From contig CACKVM010000001.1 of the NCBI GenBank assembly GCA_902603625.1, forward strand, positions 85,647 through 149,646: a stretch of DNA of 64,000 bases, read 5' to 3'. This document shows, in pieces, positions 1 through 64,000 of the stretch. The stretch comes from an uncultured Pelagibacteraceae bacterium (GTDB lineage: Bacteria; Pseudomonadota; Alphaproteobacteria; Pelagibacterales; Pelagibacteraceae). The notes below the pieces were generated by a model. The model searched no databases. It saw only the letters and a program-made list of their open reading frames with translations, and was not told where the DNA came from. The translations under genes were made by a program, and so were the position numbers. Position 1 is the first letter of the stretch. Each line of letters starts with the position of its first letter.

Positions 1-2
1 TT

Positions 3-332
3 GTTATATGCACAGCTTTAATTCCAGGAAAAAAAGCTCCAGTGATTATCAAAGATCATATGATCGAAGTAATGCAACCTGGCTCAGTCATATACGACCT
101 TGCAGCAATTCAGGGAGGTAATACTGCTTTTACAAATGTTGATAAAATTGTAGATAAAGATGGTGTAAAAATTATGGGAGAAAGTAATATCTTAAACAAA
201 CTACCAGTTTCCGCTTCTAGCTTATATGCAAAAAATATGTTTAATTTCATCGAAAATTTATACGATAAAGAGAATAAAAAAATGAATATAAACTTAGACG
301 ATGAAATAATAGAAAAAACTATGGTAAAATAA
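3..332 (+). CDS. pntA: NAD(P) transhydrogenase alpha subunit part 1, C-terminal fragment (begins before window)
   Basis: Frame is open from the window edge ([10 protein letters not shown]...DLAAIQGGN...ASSLYAKN); directly upstream of pntAB/pntB. Confidence 0.93.
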
Positions 333-334
333 AT

Positions 335-646
335 ATGGAAATAGATCCTTTAATATTTAGATTAAGTATATTCATACTTTCAATTTTTGTTGGATATTAT
401 GTTGTATGGAGTGTTACCCCTTCTTTACATACTCCATTAATGTCAGTTACTAATGCAATTTCATCAGTAATTATCGTTGGGGCAATTATTGCAGGCTTAG
501 CAGGCGGTTCAGAAACTATATTTAATATTTCAAGTGTTTTTGGTTTTTTAGCTATTGCTTTAGCAGCAATTAATATATTTGGTGGTTTTCTTGTAACTCA
601 AAGAATGCTGGCAATGTATAAAAAAAAGAAGAAGGATAAGCAATGA
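335..646 (+). CDS. pntAB: NAD(P) transhydrogenase alpha subunit part 2 (membrane)
   Basis: VTPSLHTPLMSVTNAISS and NIFGGFLVTQRMLAM motifs. Confidence 0.95.
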   Translation: MEIDPLIFRLSIFILSIFVGYYVVWSVTPSLHTPLMSVTNAISSVIIVGAIIAGLAGGSETIFNISSVFGFLAIALAAINIFGGFLVTQRMLAMYKKKKKDKQ

Positions 647-2040
647 TATCTGCAAATTTATCTGCAATTTTTTACTTAGTCTCAGGTGTGTTATTTATCT
701 TGGCTCTTAGAGGCTTATCTTCACCTGAAACTTCGAGACAAGGAAATTTATTTGGAATTGTTGGAATGATTATAGCTGTAGTTGTAACTTTTTTATCTAC
801 AGGCAATTTCTCTAGTGGTTTTATTTTTGTTTTAGTATTTATTTTAGTTGGAGGTTCTATAGGAGCTTTTATCGCATACAAAATCCCTATGACAGCAATG
901 CCTGAATTAGTGGCTGGTTTTCATAGTTTAGTTGGACTTGCAGCAGTTTTCGTTGCGATAGCTGCATTTTTGAACCCTGAAGCATTTAACCTTGGCACAC
1001 AAGGAAATATTAAACTTGGTAGTTTAATCGAAATGTCGATAGGAGCTGCAGTAGGAGCTATAACTTTTTCAGGTTCAGTTATTGCTTTTTTAAAACTCCA
1101 AGGAATCATGTCTGGTTCACCTATCACATTTAGAGGTCAACACCTGCTTAACGCTTTAATTTTGATATCTATAATCATTTTAATTTATTTACTATGTTCT
1201 ACTCAATCATCAAATTTATTTTGGATACTTCTATCAATTTCTTTTCTAATCGGTTTTCTTTTGATCATTCCTATTGGAGGGGCAGATATGCCAGTTGTGA
1301 TTTCAATGCTTAACTCCTACTCAGGTTGGGCTGCAGCAGGAATAGGTTTTACTTTAGAAAATACTGCTTTGATAATTACAGGAGCATTAGTTGGATCATC
1401 TGGAGCAATATTATCTTATATAATGTGCAAGGGCATGAACCGTTCTTTCTTTAATGTGATATTAGGTGGATTTGGTGCAACAGATGATGCCTCAAGTTCT
1501 ACTTCAAAAGAACAAAGACCTGTTAAAAGTGGTAATGCAGATGATGCAGCGTTCTTAATGAAGAATGCTTCTTCAGTTATCATTGTTCCTGGGTATGGAA
1601 TGGCTGTAGCACAAGCACAACATGCTTTAAGGGAAATGGTAGATACATTAAAGAAAAATGATATAAAGGTATCATATGCGATCCATCCTGTGGCAGGAAG
1701 AATGCCAGGCCATATGAATGTTTTGTTAGCTGAAGCTAATGTTCCTTATGATGAGGTCTTTGAATTAGAGGAAATTAATAATGATTTTGCAAATGCAGAT
1801 GTTGCATTTGTGATAGGTGCGAATGATGTAACAAATCCTGTTGCAAAAACAGATCCTCAAAGTCCAATTTACGGAATGCCTGTTTTGGATGTTGAAAAAT
1901 GTAAATCTGTTTTATTTGTAAAAAGAAGTCTTTCTCCTGGTTATGCAGGTATTGATAATGATCTTTTTTATAAAGAAAATACTTTAATGTTATTTGCTGA
2001 TGCAAAAAAAATGACTGAAGACATTACTAAAAATTTATAA
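643..2040 (+). CDS. pntB: NAD(P) transhydrogenase beta subunit
   Basis: GGADMPVVISMLNSYSGWAA, VPGYGMAVAQAQH, HPVAGRMPGHMNVLLAEA. Confidence 0.97.
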   Translation: MISANLSAIFYLVSGVLFILALRGLSSPETSRQGNLFGIVGMIIAVVVTFLSTGNFSSGFIFVLVFILVGGSIGAFIAYKIPMTAMPELVAGFHSLVGLAAVFVAIAAFLNPEAFNLGTQGNIKLGSLIEMSIGAAVGAITFSGSVIAFLKLQGIMSGSPITFRGQHLLNALILISIIILIYLLCSTQSSNLFWILLSISFLIGFLLIIPIGGADMPVVISMLNSYSGWAAAGIGFTLENTALIITGALVGSSGAILSYIMCKGMNRSFFNVILGGFGATDDASSSTSKEQRPVKSGNADDAAFLMKNASSVIIVPGYGMAVAQAQHALREMVDTLKKNDIKVSYAIHPVAGRMPGHMNVLLAEANVPYDEVFELEEINNDFANADVAFVIGANDVTNPVAKTDPQSPIYGMPVLDVEKCKSVLFVKRSLSPGYAGIDNDLFYKENTLMLFADAKKMTEDITKNL

Positions 2041-2049
2041 GGGGTATTT

Positions 2050-2748
2050 TTGAAAACTAAAATTTTTTGTGACATAGCAGAGATAGACTTAATAAAAAAA
2101 TTTTATAAGAAGAAAATTGTAAAAGGTTTTACAACAAATCCAAGTTTGATGAGAAAGGCTGGAGCTAAAAATTATGAATTTTATTCAAAAAAAATTCTAC
2201 AGATTTGCAAAAATAAACCAGTTTCACTTGAGGTATTTGCTGATGAATATGCTGAAATGAAAAAACAAGCAATCAAGATAAATAAGTGGGCAAAAAATGT
2301 TTTTGTGAAGGTACCGATATCAAACTCTAAAGGTAAGTTTATGGGGAAAATTATTAGAGATCTTAATGATCAAGATATTAAATTGAATATAACAGCAGTA
2401 TATAGTGCTCAGCAAACAAAAAAAATTCTAAAATCTATTAACAAAAAGACAAAAGTAATAATTTCAATTTTTGCAGGAAGAGCAGGCGATAGTGGTAAAG
2501 ATCCTATTCCAGAATTAAAAAAAAGTTTATCTTTAGCTAAAAAATTTCAAAACGTGGAAATACTGTGGGCAAGTGTAAGAGAACCATATAATTACCTACA
2601 GGCTAAACAATTAGGATGTCACATAATAACAGTTCCACCTTTGATTATTGAAAAAATTGAAAAATTTGGAAAAACGTTTGAAGAACTTACCAAAGAAACA
2701 GTCAAAGCTTTTTTAGTTGATAGTAAAAAATCTAAATTTAAAATTTGA
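2050..2748 (+). CDS. tal: Transaldolase (short TalC/FSA-like family)
   Basis: GFTTNPSL, Schiff-base Lys in VFVKVP, SIFAGR, WASVRE; TTG start. Confidence 0.88.
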   Translation: MKTKIFCDIAEIDLIKKFYKKKIVKGFTTNPSLMRKAGAKNYEFYSKKILQICKNKPVSLEVFADEYAEMKKQAIKINKWAKNVFVKVPISNSKGKFMGKIIRDLNDQDIKLNITAVYSAQQTKKILKSINKKTKVIISIFAGRAGDSGKDPIPELKKSLSLAKKFQNVEILWASVREPYNYLQAKQLGCHIITVPPLIIEKIEKFGKTFEELTKETVKAFLVDSKKSKFKI

Positions 2749-3513
2749 TTATTCTTTATTTTTTTCTGGGTCGATAAGGAAACTGCTAGAAGATTTTGTA
2801 TTGTGCCTATAAGTTTTTTTAAAAAGAATTTTTTGATACAATTTACTTATTATAGCATTATTTCTTTCTTTAACAAAAACTGGAGGATTGAGTTTTTCAC
2901 CTAAATTTTTGCGTTTTTTAAATATTCCTAATCCAGTTGAGCCCCTCATTATTTCAAAGTCGATTTTATCCATATTGCCTCTAAATATAGCCTCCAATAA
3001 TTTAAAAATTTTTCTGTTAGATATTTCTGTGTTAACAGAATCCTTTCTTTGTTTGCTCATATATGGGCCACTATCTATATCATCAAAAAAAATGAGAGCA
3101 TCATTATTTAAATATTCAAAAAAATTATAAATTTCTTTCTCCACATGATTTGCAGTATGCAAGGAGTCCACATAAAGGATATCAATACCTTTTTTAATTA
3201 GTGGTTTATTAAGTAAAAGTTTTTCTATATTTGCAGAGTCTTGTTGTACAAATTCCCAATTTTCATCAATTACAGCATTTCTACAGTCCTTTATATCAAT
3301 TGAAATAAGCTTAGCATTTTGTTTTCCATCTATTGCATTAAGAAAAACTCTAGTGCTTTGACCTCTATCCACGCCTAGTTCAACAATTAATGGATTAGGT
3401 TTTAATTCTGTTTCTTTATGCAATCTGAGAAGTTGTTGTGCTAAAAAACGAGATTCATCATTTTTAAATAAATGAGTTTCAAGCTGATCAATGTAAGATT
3501 GGTATTTTTTCAT
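2749..3513 (-). CDS. Class I SAM-dependent methyltransferase (Methyltransf_24-like)
   Basis: IVELGVDRGQST, LISIDI, ILYVDSLH, IFFDD pattern. Confidence 0.75.
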   Translation of the reverse strand: MKKYQSYIDQLETHLFKNDESRFLAQQLLRLHKETELKPNPLIVELGVDRGQSTRVFLNAIDGKQNAKLISIDIKDCRNAVIDENWEFVQQDSANIEKLLLNKPLIKKGIDILYVDSLHTANHVEKEIYNFFEYLNNDALIFFDDIDSGPYMSKQRKDSVNTEISNRKIFKLLEAIFRGNMDKIDFEIMRGSTGLGIFKKRKNLGEKLNPPVFVKERNNAIISKLYQKILFKKTYRHNTKSSSSFLIDPEKNKE

Positions 3514-3523
3514 AAAAAAAAAT

Positions 3524-3600
<77 letters not shown>

Positions 3601-3606
3601 GTATAC

Positions 3607-3801
3607 TTAAATTCTGTTTTTAAGTTTATTTAATTTTTTTACTCTTTTAATATTTTCTTGAAGGATTCTTTTTTTCTTTTCTGAGGGTTTTTCGTAAGTA
3701 TTCTTTAGTTTTATAACTTTAAAAAAACCATCTCTTTGAAGTTTTCTTTTCAAAACTCTCAAAGCTTGCTCAATATTGTTATCTTTAACTTCTATTTTAA
3801 T
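3607..3801 (-). CDS. rpsU: 30S ribosomal protein bS21 (probable ATT start at 3801; ORF track uses TTG at 3813)
   Basis: IKIEVKDNNIEQALRVLKRKLQRDG...YEKPSEKK; GGAGG lies 5 nt before the ATT. Confidence 0.92.
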   Translation of the reverse strand: MKIEVKDNNIEQALRVLKRKLQRDGFFKVIKLKNTYEKPSEKKKRILQENIKRVKKLNKLKNRI

Positions 3802-3861
3802 AACTACCTCCAAAAAGGTGATTACGTAACACTTTTATTTTTTTATGTCTATTAATTTTAT

Positions 3862-4440
3862 TCATTGATTATTAGCTTGTTTGGCTAGTTTTTCTTTTTG
3901 TTTTTTCTCTCTTTTAATTCTACGCTCAGCTTTTTCTAGTGCATCAATTAAATCTTTTTGAGTAAATAGATTTAATGCAACAGGATCTTTGGGGTTTAGA
4001 TTATTGTAATTCCAATAACTTTTATTTTTAATAGAAGTTACAGAGTTTTTTGTAATTCCAACTAATTTAGCTATTTGAGAGTCTTTAAGAATATTGTGTT
4101 GTTTTATTAACCATAAAGCTGAGTCTGGTTTATCTTGTCTTTTAGATAATGGAATATATTTCTTAATTTTTTTTTCTGAATTAGATATCTCAATATCGGT
4201 ACTTTTAATTTGCAGTGGTCTATTTTGATCCTTTGATGATAATTCTATTTCTTCTCTAGTTAATTGTCCTGAAATAATAGGGTTATAAGCTTTTATACCT
4301 TTTGCAACTTCTCCGTCTGCTATTCCTTGAATTTCTACTTCATGTAATTTACAAAAATCTGCAATTTGTTTAAATGTTAAGGTTGTATTTTCAACTAGCC
4401 AAACAGCTGTTGCCATTGGCATTAAAGGTGCTTTAGACAT
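3862..4440 (-). CDS. DUF1013 family protein (TrcR-like cell-cycle transcriptional regulator)
   Basis: PLMPMATAVWLVENTTLTFKQIADFCKLHEVEIQGIADGEVA; YIPLSKRQDKPD. Confidence 0.88.
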   Translation of the reverse strand: MSKAPLMPMATAVWLVENTTLTFKQIADFCKLHEVEIQGIADGEVAKGIKAYNPIISGQLTREEIELSSKDQNRPLQIKSTDIEISNSEKKIKKYIPLSKRQDKPDSALWLIKQHNILKDSQIAKLVGITKNSVTSIKNKSYWNYNNLNPKDPVALNLFTQKDLIDALEKAERRIKREKKQKEKLAKQANNQ

Positions 4441-4671
4441 CTAATTTTTTTTTTCTGATTTAAAATTTTGAAATTTTTTATTGAATTTACTTATTCTTCC
4501 TTTGTCCATTAATTTTTGTTTTCCACCAGTCCAAGCAGAATGTGATTTTGGATCAATTTCAAGTTTCAAAATCTCTCCCTCTTTACCCCAGGTTGATTTT
4601 GTTTCAAATTGCGATCCATCAGTCATTTCAACTTTGATCTTATGATAATTTGGATGAATATTTTTTTTCAT
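4441..4671 (-). CDS. rpmE: 50S ribosomal protein bL31 (Cys-free form)
   Basis: [10 protein letters not shown]...[14 protein letters not shown]...[10 protein letters not shown]. Confidence 0.96.
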
Positions 4672-4777
4672 GACGAGATTTATAACAAAAGAATTTTCTA
4701 AAACAATTAAAAGTTACTATATTTTTATTAGATTGATCATATTTAAATAATAATACCACTCTAAAGTGTTAAATTAA

Positions 4778-6163
4778 TTAACGAATTTTGATTAATTTTT
4801 TTGCTAATCTTAAAGCAAGTGTCATAATTGTCCATGTGGGATTAGTATAACCATTATATGGAAAGACACTTGATCCTACCACATACATATTATTGTAACC
4901 AAATAATTTCAAATCTTTATTAACCACACCATCATTATGATTTTTTCCAATTTTTGTTGTGCAAGAAGGGTGTTGGCCAGCTAAGCCATTTTTATAAAAT
5001 TTTCTAAGAAAGACATCTTTATTAATTAAAATTTTTTTATTCTTAGATGATTTTTCAATCAAATTTATGTAATTTTTTAAGTCTTCATTTTGTAAATCCC
5101 ACTTAATATCTATTTTTTTTAACCCAAACTTATCAAGATTATTGGTTAGATATATTCTATTTTTAATACTAGGACTTTGTGAAAAAAAATATTCAAAAGA
5201 ATATTTATAATATTTTTTCCATAAGGCTCCTACCATATGAAAAAGACCATTTATTTTTCTTACAAAAAAACTAAAAAATCTTAAAAATATCCTTAATTTT
5301 AAATTTTTAATTTTAATGAATAATCTTAACAATTTCCTCGTCGGATCAATTTTATAGTCTAGCTGGATACCACAAAAATATTTTCTGCTATTAACTATTA
5401 AAGCAGCTTCATTTGTTTTTATGTTTAGATTTAGTTTTATATTTGGTTTAAGGATTTTTTTAAATTCAGGTAGCTCAGACATCTTTATTTTTCCTAAGTT
5501 AATATGTGGGTGATCTGATAAAAATTTTCCCAAATTTTTATTTTTTTTTTCTAGTAAGTTCAATAGAATATGGGGATTTCCGAGTCCCCCACAACAAAAT
5601 ATCAAATCATAATTTACTTCAATATTTTCTAGATCATTTTTAGTATTTCTTATTATTACATTTTTAACATTATTATTAATTATTTTTAACTTTACAGGTG
5701 AGAATTCTTTAAAAATTTTTATTTTTTTATTTTGTTTGATATTTAAATATTTATAAATATTCCTAAAATCAGCTCTATGTGAATATCTATAATAAAGGTC
5801 ATTTTTTCTTTCAGATTTTACCATCAAATTTTTATTTATTTTAAATTTTTTTGATAAGATATTTGAATATTTTTTTAATTCTTTATATCTAAAAGGCCAA
5901 CTATAATTTTTAAATTCATTTTCACTTAATAAGTAAACTTTGCTATGCCATAATAGACTATTACCTCCCATTTCATCACTAAAAACAGGAGTATAATAAT
6001 TTGGGCTTTTGTTTACATACGGACAAAAAAAATGATTTATTGCATGAGGCTTGTCATTACTGGCTCTATCAATTAGGGCAATACTAAAACCATTTTTTGA
6101 TAGTTCGTCTGCCAAAACACATCCTGCTGGTCCTGATCCAACAATTACAAAGTCAAATATCAT
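4778..6163 (-). CDS. GMC-family FAD oxidoreductase
   Basis: N-terminal GSGPAG dinucleotide motif, MGGNSLLW, LSDHPH, C-terminal HPSCTTKIG and GSSVFP..GYTNPTWTIMTLA. Confidence 0.82.
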   Translation of the reverse strand: MIFDFVIVGSGPAGCVLADELSKNGFSIALIDRASNDKPHAINHFFCPYVNKSPNYYTPVFSDEMGGNSLLWHSKVYLLSENEFKNYSWPFRYKELKKYSNILSKKFKINKNLMVKSERKNDLYYRYSHRADFRNIYKYLNIKQNKKIKIFKEFSPVKLKIINNNVKNVIIRNTKNDLENIEVNYDLIFCCGGLGNPHILLNLLEKKNKNLGKFLSDHPHINLGKIKMSELPEFKKILKPNIKLNLNIKTNEAALIVNSRKYFCGIQLDYKIDPTRKLLRLFIKIKNLKLRIFLRFFSFFVRKINGLFHMVGALWKKYYKYSFEYFFSQSPSIKNRIYLTNNLDKFGLKKIDIKWDLQNEDLKNYINLIEKSSKNKKILINKDVFLRKFYKNGLAGQHPSCTTKIGKNHNDGVVNKDLKLFGYNNMYVVGSSVFPYNGYTNPTWTIMTLALRLAKKLIKIR

Positions 6164-6204
6164 ATTAAAATTTATATATCTAATATTTATTATTTTCTAA
6201 ATAT

Positions 6205-6945
6205 TTAAAAGTTTTTTAATTTTTTAAATAATTTTGAATTAATTTCTGAATTAGAAGCAATTATTTTTATATTCTTAATTATCGTTAAATCTAACTCATT
6301 TAATACCCCTCCAGCCTCTTTTACCATTAAAATTCCAGCTGCTATATCCCAAAGATTTATATTTTTTTGAAAATATCCATCATATCTCCCAGCTGCAACG
6401 TATGCCATATCTAGAGCAGCGCATCCAGATTTTCTATAGGTCAAATCAAATTCATTCTTTATTTTTCCTCCTGTAACAAAAAGACAATCATCAAGCTCGT
6501 TTCTTTTAGAGACTCTTATTCTTTTATTATTTAAATATGCCCCATTATCTTTCTCTGCATAAAACATCTCATTTTTAATTGGGTCAAAAATTAAACCAGA
6601 TATAATTTCTTGATTAAATCTAAGTGCGATAGAAATAGCAAAGTGTGGTATTCCATGTAAAAAGTTAATAGTACCATCAATAGGATCTATTATCCATGTG
6701 TTACCACTATCGTTATTTTTTTCAAATCCATTCTCTTCACTTACAATTGAATACTTTGGTCTAGCTTTTTTTAATTCCTCTATAATTATTTTTTCAGCTT
6801 TCAAGTCAGAATTTGTTACGAAATCAGATGGACCTTTTTTTGAAACTTGTAATTTTTCAATTTCACCAAAGTCTCTAATCAGTATTTTTGAGGCTTTTTC
6901 ACTCGCTTTGATCATAATATTGAGGTTTGCAGAAATTGAATTCAC
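6205..6945 (-). CDS. suhB: Inositol monophosphatase family protein (GTG start at 6945)
   Basis: SEE, WIIDPIDGTINF, WDIAAG motifs; start re-picked to avoid overlap with efp. Confidence 0.92.
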   Translation of the reverse strand: MNSISANLNIMIKASEKASKILIRDFGEIEKLQVSKKGPSDFVTNSDLKAEKIIIEELKKARPKYSIVSEENGFEKNNDSGNTWIIDPIDGTINFLHGIPHFAISIALRFNQEIISGLIFDPIKNEMFYAEKDNGAYLNNKRIRVSKRNELDDCLFVTGGKIKNEFDLTYRKSGCAALDMAYVAAGRYDGYFQKNINLWDIAAGILMVKEAGGVLNELDLTIIKNIKIIASNSEINSKLFKKLKNF

Positions 6946-6949
6946 TTGA

Positions 6950-7510
6950 TTAAATTTTTTTGACGTATTGTAAATTTCTTGTATCGATAACAATGTTATC
7001 TCCAGCTTCAATAAATGGAGGTACTTGAATGCTCAAACCATTTTCTAATAAAGCAGGCTTATATGATGAAGAAACTGTTTGACCCTTTAGAGCAACATCA
7101 GTCGAGTCAATTTTACAATTTACTTGATTTGGCAAATTCACTGAGATTGGAGTATCATTATAAAAATTTAATATAACTTCTAAATTTTCTGTGAGTAATT
7201 TTCCCTTATCTCCAACTAAATCTTTTCCTAATTCAATTTGTTCAAAAGATTTTGGATTTATAAAAAAATAACTCCTATCATCCTCATAAAGAAAATTAAA
7301 ATTAATTTCCTCTAATGAAGCTTTTTCAACAGTCTCGCTTGATCGAAATCTTTCATTAAGTTTAGTATTTTTGTGAACACTTTTCATTTCAACTTGCGCA
7401 AAAGCTCCACCTTTACCTGGTTTTACGTGTTGAGTTTTTAAAACTTGCCACAAATCGTTTTTAAACTCTAAAAGCATTCCTACTCTTATTTCACTTGCAT
7501 TTATTTTCAT
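6950..7510 (-). CDS. efp: Elongation factor P
   Basis: HVKPGKGGAFAQ loop; YKPA.LENG..IQVPPFI. Confidence 0.97.
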   Translation of the reverse strand: MKINASEIRVGMLLEFKNDLWQVLKTQHVKPGKGGAFAQVEMKSVHKNTKLNERFRSSETVEKASLEEINFNFLYEDDRSYFFINPKSFEQIELGKDLVGDKGKLLTENLEVILNFYNDTPISVNLPNQVNCKIDSTDVALKGQTVSSSYKPALLENGLSIQVPPFIEAGDNIVIDTRNLQYVKKI

Positions 7511-8121
7511 TTTAATTTTTTTATTGTCTCAACTGGTTTTAAATTTTTATTATTCCAAATGTAACCTGAAATAGCTAAAAAGTTTGCTTTGTTCAACAAA
7601 AGTTTTTTATAATTTAAATAATTTATTCCTCCTATCGCAACAATTGGAATTTTAACAAATTTTCTAGCTTTTTTAAGTAAATCATATTTTGCTTTGAATT
7701 TTACTTTTTTTGTATTTGAATAATTAAATGCACCAAATGCAATATAATCTGCTCTATCACGAACTGCCTTTTTAGCAAGTTTTAACGAATTATGACAAGT
7801 GATACCTATTATTTTATTTTTTAGAATTTTTCGAGCATCAGAAATTTGCATATCATTTTGACCTAAATGGCATCCATCCGCATTAATTTCTTTTGTTAAA
7901 AAGGGATCATCATTAATTATAAGTTTAACATTATAGTTTTTACAAATTATTTTTATTTTTTTACCTATTTTTAATTTATTTTTAAAACTTTCTTTTTTTA
8001 ATCTTAATTGAAAAAAACTTACTTTTTTTAATCTAAAAATTTTAATTAAGTCTTTATAAAATAAACTATGGATTTTGTTTGGAGAAATTATATAAAGAAA
8101 CTTTTTCTTATTAATTTTCAA
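7507..8121 (-). CDS. thiE: Thiamine phosphate synthase
   Basis: FQLRLK, IINDD, ADGCHLGQND, VAIGGI. Confidence 0.92.
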   Translation of the reverse strand: MKINKKKFLYIISPNKIHSLFYKDLIKIFRLKKVSFFQLRLKKESFKNKLKIGKKIKIICKNYNVKLIINDDPFLTKEINADGCHLGQNDMQISDARKILKNKIIGITCHNSLKLAKKAVRDRADYIAFGAFNYSNTKKVKFKAKYDLLKKARKFVKIPIVAIGGINYLNYKKLLLNKANFLAISGYIWNNKNLKPVETIKKLK

Positions 8122-9118
8122 GATCTCTTGACCATTTACCTTGAGCAGCTAAAGTATTCATTTTTGCTCTATGATTAAATACCTTTTGGGTGCTGTCTAT
8201 GTCTTTTATATTTTTAGACCATTTTTTAAGGGCACTTTGTTGTAATGCTCTCCCATAAGAGTAAGACATAATAAATTTAGTGTCATTATATTTATTAATT
8301 AAATTTAAATTTTCAGTCGACTCAATTTCAGTTTGACCACCAGATAAAAAAGCAATACCAGGAACTTCAGATGGCACTGATTTTTTTAAGCATTTAACAG
8401 TTAACTTTGCTACATCTTCCCCCTCAATCTTATTTTTAGAATCTGTTCCTGCTAAAATCATATTGGGTTTTAAAATTACTCCTCTCAAATCTATTTTATG
8501 TAATATTAATTCTTCAAAACACTTTTCAATAACTTCTGAAGTTTTATTGTAACAATCTTCAGCTGAATGATCTCCTGACATCAAAACCTCAGGTTCAACA
8601 ATTGGCACCATATTAATTTCTTGTACTATAGCAGCATATCTTGCTAGTGCATGAGCATTTGAGTAAATTGACAATTTACTTGGGTAATCTCTACTGATGT
8701 TATAAACACCCCGCCATTTTGTGAAACGGGCTCCAAGTTTATAATATTCTTTTAATCTTTCTCTCAAACCATCTAAACCCTCTGTAATTTTTTCTTCTGT
8801 AGAGCCTGCTAATTGTTTTGCACCTGTATCAACTTTTATTCCTGGTATAGATTTAGAAGATATAATTAATTCTGGAATAGTTTTACCTTTTGATGATTGT
8901 TGCTTTATTGTTTCATCATATAATATCACTCCACCTATACACTCTGCCATACTACTTGAGCTAAAAAGAGTTTCTCTGAAATTCAATCTATTCTCTGGAG
9001 TTGAAGGAATTTTTACAGAGTCCAGTCTTTTTGTCATAGTAGCTGTACTTTCATCAGCTGCTAAAATTCCTTTTCCATCAGACAAAATTTTTAAAGCTAT
9101 AGAATTTAATTCAGACAT
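8111..9118 (-). CDS. fba: Fructose-bisphosphate aldolase class I
   Basis: GKGILAADES, VPIVEPEV, ILKPNM, FLSGGQ, SYGRALQ. Confidence 0.96.
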   Translation of the reverse strand: MSELNSIALKILSDGKGILAADESTATMTKRLDSVKIPSTPENRLNFRETLFSSSSMAECIGGVILYDETIKQQSSKGKTIPELIISSKSIPGIKVDTGAKQLAGSTEEKITEGLDGLRERLKEYYKLGARFTKWRGVYNISRDYPSKLSIYSNAHALARYAAIVQEINMVPIVEPEVLMSGDHSAEDCYNKTSEVIEKCFEELILHKIDLRGVILKPNMILAGTDSKNKIEGEDVAKLTVKCLKKSVPSEVPGIAFLSGGQTEIESTENLNLINKYNDTKFIMSYSYGRALQQSALKKWSKNIKDIDSTQKVFNHRAKMNTLAAQGKWSRDLEN

Positions 9119-10298
9119 GATTCTTCAAAGCTTTTATACCAGGAAGATCCTTTCCTTCAAGGTATTCTAAAAAAGCTCCACCAGCAGTTGAAACAAAATC
9201 AAAATTCTCAATTGCTTTTAATTTATTCAATAACGCAATTGTATCTCCACCTCCAGCTACAGAGTATAATGAGTTGGTTTTACTTTTATTTATTATTGAC
9301 TTAGCTATTTCAATACTTCCTTTTGCAAAATCTGGATTTTCACAATATCCAGCAGGACCATTCCATAAAACAGTTTTACTTTTATTTATTAAACCATTTA
9401 TTTCTTTTATTGTTTTGGGGCCAATGTCTAAAATCATTTCATCATTTCTAATTTCAGCTAGATCTCTGACAGAAGGTTTGTCATTAAAATTTTTACCAAC
9501 TATTACATCTTTAGGGTAAATTAATGAACAAGGAAACTTTTTTAATTCATTAAAGATATCTTTTATAATATCCCCACATTTAGTCTCCTGTATAGACTTA
9601 CCAATTTGAAAATTCTTATAATTCAATATATTATTTGCCATACCTCCAACGATTACAATATTATTAAACCTCGGAATTAAATTTTTAATAATACCAATTT
9701 TTGTTGAAATTTTAGACCCACCCATAATGCAAGTGACAGGTTTTTCTATGTTGTTTGTAACTTTTTCTAATGCCTCAATTTCTGAAATAAGTTGTATACC
9801 TGGGTAAGATGGAAGAAACTCAGTAATACTTGTGACAGAGGCGTGATTTCTGTGGGAGCATGAAAATGCATCATTTATATAAATATCAGCTAAACTTGCT
9901 AAATCTCTAGAAAAATCTAAATCATTATTCTCTTCTTCTTTGTAAAATCTAATATTTTCAAAAAAAATAATTCTCTCACTTAGTTTTTCGAATAGGTTAG
10001 TATTTTTAATTTTTTTTAAATCATCAGATATTAAATGTATTTTTTGAGACAATTTATTCTCTAAATTTTCCTTAATTGGTTTCAATGATAACTGAGGATT
10101 AATTTTACCTTTTGGTCTTCCAACGTGTGAAATTATTATTACTTTAGCATTTTCTTTTATTAAATATTTCATTATCGGTATTATTTTGATAATTCTAGTT
10201 TCATCTGTAATGAAACCATCTTTAATTGGGACATTTAGATCTAACCTCAATAAAACTCTCGTATTTTTTAAGTATTTAAAGTCTCGTAAATTTTTCAT
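9111..10298 (-). CDS. pgk: Phosphoglycerate kinase
   Basis: LRLDLNVP, SHVGRPKG, WNGPAG, STAGGAFLEYLEGK. Confidence 0.96.
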   Translation of the reverse strand: MKNLRDFKYLKNTRVLLRLDLNVPIKDGFITDETRIIKIIPIMKYLIKENAKVIIISHVGRPKGKINPQLSLKPIKENLENKLSQKIHLISDDLKKIKNTNLFEKLSERIIFFENIRFYKEEENNDLDFSRDLASLADIYINDAFSCSHRNHASVTSITEFLPSYPGIQLISEIEALEKVTNNIEKPVTCIMGGSKISTKIGIIKNLIPRFNNIVIVGGMANNILNYKNFQIGKSIQETKCGDIIKDIFNELKKFPCSLIYPKDVIVGKNFNDKPSVRDLAEIRNDEMILDIGPKTIKEINGLINKSKTVLWNGPAGYCENPDFAKGSIEIAKSIINKSKTNSLYSVAGGGDTIALLNKLKAIENFDFVSTAGGAFLEYLEGKDLPGIKALKNHV

Positions 10299-11305
10299 CA
10301 CGAATTATTGTGAACAAATTCTGCAATATCACACATTCTATGAGAAAAACCCCATTCATTATCGTACCAAGCTGAAATTTTTCCCATATTTTTTCCTACT
10401 ATGTTTGTTAATGACGCATCAACTATGGAAGAGGCAGGGTTATGATTGAAATCAATCGAAACAAGTTTTTCATAAGTAAGATTTAAAACAGATTTGGATT
10501 GTTTGTCTATAAATTCTTGAAAAGCATTATTAATTAATTTCACACTTAGTTCTTTTTTAGTGCAAAATATAAATTCAATTAAAGAAACATTTGGTGTTGG
10601 AACTCTCATTGCTACTCCCTCAATTTTCCCTTTTAAGGATGGGATTATTTCTCCAATAGACTTAGAGGCACCAGTTGATGTGGGAACAATTGATTGACTA
10701 GCTGACCTGGCTCTTCTAGGATCTTTATGAGAATTATCTAATATTCTTTGATCGCTAGTAAAAGCATGTATAGTGGTCATGAAACCTTTTTCAATTTCAA
10801 AATTATTATTAATTACATATGCAACAGGCGCTAGACAATTAGTAGTGCAGGACGCAGCTGAAATAATTTTATCTTCATTTTTGATACTATTTTCATTAAC
10901 ACCAAATACAATTGTTTTATCAGCATCTTTACAAGGTGCTGATACGATTACTTTTTTTGCACCATTTTTGATATGTGATATCAACTTTTCTTTTGAATTA
11001 AATTTTCCAGTACATTCAAAAACATAATCCACACCTAATTTTTTCCAATTTATTTCCTCAATTTTAGAAAAACGTGAATAAGTAATTTTTTTTTTATTAA
11101 TAATTAAATGACTGTCATCAAATGATACATCAGCATTAAACTTACCATGAATAGAATCATATTTAATTAAAGAACAACTAGTTTCTGTATTTGATCTATT
11201 GTTGATGTGTTTAATTTCTATATTATTTTTTTTACTTTCTATGATCGACCGAACAATCATTCTGCCAATCCTTCCTAGTCCATTAATTCCTATTTTTAGA
11301 GTCAT
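10298..11305 (-). CDS. gap: Glyceraldehyde-3-phosphate dehydrogenase (type I)
   Basis: GINGLGRIGR, AASCTTNCLAP, WYDNEWGFS. Confidence 0.96.
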   Translation of the reverse strand: MTLKIGINGLGRIGRMIVRSIIESKKNNIEIKHINNRSNTETSCSLIKYDSIHGKFNADVSFDDSHLIINKKKITYSRFSKIEEINWKKLGVDYVFECTGKFNSKEKLISHIKNGAKKVIVSAPCKDADKTIVFGVNENSIKNEDKIISAASCTTNCLAPVAYVINNNFEIEKGFMTTIHAFTSDQRILDNSHKDPRRARSASQSIVPTSTGASKSIGEIIPSLKGKIEGVAMRVPTPNVSLIEFIFCTKKELSVKLINNAFQEFIDKQSKSVLNLTYEKLVSIDFNHNPASSIVDASLTNIVGKNMGKISAWYDNEWGFSHRMCDIAEFVHNNS

Positions 11306-11307
11306 TA

Positions 11308-13266
11308 TTATTTTTTTATTAACTTTTTAATTTTTCTTTTTATATTTTCAGAAGTTAGTCCAAAATGTTTAAAAATATCCTTATAAGGTGCGCTTTTTCC
11401 AAAAGTATTTATTCCAAAACTCATACCATCTAATCCAATGTATTTTTTCCAGCAATCAGCAGTACCTGCTTCGATAGATATTTTTAATTTTGTTTCATTA
11501 AGGATTTTGTTCTTGTATGAAATAGTTTGTTGATCGAAAAGTTCATGGCACGGCATAGAAATGACCTTACTGTAAACTTTATCTTTGGCCAATTTGTGAC
11601 TTATATCAATCGCTAAATTCACTTCAGAGCCACTTGCCAATATCGTAGTTGAAATTTTTTTGTTCGTTCTAAGAACTTCATAGGCTCCAAAAGAGCATTT
11701 GTTATCAACTGAATATTTCTTCCTCACAGGATTTAAATTTTGTCTTGTCAGTGATAAAACACTTGGAGTTTTCTTATTTTTTAAAGCTTGTTCCCAACAT
11801 TCAATTGTTTCTATCCTATCTGCAGGTCTAAAAATATTTAAGTTTGGAATTGATCTTAAACCACTTAATTGCTCTACTGGCTGGTGGGTTGGACCATCCT
11901 CTCCAAGACCGATAGAGTCGTGAGTCATAACATAAATAACTCTTTGCTGCATAAGTGCAGACAATCTTATTGAAGGTTTACAATAATCTGAAAAAATTAA
12001 AAATGTACCACCATAGGGTATAAAATTACTATGAAGAGCTAAGCCATTCATTATACCGCACATTGCATGTTCTCTAACACCATAATGAATGTAATCACCA
12101 CTATAATCGCCTGGTTTAATTATTTTATGGTTTTTTGTTTTGGTGTTATTAGATCCAGCTAGATCAGCAGATCCACCAATTAAAAAATTACTCTCTTTTA
12201 TAAGTTCATTAAGAATTAGCTCAGAAGATTTTCTTGTTGCTAAGCTTTTAATTTCTTTTAGTGCAACTTTTTTTTGGGAGTTAATAGCTTTTTTGAAACT
12301 ATTTTTAATTATTTTTTTTAAATTTTTTTTATCTCTGTTACAAATCTTTTTCCATTTTTCTTCATGTAATTGACCTTTCTTACCAATTTTTCTCCACTCA
12401 TTTAAAATGTTACTTGGAATTTCAAAAGGTTTGTGACTCCACTTTAATTTTTTTCTTACAAGTTTGATTTCGTCCAAACCCAAAGGGCTTCCATGAGAAG
12501 AGGCTTTTCCTGATTTATTAGGAGAACCAAAGCCAATAAGTGTTTTACAAGATATTACCGTAGGTTTTTTTGCACTCTGTACTTTTTTAAGAGCCTTATA
12601 AATTTCTTTTTCATTGTGACCATTAATAAGAATATAATCCCATCCATAACTTTCGAATCTTTTTTTGTAATTATCTGAAACAGCCAAACTAGTTGGGCCA
12701 TCTATTGAAATAGAATTATTATCAAAAAGCATGACTAGGTTTTTAAGTTTTAAATGACCTGCCAAACTCATCGCTTCATGGCTTATCCCTTCCATGAGAC
12801 AACCATCTCCAGCCAAAACATAAGTTTTATGATTAATTACTTTTTTACCAATTCTTTTTTTTAAAATTTCTTCAGCAAGAGCAAAACCAACACTATTCGC
12901 AATACCTTGCCCTAAGGGACCAGTAGTTGTTTCAATTCCTGTCCCTGGATGATACTCTGGGTGTCCTGCGCAAATTGAGTTTATTTGTCTAAATTTTTTA
13001 ATACTATTTAAAGAAATACTTTTATAACCTGTAAGATATAAAAGTGAATAAAGCAGCATTGAACCATGCCCTGCTGATAAAATAAATCGATCTCTATTTA
13101 GCCAATTAGGATTTTTTGGATTAAATTTTAAAAAATTTTTGAATAATACTGTTACCACATCTGCCATCCCCATAGGCATTCCTGGATGGCCAGAATTAGC
13201 CTTTTGGACCGCATCGACAGACAGAAATCTGATACAATTTGCTAAATCATTGAGTTGTTTATTCAA
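11308..13266 (-). CDS. tkt: Transketolase
   Basis: SGHPGMPMG, GDGCLMEG, THDSIGLGEDGPTHQP. Confidence 0.97.
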   Translation of the reverse strand: MNKQLNDLANCIRFLSVDAVQKANSGHPGMPMGMADVVTVLFKNFLKFNPKNPNWLNRDRFILSAGHGSMLLYSLLYLTGYKSISLNSIKKFRQINSICAGHPEYHPGTGIETTTGPLGQGIANSVGFALAEEILKKRIGKKVINHKTYVLAGDGCLMEGISHEAMSLAGHLKLKNLVMLFDNNSISIDGPTSLAVSDNYKKRFESYGWDYILINGHNEKEIYKALKKVQSAKKPTVISCKTLIGFGSPNKSGKASSHGSPLGLDEIKLVRKKLKWSHKPFEIPSNILNEWRKIGKKGQLHEEKWKKICNRDKKNLKKIIKNSFKKAINSQKKVALKEIKSLATRKSSELILNELIKESNFLIGGSADLAGSNNTKTKNHKIIKPGDYSGDYIHYGVREHAMCGIMNGLALHSNFIPYGGTFLIFSDYCKPSIRLSALMQQRVIYVMTHDSIGLGEDGPTHQPVEQLSGLRSIPNLNIFRPADRIETIECWEQALKNKKTPSVLSLTRQNLNPVRKKYSVDNKCSFGAYEVLRTNKKISTTILASGSEVNLAIDISHKLAKDKVYSKVISMPCHELFDQQTISYKNKILNETKLKISIEAGTADCWKKYIGLDGMSFGINTFGKSAPYKDIFKHFGLTSENIKRKIKKLIKK

Positions 13267-13320
13267 AAAATTTCCCGTGTAGACTTAAAAGAATCTATTT
13301 AATAATATGAATATATATAT

Positions 13321-13644
13321 ATGAATTCTGTTACTGAAAAAGAAAAAAAATTAAGTTTGGCACTTACAAAGTTAAAAAAATTAAACTTTAAAAACCCAAA
13401 CTTTCAAAATAATGTTGAAAATTTAAAGCAAAAAAAAAATCAATTAGAAATTGAAAAGAAAGAACTGGAAGAAAAGTACAATTTATTAAATACAGATTAC
13501 AACAATTTGTCTAAAAAATTAGAGGAACTAAAAAATAAAGAAAAAATTGAACAAAAAAAGCAAATTGAATTTTCGGAAAAAATTGATGAATTAAATCAAG
13601 AAACAGATACTTTGCTAGAGGAGATAGACAAATGGCAAACGTAA
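13321..13644 (+). CDS. Coiled-coil protein upstream of zapA (position of ZauP/DUF4164)
   Basis: Heptad-rich K/E/L sequence; overlaps zapA start; conserved tkt-divergent position in alphaproteobacteria. Confidence 0.6.
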   Translation: MNSVTEKEKKLSLALTKLKKLNFKNPNFQNNVENLKQKKNQLEIEKKELEEKYNLLNTDYNNLSKKLEELKNKEKIEQKKQIEFSEKIDELNQETDTLLEEIDKWQT

Positions 13645-14075
13645 GTATTAAATTTAATGGAAAAGAATTTCTATTATCTTGTGATGATGGACAAGAAGAG
13701 CATTTAGAAGAATTATTAATTTCAATAAATCAAAAATTTAATGAACTTAAAAATAATCTTGGGAATTTAGGTGAAAATAAATTACTTTTGATTACAGCTG
13801 TTAAAGTCTTGGATGAGTATCACGAAACAAAAAAAAAGGTTGAACAAAAAAAAATCGAATTATCAGAACTTTCAAAGAAATTTAGAGAATTGAAAAATTT
13901 AGTATATGACTACAGAGATAAAAAAGAAGATGAAATTCAAAAACTAAATGAAAGACATTTTCATTTAAAATCAGAAATAGAGAATAATCAAAAAGATTAT
14001 GAAAAATTAATTGATCAAGCAGCTGATGAAATTTCAAATTTCGTTGAAAAAGCAAATTCAGAAAATTTATCCTAA
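13632..14075 (+). CDS. zapA: Cell division protein ZapA
   Basis: VSIKFNGKEFLLSCDDGQEEHL...GENKLLLITA. Confidence 0.88.
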   Translation: MANVSIKFNGKEFLLSCDDGQEEHLEELLISINQKFNELKNNLGNLGENKLLLITAVKVLDEYHETKKKVEQKKIELSELSKKFRELKNLVYDYRDKKEDEIQKLNERHFHLKSEIENNQKDYEKLIDQAADEISNFVEKANSENLS

Positions 14076-14082
14076 AAGGGTT

Positions 14083-14628
14083 ATGAATAAATTACAATTA
14101 AGAAAAAAATTTATTAAGCTAAGAAAAAAAAATTTTTCTAAAAATTTGAATATTAATTCAAATAAATTTTTGAATTTTTTAACTAGAAAAAATTTTAAAA
14201 ATAAGATTATAGGTGGTTATTATCCATACAATTATGAGATAGATACCTTAGAAGTTTTACAAAAACTGGAAAAAAAAAACTTTTTAATTTCACTTCCAAG
14301 AATTTCAAAAAATAACCAAATGTGCTTCTATTTATGGTCATTTAAAGATCCTCTATCAATAAACACTTATGGTATTCCAGAACCAATTTCTAACAAAAAG
14401 GTTGATCCAGATTTACTGCTCATTCCACTTTTAGCTTATGATAGTGAATTTAATAGACTTGGTTATGGGGGAGGTTTCTATGATAGATATATTTCTGTTG
14501 CTCAAAAACGTAAAAAGCTTATAAAAATTGGTTTTGGTTTTTCTTATCAAAAAACTAAAAAATTACCTGTAGACCATAATGATAAAAAACTTGATTATAT
14601 TTTAACAGAGAAAAACTTTATTCAATGA
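14083..14628 (+). CDS. ygfA: 5-formyltetrahydrofolate cyclo-ligase
   Basis: YGIPEP, LIPLLAYD..NRLGYGGGFYDR; ATG at 14083. Confidence 0.93.
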   Translation: MNKLQLRKKFIKLRKKNFSKNLNINSNKFLNFLTRKNFKNKIIGGYYPYNYEIDTLEVLQKLEKKNFLISLPRISKNNQMCFYLWSFKDPLSINTYGIPEPISNKKVDPDLLLIPLLAYDSEFNRLGYGGGFYDRYISVAQKRKKLIKIGFGFSYQKTKKLPVDHNDKKLDYILTEKNFIQ

Positions 14629-15431
14629 GAATTTTATTTTTAGGTGATGTAGTTGGAATATCTGGCTGTTCAACAATATTAAATAATTTAAAATCTGAAA
14701 TTAAGAAAAGACATATTGATTTTGTAATTGTAAATGGGGAAAATTCTGCTGAGCAAGGTGTAGGTCTAACTAAAGAAATTTGTAATGATTTTTTTAATTG
14801 TGGTGTAGACGTAATTACAACTGGAAATCATGTTTGGGATCAAAAAGAAATTATGAGTTTTATTGATAAAGAAAATAGGCTTTTACGTCCTCATAATCTT
14901 TTTGAACCTTCGCCGGGTAAAGGTTTTGAAATTTATAAAACCTCTAATAATTTCAAAATCGGAGTTCTAAACTTAATGGGAAATGTTTTTATGAAAAAAT
15001 GTGATAACGTTTTCGAGGCATCAAAGAAATTTTTAAAAAATAATAGACTTAAAGAAAATTATGATTTGTTAATAGTTGATTTCCATGGAGAAATGACAAG
15101 TGAAAAAAATGCTATTGGACATTACTTTGACGGAAAAGCAACTCTAGTAGTTGGTACACACACTCATATACCCACAAATGATGCAAGAATTTTAAAAAAT
15201 GGAACTGCTTATCAGACTGATGCAGGTATGTGTGGCGATTATGACTCAGTCATTGGAATGAACAAAGAAAATTCAATTAATAAATTTCTTAAAGAAAGTT
15301 CTACTAAAATGTCACCTGCAACTGGTGAAGCAACTTTGAGTGGAGTTATTGTTGATTGCGATACTGATACAGGATTAGCAAAAAATATAGATTGTTATAT
15401 TTTTGGAGGTCAACTTAAAAATACAATCTAA
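14625..15431 (+). CDS. YmdB/TIGR00282 metallophosphoesterase
   Basis: GDVVG, NGEN, TTGNH, DFHGE, GTHTH, TDAGMCG. Confidence 0.92.
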   Translation: MRILFLGDVVGISGCSTILNNLKSEIKKRHIDFVIVNGENSAEQGVGLTKEICNDFFNCGVDVITTGNHVWDQKEIMSFIDKENRLLRPHNLFEPSPGKGFEIYKTSNNFKIGVLNLMGNVFMKKCDNVFEASKKFLKNNRLKENYDLLIVDFHGEMTSEKNAIGHYFDGKATLVVGTHTHIPTNDARILKNGTAYQTDAGMCGDYDSVIGMNKENSINKFLKESSTKMSPATGEATLSGVIVDCDTDTGLAKNIDCYIFGGQLKNTI

Positions 15432-15434
15432 ATT

Positions 15435-16157
15435 ATGGCAGGACATTCTCATTGGGCAGGGATTAAGCATAAAAAAGGGAAAGCAGATAAACAAAGGTCA
15501 AAAATATTTTCTAAACTTTCAAAAGAAATTACTGTTGCAGCTAAATTAGGTGACAAAGACCCTAACATGAATCCAAGATTAAGGTCAGCAATTCAAGCCG
15601 CTAGATCAGCAAATATGCCAAAAGATAATATAGAAAGAGCTATTGATAGGTCGTCTGTTTCTGCTGAGTTAAATTATGAAAATTTGAGATATGAAGGTTT
15701 TGGACCAGAAAAAGTTGCTGTTATAGTTGAGACATTAACAGATAACAAAAATAGGACAGCATCAAATGTAAGGACTATTTTTCAAAAAGCAGGTGGAAGC
15801 CTTGGAACACAAGGTTCTGCTTCACATAATTTTAACCAGTTAGGTGTCATTAAAATTGATAAAAAAGAAATTTCAGATGAACGTATTTTTGAACTAGCCA
15901 CTGAAGCTGGAGCAGATGAGTGTAAAACTAATGAAGATTTTCATGAAATTCAGTGTTCTGTGAATGAAATTTATAATGTAAAAAAAGAATTAGAGAAAGA
16001 AGTAAATAATTTTATATCAACTGATATTGAATGGGTGCCAGTTAATAGTGTTGAAATTTCTAAAGAAAAAAACGAGGATTTGATTAATTTTTTTGTAACA
16101 TTAGAAGAGAATGATGACGTACAAAATATTTATTCTAATGCAGTATTTATTAAGTGA
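15435..16157 (+). CDS. yebC: YebC/PmpR family protein
   Basis: MAGHSHWAGIKHKK, YEGFGP, TDNKNRT. Confidence 0.95.
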   Translation: MAGHSHWAGIKHKKGKADKQRSKIFSKLSKEITVAAKLGDKDPNMNPRLRSAIQAARSANMPKDNIERAIDRSSVSAELNYENLRYEGFGPEKVAVIVETLTDNKNRTASNVRTIFQKAGGSLGTQGSASHNFNQLGVIKIDKKEISDERIFELATEAGADECKTNEDFHEIQCSVNEIYNVKKELEKEVNNFISTDIEWVPVNSVEISKEKNEDLINFFVTLEENDDVQNIYSNAVFIK

Positions 16158-16160
16158 ATT

Positions 16161-16655
16161 ATGTTAATTATTGGTATAGACCCTGGCATATCTGGATCAA
16201 TCTGTTTTTTTGAGGATGGAAAAATTCTTGATGTTATTGAAATGCCAACAATGACAGAGGGCAAAAAAAACAAAAAACAAGTTAATGGATCACAAATTTA
16301 TAATGAACTCCTCAAAAAAGTTGCAAATACAGAAAAACACAATGTCAGGGTAATTATAGAGCAAGTATCTGCTATGCCAGGACAAGGTGTTACGAGTATG
16401 TTTAACTTTGGACAATCTTTTGGAATTTTAAAGGGAATATGTGCTGCAATGCAATTGCCAATGTTTTTTGTAAGACCTGCTAAATGGAAAAAATATTTTG
16501 GTTTAATAAATTCACAAAAAGATGCAAGTAGAACAAGGGTGATAGAAATGTTTCCATACTACTCATCCCAACTTTCAAAAAAGAAAGACTCTAATAAAGC
16601 AGATGCAATATTAATTGCTAGTTTTTATCACGAAACCTATAAATTAGAGGAATAA
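16161..16655 (+). CDS. RuvC-superfamily Holliday junction resolvase, MOC1/phage-like type
   Basis: IGIDPG, IIEQV, MPGQGVTSMFNFG, PAKWKK, KADAILIA; occupies the ruvC position after yebC. Confidence 0.75.
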   Translation: MLIIGIDPGISGSICFFEDGKILDVIEMPTMTEGKKNKKQVNGSQIYNELLKKVANTEKHNVRVIIEQVSAMPGQGVTSMFNFGQSFGILKGICAAMQLPMFFVRPAKWKKYFGLINSQKDASRTRVIEMFPYYSSQLSKKKDSNKADAILIASFYHETYKLEE

Positions 16656-16706
16656 ACTAGGATATTAAAGTCAAATTCATGACACATTTAAGTGTGAGAA
16701 GACACT

Positions 16707-17381
16707 ATGGAAGCTGATATTTCATCACAAGCAGTCGGGTTAGCATCAAGTGCAGATTTCTCTTTAATGAATCTCTTTATTCGAGCTGATATAATTGTCA
16801 AATCTGTGATTATTTTATTAATTGCATGTTCAATTTACTCTTGGGCTGTCATTATAGAGAAATTAAGATTATTTAAAAAAATTAATCAATCAACCGAGGA
16901 ATTTGAGACAAAGTTTTGGAACTCAAAATCTGCTGAGTCATTTTACAATAACTTACCAGCAAATATTGAAGATCCTATGGCATTGGTCTTTAAAGATGCA
17001 ATGCAAAATTTATTAAAAAAAAGATCAAAAACTGATCTACACGAAAGAATGACGACAATGTTAGAAACTGGAATTGAAAAACAAATGTCAAAAATAAGTA
17101 AAGGATATACTTTTTTAGCTACTGTAGGATCTACAGCTCCTTTTATAGGCCTATTCGGAACAGTTTGGGGAATTATGAATTCGTTTCAATCAATTGCAAT
17201 TTCAAGAAATACTAGTTTAGCAATTGTTGCTCCAGGAATTGCAGAGGCATTATTTGCAACTGCATTAGGGTTGTTGGCTGCAATTCCTGCAGTTATCGCT
17301 TATAATAAATTTAATAATGACTCAATTTTATATTCTAAAAAACTAGAAAATTTTTCTAAAAGATTTTTAACTATAATTTAA
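16707..17381 (+). CDS. tolQ: TolQ
   Basis: LATVGSTAPFIGLFGTVWGIM, VAPGIAEALFATA. Confidence 0.96.
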   Translation: MEADISSQAVGLASSADFSLMNLFIRADIIVKSVIILLIACSIYSWAVIIEKLRLFKKINQSTEEFETKFWNSKSAESFYNNLPANIEDPMALVFKDAMQNLLKKRSKTDLHERMTTMLETGIEKQMSKISKGYTFLATVGSTAPFIGLFGTVWGIMNSFQSIAISRNTSLAIVAPGIAEALFATALGLLAAIPAVIAYNKFNNDSILYSKKLENFSKRFLTII

Positions 17382-17382
17382 A

Positions 17383-17799
17383 ATGGCTTTTAAATTTAAT
17401 CGTTCTTCAAAGGAACCAATGAGTGAAATAAATGTTACACCTTTTGTTGATGTAATGTTAGTTCTTTTGATAATATTTATGGTTACAGCGCCACTATTAA
17501 CCGTAGGTGTACAGGTAGATTTACCTGAAAGTTCAGCAGACTCACTTCCAGAGGAACAGGAGCCGCTAACATTAACAATTAATTCAAAAGGTGAAATATT
17601 TATTCAAGAGTCCAAGGTTGAATATGAAAAAATTATTGCAAAAGTTTTAGCAGTATCCAAAAATAGAACTGATACAAGAATTTATGTGAGGGGAGATAAA
17701 ACAATAAACTATGGAAGAGTCTTAGAAATTATGGGCTTGCTATCTGGATCTGGATTTACAAAAGTTGCACTGATATCTGAGCCTTATAAAGAGAGGTAA
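17383..17799 (+). CDS. tolR: TolR
   Basis: EINVTPFVDVMLVLLIIFMV. Confidence 0.96.
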   Translation: MAFKFNRSSKEPMSEINVTPFVDVMLVLLIIFMVTAPLLTVGVQVDLPESSADSLPEEQEPLTLTINSKGEIFIQESKVEYEKIIAKVLAVSKNRTDTRIYVRGDKTINYGRVLEIMGLLSGSGFTKVALISEPYKER

Positions 17800-17805
17800 T
17801 TTTAA

Positions 17806-18615
17806 GTGAATAGGAGTTTAATAATATCCTCTGTTTTACATATAATAGTAATATTCATAACTGCAATGAGCCTCCCTTTTTTAGCAAAAAAAGCAATAGA
17901 CCTTCCGCCTATAGTATCTATCGAATTAATACAAATAACCGAAAAAACGAACATACCATTTGCTCCAAAAGCAAAAAAAACAATTGAAAAAATTAAGGAA
18001 AAAGAAAAAAAGTTGGTTTCAGAACAGGCACCTCCAAAAAAAGTAAAAAAAATAAAACCCGATTCTATACCAATGCCTGATGATAAGTTAAAAAAGGTTG
18101 AAAAAATTATAGAAGACAAACAAAATCCTGAAAAAATTGATGATGAAGTAAAACAAGTTTCAGAATTTGAAAAAAAAGAGTTATTTGACCCTAATAATAT
18201 TGCTGCTTTAATTGATAAGTCAAAAGAGGAAAGTGCTGAAACAACAAAAAAAACAAATAAAGTTACTCAAGATCAAGACAAAAATATTCAAAATACTGGT
18301 TTGACATTAAGTGAGGAAGATGCATTAAAAGCTCAAATTTTTGGGTGTTGGAGTATCCCGCTAGGTTTACCTTATAATGAAAATTTATTAGTAAGAATTA
18401 AACTTGAGTTAAAACCAGATGGGTCAGTAATAAGATCAGAAATATTGGATCATGCAAGAATGAATAGACCCGGACAAGGTTTTTACAAGGTTTTGGCCGA
18501 AAGTGCTTTACGAGCTGTAAAATTATGTCAACCTTTGAGAGTACCTAGTACTGGATATGAAAGATGGAAAGAGTTACAATTAAATTTTGATGCAAGAGAA
18601 ATGTTAGAAGGATAA
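17806..18615 (+). CDS. tolA: TolA
   Basis: N-terminal TM with SxxLH, charged linker, C-terminal TonB/TolA domain; between tolR and tolB. Confidence 0.85.
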
Positions 18616-18625
18616 GATAAATAAA

Positions 18626-19978
18626 ATGGGCAAATCTAAAAATTATTTAATATCTTTTTTAATAATTTTACTATTTCCAGTAAAATCTTTTGGTTTAATT
18701 GAAGTAGATATTACCAGGGGTAATTTAAATCCTTTACCGGTAGCAGTTTCTCCTTTGTCTATTGATGATAAATCAAAAAAAAGTTTTGAAAAATTATTAA
18801 AAAAAAAGAACATAGGATCTGAAATCTCTTTAATTGTTGAAAATAATTTAAAAACATCTGGTTTATTTAACCCTTTAGATAAAAATGCATTTCTTCAAGC
18901 GCCTGACATAGCGAACTTAAAACCCAGATTTGAGGATTGGAATTTAATTAAAGCACAAGCTTTGATTACTGGAAAAGTTAGTAATTTTGAGGATAAGTTA
19001 AGAGTAGAGTTTAGATTATGGGATGTTTTGGCAGGTAAAGAGATGATGGCACTAGCGTTTACAACGGTACCAAATAATTGGAGAAGAGTTGGTCATATAA
19101 TTTCGGATAAAGTTTATGAAAGATTAACAGGAGAAAAAGGTTATTTTGATACTAGAATTATTTATGTTGCAGAAGAAGGACCTAAAACAAAAAGAATAAA
19201 AAAATTAGCAATAATGGACCAAGATGGAGCAAACAATAAGTTTTTAACTTTAGGAAATGAATTAGTTTTAACACCAAGATTTAATCCTACAAGTCAAATG
19301 GTTACTTATCTTTCTTATTTTAGAAATTTACCAAGAGTTTATTTATTAGATATAGAGACTGGCATACAGGAAGTGGTAGGAGATTTTCCTGGAATGACAT
19401 TCGCACCAAGATTTTCTCCTAATGGAAAAAAAATAATTATGAGTTTTGCTAAAGATGGAAACTCAGACATATATACAATGGATTTAGAAAACAGAATTGT
19501 TGAAAAAATAACAAACCATCCATCGATTGATACATCACCATCATACTCTCCAGATGGAAAATATATCTGTTTTAATTCTGATAGGAGCGGATACCAACAG
19601 ATTTATGTTATGAAAAGTGATGGCAGCAATGTTAAGAGAATTTCTTTTGGAAAGGGTATTTATGGAACACCTGTTTGGTCACCTAGAGGAGATTTAATCG
19701 CTTTTACAAAACTTCATAAAGGTAAATTTTATATTGGCGTGATGAGAATAGATGGCAGTGGAGAAAGATTGTTGACAGAAAATTATTATCAAGAAGCACC
19801 ATCCTGGTCACCTAATGGAAGAGTATTAGTTTTTTATAGAGAAACTAAAACTGATGATCAAGGAAAAGGTTTTTCTGCTAAATTATGGTCGATTGACCTA
19901 ACCGGATATAATGAACGTATCCTTAAAACACCAACAGATGGCTCAGACCCATCATGGTCATCATTATTAAGCAAATAA
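18626..19978 (+). CDS. tolB: TolB
   Basis: Signal peptide, repeated PxW/FSPxG beta-propeller motifs. Confidence 0.96.
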
Positions 19979-20062
19979 CTAATAATTTGTTGATTTTTTT
20001 CTTGAAACCTCTATTGAGTTGTGAATAAATTAAGTATTAGAAATATTGATTAAGGAGCAACA

Positions 20063-20542
20063 ATGAAATTAAACAAGATTTTAAAAAACGCACTTTTGGT
20101 TCTTTTAGCATGTTTTGCTTTAAGCGCGTGTGCAACAAAAAAAGTTTCAACATCACAAATTCAGGGTGACGTTTATACAGGAACCGATACTGTAGAGTAT
20201 CTAGCATCAGGCGTACCTGACAGAGTATTTTTTGCAACTAACGAGTCAGTTTTAACAACAGCTTCTAGAGAAACTTTAAGAAAGCAAGCTGCATGGTTGA
20301 GAAAAAATTCTGATGTAACAATAGTGTTAGAAGGTCATGCTGACGAAAGAGGTACTAGAGAGTACAACTTAGCTTTAGGTGAAAGAAGAGCAAACGCTGC
20401 TAAAGATTATCTTATGACATATGGGATATCTTCAGACAGAATTTCTGTTTTAAGTTATGGTAAAGAAAGACCAGTTGACTCTGGTTCAAATCCATTAGCG
20501 TGGTCGAAGAATAGAAGATCAGTAACAGTCAAAGCTAATTAA
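20063..20542 (+). CDS. pal: Peptidoglycan-associated lipoprotein Pal
   Basis: Lipobox LSAC, EGHADERGTREYNLALGERRA; AAGGAG Shine-Dalgarno. Confidence 0.97.
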   Translation: MKLNKILKNALLVLLACFALSACATKKVSTSQIQGDVYTGTDTVEYLASGVPDRVFFATNESVLTTASRETLRKQAAWLRKNSDVTIVLEGHADERGTREYNLALGERRANAAKDYLMTYGISSDRISVLSYGKERPVDSGSNPLAWSKNRRSVTVKAN

Positions 20543-20561
20543 TCAATATTTTTTAATTTTT

Positions 20562-20599
20562 AGACCCCTTAAGCATCATGTTTAAGGGGTCTTTTTTTT
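20562..20599 (+). terminator. Rho-independent terminator after pal
   Basis: AGACCCCTTAAGCAT-C-ATGTTTAAGGGGTCT stem followed by a T tract. Confidence 0.9.
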
Positions 20600-20627
20600 G
20601 CCATTATTTTAAACATAACTAAACTAA

Positions 20628-21620
20628 ATGCGTTTAAAAAACTTCTTAATAATTAAATTTTTTATTTTAATAAATTTTTCAATCACACAAATTAGTTTTG
20701 GAGATAATCATAATATTTATGAAACATTAGAATTAATTCAAAAAGATATCAAAACATTAGAAAAAGCTGTTTACTCTGGGTCTTTAGAGTTAAATAGTAA
20801 TAATACTAATTCTTCAAGTCTATCAAGCATGGATAATAATTCTGAGGATGTTTTAACCAGGCACTTACTGAAACTAACTGAAATTGAAAATCAATTTCAA
20901 CAATTAACAAATAGATTTGAGGAAATTAATTTTAAATTAGATAAATTATCTAACAGGCTATCCAAAGTTCAGGCAGATAATCAAATTAGATTTCAGGATA
21001 TTGAAAGTATTATATCTTCTGAAGAAAATGTGAATAAAATTTCAAAACAGAAAAAAAATGATGAAGAAAATATTTTACCAGGTTCATCAGAACCACAAGA
21101 TTTAGGTTCTGTATCATATAAAGATACAAACACAAACGAAACGGAACAGAAAATTCAATCAATAGAAGCGACTGGCTCAATAGTAACTGAATCGTTTCAA
21201 GCAGAAGAAAAAATATTACCTGACGAAGAACCTAAAAAGCAGTATGAATTTGCTACTAGTTTTTTAAAAGTAGGAGATTATCCAACGGCTGAAAGGGCTT
21301 TTAGGGAATTTGTTTTATCAAATCCAAACCATGAATTAGCTGGTAATGCACAATATTGGTATGCAGAAACATTTAGAATTAGACAACTTTATACGGATGC
21401 GGCGTCAGCATACTTAGAAGGTTATCAAAAATATCCTAAAGGAGAAAAAGCTCCAATTAATTTATTAAAATTAGGTGTATCAATGGTACAGATAGGTGAA
21501 AAAGATCAAGGTTGCAAAATGATAAATGGTGTTGAAAAACAATATCCAAAAGCTAATCAATCTGTTATCCAAAAAGCAAAATATGAGTCTCAAAAATTTG
21601 AGTGCAATCAAAATTCCTAG
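20628..21620 (+). CDS. cpoB: Tol-Pal TPR protein CpoB/YbgF
   Basis: Signal peptide, coiled coil, TPR motif LAGNAQYWYAE...LLKLG. Confidence 0.9.
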   Translation: MRLKNFLIIKFFILINFSITQISFGDNHNIYETLELIQKDIKTLEKAVYSGSLELNSNNTNSSSLSSMDNNSEDVLTRHLLKLTEIENQFQQLTNRFEEINFKLDKLSNRLSKVQADNQIRFQDIESIISSEENVNKISKQKKNDEENILPGSSEPQDLGSVSYKDTNTNETEQKIQSIEATGSIVTESFQAEEKILPDEEPKKQYEFATSFLKVGDYPTAERAFREFVLSNPNHELAGNAQYWYAETFRIRQLYTDAASAYLEGYQKYPKGEKAPINLLKLGVSMVQIGEKDQGCKMINGVEKQYPKANQSVIQKAKYESQKFECNQNS

Positions 21621-22608
21621 GATTTTAAAAAAAAAACTATCTAATAAAAGACTGTTTAAATTATACAATATTTTTGAAAGAAATTTTGATATCGATAATC
21701 CATTTATTGTTGCAGTTTCAGGAGGGCCAGACAGTCTTGCACTATCATTTTTAACTAAGATTTACTCTATTAAAAATAGGGTTAAATCTAACTATTTTAT
21801 TGTTGATCATAACTTAAGAAAAGAGTCAACATATGAGGCTAAAAAAGTTAAAAAAATTTTAAATTATTATAATATTAAATCGGAAATTTTAACTTGGCAT
21901 GGTAAGAAACCTCAAAATAATATTCAGTCTTTAGCTAGAAAAAAAAGATATGAATTACTATTTTTAAAATGTAAAAAGTTAAAAGTAACAAACTTAGTAA
22001 TTGGTCATCATATAGATGATTTATTTGAGAATTTCTTTATCAGAATGATAAGAGGTAGTGGTTTAAAGGGATTAGTGTCATTAGGAAAAAAAAAAACTAT
22101 TGATGACGTTAATCTAATTAGGCCATTATTATACTTTAGTAAAAAAGACTTAGAATTTATTTCTAATCATGTATTTAATTTTTTTGTTAAAGATCCATCA
22201 AATAAAGATACTAAATATAAGAGAATAAAAATTAGAAGTGTTATTCAAAAATTTGAAGATAATGGTCTCGATAAGGCTAAATTATCTTTAACAATAAGAA
22301 ACTTAAAAAAATCAAATAATGCGATATCTTTTTATGTAGATGAAAATAAAAAATTAAACTCTTTTTTACGTAAGAATAATGATATATTAATTTTAAAAGA
22401 TCATTTTTTTAATCACCCTTATGAGGTCGTTTTCAGATCTTTCTCTGATTCTATTAAATTGATTGGCAAGAAGGATAATGCCGTAAGGGGCAAAAAGATT
22501 GATTATATTTTAGATAAAATTAGGCAAAATTGTCTCAAGAAAGAGACTCTAGGCGGTTGTGTGATTAAAAAAGTAAATCAAACGGTAATAATATCTAAAG
22601 AATACTAA
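21583..22608 (+). CDS. tilS: tRNA(Ile)-lysidine synthetase
   Basis: AVSGGPDSLAL, VDHNLR, GHHIDD, DPSN; probable ATG at 21583. Confidence 0.93.
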   Translation: MSLKNLSAIKIPRILKKKLSNKRLFKLYNIFERNFDIDNPFIVAVSGGPDSLALSFLTKIYSIKNRVKSNYFIVDHNLRKESTYEAKKVKKILNYYNIKSEILTWHGKKPQNNIQSLARKKRYELLFLKCKKLKVTNLVIGHHIDDLFENFFIRMIRGSGLKGLVSLGKKKTIDDVNLIRPLLYFSKKDLEFISNHVFNFFVKDPSNKDTKYKRIKIRSVIQKFEDNGLDKAKLSLTIRNLKKSNNAISFYVDENKKLNSFLRKNNDILILKDHFFNHPYEVVFRSFSDSIKLIGKKDNAVRGKKIDYILDKIRQNCLKKETLGGCVIKKVNQTVIISKEY

Positions 22609-22652
22609 TTTTCATACTTGTTTAATTTATAATAATTCTTATTTTAAGAACA

Positions 22653-24554
22653 ATGAATATAAAAAATTTAGCAATGTGGGCAATAATAGTTTTTTTAACT
22701 ATTGGCTTATACAATATGTTTAAAAATCCTCAGTCTAATATAAGGGGGAATAATCAAATAATATTCTCAGATTTTTTAGATGCTGTTGATAATGGTGAAA
22801 TTTTAAAGGTTGAAATTCAAGGCAATAACATAAAAGGAGTTTATTCAAATGGGAATAGTTTTACTACTTATTCTCCAAACGATCCAAACTTAATTGAGAA
22901 ACTCTCTGAAAAAGGCATAAGCATATCTGCAGCACCAATAGAAGAAAAAATGCCATCTCTATTTGGTGTTTTGTTATCATGGTTCCCAATGTTGCTATTG
23001 ATTGCAGTTTGGATTTTTTTCATGCGTCAAATGCAGGGTGGTAAAGGTGGAGCAATGGGTTTTGGAAGATCTAAAGCTAAAATGATGAATGAGTTAAAAG
23101 GCAAAGTTACTTTTAATGATGTTGCTGGAGTTGAGGAAGCTAAAGAGGAAGTTGAAGAAATTGTAGAATTTTTAAAAGACCCAAAAAAATTTAGTAGACT
23201 TGGTGGAAAAATTCCAAGAGGAGCGTTATTAGTTGGACCTCCAGGTACTGGAAAAACATTATTAGCTAGAGCGATTGCTGGTGAAGCTGGAGTTCCATTT
23301 TTTACAATTTCAGGATCTGATTTTGTAGAAATGTTTGTTGGAGTAGGTGCTTCCAGGGTTAGAGATATGTTTGATCAAGGTAAAAAAAATTCACCATGTA
23401 TTATTTTTATTGATGAAATAGATGCAGTAGGTAGAAGTAGAGGGGCAGGTCTTGGTGGAGGAAATGATGAGCGTGAGCAAACTTTAAACCAACTTTTAGT
23501 TGAGATGGATGGTTTTGACACTAATGAGGGTGTTATAATTATAGCCGCAACAAATAGGCCTGATGTTTTAGATCCAGCACTATTAAGACCTGGTAGATTT
23601 GACAGACAAGTGGTTGTTTCAAACCCAGACATAATTGGAAGAGAAAAAATTCTTAAAGTTCATGTTAAGAAAATAAAAATGTCACCAGATGTAAATTTAA
23701 GAACTATTGCAAGAGGCACACCAGGATTTTCTGGAGCTGATCTTGCAAACTTGGTAAATGAGTCAGCTTTATTAGCTGCAAGAAAAAATAAAAGAATAGT
23801 AACCTTAAATGAATTTGAAGAGGCCAAAGACAAAGTGATGATGGGAGCTGAAAGAAGATCTATGGTAATGACAGAAGATGAGAAAAAATTAACTGCCTAT
23901 CACGAGGGTGGTCATGCATTAGTTTCCTTCAATATGCCCAGTTATGACCCAATTCATAAAGCAACAATCATCCCAAGAGGGAGAGCATTAGGAATGGTTA
24001 TGAATTTACCTGAAAGAGATAAACATGGTCACTCAATTAAATACTTAAAAGCAAGATTAGCTGTATGTTTTGGTGGAAGAGTTGCTGAAGAAGTAATTTT
24101 TGGTAAGGATAATATTTCAACTGGGGCTGGAGGTGGAGCTGGTTCAGATATAAATCAAGCAACTCAACTTGCTAGAGCAATGGTAACAAAATATGGAATG
24201 AGTGAGGAAATGGGTCCTGTTGAATATGGCGAGAATCAAGAAGAAGTTTTTTTAGGAAGATCAGTAACTCAAACACAATCTGTCTCAGAGGAGGTTGCAA
24301 AAAAAATTGATAAAGAAATTAGAAAATTAGTTGATGAGGGCTATAATAAAGCAAAAGAAATTTTAACTGAAAAAATTGAAGATTTGCATAAAATTGCTAA
24401 AGCTTTAATGACATATGAAACTCTCACTGGTGAAGAAATTGAAAATATAATAAATAAAAACATATATCCTAAAGATAAACAAGATCTTAAAGTTGAAGAC
24501 GATAAAGGGTCTGCGTTAACAGCAATGGGTCTCAAACCTAAAATTGTTCATTAG
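22653..24554 (+). CDS. ftsH: ATP-dependent zinc metalloprotease FtsH
   Basis: [20 protein letters not shown]. Confidence 0.98.
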
Positions 24555-24559
24555 AGTTA

Positions 24560-25609
24560 ATGCCTAGATATTACACAAGGGTGTGTAATTTCTATTATGG
24601 AGAAAATTCAAAAAATTTAGTATTAAAGAAAAAAACTCTACCTCTACATGGAAATAAAAATATATCTTTTGACAGAATAGAAATTATCTCCAGAAACTCA
24701 AAAAGAAATATTCAAATTAATGAAATAAATAAATTACCTAATAATCTAAAAACAAAAATCAAACAGGATTTAAAATCGGTAACAAAAAAAAAATATTTTA
24801 AAAATTTAAATTTAAATTCATATCCAAAAATAATGGGGGTATTGAATATAACTCCTGATAGTTTTTCAGATGGAGGGAAATACAACAAAACATATCTTGC
24901 AAAAAAACAAATGAATTACCTTTTTAAAAAAGGTGCTCATTTAGTCGATATCGGAGGGGAGTCAACAAGACCTGGAGCAAATCCAGTGAGTTCTAAAGTT
25001 GAATGGAATAGAATTAAAGGTATTTTGAAAAAAATTGATAAAAGAAAATTAATTTCTCTTGATACCAGAAAATCAGAAATAATGGAAAAAGGTATTAAAC
25101 TTGGTGTGAAACTAATTAATGATGTTTCAGGATTAAATTATGATAATCAAACAATTGATTTACTTAAAAAATTTCAAATTCCATTTGTTATTCAACATTC
25201 GCAAGGCTCAGCTATTAATATGCAACAAAAACCTAATTATAAAAATGTATTATTGGATATTTATGATTTTTTCGAAAAAAAAATAGAATTGTTAAGATCA
25301 TTTGGCATAAATCACAGTAATATAATTATTGATCCAGGTATTGGTTTTGGAAAAAATTTGAAACATAATATGAGTCTAATTAGGAATATTTCTATTTTTC
25401 ACTCACTTGGTTTTCCTATACTTGTTGGTAATTCAAGAAAAAAATTTATAAAAGAATTGTCAAAAAAAAATGACTCTAAAGAAAGAATTGGTGGAACTAT
25501 AGCTTCCTCAATATACTTAATGATGCACGGTGTTCAAATTTTAAGAATTCATGATGTTAATGAATTACAACAAGCAATTAAAGTTTTTAAAGAAATACTA
25601 GAGAATTAA
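24560..25609 (+). CDS. folP: Dihydropteroate synthase with N-terminal extension
   Basis: MGVLNITPDSFSDGG, GGESTRPG, DPGIGFGK, SRK, RIHDV. Confidence 0.95.
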   Translation: MPRYYTRVCNFYYGENSKNLVLKKKTLPLHGNKNISFDRIEIISRNSKRNIQINEINKLPNNLKTKIKQDLKSVTKKKYFKNLNLNSYPKIMGVLNITPDSFSDGGKYNKTYLAKKQMNYLFKKGAHLVDIGGESTRPGANPVSSKVEWNRIKGILKKIDKRKLISLDTRKSEIMEKGIKLGVKLINDVSGLNYDNQTIDLLKKFQIPFVIQHSQGSAINMQQKPNYKNVLLDIYDFFEKKIELLRSFGINHSNIIIDPGIGFGKNLKHNMSLIRNISIFHSLGFPILVGNSRKKFIKELSKKNDSKERIGGTIASSIYLMMHGVQILRIHDVNELQQAIKVFKEILEN

Positions 25610-26941
25610 TGACAAAAAAATATTTCGGAACAGACGGTATAAGGGGCGCAGTTAATAGTAAAAATATTAATGGTGACATGTTTTTTAAATTTGGTTTAGC
25701 CTCAGGTACATATTTTAAATCTCAAAAAAAAAGAAAACAAACTGCAATTATTGCAAAAGACACAAGGTTATCTGGTTATACTTTAGAGCCAGCATTAGTT
25801 TCTGGACTTACTTCCGCTGGTATGCATGTATTTACTTTAGGCCCACTTCCAACAAATGGTCTTGCAATGTTAACAAAATCTATGAAAGCGAATATGGGTA
25901 TAATGATAACAGCTTCTCATAATACTCATTCTGATAATGGATTAAAATTATTTGGTCCAGACGGAATGAAATTATCAGACAAAATAGAAAAAAAAATTGA
26001 AAAATTAATTGATAAAAATATAAAAAAAAATCTTTCTCATTCTGAAAAGCTAGGTAGAGTGAAAAGACTAGAAAGTGGTACAAAAGATTACGTAAATATC
26101 TTAAAAAAAAATTTTACTAAAAATTTTAATCTTGATGGAATGAAAATTGTAATAGATTGTGCTAATGGCGCAGGCTACAAGGCTGGACCAGAATTATTAA
26201 GATCTCTAGGAGCTAAAGTATTTTCATTAGGTGTTAAACCAAACGGTTTAAATATTAATAAAAATTGTGGCTCAACTTTCCCAAGTAATATTAAAAAGGC
26301 TGTAAAAAAAATATAAAGCACATTTGGGTATTTCTCTAGATGGAGATGCAGATAGAATTATTTTATGTGATGAGGCAAGCAATATCGTTGATGGTGATCA
26401 AATTATTGCTGCACTTGCAACAAGATGGAAAAACAAAAAAATGCTTAAGGGTGGTGTTGTTGGGACTCTTATGTCTAATTATGGTCTAGAAAAATTTCTC
26501 AAATCTCAAAAAATTAAATTTATCAGGGCAAATGTAGGAGATAGATACGTAAAAGAAAAAATGAAAAAGTATAATTTTAACCTGGGTGGTGAACAGTCTG
26601 GTCATATTATTCTAGGAAAATTTGCAACTACAGGAGACGGTTTACTCGTTGCTTTAGAGGTATTATTTGCTCTTAGAAAAGGAAAAAAAGCTAGTGACTT
26701 TTTTAATAAATTTGAAAAGACACCACAAATTTTAAAAAATATAGACGTAAAAGACAAAGATGTAATAAATCATGCAAAGGTAAAAAAATCTATTAGACTT
26801 GTCGAAAAATTAATCAGAGGTCAGGGAAGAATATTAGTTAGAAAATCTGGCACAGAGTCAAAAATTCGAGTGATGGGTGAAAGTAGAAATAAAAAACTTC
26901 TTAATAAATGTGTAAACTTAATTTTAAATAAGATTAAATAA
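25609..26941 (+). CDS. glmM: Phosphoglucosamine mutase, split by one extra A in an A8 run at 26304-26311 (probable sequencing error)
   Basis: YFGTDGIRG, TASHN in part 1; DGDADR, GGEQSGH, RKSGTE in part 2; removing one A gives ...AVKKYKAHLGISLDGDADR. Confidence 0.9.
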
Positions 26942-26942
26942 T

Positions 26943-27755
26943 TTGAAACCTAAATCAAAAATATTAATAATTGCTGGCTCAGATTCTTCTGGTGGAGCAG
27001 GTATCCAGGCAGATATAAAAACTATCACTGCACTTGGATCTTATGCGATGACAGCGATAACAGCAGTAACAGCTCAAAATACTCAGGGTTTAAAATCTAT
27101 TGTTCCTATTAAACCCAAAGAAATATCAAATCAAATAATATTTACTTCTAAGGACATTAAACCTGATGCTGTGAAAATTGGAATGTTACATTCATCAGAA
27201 GTAATTAAATCTATTGTTAAATCAATAGATAAACTTAAAATAAAAAAAATTGTTCTTGATCCTGTAATGGTAGCAAAAAGTGGAACAAAACTAATAGACG
27301 ATAAAGCTATCAATTTTCTTAAAACTAAATTAATCAAAAAAGCGATATTGATCACACCCAACATTCCCGAGACTGAAATTTTGACTAAAATTCCAATAGA
27401 GAACAAATCTGATATGATCTGTGCAGCCAAAAAGTTAATTGGATTAGGAGCAAAAAATGTTTTGATTAAAGGTGGTCATTTAAAATCTAAAATGGTTGAA
27501 GATATTTTGGTAAATAAATCTGAAATAAAAGTTTTTAAAAGCAGAAGGTATAATACAAAACATACTCATGGAACTGGATGTACTTTATCTAGTGCTATAA
27601 CTACTTTCTTGTCATGTGGAAAACCTTTAAAGAAATCTTGTGAGCTTGGAATTAAGTATGTAAATTCTGCAATAAAAACAAACCCTAAGTATGGTAAAGG
27701 TCATGGACCGATAAATCATCTAAATACAATGAAAATGAATAAAGAATTTAAATAA
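26943..27755 (+). CDS. thiD: Hydroxymethylpyrimidine/phosphomethylpyrimidine kinase
   Basis: [29 protein letters not shown]. Confidence 0.95.
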
Positions 27756-29047
27756 TGAAAAATATTGTCGTAGTAGGATCTCAATGGGGAGATGAGGGGA
27801 AAGGAAAAATTGTAGATTGGCTTTCAGAGCAAGCTGATATTGTAATAAGATTTCAAGGTGGCCATAATGCTGGTCATACACTAGTTATTGACGGGGTGAC
27901 TTATAAATTGCGTTTATTACCCTCAGGAATAGTGAGAAAAGATAAAATTTCAATAATTGGAAATGGTGTTGTTGTAGACCCTTGGGCACTAATTGAAGAA
28001 ATAGATGAGATAAAATCTAAAGGTGTAGATGTAAATACTAAAAATTTTATTATTTCTGAATCTGCTAACTTAATTTTACCTTTTCATAAAGAAATGGATG
28101 AAATTAAAGAAGATGCTGCTGGAAACAGTAAAATTGGAACAACAAGAAGAGGAATTGGCCCAGCATATGAGGATAAAGTTGGAAGACGATCTATTCGTGT
28201 AATGGATCTAAGATCTGAAAGCAATCTGGACAAGAGGTTAGAAACAGTGCTAATTCATCATAATGCAATCAGAAAAGGCCTAGGAAGAAAAATTTTTCAA
28301 AAACAGCAATTAAAAAAGGATTTATTAGAAATTGCTCCAGAAATATTAAAATTTTCACAACCAGTTTGGTTGAAGATAGATCAATTTAGAAAACAAAAAA
28401 AAAAGATTTTATTTGAGGGTGCCCAAGGAATTTTGCTTGATGTTGATCATGGAACATATCCATATGTTACTTCCTCAAACACGGTAGCCTCAAGTGCAGC
28501 AACAGGCACTGGATGTGGTCCAAATTTAATAAATTATGTTTTAGGAATAACAAAAGCTTACACCACAAGAGTTGGTGAAGGTCCTTTTCCAACAGAATTA
28601 AAAAATGAAATTGGCGAATTACTAGGAAGTCGAGGTAAAGAATTTGGGACTGTAACCAGTAGAAAAAGAAGATGTGGATGGTTTGATGGAGTTCTTGTTA
28701 GACAAACGATAAAAATTTCAGGTATTAATGGAATTGCACTTACCAAGCTGGATGTCTTAGATGAATTAGATGAAATTAAAATTTGTGTCGAGTATGATCT
28801 CGATGGTAAAAAAATAGATTATTTACCAGCAGCAGTTGAGGATCAATTAAAGATTAAACCAATTTATAAAATTTTTCCAGGATGGAAAAGTTCTACCAAT
28901 GGGATTAAAAATATTGATGCATTACCAGAAAATGCAAAAAAATATATATTTGCAATAGAGGATTTTATTGGTGCAAAAGTTTCTAGTATTTCAACTAGCC
29001 CTGAAAGAGAGGACACAATTTTGATTGAAAACCCTTTTGAAATTTAA
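27755..29047 (+). CDS. purA: Adenylosuccinate synthetase
   Basis: [22 protein letters not shown]. Confidence 0.98.
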
Positions 29048-29934
29048 TTAATAGGCAAAAGATTTTTAGATTTTGCTAGTAATAGCATTTGTTTTTGAAG
29101 TTTTTCAAAAGCTTTATTTTCTATTTGTCTCACTCTTTCTCTGCTAATTTTATATTTTTTACTTAAATCTTCCAAAGTAATAGGATTATCATTCAATCTT
29201 CTAGATGTAAGAATTTCTTTTTCTCTTTGATTAAGTATCTTAATTGAACTTTTTAATAAATCTTTTCTATTTTCCATTTCTTCTTGATGTGCAAATTTTA
29301 AATCATGATCTAGTTCTTTATCAACCAACCAGTCTTGCCATTCGTCTCCATCCTCACCCACTTGGGCGTTTAAAGAAAATTCTTTACCTGATAGTCGTCT
29401 ATTCATAGAAACAACTTCATCTTTACTCACATCAAGTTTATTAGCAATTTCGTTTACATGTTCATCTTTTAAATCGCCCTCTGTTTGAGGTGCTATTTGA
29501 TTTTTTAATTTTTTAAGATTAAAAAATAATTTTTTTTGGGCTGTTGTAGTACCGATTTTGACCAGGCTCCAAGATCTCAAAATATATTCCTGGATGGAAG
29601 CTTTAATCCACCACATTGCATATGTTGCTAATCTAAATCCTTTTTCTGGTTCAAATTTTTTTACAGCTTGCATAAGACCAACATTCCCTTCGGAAATCAT
29701 TTCATTAACTGGTAAACCATAACCTTTATACCCCATAGCTATTTTGGCAACTAATCTTAAATGACTAGTTACAAGTTTCTCAGCAGCTTTAATATTCCCA
29801 GTTGTTCTCCAATTTTTTGCTAACATATATTCTTCTTCAGCAGCTAGCATTGGAAATTTTTTAATTTGTTCCAAATAAGCGGATAAACCTCCTTCGTTAG
29901 AAAGAGTCGGTAAATTGTTTACAGTAGTATTCAT
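29044..29934 (-). CDS. rpoH: RNA polymerase sigma-32
   Basis: RpoH box [11 protein letters not shown]; SRERVRQIE. Confidence 0.96.
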
Positions 29935-29978
29935 GGCTGTATTTATTTAATTTAGTTTACTAAATTTTCAATGTTTTA

Positions 29979-30956
29979 TTAATCAGTATTTCTAAGCATT
30001 TTTAACAAATTATTAAGTTCTTTAGGTAAAATCGAAGAAAAAATCATCTCTTTATTAGTTTTAGGATGAACGAATCCTAATGTTTTTGCATGTAAAAACT
30101 GTCTATTTAATTTAGAAATTGTTTTTTCAAGTTTAATATCAATATTTTTAATTTTTTTATATTTCTTTTTATATTTTAAGTCACCAACAATACTATTTCC
30201 CAAATGAGACATGTGAACACGTATTTGATGGGTTCTTCCAGTTTCTAATTTGCATTCAACTAAACTTAAAGTAGGCGTTTTATCATTTTCAAATATTTCT
30301 ATGGTTTTGTAATTAGTCACAGCTTTTTTACCTCGAGTGCTGCTTGTCTCCATCAATTGTCTATTTTTAGAACTACGAGTTATCAAAGTATTGATTTTAC
30401 CAAATGAAGGTCTTAATTTTCCCCAAATTAAAAGTTGGTAAGTTCTTATTATTGAATGTTTACTAAATTGTTGAGATAATCCATTATGGGTTTCATTGTT
30501 TTTCGCAATCACAACTAAGCCCGAGGTATCTTTATCAATTCTATGAACTATTCCTGGTCTTAAATCTCCACCAATGGTTGATAGAGAATTTTTAACATGA
30601 TAAATTAATGCGTTGACAATTGTTTTATCGTAATTTCCTGCACCTGGATGCATAATTATACCTGCAGGTTTATTAATCACCAATAAGTCATCATCTTCAA
30701 AAATAATCTCTAATTTATAATTGAAAGGTTTAAGAGATGCTTCTTTTTGTTTGGGAATATTTAAAGTTAATTTATCTCCGACTAAAACTTTTTTTGCTGG
30801 GCTTTTAATAATTCTATCATTAAGTTTAAGTTTTTCATCTAAAATTAAATTTTTAATTCTAGTTCTACTAATTTTATTTTCTCTTTTATTAATTATAACA
30901 TCAACTCGTAAGTTATTTTCATGTTCCTCAACAATAAAATTAATGTTTTTTTCCAT
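29979..30956 (-). CDS. rluD: RluA/RluD family pseudouridine synthase (ATG at 30956)
   Basis: S4-like N-terminus, GIVHRIDKDTSG, TGRTHQIRVH; the ORF-track extension runs antisense over the tRNA. Confidence 0.92.
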   Translation of the reverse strand: MEKNINFIVEEHENNLRVDVIINKRENKISRTRIKNLILDEKLKLNDRIIKSPAKKVLVGDKLTLNIPKQKEASLKPFNYKLEIIFEDDDLLVINKPAGIIMHPGAGNYDKTIVNALIYHVKNSLSTIGGDLRPGIVHRIDKDTSGLVVIAKNNETHNGLSQQFSKHSIIRTYQLLIWGKLRPSFGKINTLITRSSKNRQLMETSSTRGKKAVTNYKTIEIFENDKTPTLSLVECKLETGRTHQIRVHMSHLGNSIVGDLKYKKKYKKIKNIDIKLEKTISKLNRQFLHAKTLGFVHPKTNKEMIFSSILPKELNNLLKMLRNTD

Positions 30957-30979
30957 AAAATGTAATAATAATACTATAT

Positions 30980-31056
30980 GCGCTTGTAGCTCAACTGGAT
31001 AGAGCGCCTGACTTCGGATCAGGAGGTTCTGGGTTCGACTCCTAGCAGGCGCACCA
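30980..31056 (+). tRNA. tRNA-Arg (TCG)
   Basis: GCGCTTGTAGCTCAACTGGATAGAGCGCCTGACTTCGGATCAGGAGGTTCTGGGTTCGACTCCTAGCAGGCGCACCA; anticodon arm CCTGA-CTTCGGA-TCAGG. Confidence 0.95.
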
Positions 31057-31057
31057 A

Positions 31058-31849
31058 TCATTCACCCATATTTATTAATGTCCCCTTTATCCTTGCTCTT
31101 AAAAAAGATAAATAAAACAACCCTATTCCAAAAAGTAGATAAATTAAATTTAATAAATAAGCTTGTTTTATATTTTCATAATTTACCATACCATTTATCA
31201 AAATATTTCTGGTTTCATCAAAAATGTAAACTAGTGGTAAACCCTTTGCAATTACTTGGAAAAATTCAGGAAGAATTTCTATAGGGTAGTAGATACAGCC
31301 CAATGGAGCAAGTAAAAATAATGATGACCAGGCTATATTTTCAAAAGAGGGCCCAAATCTCATTAAACCTGAGCTCACAAATAAACCCAATGTAATGCCG
31401 AACATGTATAAACTTAAAAATAATATAAATAGTGGAAAACCTAATTTTAAAATTGAAACTCCAAATAGTGGAGATGTTAAGATAATTGCAGGTACTAAAC
31501 CAATTAATGTCCTTATCAAAGCAGTAAAAATTAAAGATATAATTATTTCTTTAAGTTTCAAAGGAGCAATGAATAAATTCGTAAAATTTCTACTCCAGAT
31601 TTCCTCTAAAAAGAGCATGTTAAAACTTATGCTAGATCTAAAAAGGATGTCGTAAAGAATCGCGCATGTAAGAATTATTCCAAGTGTATTATTGTAATAA
31701 TCACTATAAATTGAAAAAAACTTAGAAATAAAACCCCAAAGAATAATTTGTATTGTTGGCCAATAAATTAAATCCAAAACTCTTGGCAAAGAACTTTTGA
31801 TTAGATAAAAATGTCTTAAAAAAAGACCGTACATTTTATTTAAATTCAT
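31058..31849 (-). CDS. ABC-2 type transporter permease
   Basis: About six hydrophobic segments, EEIWSRN, YYPIEILP; coupled to the ATPase gene. Confidence 0.85.
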   Translation of the reverse strand: MNLNKMYGLFLRHFYLIKSSLPRVLDLIYWPTIQIILWGFISKFFSIYSDYYNNTLGIILTCAILYDILFRSSISFNMLFLEEIWSRNFTNLFIAPLKLKEIIISLIFTALIRTLIGLVPAIILTSPLFGVSILKLGFPLFILFLSLYMFGITLGLFVSSGLMRFGPSFENIAWSSLFLLAPLGCIYYPIEILPEFFQVIAKGLPLVYIFDETRNILINGMVNYENIKQAYLLNLIYLLFGIGLFYLSFLRARIKGTLINMGE

Positions 31850-32574
31850 ATTAAATCTCTTGTAAGTTTTAAAAAAACTTCCTCCATATTCCTTCGTCCA
31901 TGTTTTTTAATTAATTCTCCAGGTTTTCCTTGATCAATAATAGATCCTTTGTTCATCATAAGAACCGAAGAACACAATCTTTCAACCTCTGCCATATTAT
32001 GTGAGGCAAGGAGAATAGAAGTTCTTTTTTCTTTTTGGTATTCCTCTAAAAAACTTCTAACAAAATCTCCTGTTTCTGGATCTAGAGATGCGGTTGGTTC
32101 ATCAAGAAGAAGAACTGATGGATCATTAATTATTGATTTAGCCAGACTGACTCTATTTTTTTGCCCAGAAGAAAGTTCTCCTGTTATTTTATTGATAAAT
32201 TCATTAAGTCTTAATTTTTCACAAAGATAATCAATTTTAATTCCAAGTTCTTTGACATCATAAAGTCTGCCATAAACTTCTAGATTTTGCTTTACTGTTA
32301 ATTTTTTTGGTAACTCAATATATGGTGAAATAAAATTTAAATCGTTCAATAATTCAACTCTTTGCTTTTCAATTTCAATACCATTAATAAGAACTTTTCC
32401 TTTAGAAGGTTTAAGTAAACCAAGGATCATACCTATTGTTGTGGTTTTACCACATCCATTAGGTCCGAGGATACCAATAATTTCATTCTCGTTTACTTTA
32501 AAAGAAATATTTCGAACAGCCTCTTTTGAGTTGTAGGTTTTTGATAAATTAATTATTTCAAGAGGAATAGTCAT
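31846..32574 (-). CDS. ABC transporter ATP-binding protein
   Basis: GPNGCGKTT, LSSGQ, LLLDEPT, SH. Confidence 0.93.
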   Translation of the reverse strand: MTIPLEIINLSKTYNSKEAVRNISFKVNENEIIGILGPNGCGKTTTIGMILGLLKPSKGKVLINGIEIEKQRVELLNDLNFISPYIELPKKLTVKQNLEVYGRLYDVKELGIKIDYLCEKLRLNEFINKITGELSSGQKNRVSLAKSIINDPSVLLLDEPTASLDPETGDFVRSFLEEYQKEKRTSILLASHNMAEVERLCSSVLMMNKGSIIDQGKPGELIKKHGRRNMEEVFLKLTRDLI

Positions 32575-33506
32575 TAAAATTTTGAAGCCCTTAATAATCT
32601 ATCATTAATAGTTTTGCCAATTCCTTTATTTGGGATTTTGTCCACAGCTATAGATTTATAATTATCTTTTTTTATTTTTCTTAAAATAGTGTAAAGATTT
32701 TTTACAGCTTCTTTTAAATTACCTTTTTTTGATAAAAAATAATAGTTCGGTTTTTGAATTTTACTTTTTTTGATCAATAAAAAAGCCTCATTTTTTTTTA
32801 TTTTTTTAACATTAAGTCTAATCGGAATTCCAGGTGAATAATGAATTCTTGATTGTCCAGGAGTTGAAATCTTAGAGGGATTTATATTTATTGTAATTTT
32901 TTTTTTCAATATTTTTTGGATACTTCCAACTTCAAGGCCACCTAATCTTAAAATTTTTGGGTTTTTTCTGAGATCAATAATTGTTGACTCAACTCCAACC
33001 GATGATTTTCCTCCCTCAAGAATATACTTAATTTTTTTTCCAAAATCGTCTTTTACATCTGAGGAAGTTACCGCACTTATTCTTGAGGAAATATTTGCAC
33101 TAGGTGCTGCGATAGGGAATTTTAAATGTTTCAACAGTTTTCTTGCTATAGGATGTTTTGGAAATCTAACAGCAAGAGTATTTTTTTTATTTGTTGCAAC
33201 TTTTGAAATTTTTGACGTTTTTTTTTGATTTAAAATAAATGTTATTGGACCAGGACAAAATCTTTTATATAACTTAAGAAAATCATCATTAAAATCACAA
33301 TCATTTTTTAATTTTTTCAAATTATAATAATGAATGATTAAAGGGTTATTCGCTGGTCTTTTTTTTAATCGAAAAATTTTTTTACATGCTGTATCAGAAT
33401 ATGCATTCCCTGCAATTCCATAAACAGTTTCAGTAGGTATAGCAACACACTCTCTTTTATTTATGAGATTCATTGCTTTTTTAATATTTGCAAGATTAAT
33501 TTTCAT
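32574..33506 (-). CDS. sua5: L-threonylcarbamoyladenylate synthase (Sua5 type)
   Basis: PTETVYG, KKRPANNPLI, AAPSAN, PGQ..IHYSP, INDRL.RA. Confidence 0.93.
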   Translation of the reverse strand: MKINLANIKKAMNLINKRECVAIPTETVYGIAGNAYSDTACKKIFRLKKRPANNPLIIHYYNLKKLKNDCDFNDDFLKLYKRFCPGPITFILNQKKTSKISKVATNKKNTLAVRFPKHPIARKLLKHLKFPIAAPSANISSRISAVTSSDVKDDFGKKIKYILEGGKSSVGVESTIIDLRKNPKILRLGGLEVGSIQKILKKKITININPSKISTPGQSRIHYSPGIPIRLNVKKIKKNEAFLLIKKSKIQKPNYYFLSKKGNLKEAVKNLYTILRKIKKDNYKSIAVDKIPNKGIGKTINDRLLRASKF

Positions 33507-33526
33507 GTATTATTTGAGAGTATTAT

Positions 33527-33781
33527 ATGAAAGATAAAAATTTACCAAATAATTATAATTCATTATCTCTTGAGGAATTAACCATTGAGGCAAATAAGAT
33601 GATTGAAGAATTAGAAAATCAAAAGGATTTAGGAAACTCTTTAGACAAATATCAAAATTTAATTAAACTAAACAATATAATTGAGAAAAAATTTCAAATG
33701 AACATTAAAGAAATAAATGAAAAAACAAAAGAAAAGATATCCAAAATTAATCAAAAAAATGATAAAAAGAAAATTAAATAA
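33527..33781 (+). CDS. xseB: Exodeoxyribonuclease VII small subunit-like protein
   Basis: SLEE...IEELEN...L..SLDKY pattern; xseB-ispA-dxs synteny. Confidence 0.65.
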   Translation: MKDKNLPNNYNSLSLEELTIEANKMIEELENQKDLGNSLDKYQNLIKLNNIIEKKFQMNIKEINEKTKEKISKINQKNDKKKIK

Positions 33782-34634
33782 AATTGCTAAAGATACAAAT
33801 TTATTTTTAAAAAGATTTATTTCCAAACAAAAAAAATCAAATTTGATGGTTGCAATGAAATATGGTCTATTTTCTGGAGGAAAAAAAATAAGATCAAAAA
33901 TTTTGATTGATGTTGGATCTTTATTTAATTTGGATTATAAAACACTTATTATTATTGGTGCTTCAGTTGAATGTATTCATTCGTATTCATTAATACATGA
34001 CGATTTACCTTGCATGGATGACGACTCTATAAGAAGAGGCAAACCATCAGCGCATATTAAATTTGGAGAGGCTACCGCAGTTTTGGCTGGAAATTCACTT
34101 TTAACAATGGCTTTTGAAATTTTAAGCCATAAAGACTTAAGAATTAATGAAAAAACTAAAATGGATTTAATAAATAAAATTTCTGAAAGTTCAGGTCATC
34201 TTGGAATAGCAGGGGGACAATATTTAGATTTAAATTATGAACGTAAGAAAATTTCCAAAAAAAAGATTGAAGAGATGGAAATTAAAAAAACTGGAAAACT
34301 TTTTAGTTTTTGTTGTGCTGCACCATTGATTATTAAGAAAAAAAACAAGAGTGATATAAAAAAATTTGAAAATATTGGTGCTGATATAGGTTTGTTGTTT
34401 CAAGTCGCAGATGATTTGATTGATTATAAAGGAAGTTTGCTTGTTGCAGGAAAAAAAACTGGTAAGGATAAAAAAAAAGGAAAAGCAACTCTAATTAGTT
34501 TACTAGGATACAAAAATACTATTAAATATGCTAATATTTTACTTAAAAAAATAAATAATAAATTAAAAAGATATGAACCTAAATCAAAAAGTTTGTCTGA
34601 AACATTAAATTATATTTTGAATAGAAATAAATGA
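33759..34634 (+). CDS. ispA: Farnesyl diphosphate synthase
   Basis: [28 protein letters not shown]. Confidence 0.93.
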
Positions 34635-36544
34635 TAAAAAAATATGAATTGTTAGATGAGGTTAATTTTCCATCAGATTTAAAAAAAATACCTGAGTCAA
34701 AATTGCAAAAAGTTGCTGACGAATTACGAGAGGAGGTAATTGATGCTGTGTCAGTTACTGGTGGTCATCTTGGAGCAAGTCTTGGTGTTGTAGAATTAAC
34801 TGTTGCTTTACATTATATTTTTAATACACCAAATGATAAACTAATTTGGGATGTTGGTCATCAGAGTTATCCACATAAAATTTTAACTGGCAGAAAAGAA
34901 AGAATTAGAACTTTAAGACAAGGAAATGGCCTCTCTGGTTTTACTAAAAGAGTAGAAAGTGAATACGATCCCTTTGGTGCTGCTCATAGCTCAACATCAA
35001 TTTCATCAGCACTGGGTATAGCAGAGGCAAATAAATTGTCTAATAAATCAGATAATGTTATTGCAGTAATTGGTGATGGCGCAATCAGTGCAGGAATGGC
35101 TTATGAAGCCATGAACAATGCTGGTGCTTCAAAAACTAAGATGATCGTAATTCTAAATGATAATGATATGTCAATTGCTCGACCGGTCGGGGCAATGAGT
35201 ACTTATTTAGCAAAAATTTTTTCAGGAAAGATTTATTTTAGTTTAAGAGAGACTATTAAATTAATTGTGTCAGCCTTTTCAAAAAGATTCAGTGCAAAGG
35301 CAGGTAAAGCAGAAGATTTACTTAGATCAGCTGTTACAGGTGGAACCTTGTTTAGTTCACTCGGATTTTATTATATTGGTCCAATTGACGGTCATGATTT
35401 GAATTCATTAATTCCTATTTTAAAGAATGCTAGAGACTCTAAACACGAGGGACCAATTTTGATACACATTAAAACAAAAAAAGGAAAAGGTTATACATTT
35501 GCTGAAGAGGCACAGGATAATTATCATGGAGTATCAAAATTTAATGTAAAAACTGGCGAACAATTGAAAGGAACGAGTAAATTACCTTCATACACAAAGG
35601 TTTTTGCTGATACCTTAATTCAACATGCTAAAAAAGATAGTAAAATTGTAGCAATCACAGCGGCTATGCCAGATGGGACTGGACTTAATAATTTTCGTAA
35701 AGAATTTCCTGAAAGAACTTTTGATGTTGGGATTGCTGAGCAACACGCTGTTACATTTGCTGCAGGTTTAGCTACCGAAAACTTTAAACCCTATGCAGCT
35801 ATCTATTCTACTTTTCTTCAAAGAGCTTATGATCAAGTAGTTCATGATGTAGCAATTCAAAGTTTACCAGTTAGATTCGCGATTGATAGAGCAGGACTTG
35901 TTGGGGCTGATGGACCAACACATGCTGGAAGTTTTGATACAACATATTTAACCACTTTACCAAATTTCATTGTCATGGCAGCAAGTGATGAAGCTGAACT
36001 TGTAAGAATGATAAATACCTCAACTGAGATTAACGATAGACCTTGTGCATTTAGGTATCCAAGAGGAACAGGATTAGGTTCAACTCTGCCCTCAATAAAC
36101 GAAAAAATTGAGATAGGTAAATCAAAAATTATCAAAGAAGGAAAAAAATTAGCGATCCTAAATTTTGGAGCAAGATTGAGCGAGACCTTGAAGGCTGCAG
36201 AAAATTTATCAAAAAAAGGTGTGCCAATAACAGTTGTTGATGCCAGATTTGCAAAACCTCTAGATGAAAATCTCATTTGGCAATTAGCTACAACTCATGA
36301 GGCAATCATGACAATTGAAGAGGGTTCAATTGGTGGTTTTGGATCTCACGTGGTAAATTTTTTGACAAAAAAAGGTTTAATGGACTCTAATTTAAAATTT
36401 AGATCGTTAACATTACCAGATATTTTTATTGATCAAGATACTCCAGATAAAATGTATAAAGTTGCAAATCTTGACTCAGTTTCAATTGAGGAAAAAGTTT
36501 TAGATTTACTAAATTCTAATATAGTTTTGAAAAAACAGAATTAA
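34631..36544 (+). CDS. dxs: 1-deoxy-D-xylulose-5-phosphate synthase
   Basis: [32 protein letters not shown]. Confidence 0.97.
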
Positions 36545-37623
36545 CTACACTGAGCTTTGTGAAGAAGATAATGATCTAATAAAACACAAGATAACATTGC
36601 TTCACCCACAGGTACTGCTCTAATACCAACACAGGGATCATGCCTACCTTTTACTGATATACTTGTATTCTTGCCAAATTTATTGATTGTTTTTCTACTT
36701 TTTAAAATTGAAGAAGTTGGCTTTACAGCAAAAGAAACAATTATTTCTTGACCTGAAGAAATCCCCCCTAGAATCCCTCCAGCGTTATTAGATTTAAATT
36801 TTGTTTTTTTTCTATTTTGAGAAATTTCATCTGAATTTTCCTCACCTGATAATTGTGCTGAGTTTATACCTGAGCCAATATTAACTCCTTTTACAGCATT
36901 TATACTCATCATAGCTGATGCTATGTCAGAGTCTAATTTTGAGTATATGGGTGCTCCTAATCCAGCGGGGATACCGTTTGCTCTTACTTCGATTATCGCT
37001 CCACATGAAGATCCAGCTTTTCTAACACTTAATAAGTATTTTTCCCAAATTTTTAACATTGATTTATCTGGACAAAAAAATGGATTTTTAGAAATTATTT
37101 TATCATCCCATTTATTGGTATCACATCCTAATATTCCAAGTTGGGTTACAGCTCCAGTGATTTTAAATTTTTTCCCTAATTTATTTTCTAAAACTTTTTT
37201 TGCCACAGCACCCGCCGCAACTCTTGCAGCTGTTTCTCTTGCAGATGATCTACCTCCACCTCTGTAATCTCTTATTCCATACTTTTTAAAATATGTGAAA
37301 TCAGCATGTCCTGGTCTAAATTTATCTTTAATATCATTATAATCCTTTGAACGCATATCTTCATTGTAAATTATCAATGATATTGGTGTCCCAGTCGTTT
37401 TTCCCTCAAAAACTCCTGAAAGAATTTGAACCTTGTCACTTTCCTTTCTTTGAGTAGTAAACTTTGATTGCCCGGGTTTTCGTTTGTTTAATTCTTCTTG
37501 AATATCGGCTTCTTTTATTGGTATTAATGGTGGACACCCATCTATAATACACCCTATAGCTGGACCATGGGATTCTCCCCAAGTTGTAAAACGAAAAGAC
37601 TTTCCAAAAGTATTAAATGACAT
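36541..37623 (-). CDS. aroC: Chorismate synthase
   Basis: [27 protein letters not shown]. Confidence 0.97.
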
Positions 37624-37656
37624 TATTTATATTGTATAGATTATTTTGTTTAAATT

Positions 37657-38283
37657 ATGAATCAAAAAAACTCACTTGGGCTTAATAAATGCTTCTTAGA
37701 TCTAGATAATCCATTTGAACTATTTCAAAGATGGTTTGAGGAGGCTAAAAAAAAAGAAATTAATGATCCTAATGCTTTAGCACTTGGTACCGCAAATAAA
37801 AAGGGTATTCCTTCAGTAAGAATGGTTCTGCTCAAAGGTCACAGTGAAAATGGATTTGTTTTTTATACAAATTTAAACAGTCAGAAAGGAAATGAAATTA
37901 AAGAAAACCCAAATGCCACAATGTGCTTTCATTGGAAAAGTCTATTAAGACAGATAAGGATAGTTGGAACATTGAAACAAGTAGATGATCAAACTGCTGA
38001 TGAGTACTATTACTCTAGAGCATATGATAGCAGAATAGGTGCTTGGGCCTCAAAACAAAGTAGTATTCTCCAAAATAGAGATGAACTTTTAGATGCTTTA
38101 GAGAATTATAAAAAAAAATATAATGACAAAGACAATGTACCAAGACCAAGCCACTGGTCTGGCTGGAATTTAACACCTTCCACAATTGAATTTTGGTTAG
38201 ATGGAGATAATAGAATACATGAAAGATTAAAGTACTCTATAGATAAAAATGGTAGTTGGATAAAAAGTCTTCTAAGTCCTTAA
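37657..38283 (+). CDS. pdxH: Pyridoxamine 5'-phosphate oxidase
   Basis: RMVLLK, FYTN..SQKG, SRIGAWASKQS, EFW...RIHER. Confidence 0.95.
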   Translation: MNQKNSLGLNKCFLDLDNPFELFQRWFEEAKKKEINDPNALALGTANKKGIPSVRMVLLKGHSENGFVFYTNLNSQKGNEIKENPNATMCFHWKSLLRQIRIVGTLKQVDDQTADEYYYSRAYDSRIGAWASKQSSILQNRDELLDALENYKKKYNDKDNVPRPSHWSGWNLTPSTIEFWLDGDNRIHERLKYSIDKNGSWIKSLLSP

Positions 38284-39293
38284 AAATCTCTAGACAAACT
38301 AAATGAAGTTAAATTTTCAAAAATATTTTTTTCATTACAATCTTTAAATATTGATAACGAGTTTGATGCTAGATTTATATAATGACTTGCCTTTTGATAA
38401 CACTCTTTAATAATTTCATATTGTTTGATTAAAGATAATGTATGATTAAAATCACTTTCATCTCTTTTGTCTTTTAAAAAAATACCTTTAAGACTCTCCT
38501 TTTCATTAAGATTTGCTTTTTGAAATAATAAGATTATTGGCAGAGTAATCTTCCCCTCATAAAAATCTTTGCCAATTTTTTTTCCAAATAATTTTGACTC
38601 AGAATTGTAATCTAAAGTATCATCAGCTATTTGAAAAGTTAATCCCAAATTCCTTCCGTAAAATTCTAAAGCCTCTTTTTCTTTTGATGACACATCTGAC
38701 AAAATTGCACCAACTTTGGTAGCTGCTGCAAATAATTCAGCAGTTTTCGCAGAAATTATTCTTAAGTAAGTTTCCTCCAACATATCTACTTCACCTCTGT
38801 GCTGTAATTGAAGAACTTCTCCTTGAGCAATCTTAGAGGAAGTTGAGGATAGTAATTTTAAAACTTCAATATTTCCATCATCTACCATCATTTCAAAACA
38901 TCTGCTAAGTAAATAATCTCCAACTAAAACAGAGGAATGATTATCCCATAATTTGTTTAAAGTTTCTTTTCCCCTTCTAATAGATCCATTATCTATTACA
39001 TCATCATGCATTAAAGTTGCTGAGTGAATAAGTTCTACACAAGCAGCTAAATTTATATCCCTAGTTCCTTTTGAATATCCACATAATTTTGCAGAACCTA
39101 AAGTTAGTAAGGCTCTTAATCTCTTTCCACCTGTATCAAGGTGATAGTTTGTCATTTTCTGAACTAAGTCTACGTTACTCTCTAATTTAGACTTTATTTT
39201 TTCTTCAACTAATATCAATCTATCTTCAACTGAATTTTTTAGTTGAAAATATGAATTATTAATTTTGTTTTTTAATTGTATGACACTTCCCAT
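38280..39293 (-). CDS. ispB: Long-chain polyprenyl diphosphate synthase
   Basis: GGKRLR, LMHDDVID...RRG, FQIADD. Confidence 0.92.
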   Translation of the reverse strand: MGSVIQLKNKINNSYFQLKNSVEDRLILVEEKIKSKLESNVDLVQKMTNYHLDTGGKRLRALLTLGSAKLCGYSKGTRDINLAACVELIHSATLMHDDVIDNGSIRRGKETLNKLWDNHSSVLVGDYLLSRCFEMMVDDGNIEVLKLLSSTSSKIAQGEVLQLQHRGEVDMLEETYLRIISAKTAELFAAATKVGAILSDVSSKEKEALEFYGRNLGLTFQIADDTLDYNSESKLFGKKIGKDFYEGKITLPIILLFQKANLNEKESLKGIFLKDKRDESDFNHTLSLIKQYEIIKECYQKASHYINLASNSLSIFKDCNEKNIFENLTSFSLSRDF

Positions 39294-39338
39294 TATTTAA
39301 GCAAATTAGTATAATAGGTTGCTTTTTATACTTATCAA

Positions 39339-39366
39339 TTGACGCACCTAAATCTTCAATTATAAG
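39339..39366 (+). promoter_or_regulatory. Candidate sigma70 promoter for the S49 peptidase-glyQS-ppdK operon
   Basis: TTGACG-N16-TATAAG upstream of 39407. Confidence 0.4.
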
Positions 39367-39406
39367 GTGTCTTTATATTAATAAAAAAATTCTATAAATA
39401 TTAAAA

Positions 39407-40213
39407 ATGCTCTCTTTTTTTAAAAAGAAAAAAATTATTCCACACATTAAGCTTAGTGGTGTAATTGGAAATGTTGGTAAATTTAAACAAGGCATAGATT
39501 TTTCTGGTCAAGAAGAGATTATTTCAAAAGCTTTTTCAGTTAAAAAAGCACCATGTGTCGCTATTACAATAAATTCTCCTGGAGGTTCTCCCGTCCAATC
39601 ACATTTAATTTATAGCCTAATTAGACAACAGGCAAAAAAAAATAAAAAAAAAGTAATAGTTTTTGCAGAAGATGTAGCAGCCTCAGGTGGATATCTAATA
39701 GCGTGTGCTGGAGATGAAATTTATGCAAACTCAAGTTCAATAATTGGCTCGATAGGAGTAATCTATTCTTCTTTTGGTTTTACAGAATTGATAAAAAAGA
39801 TAGGTGTTGAGAGAAGAGTGCATACTGCTGGGAAAAATAAAAGTACATTAGACCCATTTCTAGATGAAAAAAAAGAAGACATCGAAAGATTGAAAAATAT
39901 TCAATTAGATTTACATAAAGATTTCATAGAGGTAGTTGAAAAAAGCAGATCATCAAAACTTAAAAAATCTGAGGTAGAATTATTTTCAGGTGAATTTTGG
40001 TCAGGTAGAAAAGCTAAAGATCTTGGTTTGATAGATGAGATAGGAAATGCAAACCAGGTATTAAGAGAAAAATTTGGAGAGGATGTAGTCATTAAAAAAT
40101 TTGAAAAATCAAAAAGTTGGCTTAGTAAAAAATTATCATCTTCTAATGATCATGTCGATCAATTAACAAATATATTAGAGGAAAAATCAGTTTGGCAGAA
40201 ATATGGCCTCTAA
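39407..40213 (+). CDS. S49 family peptidase (SppA-like)
   Basis: [19 protein letters not shown]. Confidence 0.9.
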
Positions 40214-41084
40214 AAAAAATATAAAAAAACCTAAATTTCAAACTTTCCAAAATACAATTATTAATCTACAAAAGTTTTGGAGTAAAAATGGATGTGTAAT
40301 TTTACAACCTTATGATATGGAGGTTGGAGCCGGAACATTTCACCCAGCTACTACTTTAAGATCACTCGGGCCTAAGCCATGGAAAGCAGCATATGTTCAA
40401 CCTTCACGTAGACCTACAGATGGAAGGTATGGAGATAATCCCAATAGACTTCAACATTATTATCAATTTCAAGTTATAATAAAACCCTCTCCATTAAATA
40501 TTAAAAAACTCTTTTTAAATAGTTTGTCGGTAATAGGAATAAATCATAAAGACCACGATATTAGATTTGTTGAAGATGATTGGGAAAGCCCAACTCTAGG
40601 AGCCGCAGGTCTTGGATGGGAAGTATGGTGTGATGGAATGGAGATATCTCAATTTACATATTTTCAACAAATGGCAGGTTTCGAATGTAAACCAGTGTCA
40701 GTCGAGATAACCTATGGCCTCGAAAGAATTTGTATGTTTACCCAGCAGAAAAAAAACGTTTATGATTTAGTTTGGAATGATGAAGGTATTGATTATAGGG
40801 AAGTTTATCATCAATCAGAAAAAGAATTTTCAGCTTATAACTTTGAGCATGCTAATACAGAAAACCTATTTAAAGTATTTGATATGCATGAGAGTGAAGC
40901 AAAATCATTAGTTGAAAAAAATATATCTTTACCTGCATACGATCAATGTTTGAAAGCTAGTCATATATTTAACGTATTAGATGCCCGTGGAGCAATTAGT
41001 GTTGCGCAAAGAGCAGAATATATCGGTCGAATAAGAGAAATCACAAAACAAGCTGCTACACTTTGGGTACAGTCGCAAACATAG
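40203..41084 (+). CDS. glyQ: Glycine-tRNA ligase alpha subunit
   Basis: [32 protein letters not shown]. Confidence 0.97.
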
Positions 41085-41085
41085 A

Positions 41086-43152
41086 ATGTCAGAATTTTTT
41101 TTAGAGCTATTTAGTGAGGAAATTCCTGCTGGGCTTCAAAAAAATTTAAGAGAAAAAATTTTCGAAGATTTTAAAAATTTATTTGAGGAAAAATCAATAA
41201 GATCAAAAAAAAATTTTTCTTTTTCAACTCCAAATAGGCTAGTTCTAGTTTTTGAAGGACTAGATAAACAAATTAAAATTAAATCTAAAGAGATTAGAGG
41301 CCCTAAAACTAGCGCTCCTGAACAAGCGTTGGAGGGTTTTTTGAGATCAAATAAAATCCAAAAAAAAGATTTATTTAAAAAAAAAACCGAAAAGGATGAA
41401 TTTTATTTTTACAAAACTGCAGCAACCTCATTAAAAACACATGATTTACTCACTGAATTCATTCCAAAAATTTTGAGTAACCATCAATGGAAAAAATCAA
41501 TGAAATGGGGTGAATTTGATCTAAATTGGGGAAGACCATTAAAATCAATTTTATCAATATTTGATAAAAAAATTTTAAGTTTTAAATTTCATCATTTAGT
41601 CTCATCTAACCAGACTTTTTTAGATAAAGATTTTGAGGAAAAAAAAAGATCTTTTGAAAATTTTAAGAAATATGAAAAATTTTTTGAAGATAATGGAGTT
41701 ATCGTTAATCAAAATAAAAGATTAAAAATAATCAATAAATTTTTTTTAAAGATATTAGGGAAAAAGGGGTTAAAAATAAATGAAAATCCTAAATTAATGG
41801 ATGAGGTTGTAAATTTAGTAGATAGCCCAAATGTTTTATTGTGCAAGTTTGATAAAAAATTTTTATCAGTTCCTAAAGAGATTTTGACCCTAACAATGGA
41901 GTCTCACCAAAAATATTTTCCAACATTTAATGATAAAAATGAAATTACAAATGAGTTTTTAATTGTAACAAATAAAAAAGATAATAAAGGATTTATTAAA
42001 ATAGGTAATGAAAGGGTAGTTGATGCAAGATTAAGTGATGCAGAATTTTTTTGGAATAAAGATAAAACTCAAAATTTAGTAAAAAAGGTGTCAGAATTAA
42101 AATCAATGAATTTTTTTAAAGGGCTTGGATCTTATTTTGACAAAGTTCAAAGAATGAGAAAACTAGGAGGAATGATTTCAGATAATTTGATGATCAGTAA
42201 AGAAAAAGTTGAATTATCAGCATCTGTTTGTAAAGTTGATTTAATTTCAGAATTGGTTGGGGAATTCCCAGAACTTCAGGGTATTATGGGGTCATATTTT
42301 GCTGAAGTTCAAGGTTTTGATAAAAATATTTCTCTTGCAATTAAGGAACATTATTTGCCAATAAGTTCAAATTCAAAAATTCCAAAAAAACCATATAGTA
42401 TAGCATTGTCCTTGGTTGATAAAATAGACACGCTAGTAGGTTTTTTTGGTATAAATAATAAACCTACCAGTTCAAAAGATCCATACGCATTAAAAAGATT
42501 AGCATTAGGAATAATTAGAATAATAGTTGAGAATAAGAAAAACTTTAAAGTGAAAGATTTAATTAATTATTCTTCAAGTTTATACTTAGATCAGAACTTA
42601 AAATTAGAAAATAATTTTCTACAAAAAGAATTGATAGATTTTTTAACTGATAGACTAAGGTTTTATATGAAGGAAGAAAATATCAGAAATGATATCATTA
42701 TAGCTTCAACTTATTCTTTTAATATTAATCAAACTACTGAAATTTTTGGAAAAGCAAAGAGTTTAAATAGAGTTATTAATAAACCTACTGGTATTGATCT
42801 TATCGCGAGTTATAAACGAGCATTTAATATTTTAAATAGCGAAATTAAAGGTAAAAATTTTGAATTATCAAATACACCCGATCCAGGAATTTTTAAAACA
42901 GAATTTGAAAAAAATTTATATAAGAAGATTAATGAACTTAAAAAATATTTTCTAAATGTTGATAGCTATGAAAACTTTGATGATACATTGAATTATTTAG
43001 CTGAAACAAAAAAGATTATTTTTGATTTTTTTGATAATGTAATAGTAAATGAAAAAGATCTTGTAATAAAAAAAAATCGTTTGGAATTAATTCAAATGAT
43101 ATGTAAAACTTTTGATAATTATATGAATTTTTCTTTAATAGATAACAACTAA
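41086..43152 (+). CDS. glyS: Glycine-tRNA ligase beta subunit
   Basis: ELFSEEIP, TPNRL, EFPELQGIMG, SSKDPYALKR. Confidence 0.96.
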   Translation: MSEFFLELFSEEIPAGLQKNLREKIFEDFKNLFEEKSIRSKKNFSFSTPNRLVLVFEGLDKQIKIKSKEIRGPKTSAPEQALEGFLRSNKIQKKDLFKKKTEKDEFYFYKTAATSLKTHDLLTEFIPKILSNHQWKKSMKWGEFDLNWGRPLKSILSIFDKKILSFKFHHLVSSNQTFLDKDFEEKKRSFENFKKYEKFFEDNGVIVNQNKRLKIINKFFLKILGKKGLKINENPKLMDEVVNLVDSPNVLLCKFDKKFLSVPKEILTLTMESHQKYFPTFNDKNEITNEFLIVTNKKDNKGFIKIGNERVVDARLSDAEFFWNKDKTQNLVKKVSELKSMNFFKGLGSYFDKVQRMRKLGGMISDNLMISKEKVELSASVCKVDLISELVGEFPELQGIMGSYFAEVQGFDKNISLAIKEHYLPISSNSKIPKKPYSIALSLVDKIDTLVGFFGINNKPTSSKDPYALKRLALGIIRIIVENKKNFKVKDLINYSSSLYLDQNLKLENNFLQKELIDFLTDRLRFYMKEENIRNDIIIASTYSFNINQTTEIFGKAKSLNRVINKPTGIDLIASYKRAFNILNSEIKGKNFELSNTPDPGIFKTEFEKNLYKKINELKKYFLNVDSYENFDDTLNYLAETKKIIFDFFDNVIVNEKDLVIKKNRLELIQMICKTFDNYMNFSLIDNN

Positions 43153-45812
43153 TGAAAAAGTTAATTTATAATTTCAAATCAAACGATAGTAAAAAAATTA
43201 AGAATCCTAAAAATTTTTTAGGGGGAAAAGGTGCAAATCTTTCTGAAATGGGAAGAATGGGATTACCGGTACCACCAGGATTCACTATTTCAACTAAGGT
43301 TTGTGAACTTTTCTTTAAAAACAAAAAAAAATTAAATAGGGATTTAATTCAACAAATTAGAAAAGAATTAAAGATTATCGAGAAAGATGTTTCAAAAAAA
43401 TTTGGTGATCTTAAAAATCCTTTATTATTATCAATAAGATCAGGAGCCAGAGTTTCAATGCCTGGTATGATGGATACAATTTTGAATCTTGGATTAAACG
43501 ATAAAACTGTCGAAGCTTTAGCAATTAAAACTTCAAATGGAAGATTTGCAAAAGATAGTTATCGAAGGTTTATACAAATGTATAGCAATGTAGTTATGGG
43601 AGTGGAAAGTTTCCATTTTGAGGAATTAATTGAGAATTACAAACTAACCAAAGGTGTTCTTTTAGATACTGATTTAGATGAAAAAGATTGGGATGGTCTT
43701 ATATTAGATTTTAAAAAGACTGTTAAAGAGAAAACAAAAAAACATTTTCCTCAAGATGTATTTGAACAATTATTTGGAGCAATTAGTGCAGTATTTTTAT
43801 CTTGGGAAAGTAAGAGGGCCAAAGTATACAGAAAACTTAATAAAATTCCTGATGAGTGGGGGACTGCTGTAAATGTTCAGTCAATGGTTTTTGGAAACAT
43901 GGGTAATGATTGTGCAACTGGTGTTGTATTTACTAGAAATCCCTCCAATGGAGTTAAGGAAATTTATGGTGAGTATTTGATAAATGCACAAGGAGAGGAT
44001 GTTGTGGCAGGAACAAGAACGCCTCAATATATTACAAAAAAAGCTAAAAATTTTGCAAAAGTAAAAGATCTTTCAATGGAGGAGTCTATGCCTCATGTAT
44101 ATAAAGATCTTTATAAAATTTTAAAAAGATTAGAGAATCACTATAAAGATATGCAAGACGTAGAATTTACAGTAGAAAATAAAAAACTTTGGATGCTTCA
44201 AACAAGATCAGGCAAAAGAACTGCTAAATCTGCAGTAAAGATCGCAGTCGACATGGTCAAAGAAAAATTAATCTCAAAAAAAGATGCAGTATTAAGAATA
44301 GATCCAAATTCTTTGGATTCGTTATTACACCCGACCTTAGATGAAAAAAGTTCAATTAATGTAATTGCAAATGGACTTCCAGCTTCCCCAGGCGCAGCAA
44401 GTGGAAAAGTAGTATTTACCTCAGAAGAAGCAGAGAGATTAACTGGGATGATGCAAGACACAATTTTGGTAAGAGTAGAAACTTCACCGGAAGATATCCA
44501 AGGAATGCATGCTGCAAAGGGAATTTTAACTGCAAGAGGAGGAATGACTAGTCATGCAGCAGTCGTTGCAAGAGGTATGGGTAGACCATGTGTCTCTGGT
44601 TCAAGTGAAATAGATATAAATTACGATCAAAAAGTTTTTAAAACTTCATCTCTTCAGATAAAAGAGGGTGATACGATTACTATAGACGGCTCAACCGGAA
44701 GAGTAATTTTAGGCACTGTTCCAACAGTAAAACCCGAAATTTCTGGAGACTTTTCAAAATTAATGAGCTGGGCAGATGATATTAGAAAATTAAAAGTTAG
44801 AACCAATTCTGAAACACCATTTGATACTAAAATAGCTAGAGATTTTGGCGCAGAGGGCATAGGTCTTTGTAGAACAGAACATATGTTTTTTGATGAGGAA
44901 AGAATTTTGTCAGTAAGAGAAATGATTTTATCAAAAACACAAGAAGATAGATTTAAAGCACTTAAAAAACTTCTACCATATCAAAAAAGAGATTTTATTG
45001 AAATATTCAAAATAATGAGCAGTTTACCTGTGACTGTGAGATTATTAGACCCACCATTACATGAGTTTTTACCAAGATCTGAAAAGGAAATTTCTGAGCT
45101 TGCAAATGTTGTTGGTGCAGATGTAAAAGAAGTTAAATCTAGAATAGAAGAACTTCATGAGCAAAATCCTATGTTAGGACATAGAGGTTGTAGATTAGGT
45201 ATTTCATTTCCTGAAATTTATGAAATGCAATGTCGAGCAATTTTTGAAGCATTGTCTGAACTTAAAAAAAAGAGACAAAAATTTGCTTTTCCAGAAATAA
45301 TGATTCCACTAGTTTCAACTGAAGCTGAAATAAAAATAATGAAAGATTTAGTTATACGGATTGCTGGGCAGGTAGAAAAAGAAAATAACGTTAAAGTTGA
45401 TTACATAGTCGGTACAATGATCGAATTACCTCGTGCAGCAATTAAAGCAAAAGAAATAGCAAAACATGCAGAGTTTTTTAGTTTTGGAACTAATGATTTA
45501 ACCCAAACTACTTTTGGAATTAGTCGAGATGATAGTGGTAAGTTTTTAAATGATTATATTGAAAATAAAATATTTTCTATTGATCCATTTGTTTCTATTG
45601 ATGAAGGGGTTGAAGATTTAATTGAGATAGCAGTAAATAAAGGAAAAAAACAAAATAGAAATATCAAATTAGGAATTTGTGGTGAACACGGTGGTGATCC
45701 TAAAAGTATAAATTTTTGCTGTAGAGTAGGTTTAAATTATGTTTCATGTTCACCTTACAGAGTCCCTATTGCTAGACTAGCAGCAGCACAGGCAGAATTA
45801 CAAAATAAATAA
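43152..45812 (+). CDS. ppdK: Pyruvate, phosphate dikinase
   Basis: LGGKGANL, GGMTSHAAVVAR, GLCRTEHMF, SFGTNDLTQ. Confidence 0.98.
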   Translation: MKKLIYNFKSNDSKKIKNPKNFLGGKGANLSEMGRMGLPVPPGFTISTKVCELFFKNKKKLNRDLIQQIRKELKIIEKDVSKKFGDLKNPLLLSIRSGARVSMPGMMDTILNLGLNDKTVEALAIKTSNGRFAKDSYRRFIQMYSNVVMGVESFHFEELIENYKLTKGVLLDTDLDEKDWDGLILDFKKTVKEKTKKHFPQDVFEQLFGAISAVFLSWESKRAKVYRKLNKIPDEWGTAVNVQSMVFGNMGNDCATGVVFTRNPSNGVKEIYGEYLINAQGEDVVAGTRTPQYITKKAKNFAKVKDLSMEESMPHVYKDLYKILKRLENHYKDMQDVEFTVENKKLWMLQTRSGKRTAKSAVKIAVDMVKEKLISKKDAVLRIDPNSLDSLLHPTLDEKSSINVIANGLPASPGAASGKVVFTSEEAERLTGMMQDTILVRVETSPEDIQGMHAAKGILTARGGMTSHAAVVARGMGRPCVSGSSEIDINYDQKVFKTSSLQIKEGDTITIDGSTGRVILGTVPTVKPEISGDFSKLMSWADDIRKLKVRTNSETPFDTKIARDFGAEGIGLCRTEHMFFDEERILSVREMILSKTQEDRFKALKKLLPYQKRDFIEIFKIMSSLPVTVRLLDPPLHEFLPRSEKEISELANVVGADVKEVKSRIEELHEQNPMLGHRGCRLGISFPEIYEMQCRAIFEALSELKKKRQKFAFPEIMIPLVSTEAEIKIMKDLVIRIAGQVEKENNVKVDYIVGTMIELPRAAIKAKEIAKHAEFFSFGTNDLTQTTFGISRDDSGKFLNDYIENKIFSIDPFVSIDEGVEDLIEIAVNKGKKQNRNIKLGICGEHGGDPKSINFCCRVGLNYVSCSPYRVPIARLAAAQAELQNK

Positions 45813-45861
45813 ATTTTTCATATGAATGAAGTGATAAAATTTTTTATACTAAAATATTCTA

Positions 45862-47046
45862 ATGATTTTTTTTAAAGATAAACAAATAAAACAATATTTA
45901 ATTATTTCAGGCATAAGTTTGATTGTTTCATTTTATTTATTTGAAGGATATTTAACTTTTTTTAAGGGCCAACTTTTTAAAGAGCAACTTTATGAAAAAC
46001 AAACTGGAAAAAAATTTGATACAAGGACCAAAAATCAGATTTATGAAGATATAAAAAAAAATAACAATAAAATTAAACTTACTTCACACAGAAGTTATTA
46101 TTTAAATAAAAATTTCCCAATTCATCCTTTATCTGGAATTTCAAATTCAGAAACAATACATTGTAATGAAAATGGATATTATTCAATTTATAAAAGTGAT
46201 AGATATGGATTTAATAATCCAGATGAAGAATGGTATAAACAAGAAATTGAGTACCTTTTGGTTGGAGACTCATTTACTCATGGAAATTGTGTAAACAGAC
46301 CAAATGATATTGCTTCTGTTTTAAGAATTTTATCAAATAAAGCAGTTCTAAATTTAGGACAAAATGGAAATGGACCTCTTTCAGAATATGCGACTTTAAG
46401 AGAATACTTAAATTCAAATGTAAAAAAAATTTTATGGATTTATTACGAGCAAAATGATTTAGAAGATTTAAAAAAAGAGTTGAGTGATAAAAATTTAATA
46501 AATTATTTGAATAATTTGAATTTTTCTCAAAATCTAAAACTTCATCAAAGTAAAATTAACAAACTTATCGAGGATACACTTGATGTAGAAATTAAAAAAC
46601 ATTATACTGTTGTTGAAAAAAAACTAAAAAAAAAAAATCAGAAAATAAAATATAAAATTTTAAAATTTATAAGACTAGATAAAACAAAAAAAGTATTTTC
46701 GAATTATCAGATAAAACAGGAACCAGTAAATCAGACTTTTGAAATAAGTAAATTTAAAGAAATTCTTAAACAAACAAAAGAATTAGTAGAAAAAAATAAT
46801 TCAAAATTATACTTTGTATATTTGCCTGAATATAATCGTTACAAAATAAAATACGATAACACAAATTATAATTTGATAAAAAATATTGTAACAGAATTAA
46901 ATATTCCTTTTATTAGTATACATAATGAAGTTTTTAAAAAATATAAAAATCCATTAAAACTCTTTCCATTTGAACAGTTTGGTCATTATAATATTGAAGG
47001 TTATAAAAAAGTTTCAGAGACAATCTATAAATTTACTAAAGATTAA
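45862..47046 (+). CDS. Membrane-anchored SGNH/GDSL-like protein
   Basis: N-terminal TM; DRYGFNN, VGDSFTHG (block I), NLG, EQND, C-terminal GHYNIEGY. Confidence 0.7.
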   Translation: MIFFKDKQIKQYLIISGISLIVSFYLFEGYLTFFKGQLFKEQLYEKQTGKKFDTRTKNQIYEDIKKNNNKIKLTSHRSYYLNKNFPIHPLSGISNSETIHCNENGYYSIYKSDRYGFNNPDEEWYKQEIEYLLVGDSFTHGNCVNRPNDIASVLRILSNKAVLNLGQNGNGPLSEYATLREYLNSNVKKILWIYYEQNDLEDLKKELSDKNLINYLNNLNFSQNLKLHQSKINKLIEDTLDVEIKKHYTVVEKKLKKKNQKIKYKILKFIRLDKTKKVFSNYQIKQEPVNQTFEISKFKEILKQTKELVEKNNSKLYFVYLPEYNRYKIKYDNTNYNLIKNIVTELNIPFISIHNEVFKKYKNPLKLFPFEQFGHYNIEGYKKVSETIYKFTKD

Positions 47047-47065
47047 ACCTGCTCTCCACATAATA

Positions 47066-47330
47066 AGAAGGGGCGTTCTGTTGCCAGGTGCCCCGAACCC
47101 CGTTTACTTAATTAACAAGTTAATTAAGCAGCAAGTGCGTAACTTTCGTTAGCAATTATAAAGTAGTCCTTTTCGGAGGAACAATTCCGAACGAAAGAAT
47201 AGCCTTTAGTCACCCGTCGAATCTAGTTCACCCCCATAAGTTGTAAATGGTGGAGGTGGTGGGTACTGCCCCCACGTCCGCAATGGTTATTACGAAATTC
47301 GTTTATCGTCATAGTTGGAAAACCAACTTT
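47066..47330 (-). ncRNA. ssrA: Two-piece (permuted) tmRNA; outer ends approximate
   Basis: Acceptor piece ends ...GGGGGCAGTACCCACCACCTCCACCA at 47248; 12-nt intervening segment; coding piece starts GGGGGTGAA at 47235; tag ANESYALAA* at 47153-47124. Confidence 0.93.
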
Positions 47331-47369
47331 ATTAATATAAAAGGAATTACATTAGATTCAATAACAATC

Positions 47370-48318
47370 ATGAAATTAACAAAAGAGCAATCAGCAGAGA
47401 TTAAAATCCAGCAATCACAATCTAACCAAACAAAAAAGAGTTACAGCTCCAGAGTTAGAAAAAATTCTTTATGAGGCAGTCCCCGCATTAGATCATGGTT
47501 TTGTTCGTGTTATTGATTATATGGGGGATGACACTTCTATTGTTCAATCAGCAAGGGTTTCTTATGGAAAAGGCACAAAACAAGTATCCACTGACAAAGG
47601 TTTAATTAAATACCTAATGCGTCATTGGCATAGTACTCCTTTTGAAATGTGTGAAATTAAATATCACATAAAGTTACCTATTTTTATTGCACGTCAATGG
47701 ATTAGACATAGAACAGCAAATGTTAATGAATATTCAGCTAGGTACTCGATTTTAGATAAAGAGTTTTATTTGCCTGAAAATAACAATTTGGCTGCACAGT
47801 CGACGAGTAATAGACAGGGAAGAGGAGATGTCTTAGAAGGCGAACAAGCTAAAGAAGTTTTAGAACTTTTAAAACATGATGCTGAAAGAACCTATGCAAA
47901 CTATGAAAAAATGCTTAATCAAAGATATGATGGATCAACTATAGATGAAAATAAAAAAGGTTTAGCAAGAGAACTTGCAAGAATGAATTTAACTTTAAAT
48001 ACATACACTCAGTGGTATTGGAAAACAGATTTATTAAATTTAATGAATTTTTTAAGACTAAGAGCTGATAGTCATGCTCAATATGAAATAAGGGTTTATG
48101 CAGATATTATGCTTAATACTCTCAAAAGATGGGTTCCAATTACTTTTGATGCTTTCATGGATTATAGAGTCGGAGGAACAGAGGTTTCTGCAAAAGGTAA
48201 AATAATAATACAAAAGCTTGTCAAAGGTGAAAAAGTTGATATTGAAAAGTCTGGATTATCAAAAAGAGAGTGGAATGAGTTAATGGTTGCTTTAGATTTA
48301 AAAGATAAATTAATTTAA
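47370..48318 (+). CDS. thyX: FAD-dependent thymidylate synthase, split by one extra A in an A6 run at 47432-47437 (probable sequencing error)
   Basis: [30 protein letters not shown]; removing one A joins MKLTKEQ...[15 protein letters not shown]...[13 protein letters not shown]. Confidence 0.9.
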
Positions 48319-49358
48319 TTTTTGTAATATTCGAAAAGTATTTTTTTTAATTCTGGATATACTATTTTTGATATTTCAATAGACCCTTTCTTATTTGTAT
48401 GTACAGTGTCAATAAATGAGTTATTTAATGGAGCTTTAACAAGCTCATCTAATTTAATGATATCTAAATTATTTTTTTTTGAAAATTTTTTTAGTTCTTC
48501 ATTTAGGAAGAATAGTATTCTTTGACCATTAATATCATATTTAATTTGAGTTATAAAAATTGGTTTAATATTCAGGATCTCAAGCTGATCTAGTAACTTT
48601 TTTAAATTAATATTAAAATTATCGATTACTTTTTTTTCTTCAATACTCACATTTTTATAATTTGATTTTGCATTTTCGTATGAAACATATTCATTACTAC
48701 TCAATTTCTTTATTAATTCCTCATCATTTGTAAAATATTTATCTCTTTGTGAGAAAAAAAAATTATCTTTTATATATTTTGCTTTTTCATAAAAAAAACT
48801 TTTTTGTGTTATATTCCAATATATTTTCTCAAATAGATTTAGATCATATTTAAAGTCATGCCAACGATCTGGTTTTATTCCTCTATCATTTATACCCAAA
48901 TAATAAATAATTATATCTGGTTTGAAATTAGGAATTTTTGAAAACCAAGATTTAAATTCTTGAATATGCCCTTTGAGAGATTTTCCAGATAGACTTGCAT
49001 TATAAATTTTTAGGTTTGAGCCATCTTGATTTAAATAAGAATTTAAATTCCCAACGATTGTGTCATCATAATTTTTGTACATCTCATCACCTGTACTTCC
49101 ACCATTAAATATAATCTTAATTTTTGATGCATCATATTTTTCATAGATGTTATTATTTTCTCTGAAACCATAAAAATCTCTTAAATAAGTAGTTTTTTCA
49201 TTATCATAATTAAAAACTATTTTTTGAACTCTTTTTCCTCTTAGTTGAGGTCCAAAATTATATTCTTTAAACCAATAACCAAAAATAAGATCACTACAAA
49301 TTATTAAGGTAAAATATACACAAATATTAATTAAAACTAATTTTGTATGTTTAAACAT
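48315..49358 (-). CDS. Membrane-anchored SGNH/GDSL-like protein
   Basis: N-terminal TM; YGFR, FNGGSTG (block I), YLGIND (block III), DTVH (DxxH block V). Confidence 0.72.
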
Positions 49359-49477
49359 TATTATGAATTATAGTATTTACTTAATAATTTAATTTAATAA
49401 TTTGTCAAAATTATTTGTTTTAATTTACATGTTTAATTTAATAAAAGACTTTATAAATTTAAATAAAAAAAAATATT

Positions 49478-49864
49478 ATGATGAATAAAATAAAATTACC
49501 TTCAAACCGTAACTTTGGAATTGTTTTTTTTGTGGTTTTTTTTGTGATAGCCTTTTGGCCAGTTTTAAATGGAGAAAATATAAGAATTTGGTCGATATTA
49601 CTTTCATTAATATTTTTATTTTTGGGTATTATAAATTCGAGAATACTCACTCCATTAAATATAATTTGGATGAAGTTTGGTATCATTTTAGGAAGTATTA
49701 TTTCTCCTCTAGTTATGGGCTTTGTATTTTTTGGAGTCATTACTCCAATAGGACTTTTAATGAGAATATTTAAAAAAGACCTATTAAATCTGAAAATTAA
49801 TACAGAAAAATCGTATTGGATTGAAAAAGATAAAATTAAAAGTAGTATGAAAAATCAATTCTAA
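49478..49864 (+). CDS. SxtJ-family membrane protein
   Basis: PSNRNFGIVF, PLNIIWMKFGIILG, FFGVITPIG, SYWI, terminal MKNQF. Confidence 0.85.
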   Translation: MMNKIKLPSNRNFGIVFFVVFFVIAFWPVLNGENIRIWSILLSLIFLFLGIINSRILTPLNIIWMKFGIILGSIISPLVMGFVFFGVITPIGLLMRIFKKDLLNLKINTEKSYWIEKDKIKSSMKNQF

Positions 49865-49866
49865 CA

Positions 49867-50016
49867 ATGGATTTTATTTTAGAAATTATAAATTTTATAA
49901 TGGTGAGAAAAAAATATTGGTTAGTCCCTATTATATTATTTTTATTAATGTTTGGTGGTATAATAATAATCACTCAAGGTTCTGCAGTAGCTCCATTCAT
50001 TTATACAATTTTTTAA
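49867..50016 (+). CDS. DUF5989/SxtK-like small membrane protein, copy 1 (49 aa; not in ORF track)
   Basis: Hand-translated: MDFILEIINFIMVRKKYWLVPIILFLLMFGGIIIITQGSAVAPFIYTIF*. Confidence 0.88.
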   Translation: MDFILEIINFIMVRKKYWLVPIILFLLMFGGIIIITQGSAVAPFIYTIF

Positions 50017-50023
50017 TTAGATA

Positions 50024-50173
50024 ATGGAATTTATAAAAGAATTTATTCAATTTTTAAAAATTAGAAAAAAGTATTGGTTATTACCCATATTAATAGTTCT
50101 TGTAGCTTTTGGAGCATTAATAATTTTATCTCAAGGATCTGCGGTAGCGCCTTTCATATACGCAATTTTTTAG
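50024..50173 (+). CDS. DUF5989/SxtK-like small membrane protein, copy 2 (49 aa; not in ORF track)
   Basis: Hand-translated: MEFIKEFIQFLKIRKKYWLLPILIVLVAFGALIILSQGSAVAPFIYAIF*. Confidence 0.88.
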   Translation: MEFIKEFIQFLKIRKKYWLLPILIVLVAFGALIILSQGSAVAPFIYAIF

Positions 50174-50178
50174 ACTAA

Positions 50179-51102
50179 ATGTCAGAATATATTAAAAAAC
50201 CATTTAAAAAAGAAAATGGGATTTTTTCTTTTACAATTACAGATTTAGAGACAAAGAAAGTTACAGAATTTTATAAAGTAACACCTTTTCCCAATTATAA
50301 AGATGATGATAACAAACAAACAATATTAGAAAAAGGGAATAGAAATATTTTAGCCCAAAAATTTAAAAATTTTATAGGATATAAAAAAAAGGTTTTAGAA
50401 GTTGGATGTGGAACAGGACAGTTATCAATATATTTTTCATTAGGAACAAACAATAAAATTGTAGGCTTAGATCCAACTATCGAGTCTTTAAAACTTGCAA
50501 AAAATTTTGCAATAAAAAACGAGATTAATAATATTGAATTAGTAAATGCTGATATTTTCGATGATGTTTTAATTGAAGATTATTTTGATTTTGTTTGGTG
50601 CAACGGGGTGTTGCATCACACAAAAAACCCTTATAAAGCTTTTGAAATTTTATCAAAATCTTTAAAAAATAATGGTTATATTTTAATCGGACTTTATAAT
50701 AAAATTGGAAGGTTAAGAACAATATTTAGAAAATATTTAAGTAAATTATTTGGAGTTAAATTTTTAGAAATTTTTGACCCAACTCTTAAAAACTTAAAAA
50801 TAAGTAATGAAGAGAGAAAATCATGGATTAAAGATCAATACTTTCACCCAATTGAAAGTCTTCACACTTTAGATGAAGTTTTGCGATGGTTTGATAAGAA
50901 TGACATAAAATATATTAATTCAATACCTTCATGCGATTTTGAAATATCTCAAAATTATGACAATTTATTTGAAGAAAATCCAAGGGGTAGTTTTTATTCT
51001 CGATTAATCAATCAAATTTTCATGATTTTTAATAGACTTGGATCTGACGGAGGTTTATTTATTGTAATTGGAAAGAAAAATATTAAAAACACTTCGAAAT
51101 AA
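50179..51102 (+). CDS. Class I SAM-dependent methyltransferase
   Basis: VLEVGCGTGQ, VGLD, CNGVLHHT. Confidence 0.85.
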   Translation: MSEYIKKPFKKENGIFSFTITDLETKKVTEFYKVTPFPNYKDDDNKQTILEKGNRNILAQKFKNFIGYKKKVLEVGCGTGQLSIYFSLGTNNKIVGLDPTIESLKLAKNFAIKNEINNIELVNADIFDDVLIEDYFDFVWCNGVLHHTKNPYKAFEILSKSLKNNGYILIGLYNKIGRLRTIFRKYLSKLFGVKFLEIFDPTLKNLKISNEERKSWIKDQYFHPIESLHTLDEVLRWFDKNDIKYINSIPSCDFEISQNYDNLFEENPRGSFYSRLINQIFMIFNRLGSDGGLFIVIGKKNIKNTSK

Positions 51103-51114
51103 AAAAAGATTTGA

Positions 51115-52953
51115 ATGAAATCAATTTTAGGTATTTCTGCTTTCTATCATGATAGTGCAGCATCAATTTTAATTGATGGAAAAATAATCGCTGCTGCTCA
51201 AGAGGAAAGGTTTACTCGAATAAAACATGACAAAAGTTACCCTCATAATGCTATAGAATTTGTTTTAAAATTTGCGAACTTAAACTTGAGTGATATCGAT
51301 CATATAGTTTTTTTTGAAAAACCATTCCTTAAATTTGAAAGATTGTTAGAAACTTATGTAGCATTTGCACCCAAAGGTTTTAAATCATTTTGTAAGGCAA
51401 TGCCAATATGGTTAAGTGAAAAACTTTTTCAAAAAACGTTTTTATTTGAAAAATTAAAAAGTCATGACAAAAATTTTAATGATAAAAAAAAAATCATGTT
51501 TTCTGATCACCACCTAAGCCATGCTGCAAGCGCTTTTTATCCATCTCCATTTAATGAAGCTATAGTTCTCACAGCAGATGGAGTAGGCGAGTGGGCCACA
51601 ACAACTGTTGCTTTAGCTAAAAATAATAAAGTTGAAGTAATTAAAGAAATACACTTTCCACATTCACTGGGATTATTATATTCAGCATTTACTTATTATA
51701 CTGGTTTTAGAGTTAATAGCGGTGAATATAAATTAATGGGTTTAGCACCCTATGGAAATCCAATCTACAGAGATAAAATTCTAAATAATCTAATTGATAT
51801 TAAAGATGATGGCACTTTCAGGCTTAATCAGGATTATTTTAATTATTCTACCGGATTAACTATGACCAATAAAAAATTTGATGATTTATTTGGTCAACCA
51901 CCGAGAAAACCAAATGACGAGAAATTAACTCAATTTCATATGGATATAGCAGCCTCAATTCAGTTGGTGACAGAAGAAATTATGATTAAGTTATCAACTT
52001 CAATTCAAAATGAATACGGTATTAAAAATTTATGTCTTGCAGGCGGTGTAGCTTTAAATTGTGTAGCAAACGGAAAACTCATAGAAAAAAAAATTTTTGA
52101 TAATATTTGGATACAACCTGCTGCTGGAGATGCAGGTGGATCTTTAGGAGCTGCTTTAGCATTGTGGTATAATGAGTTTAATAATCCTAGAAAAGTAAAT
52201 CCTAAAGATGATATGCAGGGATCATACTTAGGTCCAGAATTTAACAATAATCAAATTGAGGAGAGCTTAAAAGAAATAGGAGCAGTTTTTGAATTTAAAA
52301 GAGAAGATGAATTAATTTTAAAAACTGCAGAAGATTTATCTAAAGGCAAAGCAGTTGGTTGGTTCCAAGGAAGAATGGAATTTGGGCCAAGAGCACTAGG
52401 CGCTAGGTCTATACTTGGAGATCCAAGATCATCATCAATGCAAAAAAATTTAAATTTAAAAGTCAAGTATAGAGAAAGTTTTAGACCATTTGCACCATCT
52501 GTATTAAGAGATGATTTAAGTGATTGGTTTAATATAAATATTGATAGCCCTTATATGCTTTTAGTATCAAATATAAACTCTAAAAAATGTTTTCCAATGT
52601 CTGAAGAACAACAAAAATTATTTGGTATAGATAAATTAAATGTAAAAAGATCTGAGATACCAGCTGTAACTCATGTTGATTATTCGGCAAGAATTCAAAC
52701 AGTCCATGAAAATACAAATAATAAATATTTTAATCTTTTAAAAAAATTTAAAGAAATTACTGGTTGTCCTGTATTGGTTAATACTTCATTTAATGTAAGA
52801 GGTGAACCCATAGTTAATACTCCAAAAGATGCATTTAATTGTTTTATGGGAACAGAACTAGACACTTTGGTTATAGGGAATTATTTTTTGAAAAAAAAAG
52901 ATCAAGATCAATCACTTAAAAAAGACTACAAAAAATCATTTGAGCCTGATTGA
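51115..52953 (+). CDS. O-carbamoyltransferase (NodU/CmcH/TobZ/SxtI family)
   Basis: YHDSAA, HHLSHAASAF, DGVGE, GEYKLMGLAPYG, GGVALNC, EFGPRALG, RESFRPFAP, NTSFNVRGEPIV. Confidence 0.95.
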   Translation: MKSILGISAFYHDSAASILIDGKIIAAAQEERFTRIKHDKSYPHNAIEFVLKFANLNLSDIDHIVFFEKPFLKFERLLETYVAFAPKGFKSFCKAMPIWLSEKLFQKTFLFEKLKSHDKNFNDKKKIMFSDHHLSHAASAFYPSPFNEAIVLTADGVGEWATTTVALAKNNKVEVIKEIHFPHSLGLLYSAFTYYTGFRVNSGEYKLMGLAPYGNPIYRDKILNNLIDIKDDGTFRLNQDYFNYSTGLTMTNKKFDDLFGQPPRKPNDEKLTQFHMDIAASIQLVTEEIMIKLSTSIQNEYGIKNLCLAGGVALNCVANGKLIEKKIFDNIWIQPAAGDAGGSLGAALALWYNEFNNPRKVNPKDDMQGSYLGPEFNNNQIEESLKEIGAVFEFKREDELILKTAEDLSKGKAVGWFQGRMEFGPRALGARSILGDPRSSSMQKNLNLKVKYRESFRPFAPSVLRDDLSDWFNINIDSPYMLLVSNINSKKCFPMSEEQQKLFGIDKLNVKRSEIPAVTHVDYSARIQTVHENTNNKYFNLLKKFKEITGCPVLVNTSFNVRGEPIVNTPKDAFNCFMGTELDTLVIGNYFLKKKDQDQSLKKDYKKSFEPD

Positions 52954-52966
52954 TCAAGTTAAAAAA

Positions 52967-53791
52967 TTATAGGTAAATCTCTTTGATTTTTCTTGCAAGA
53001 TTAATATAAATTTTTGAAATTTCATGGTCTGAATTTGCTTCTACCAATGGTTTCCCTTCATCGCCAAATTTACCTATCTCAGGATTTATTGGTATTTCAC
53101 ATAAAAATTCTTTTTTGAATTCTTCTGCTGTTTTCTTTACTCCACCTTTACCAAAAATATTATATTTTTTTCCATCATCTCCTAAAAAATAACTCATATT
53201 ATCAACTAAACCTAGAATTTTTACTCCAAGTTTATCAAACATTTTGATTCCTCTTTTTACGTCGAGTAAAGCTACTTCTTGGGGTGTTGAAATAATAATA
53301 GCACCATCAATTTTAATCTCTTGTGAAAATGTAAGTTGAGTATCACCAGTACCTGGGGGCATATCTACAATTATAAAGTCTAAGTTTTGCCAATTCACTT
53401 TTTGAGTAAAAGTCTTTATTGCACTTGTAACCATAGGACCACGCCATATCATTGGAGTTTGTTGGTCAGTTAAAAATCCAATAGACATACATTGTATGTC
53501 ATATTTGAGTATAGGCTCAAGTTTTTGTCCGTCGCTCTTTGGTTTCTCTGTAATTCCAAACATTTTTGGAACTGATGGTCCATAAATATCTGCATCTAGT
53601 AGTCCAATTTTTAGACCTATTTTTTTTAAAGCAAGGGCAAGATTTGTAGCAAATGAAGATTTTCCAACACCTCCTTTTGCACTAGAAATTGCTATAGTGA
53701 ATTTTGTACCAAGAATAGGGTTCTTAGAAAATTTTTTTGACTCCAATTTTCTTTTCATTGCGTCACTTAGTTCTGGCTTTTTTTCAGACAT
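52967..53791 (-). CDS. mrp: Mrp/NBP35 Fe-S cluster carrier ATPase (ATG at 53791)
   Basis: SAKGGVGKS, DADIYGPS, WRGPM, DMPPGTGD. Confidence 0.93.
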   Translation of the reverse strand: MSEKKPELSDAMKRKLESKKFSKNPILGTKFTIAISSAKGGVGKSSFATNLALALKKIGLKIGLLDADIYGPSVPKMFGITEKPKSDGQKLEPILKYDIQCMSIGFLTDQQTPMIWRGPMVTSAIKTFTQKVNWQNLDFIIVDMPPGTGDTQLTFSQEIKIDGAIIISTPQEVALLDVKRGIKMFDKLGVKILGLVDNMSYFLGDDGKKYNIFGKGGVKKTAEEFKKEFLCEIPINPEIGKFGDEGKPLVEANSDHEISKIYINLARKIKEIYL

Positions 53792-53842
53792 ATTTTTATC
53801 ATTACTTGTTTTTTGCAATAAAGACACTATATAGTTTTGCAT

Positions 53843-54943
53843 ATGTCAGATGATTTTAGAAAAAGTGGCGGAAGTCCTTGGGGCACTCCTCCTGGAGGTG
53901 GAAATGGATCAGGTCAAAGACCAACCCCCCCAGATGTAGATAAAATCATAAAGGATATTCAAGAAAAAATTAAAAAATTCTTACCAGGCGGAGGATCCTC
54001 TGGAACTAAACAATTAACTTTAGTTTTAATTGTTTTGGGCTTCGTATGGTTAGCTAGTGGTCTTTATAGGGTTTTACCAGACGAACAAGGGGTTGTTTTA
54101 AGATTTGGAAAATTTGTAAAAACAACTCAACCAGGATTAAATTATCATATACCTTTTCCAGTCGAGTCAGTTCTTACTCCTAAAGTAACTAAAGTTAATA
54201 GAATCGATATAGGTTTTAGATCAGAGAGAGACAGTGGTTTTTCTTCCCAAGGTGGTGTAGCTGATGTCCCTCAAGAAAGTTTAATGCTTACTGGAGATGA
54301 GAACATTGTGAATATTGATTTTTCAGTATTCTGGGTCATTAAAGATGCGGGTAATTTTTTATTTAAAATTCAAGACCCTGAGGGTACGGTTAAAGCAGCA
54401 GCTGAAACAGCAATGAGAGAGGTAATTGCCAGATCAGATATACAACCTATTTTAACTGAAGGTAGATCAGTTATTGAAAATGATACACAAGAAATTATTC
54501 AACAAATTTTAGATGAATACACAAGCGGTATACAGATTACACAAGTTCAAACTCAAAAAGCAGATCCACCAGACCAGGTAATTGATGCGTTTAGAGATGT
54601 ACAAGCTGCAAGAGCTGACATGGAAAGATCTAAAAATGAGGCTGAAGCTTATGCTAATGACGTGATACCTAGGGCTCGGGGTGAAGCAGCAAAAATATTA
54701 CAAGCTGCTGAAGCATATAAAAAAGAAGTAGTTGCAAAAGCAGAAGGTGAAGCAAGTAGATTTGTATCTATTTATACTGAGTACGCTAAAGCAAAACAAG
54801 TTACTCAAGAAAGAATGTATTTAGAAACAATGGAAAAAGTTTTGTTGGATATTGAAAAAGTAATTATAGAAAAAAATTCAGGATCTGGAGTGGTTCCGTA
54901 TCTTCCATTGCCTGAGTTAAATAAAAAAAAGGTAACAAATTAA
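53843..54943 (+). CDS. hflK: FtsH modulator HflK
   Basis: SPWG..GG N-terminus, SPFH domain, MLTGDENIV, YLETME. Confidence 0.95.
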   Translation: MSDDFRKSGGSPWGTPPGGGNGSGQRPTPPDVDKIIKDIQEKIKKFLPGGGSSGTKQLTLVLIVLGFVWLASGLYRVLPDEQGVVLRFGKFVKTTQPGLNYHIPFPVESVLTPKVTKVNRIDIGFRSERDSGFSSQGGVADVPQESLMLTGDENIVNIDFSVFWVIKDAGNFLFKIQDPEGTVKAAAETAMREVIARSDIQPILTEGRSVIENDTQEIIQQILDEYTSGIQITQVQTQKADPPDQVIDAFRDVQAARADMERSKNEAEAYANDVIPRARGEAAKILQAAEAYKKEVVAKAEGEASRFVSIYTEYAKAKQVTQERMYLETMEKVLLDIEKVIIEKNSGSGVVPYLPLPELNKKKVTN

Positions 54944-54944
54944 A

Positions 54945-55814
54945 ATGAAAACTGGAAAAATAATAGCTGGACTTTTAGTTGCAATTGCAGCAACAGCTTT
55001 TTTTTCAATCTTTATTGTAAAAGAAGTAAATCAAGCAATTGTTCTTCAATTTGGTGATCCTAAAAGAATAATTATAAAACCAGGGTTGAATTTTAAAATC
55101 CCATTTATTCAAAATGTAGTTTTTTTGGACAAAAGAATTTTAAACTTAGATACTCCCCCGGAAGAAGTTATTGCTTCAGATCAAAAGAGATTGATTGTAG
55201 ATGCTTTTGCAAGATTTCAGATAGTAGATCCTTTAAAATTTTATATATCCGTTGGAAATGAGAGAGTTGCAAGATCTAGATTAGCAACAATCATAAATTC
55301 TAGAATAAGAAATGTTTTAGGTCAGCAAGAACTTCAAACACTTTTATCAGAAGATAGAACAAAGCAAATGGCTTTAATTCAAGAGGGTGTGAATAATGAA
55401 GCTGAAAATTTTGGAATTAAAATTAATGATGTAAGAATTAAAAGAGCAGATCTTCCCCAAGCAAACAGTGATGCAATTTTTAGAAGAATGCAAACTGAAA
55501 GGGAAAGAGAAGCAAAAGAATTTAGAGCAAGAGGTGCCGAAATGGCAGTAACAATTACCTCTACCGCGGACAAGGAAGTCACCGTAATTTTAGCAGATGC
55601 TCAAAAAAAATCTGAAATTATGAAAGGTGAGGGGGATGGTTTAAGAAACAAAATCTTTGCTGATGCTTTTGGAAGAGATCCAGAATTTTTTGCATTTTAC
55701 AGAGCAATGCAAGCTTATGAAAATGCTTTAATCGGAGGTGATACATCTATGATTTTATCTCCAGATAGTGAGTTCTTTAAATTTTTTGGTAATATAAAAC
55801 CTAAATCAGAATAA
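54945..55814 (+). CDS. hflC: FtsH modulator HflC
   Basis: DVRIKRADLP, RMQTERERE, DPEFFAFYRAM. Confidence 0.95.
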   Translation: MKTGKIIAGLLVAIAATAFFSIFIVKEVNQAIVLQFGDPKRIIIKPGLNFKIPFIQNVVFLDKRILNLDTPPEEVIASDQKRLIVDAFARFQIVDPLKFYISVGNERVARSRLATIINSRIRNVLGQQELQTLLSEDRTKQMALIQEGVNNEAENFGIKINDVRIKRADLPQANSDAIFRRMQTEREREAKEFRARGAEMAVTITSTADKEVTVILADAQKKSEIMKGEGDGLRNKIFADAFGRDPEFFAFYRAMQAYENALIGGDTSMILSPDSEFFKFFGNIKPKSE

Positions 55815-55822
55815 ATTTTAAT

Positions 55823-56017
55823 ATGAGAGAATTGATCATTGCTTTTGGTCTTTTTCTTTTTTTTGAGGGAGTTTTATATGCCATATTTCCATCAAAAATG
55901 AAAAATATGCTCAAAAAATTGGATTTAGTCACTGATAGTCAATTAAGATCTGGTGGTATGATCTTTGCAATTTTAGGGTTTGTTATAATTTATTATGTCA
56001 AAAAAAGTTCATTATGA
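55823..56017 (+). CDS. DUF2065 family small membrane protein
   Basis: GLFLFFEGVLYAIFP...LRSGG; follows hflC. Confidence 0.85.
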   Translation: MRELIIAFGLFLFFEGVLYAIFPSKMKNMLKKLDLVTDSQLRSGGMIFAILGFVIIYYVKKSSL

Positions 56018-57414
56018 GAATAATTAAAGTTTATTTTTTATCAATATTTTTTCTATTTTGTCATTCTGCACAATCTTTCTCTAAAAACGCACCAGAGTCT
56101 TTTGCTGATTTGGCAGAAAAATTAATGCCATCAGTAGTGAATATTTCTACAACTCAAACAATTGTAACAAATTCTAATCCGTTCCCTTTTCAGTTTCCTC
56201 CGGGTTCACCTTTTGAGGATATGTTTAGAGAGTTTGGTTCACCTCAGGAAAGACAATCAGCTGCTTTAGGATCAGGTTTTATAATAGATAAAGAGGGAAT
56301 AATAGTGACGAACAACCACGTAATTCAAGACGCAGAAGACATCATTGTGAGAGTAAATGATAAAGAGTTCAAAGCAAATGTTGTAGGTGCTGATCCATTA
56401 TCAGATATTGCAGTGTTGAAATTAGAAACGAATGAAAAATTTGTTCCTGTTAAGTTTGGAGACTCCGATAAAGCTCGTATTGGAGATTGGGTTATTGCTA
56501 TCGGAAATCCATTTGGATTAGGGGGGACAGTTACGTCTGGAATAATCTCTGCAAGAAATAGATCTATTGGTTTGTCAAGATATGAAGATTACATTCAAAC
56601 AGATGCTTCAATTAATTCAGGAAATTCAGGCGGCCCTTTGTTTGATATGAATGGAGATGTAATAGGTATCAATACTGCAATTTTAGGAAGGAATGGTTCT
56701 ATTGGAATTGGTTTTTCAATACCCTCTAATAGCGCAAAAATTGTAATTGACCAATTATTAGAATTTGGAGAAACCAAAAGAGGGTGGCTTGGAGTTCGAA
56801 TACAAGATGTGACCAAAGAAATTGCTGAAGTAGAAAATTTAAACGAACCAAGAGGAGCACTAGTAGCAAGTGTTGCTGAAAATAGCCCTTCTGACAAAGC
56901 TGGAGTGAGATCTGGTGATATAATTTTGGAATTCAACGGCGAAAAGATTCAAGAGATGAAAGAACTTCCCATAATTGTTGCTCGAACTGAAGTAGGAAAA
57001 AAAGTTAAAGTAAAAATTTGGAGGAACAAAAAAGAAATTACAAAAGAAATTATATTAGGTCGTTTAGAAACATCTGAAGATTTTAAAGTTTCAGAAAAAC
57101 CATCATTAGCTGAAACAAGAATAGATGATTTAAAAATTACTGTAAGAAAATTAACAAAAGATGATATTAATATTAGAAAACTTCCTAATCAAACCAATGG
57201 AGTTATAATCACTAAAATTCTGAATGATAGTCCTCTAAAAAATTCAATTGAGGTAAATAGTATTATAATTGAAGTGCAGAAGAAAAAAATTAGATCACCA
57301 AATGACCTTACTCAAATTGTAAAAGAAGTTTTAAAAACAAATCAAAACACAATATTATTTGTTGTTTATAATAGCCAGAATCAAAAAAGATATATTGGTA
57401 TTAAAATAAAATAA
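56014..57414 (+). CDS. degP: DegP/HtrA periplasmic serine protease
   Basis: TNNHV, DIAVL, GNSGGPL, PDZ domains. Confidence 0.93.
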   Translation: MRIIKVYFLSIFFLFCHSAQSFSKNAPESFADLAEKLMPSVVNISTTQTIVTNSNPFPFQFPPGSPFEDMFREFGSPQERQSAALGSGFIIDKEGIIVTNNHVIQDAEDIIVRVNDKEFKANVVGADPLSDIAVLKLETNEKFVPVKFGDSDKARIGDWVIAIGNPFGLGGTVTSGIISARNRSIGLSRYEDYIQTDASINSGNSGGPLFDMNGDVIGINTAILGRNGSIGIGFSIPSNSAKIVIDQLLEFGETKRGWLGVRIQDVTKEIAEVENLNEPRGALVASVAENSPSDKAGVRSGDIILEFNGEKIQEMKELPIIVARTEVGKKVKVKIWRNKKEITKEIILGRLETSEDFKVSEKPSLAETRIDDLKITVRKLTKDDINIRKLPNQTNGVIITKILNDSPLKNSIEVNSIIIEVQKKKIRSPNDLTQIVKEVLKTNQNTILFVVYNSQNQKRYIGIKIK

Positions 57415-57417
57415 ACA

Positions 57418-58326
57418 ATGGATTTAAACTCCAAAATTGTTTTAATTTATGGTCCAACAGCTTGTGGAAAATCTGATTTTGCAATTAAACTTGCCAAAAA
57501 AATCAAAGGAGAAATTATAAATGCTGATAGTATGCAAGTATATAAAGAACTTAAAATTTTATCTGCAAGACCACTACCAAAATACTATAACAATATTAAA
57601 CACCATTTGTATGGTTTCCAAAGTGTAAGAAAAAATTTTTCTTCAGGAGATTGGTTAAAATTAGTTAATCAAAAAATTCTTGAGGTAAAAAAAAGAAAAA
57701 AATTGCCCATACTTGTTGGAGGGACTGGATTATATTTTAAAGCTTTAACAGAAGGTTTGGTAAATATACCGAATATTCCATCTCAGTTAAGATCAAAAAT
57801 AAGATTACTACATAAAAAAATTGGGTCAAAAAAGTTTTTTTTAAGATTAATCAAATTAGATCCTCTATCAAAAAACAATATAAAACCTTCAGACACCCAT
57901 AGAGTTATTCGTGCATATGAGGTAAAATCGTTTACTAAAAAGTCTATTTATGAATGGTTTAAAAGCACTCAGGCAGTGTATGAAAGTGATGATTTTTTCA
58001 AAATTTATATTGATTATCCAAGAACTGAGCTAATTAAGAAAATTAGAGCTCGAACTGAGGATATGATTAAAAATGGAGCAATCTCTGAGGTTAGAAATTT
58101 TATTAAATTAAAAGTTCCAAGAGTTAAAACTGCATCTAAGGCAATAGGAATTAGAGAAATTAGAGAATATATTAATAAAAGCATGGAGATATCAGAGGTT
58201 ATTGAAAAAATATCAATAAAGACAAGGCAATATGCTAAAAGACAATCCACTTGGGGCAGAGGAAATATGATGGATTGGAACAAAATAAAGTCAGAGGATT
58301 TAAATAAATTTTTAAAAAAAATTTAG
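57418..58326 (+). CDS. miaA: tRNA dimethylallyltransferase
   Basis: GPTACGKS, DSMQVY, VGGTGLY, TRQYAKRQ.TW. Confidence 0.96.
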   Translation: MDLNSKIVLIYGPTACGKSDFAIKLAKKIKGEIINADSMQVYKELKILSARPLPKYYNNIKHHLYGFQSVRKNFSSGDWLKLVNQKILEVKKRKKLPILVGGTGLYFKALTEGLVNIPNIPSQLRSKIRLLHKKIGSKKFFLRLIKLDPLSKNNIKPSDTHRVIRAYEVKSFTKKSIYEWFKSTQAVYESDDFFKIYIDYPRTELIKKIRARTEDMIKNGAISEVRNFIKLKVPRVKTASKAIGIREIREYINKSMEISEVIEKISIKTRQYAKRQSTWGRGNMMDWNKIKSEDLNKFLKKI

Positions 58327-58343
58327 ATATCATGTAGTAATTC

Positions 58344-58373
58344 TTGACCAATAAGCACAACTTCAGCTAGATT
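58344..58373 (+). promoter_or_regulatory. Candidate sigma70 promoter placing the start site at the ilvB ATG (leaderless)
   Basis: TTGACC-N18-TAGATT (within GCTAGATT), ending 6 nt before ATG 58380. Confidence 0.5.
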
Positions 58374-58379
58374 GCATGA

Positions 58380-60146
58380 ATGTCTAAATTATTTACAGGT
58401 GCTGAAATTGTGTTCAAATGTCTTGAGGATCAAGAGGTTGAATTTATTTTTGGTTATCCTGGTGGTGCAGTGCTACCAATCTATGATGAGTTAAAAAATC
58501 ATAATACGATTAAACACATCTTAGTAAGGCATGAACAAGGTGCGGGACATGCTGCAGAGGGATACGCAAGATCATCTGGAAAACCTGGAGTGGTTCTTGT
58601 AACTTCTGGACCAGGTGCAACTAACGTAGTTACTGCATTAACAGATGCTTATATGGACTCTGTCCCACTTGTTTGCATATCAGGACAAGTGCCAACACAT
58701 CTAATAGGAACTGATGCTTTTCAAGAGTGCGATACAACTGGAATCACAAGACCTTGCACAAAACATAATTGGTTAGTTAAAGATATTAAAGATCTGTCAA
58801 AAATTCTTCATGAAGCTTTTAGAGTTGCTACAACAGGTAGACCAGGACCAGTATTAATTGACATCCCTAAAGATATCCAGTTCGCTAAAACAAGTTATCT
58901 AAAACCTAAAGCTAAAAAAAAGCTAAATGGAAAATCAATAAATTATTTTTCACAAAAAGATATTGATACATTGGTGGACCTAATGAATAAATCAAAAAAA
59001 CCTATTATTTATTCTGGAGGTGGAGTTATAAACTCAGGACCAGAGGCGAGTAATGTTTTGAGAGAACTAGTTGAACTTACAGGTTTTCCAATAACTTCAA
59101 CACTACAAGGTTTAGGAGCATACCCAGGAGATGATAATCAATTTTTAGGCATGCTTGGAATGCATGGAACTTACGAAGCTAACAATGCAATGCATGATTG
59201 TGATCTATTGATTAATATTGGAGCTAGATTCGACGATAGAATAACTGGAAAAATTGATGAGTTTTCACCAAAATCAAAAAAAGTTCATATTGATATTGAT
59301 CCTTCATCAATAAATAAAATAATCAAAGTTGATTTAGCATTAGTTGGTGATGTTAAAGAAGTTCTTAAGGGTATAAACAAAACTTTAAAGAAGAAAAATT
59401 TAGATTTGAAAAAATCAAATAAACAAAAAATTGCTAAGTGGTGGGAACAAATTCAAAAATGGCGTACTAAAAATTCTCTTAATTTTAAAAATAGTGATGA
59501 AACAATAAAACCACAACATGCAGTTCAAAGATTATATGAACTTACAAAACATAAGGATACTTATATTACTACCGAGGTTGGTCAACATCAAATGTGGGCA
59601 GCTCAACATTATAAATTTAACAAACCTAATCGTTGGATGACTTCAGGTGGATTAGGAACTATGGGATATGGGTTGCCAGCTGCTGTTGGAGTTCAAATAG
59701 CACATCCAAAAAAATTAGTGATTGATATTGCAGGTGAGGCTTCAGTTCTAATGACTATGCAAGAGATGTCTACTGCTGTTCAATATAATCTACCCATCAA
59801 AATTTTTATTTTAAATAATCAATACATGGGAATGGTAAGACAGTGGCAAGAATTGTTACATGAAAAAAATTATTCTGAGAGTTACTCAGAAGCATTGCCT
59901 GATTTTATAAAAATGGCAGAAGCTTATGGCTGTAAAGGTATTAAGGCAGAAAAACCAGAGGAGCTAGATGAAAAAATTCAGGAAATGATTGATTTTGATG
60001 GGCCTGTTATTTTTGACTGTCGAGTTGATCCAAATGAAAATTGTTTCCCAATGATACCTTCTGGAAAACCTCATAATCAAATGATATTGGGACCAAGTGA
60101 AAAAGAGGAAAATAAGATTACTGGTAAAGGGAAAGCATTAGTTTAA
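58380..60146 (+). CDS. ilvB: Acetolactate synthase large subunit
   Basis: FGYPGGA, RHEQGA, SGGLGTMG, MVRQWQ. Confidence 0.96.
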   Translation: MSKLFTGAEIVFKCLEDQEVEFIFGYPGGAVLPIYDELKNHNTIKHILVRHEQGAGHAAEGYARSSGKPGVVLVTSGPGATNVVTALTDAYMDSVPLVCISGQVPTHLIGTDAFQECDTTGITRPCTKHNWLVKDIKDLSKILHEAFRVATTGRPGPVLIDIPKDIQFAKTSYLKPKAKKKLNGKSINYFSQKDIDTLVDLMNKSKKPIIYSGGGVINSGPEASNVLRELVELTGFPITSTLQGLGAYPGDDNQFLGMLGMHGTYEANNAMHDCDLLINIGARFDDRITGKIDEFSPKSKKVHIDIDPSSINKIIKVDLALVGDVKEVLKGINKTLKKKNLDLKKSNKQKIAKWWEQIQKWRTKNSLNFKNSDETIKPQHAVQRLYELTKHKDTYITTEVGQHQMWAAQHYKFNKPNRWMTSGGLGTMGYGLPAAVGVQIAHPKKLVIDIAGEASVLMTMQEMSTAVQYNLPIKIFILNNQYMGMVRQWQELLHEKNYSESYSEALPDFIKMAEAYGCKGIKAEKPEELDEKIQEMIDFDGPVIFDCRVDPNENCFPMIPSGKPHNQMILGPSEKEENKITGKGKALV

Positions 60147-60148
60147 TT

Positions 60149-60697
60149 ATGGCAAATCCGAAGTCTGCATATAGTGTCTCCTTAAAAAAAGAAAAATCAG
60201 ATACACACATAATTGTTGTTTGGGTAGATAATGAATCTGGTGTTTTAGCTAGAGTTGTAGGATTATTTTCTGGTCGAGGTTACAATATTGAGTCTCTTGC
60301 TGTTGCAGAAGTTGATGCAAAGAGGAATATATCTAGGATTACAATTGTCACTACTGGGACGCCACAAGTAATAGACCAGATTAAATTACAGTTAAAGAAA
60401 TTGGTCCCAGTTCATAAAGTGGCAGATTTTAAAAGAAATGATAAAGGTGTAATATTTAAAGAAATGGCTTTATTTAAAATTGTAGGTAATTCAAGAAAAA
60501 TTAAAAATGCTATTAACGCTTGTAAAAAGTATGATGCTGTAATATTGGATAAAACGAATAAATCAAATGTAATTCAAATTACTGCATTAAGAAGAGAGAT
60601 AGACAAAATGGCTAAAAATTTAAAAAAATTTGGCTTAGTAAGCATTTCCAGAACAGGAGCTGTCGCTATGACTAGAGGAGATAAAATTTTTAGTTAA
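60149..60697 (+). CDS. ilvN: Acetolactate synthase small subunit
   Basis: DNESGVLARVVGLFSGRGYNIESL. Confidence 0.95.
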   Translation: MANPKSAYSVSLKKEKSDTHIIVVWVDNESGVLARVVGLFSGRGYNIESLAVAEVDAKRNISRITIVTTGTPQVIDQIKLQLKKLVPVHKVADFKRNDKGVIFKEMALFKIVGNSRKIKNAINACKKYDAVILDKTNKSNVIQITALRREIDKMAKNLKKFGLVSISRTGAVAMTRGDKIFS

Positions 60698-60711
60698 ATA
60701 TTAAGGAGTAA

Positions 60712-61737
<1,026 letters not shown>

Positions 61738-61823
61738 AATTTAGTTCCAATTTGGGACAAAATCTCTCTTTTATTTTGCAATCTAAACGAGAGGTTGTAT
61801 ATTTCACTTATAAAATTTTTACA

Positions 61824-64000
<2,177 letters not shown>

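Follow-up and report, generated by a model that had tools for sequence, protein, structure and literature searches.

According to published accounts, the acyl group in the Dlt and Pat systems passes from a tail tyrosine to an SGNH protein, and the acyl-shuttle tails read FXYXXF, as in FIYANF of N. gonorrhoeae PatA and FIYNEF of L. plantarum DltX. PMC12148441, describing the work of Schultz et al. (2023), presents DltX as a single-pass microprotein with a C-terminal FxYxxF. The cassette reported here resembles DltB-DltX-DltD in combining a single-pass FxYxxF microprotein with a membrane-anchored SGNH protein. It differs from DltB-DltX-DltD in that neither an MBOAT nor a carrier protein is present, the putative donor being a soluble, ATP-dependent carbamoyltransferase (CT) together with SxtJ. 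The terminal hexapeptide is also shared with PatA-PatB and AlgI-type pairs, FIYAIF of the cassette departing from FIYANF of PatA at one position; unlike in those pairs, the tail is a free peptide and is not fused to an MBOAT. An SGNH partner with intact Ser and His, anchored or exported, is likewise common to the cassette and the tyrosine acyl-shuttle systems (Dlt and Pat).

Similarly, four gene types of the cassette recur as sxtI-sxtJ-sxtK-sxtL in the saxitoxin clusters of cyanobacteria, where they encode a carbamoyltransferase, SxtJ, a protein of 54 aa and a GDSL lipase. The published functions of SxtJ and SxtK are 'unknown', and SxtL is a proposed decarbamoylase. Unlike these clusters, the cassette occurs in about half of the sampled Pelagibacteraceae, and no other saxitoxin gene was identified at positions 36000-64000 of the stretch analysed. 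From its size (165 bp) and position, we take SxtK to be a DUF5989 protein, as are the peptides described below. The CT family is shared with CgnI/CgnD (crocagin), TobZ, NovN, GdmN and WapO. In TobZ, carbamoyl phosphate and ATP are converted to carbamoyl-AMP. To our knowledge, CgnI, TobZ, NovN, GdmN and WapO act on their acceptors without SxtJ or a shuttle peptide. No prior proposal of a relay of the kind considered here, including for DUF5989, was found in the literature within reach, which excluded subscription papers and bioRxiv supplements.

The cassette and its SGNH proteins

The window, i.e. the whole 64,000-nt stretch of DNA that was analysed, belongs to an uncultured Pelagibacteraceae bacterium (CACKVM010000001.1, assembly GCA_902603625.1) whose genome is 68% complete. 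Gene positions and Pfam searches bear out the preliminary description, which had listed an SxtJ-like gene, two short peptides, a methyltransferase and a carbamoyltransferase (Table 1). The motifs it had named are also present: GGST, GIND and DxxH at residues 86-89, 155-158 and 317-320 of the single-anchor SGNH protein, and, in both peptides, RKK ahead of one hydrophobic segment and a FIYTIF or FIYAIF end abutting the stop codon. The second SGNH gene sits beyond thyX, outside the span covered by that description. The window's cassette does not sit within a group of glycan genes.

Table 1. Genes of the cassette and the neighbouring SGNH gene, in window coordinates
Feature	Position	Strand	Remarks
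Second SGNH protein, N-terminally anchored, 394 aa	45862..47046	+	GDSF and GHYN motifs; Lipase_GDSL_2 weak, E 0.0024
Single-anchor SGNH protein, 347 aa	48315..49358	-	Lipase_GDSL; Ser88/Asp317/His320
SxtJ, small three-helix membrane protein	49478..49864	+	Pfam SxtJ, E 2.5e-10
DUF5989 peptide 1, 49 aa, FIYTIF end	49867..50016	+	E 1.8e-22; Tyr46 codon 50002-50004
DUF5989 peptide 2, 49 aa, FIYAIF end	50024..50173	+	E 1.5e-24; Tyr46 codon 50159-50161
SAM-dependent class I methyltransferase	50179..51102	+	Pfam Methyltransf_31
CmcH/NodU/TobZ-family O-carbamoyltransferase (CT)	51115..52953	+	Carbam_trans_N+C; lid bases 51310-51435

The single-anchor SGNH protein scores 28.2 bits with Pfam Lipase_GDSL (cut-off 23.6), and its Ser88 and His320 are invariant across 119 homologues. 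Its AlphaFold model (pLDDT 93) has an SGNH fold, and the top structural match is CgnD (8a2n; Z 16.9, rmsd 4.0, 224 aligned), with which 4rw0 (Z 16.0) ties within 1 Z. CgnD is encoded alongside a carbamoyltransferase; it is reported to act as a leader protease, and a slow one, which counts against a relay function of the cassette protein. The cassette-SGNH profile has only two matches in the genome, one being the second SGNH protein, itself a member of the profile. In peptide loci, 68 of 69 SGNH proteins carry an N-terminal hydrophobic segment, the number of segments being odd in 67/68; the charge bias around these anchors is modest, fitting in 42/68 and opposing in 16/68. Surface-glycan genes surround five of the nine distant SGNH genes read. 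The single-anchor protein is predicted to be the periplasmic carbamoyl acceptor and transferase, and the second SGNH protein is likely an alternative final transferase.

The DUF5989 peptides

An F-x-Y-x-x-F end is found in two of 839 ORFs in the genome, exactly the two peptides, where 0.1 would be expected from composition. The DUF5989 domain spans the full length of both (Pfam), and in DUF5989 peptides the motif forms the extreme C-terminus, after the TM helix. The tail tyrosine, which had been proposed to act as a shuttle, proved to be conserved at position -4: of 139 unique homologues, 138 have it, and the one that does not is a frameshifted ORF. No substitution of this tyrosine by Phe was seen in these homologues, and the last Phe was replaced by Tyr four times. 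The tyrosine is invariant in 82 aligned peptides. Both Tyr codons are in use, with counts of 88 and 58. W18 and P21 are likewise invariant and conservation covers the entire peptide; thus the invariant tyrosine could be structural. By the positive-inside rule, the basic cluster ahead of the TM segment, with neither Lys nor Arg listed for any of the last 12 positions, would place the tail outside.

The last basic residue and the tyrosine are spaced 30 apart in 80 of the 82 peptides and, similarly, 24-32 apart in seven MBOAT tails. Comparison with these tails by hhalign gave a weak match (probability 62%, E 7e-5; seven tails only); a second run gave 23%, exceeding 100/100 column shuffles, and 5% once the last seven columns were removed. 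The Pfam profile of DltX (PF12459) matched neither peptide nor anything else in the genome, and ESM Atlas held no usable match to the peptide after DUF5989 was excluded. With a threshold of E<=0.001, 5,990 protein clusters match a DUF5989 profile, and the peptide is common in SAR11 and present in many other phyla. Apparent SxtJ-peptide and peptide-CT fusions among 120 matches listed were discounted as errors of gene calling or sequencing, with Gln, Arg or Lys at the stop position; two of the clusters looked up also contain unfused members.

Co-occurrence and split cassettes

A same-genus set of 44 near-complete genomes comprised 24 peptide-positive and 20 peptide-negative genomes, which are related and so are not independent samples. 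Among them, CT of the peptide clade was found in 24/24 peptide-positive and 0/20 peptide-negative genomes, and full-length SGNH (E<=2e-23) in 24/24 and 2/20 respectively; a weak match of about 80 residues to a short universal SGNH in all 44 was treated as background. The two peptide-negative genomes with a strong SGNH (G047 and G137) lack CT. In a phylum sample of 120 CT-centred loci, with about 13 kb read around each, the peptide accompanied 39 of 41 CTs of the clade and none of 79 others, the clade threshold of 900 bits having been picked once the scores had been seen. Neither SxtJ nor the peptide was found beside those 79 CTs. SGNH genes were present at 15/39 peptide loci and 3/81 remaining loci, leaving 24/39 peptide loci without one inside the region read. 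Both samples thus agree with the expected enrichment of SGNH genes near such cassettes.

The rarity of MBOATs alongside the cassette, also anticipated, was borne out: an MBOAT was found in 2/24 peptide-positive genomes, 0/20 peptide-negative genomes and 0/5 others including the window's incomplete genome, and the MBOATs inspected near cassettes have tails of their own. Because an MBOAT is present in only 2/24 and 0/5 of these genomes, the system is placed outside the MBOAT-SGNH class.

In addition, cassettes split over the genome reveal which components pair: CT with SxtJ, and the peptide with SGNH. In G456, SxtJ and CT lie 1.5 Mb away from an adjoining SGNH and peptide; in G455, they lie 22 kb from the peptide, which is near an SGNH. 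Four clade members have an SGNH with no adjacent peptide, and all four SGNHs are anchor-less; in two of these genomes the peptide is missing genome-wide. The module occurs in 80 of 151 Pelagibacteraceae genomes, about half, in a tally that includes one unpublished genome (G054).

A sister cassette was also found, consisting of a divergent CT, a ferritin-like membrane protein, an SGNH whose start resembles a signal peptide, and a peptide of 53 aa that ends in PFTYIAI, its tyrosine in the same register as in the DUF5989 tail. Among the 57 loci that leave space for it after CT, 56 contain this peptide, and one genome carries a CT-TM-SGNH fusion. Homology between the two peptides is very weak (hhalign 2-3%). 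The ferritin-like protein was considered as an SxtJ homologue, and no relationship was detectable (probability 0.2%); a search of 401 phylum genomes, a set with no positive control, did not turn it up.

SxtJ, carbamoyltransferase and methyltransferase

The preliminary description had SxtJ standing in for an MBOAT. This role is not supported: across 36 SxtJ sequences no position is invariant and no His is conserved, and in split cassettes SxtJ partners CT, not the peptide. The model has helices at 10-31, 37-52 and 54-97 and no clear match in the PDB (best Z 5.5). A CT-SxtJ fusion occurs in one MAG (L202), and a single match came up when longer forms of SxtJ were sought, weak evidence either way. 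Since no residue is invariant, SxtJ is likely a scaffold that holds CT at the membrane, rather than catalytic.

CT, a member of the peptide-associated clade, obtains 150.5 bits with the NCBIfam NodU equivalog NF041651 against a cut-off of 1000, and is therefore assigned to the NodU/CmcH family and not to NodU itself. It has N and C domains with a His-x3-His, Asp, Asp site, and His132, His136, Asp155 and Asp339, invariant in 74 sequences, presumably bind metal as in TobZ. In the lid (residues ~66-107), K69, P70, R76, P86, G88, W99 and K103 are invariant in the 74 sequences, and the hydrophobic fraction is 0.46 in 52 peptide-linked CTs vs 0.34 in 86 others. L199, one of the loci, was left out of the tree.

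The methyltransferase is an optional accessory, of a clade seen only in peptide-bearing loci: of the 141 peptide loci, 17 have a match of at least 150 bits, and none of the peptide-free loci in the set does. It is found in 5/6 loci with two peptide copies vs 12/135 with one, and in L018, L019 and L082 it lies with a His-motif membrane protein between the two copies. The link of a cytoplasmic methyltransferase to the system counts against a relay, as it may point to the acceptor being modified inside the cytoplasm.

A candidate carbamoyl relay

The peptide is likely a carbamoyl carrier, because it travels with CT and an anchored SGNH and ends in an acyl-shuttle tyrosine motif. On balance, we favour the view that the cassette is a trans-membrane carbamoyl relay, a third route of trans-membrane acylation. 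From the genes, the tail motif, its conservation and the co-occurrence, we infer the covalent steps, the topology, the path of the tail to CT and the acceptor as follows. CT, predicted to be fixed to the inner membrane face through SxtJ and through a hydrophobic lid of its own, would itself load the carbamoyl group onto the C-terminal tyrosine of the peptide. The loaded tyrosine would pass it to the catalytic serine of the periplasm-facing SGNH, and thence it would reach an extracytoplasmic acceptor, probably a surface glycan; an envelope glycan is plausible. As a best guess, the hydrophobic tail would turn back into the bilayer beyond a Gln-Gly-Ser break and be loaded where it meets the CT lid, at a thinned membrane patch formed with SxtJ. 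Against the relay, there is no evident path from a cytoplasmic CT to an outward tail, and SxtJ has no catalytic residues. The proposal of tyrosine shuttles thus stands in part: tyrosine conservation, SGNH linkage and MBOAT rarity favour it, and the MBOAT role given to SxtJ is unsupported.

An unlikely alternative is that SxtJ and the peptide merely anchor or activate CT, so that a lipid-linked or small acceptor is carbamoylated on the cytoplasmic side, which has been proposed for WapO with LPS core, and the group is then taken off or edited by the periplasmic SGNH. Papers on saxitoxin propose carbamoylation by SxtI, SxtJ and SxtK and decarbamoylation by SxtL, and the fact that L. wollei has lost both sxtI and sxtL has been read in this way. 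WapO is a stand-alone putative LPS carbamoyltransferase, the linked methyltransferase is cytoplasmic, and membrane crossing would need no explanation. However, the terminal FxYxxF, the lack of Tyr-to-Phe changes, the pairing of the peptide with SGNH rather than CT and the anchor-less SGNHs found without the peptide would not be predicted, and the 79 other CTs do without SxtJ and peptide. It is quite improbable that the tail serves only to dock at the SGNH site and bring CT, SxtJ, peptide and SGNH into one complex, the carbamoyl group crossing on a lipid or small-molecule carrier with the tyrosine left unacylated. This would account for the peptide-SGNH linkage and avoid the loading problem, and DltX tails bind DltD non-covalently with a micromolar Kd; yet the loci lack a conserved carrier gene, the Tyr hydroxyl is strictly retained, and the tyrosine is acylated in both characterised systems with the motif. 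We see very little chance that the relay is real and carries a carbamoyl group modified by accessory enzymes (e.g. N-methylated or oxidised) or serves an exported small molecule or protein instead of a glycan. The dedicated methyltransferase clade and the His-motif protein between peptide copies, the ferritin-like protein of the sister cassette and the lack of glycan genes around the window's cassette would suit such a cargo or acceptor; the scarcity of the methyltransferase among peptide loci and the glycan genes around distant SGNHs speak against it.

Implications

With the relay as the preferred reading, a wider statement has about even chances of being correct: that, alongside MBOAT and AT3, there is a third class of trans-membrane acylation, with a cytoplasmic enzyme directly loading an unfused Tyr-tail microprotein across a thinned patch, in at least two divergent forms (DUF5989 with SxtJ; the 53-aa PFTYIA peptide with the ferritin-like protein), that roughly half of the SAR11 genomes sampled have their surface carbamoylated in this way, and that SxtL-type SGNHs are the final transferases. 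If true, the usual decarbamoylase reading of SxtL-like proteins would be reversed, two large uncharacterised families (SxtJ and DUF5989) would gain a mechanism, and a polytopic acyltransferase would prove dispensable for bringing an acyl group across the inner membrane. It would also mean that the most abundant bacteria of the ocean have a surface modification which varies between strains, and such modification of the SAR11 surface may bear on phage recognition.

Gene content and distribution of the cassette

Every gene of the preliminary description was found in the window, whose closest relatives are Pelagibacteraceae. The cassette interrupts a group of core genes (ppdK, thyX, mrp, hflKC) and lies outside any glycan island; thyX stands between its SGNH gene and a second anchored SGNH gene on the far side. 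Insertion sites vary between SAR11 genomes. A C-terminal F-x-Y-x-x-F occurs in two of the 839 ORFs of this 68% complete genome (0.1 expected), both of them the cassette peptides. DUF5989, the large family of these peptides, was present in 80 of 151 Pelagibacteraceae genomes, a tally including the unpublished G054.

Coordinates of the cassette and of related loci (L, comparison loci; G, genomes)
Locus	Position	Feature
Window	45862-52953	Cassette among core genes
Window	45862-47046	Second anchored SGNH
Window	48315-49358 (-)	SGNH
Window	49478-49864	SxtJ
Window	49867-50016, 50024-50173	DUF5989 peptides
Window	50179-51102	Methyltransferase
Window	51115-52953	Carbamoyltransferase (CT)
L018	7039-7986	Six-TM His-motif protein
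L019	9078-10028	Six-TM His-motif protein
L082	7042-8001	Six-TM His-motif protein
L116 (G097)	4257-10186	Cassette containing MBOAT and SGNH pair
L117	5189-9568	Different CT clade, SGNH-like, MBOAT
L147	3376-7725	Different CT clade, SGNH-like, MBOAT
L118	6259-7587	Cassette-type SGNH near AT3-SGNH fusion
L119	6062-7345	Cassette-type SGNH near AT3-SGNH fusion
L140	8339-11545	SGNH fused to degenerate CT
L168	9146-11738	Dlt-like trio
L202	5039-7255	CT-SxtJ fusion
L129	4418-7925	Sister cassette
L115	4311-9079	Sister cassette
L115 (G077)	5064-7862	CT-TM-SGNH fusion
L255-L334		Sister cassette

In 80 neighbourhoods from many phyla, the peptide, CT, SxtJ and SGNH were detected in 78, 70, 69 and 50 loci, the SGNH count being partly circular because its profile was built from the same loci; in the 45 full-length loci the counts were 45, 43, 43 and 31 respectively. 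A scan of 40 cluster representatives from the 75 polytopic ORFs turned up a single MBOAT. A less circular profile, within the window's genus, compared near-complete genomes, 24 with the peptide and 20 (of 23) without it; these 44 genomes are kin, so that counts are given and p-values are not trusted. The clade of peptide-associated CTs was found in 24/24 versus 0/20. The proposed tie of SGNH to the peptide held, with full-length matches (E<=2e-23) in 24/24 versus 2/20 genomes; in 18 of the 24, SGNH and peptide lie at most 10 kb apart. The cassette also occurs without an MBOAT, as had been suggested: MBOATs were present in 2/24 versus 0/20, and both bear their own tails. In G097, an MBOAT and SGNH pair occupies the place of the window's second peptide and methyltransferase.

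Peptide and SxtJ

The tail tyrosine, predicted to be conserved across DUF5989, stands at -4 in 138 of the 139 unique homologues from all loci in the set, the exception being a frameshifted ORF. Proline is found at -7 in 137; the last Phe is replaced by Tyr in four homologues and the tail Tyr by Phe in none. Position 17 is variable (Tyr, Phe, Trp or Arg). Basic residues cluster before the single TM but not after it, which by rule suggests an outward-facing C-terminus. The expected resemblance to MBOAT tails was weak in a profile comparison with seven of them and came largely from the last columns, so that shared ancestry is no more than possible. In PMC12148441, FXYXXF is the acyl-shuttle motif found in DltX and at the ends of MBOATs, acetyl-Tyr is demonstrated on PatA, and acetyl-FIYANF serves PatB as donor; in PMC13653941, the DltX tail binds DltD.

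The suggestion that SxtJ replaces the MBOAT was not borne out, as its alignment shows neither an invariant column nor a conserved His. Three helices are predicted, and a structure search gave no clear match. SxtJ is unlikely to be a catalyst, which would leave the CT as the loading enzyme; loading is the strangest step of the proposed mechanism. In the saxitoxin papers, sxtI, J, K and L are grouped, J and K are of unknown function and a decarbamoylase role is proposed for L; in L. wollei, sxtI is truncated and sxtL absent. The literature search found no publication connecting DUF5989/SxtJ, carbamoyltransferase and SGNH families.

Carbamoyltransferases

Other CTs served as control. A phylum sample of 300 genomes had 149 CT matches listed (35 further ones fell outside the listing), leaving 134 without contig-start and duplicate matches, evenly thinned to 120 loci. 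Clade membership was set at at least 900 bits on the clade profile, a threshold picked after inspection. The 41 clade CTs had the peptide beside 39, SxtJ 35, SGNH 16 and MBOAT 1; the corresponding counts for the 79 others were 0, 0, 2 and 3. A FastTree tree places all 52 peptide-linked CTs in a single 58-member clade with support 0.997. The hydrophobic fraction of the lid is 0.46 in peptide-linked CTs versus 0.34 in others, and many lid positions show no variation. Elsewhere, in L117 and L147, a different CT clade directly adjoins SGNH-like and MBOAT genes, possibly an MBOAT-mediated carbamoyl relay.

Split, fused and peptide-free arrangements

In genome G456, SxtJ and CT lie 1.5 Mb from an adjoining SGNH and peptide pair; in G455, the peptide is 22 kb from SxtJ and CT, with an SGNH and a tail-bearing MBOAT close to it. 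A CT-SxtJ fusion (738 aa) was seen once, in one MAG, beside a peptide ending PYIYAMF. Therefore, SxtJ pairs with the CT, and the SGNH is the partner of the peptide.

An N-terminal hydrophobic segment was found in 68 of 69 SGNHs of peptide loci; 55 of the 68 have one segment, 12 three and one two, and the charge bias of the anchor fits N-in in 42, is neutral in 10 and opposed in 16. Among the clade members, six have no peptide next to them. An SGNH adjoins four of the six, in every case anchor-less, and the peptide is absent from two of those four genomes (G311, G359) and elsewhere in two. This small sample fits a shuttle needed only for an outside SGNH, with direct CT-to-SGNH handover otherwise. 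The best fold match of the SGNH is CgnD, which is encoded together with the carbamoyltransferase CgnI. In L140, an anchor-less SGNH is fused to a degenerate CT, alongside intact CT and SxtJ; its complete genome has no DUF5989 match.

Two DUF5989-negative genomes contain a sister cassette. It encodes a divergent CT (564 aa), an SGNH, a ferritin-like protein whose TM is C-terminal, and a peptide of 53 aa that has one TM and no Pfam match and ends in PFTYIAI or PFTYIAL. Close relatives of this CT come from 80 metagenome loci; the peptide was detected in 56 of the 57 that have room for it, and neither DUF5989 nor SxtJ was matched. The SGNH, which has a signal-peptide-like start and paired cysteines, is recognised by the profile of SGNHs from the DUF5989 cassettes with 96% probability; its gene and the ferritin-like gene are apparently head to head with overlapping starts. 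The tail Tyr register is the same as in DUF5989, profile comparison did not establish homology of the peptides, and FastTree did not place the two CT groups as sisters. G077 carries a single CT-TM-SGNH fusion (932 aa).

Evidence for and against a proposed carbamoyl relay

The relay would run from a CT-carbamoylated tail Tyr to the SGNH Ser and an extracytoplasmic acceptor. Against it, carbamoylation of LPS without SxtJ or peptide has been proposed for stand-alone CTs such as WapO; two genomes (G047, G137) retain the SGNH but not the CT, and no SGNH was seen near 24 of the 39 peptide loci in the CT-centred phylum sample. A dedicated methyltransferase, present in 17 of 141 peptide loci (5/6 two-copy versus 12/135 single-copy), indicates a cytoplasmic step in addition to that of the CT and also counts against the relay. 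In three loci, the gene between the methyltransferase and a peptide gene encodes a protein with six TMs and several His motifs; it lacks a Pfam match and resembles a membrane di-iron enzyme.

As for the acceptor, surface-glycan genes surround five of nine distant SGNHs examined, and an AT3 next to one of them may be its true partner. The cassette-type SGNHs of L118 and L119 lie in glycan islands of genomes in which CT and peptide are absent.

The MBOAT that is part of Dlt and Pat was looked for with the cassette and seldom found; the cassette therefore falls outside the MBOAT-SGNH class. A Dlt-like trio in a Gram-negative genome (L168) combines an anchored SGNH, a 407-aa MBOAT whose C-terminus has no tail motif and a 55-aa single-TM peptide ending FLYGRF, without a Pfam match. 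On balance, we lean towards a cassette that works like Dlt and Pat.
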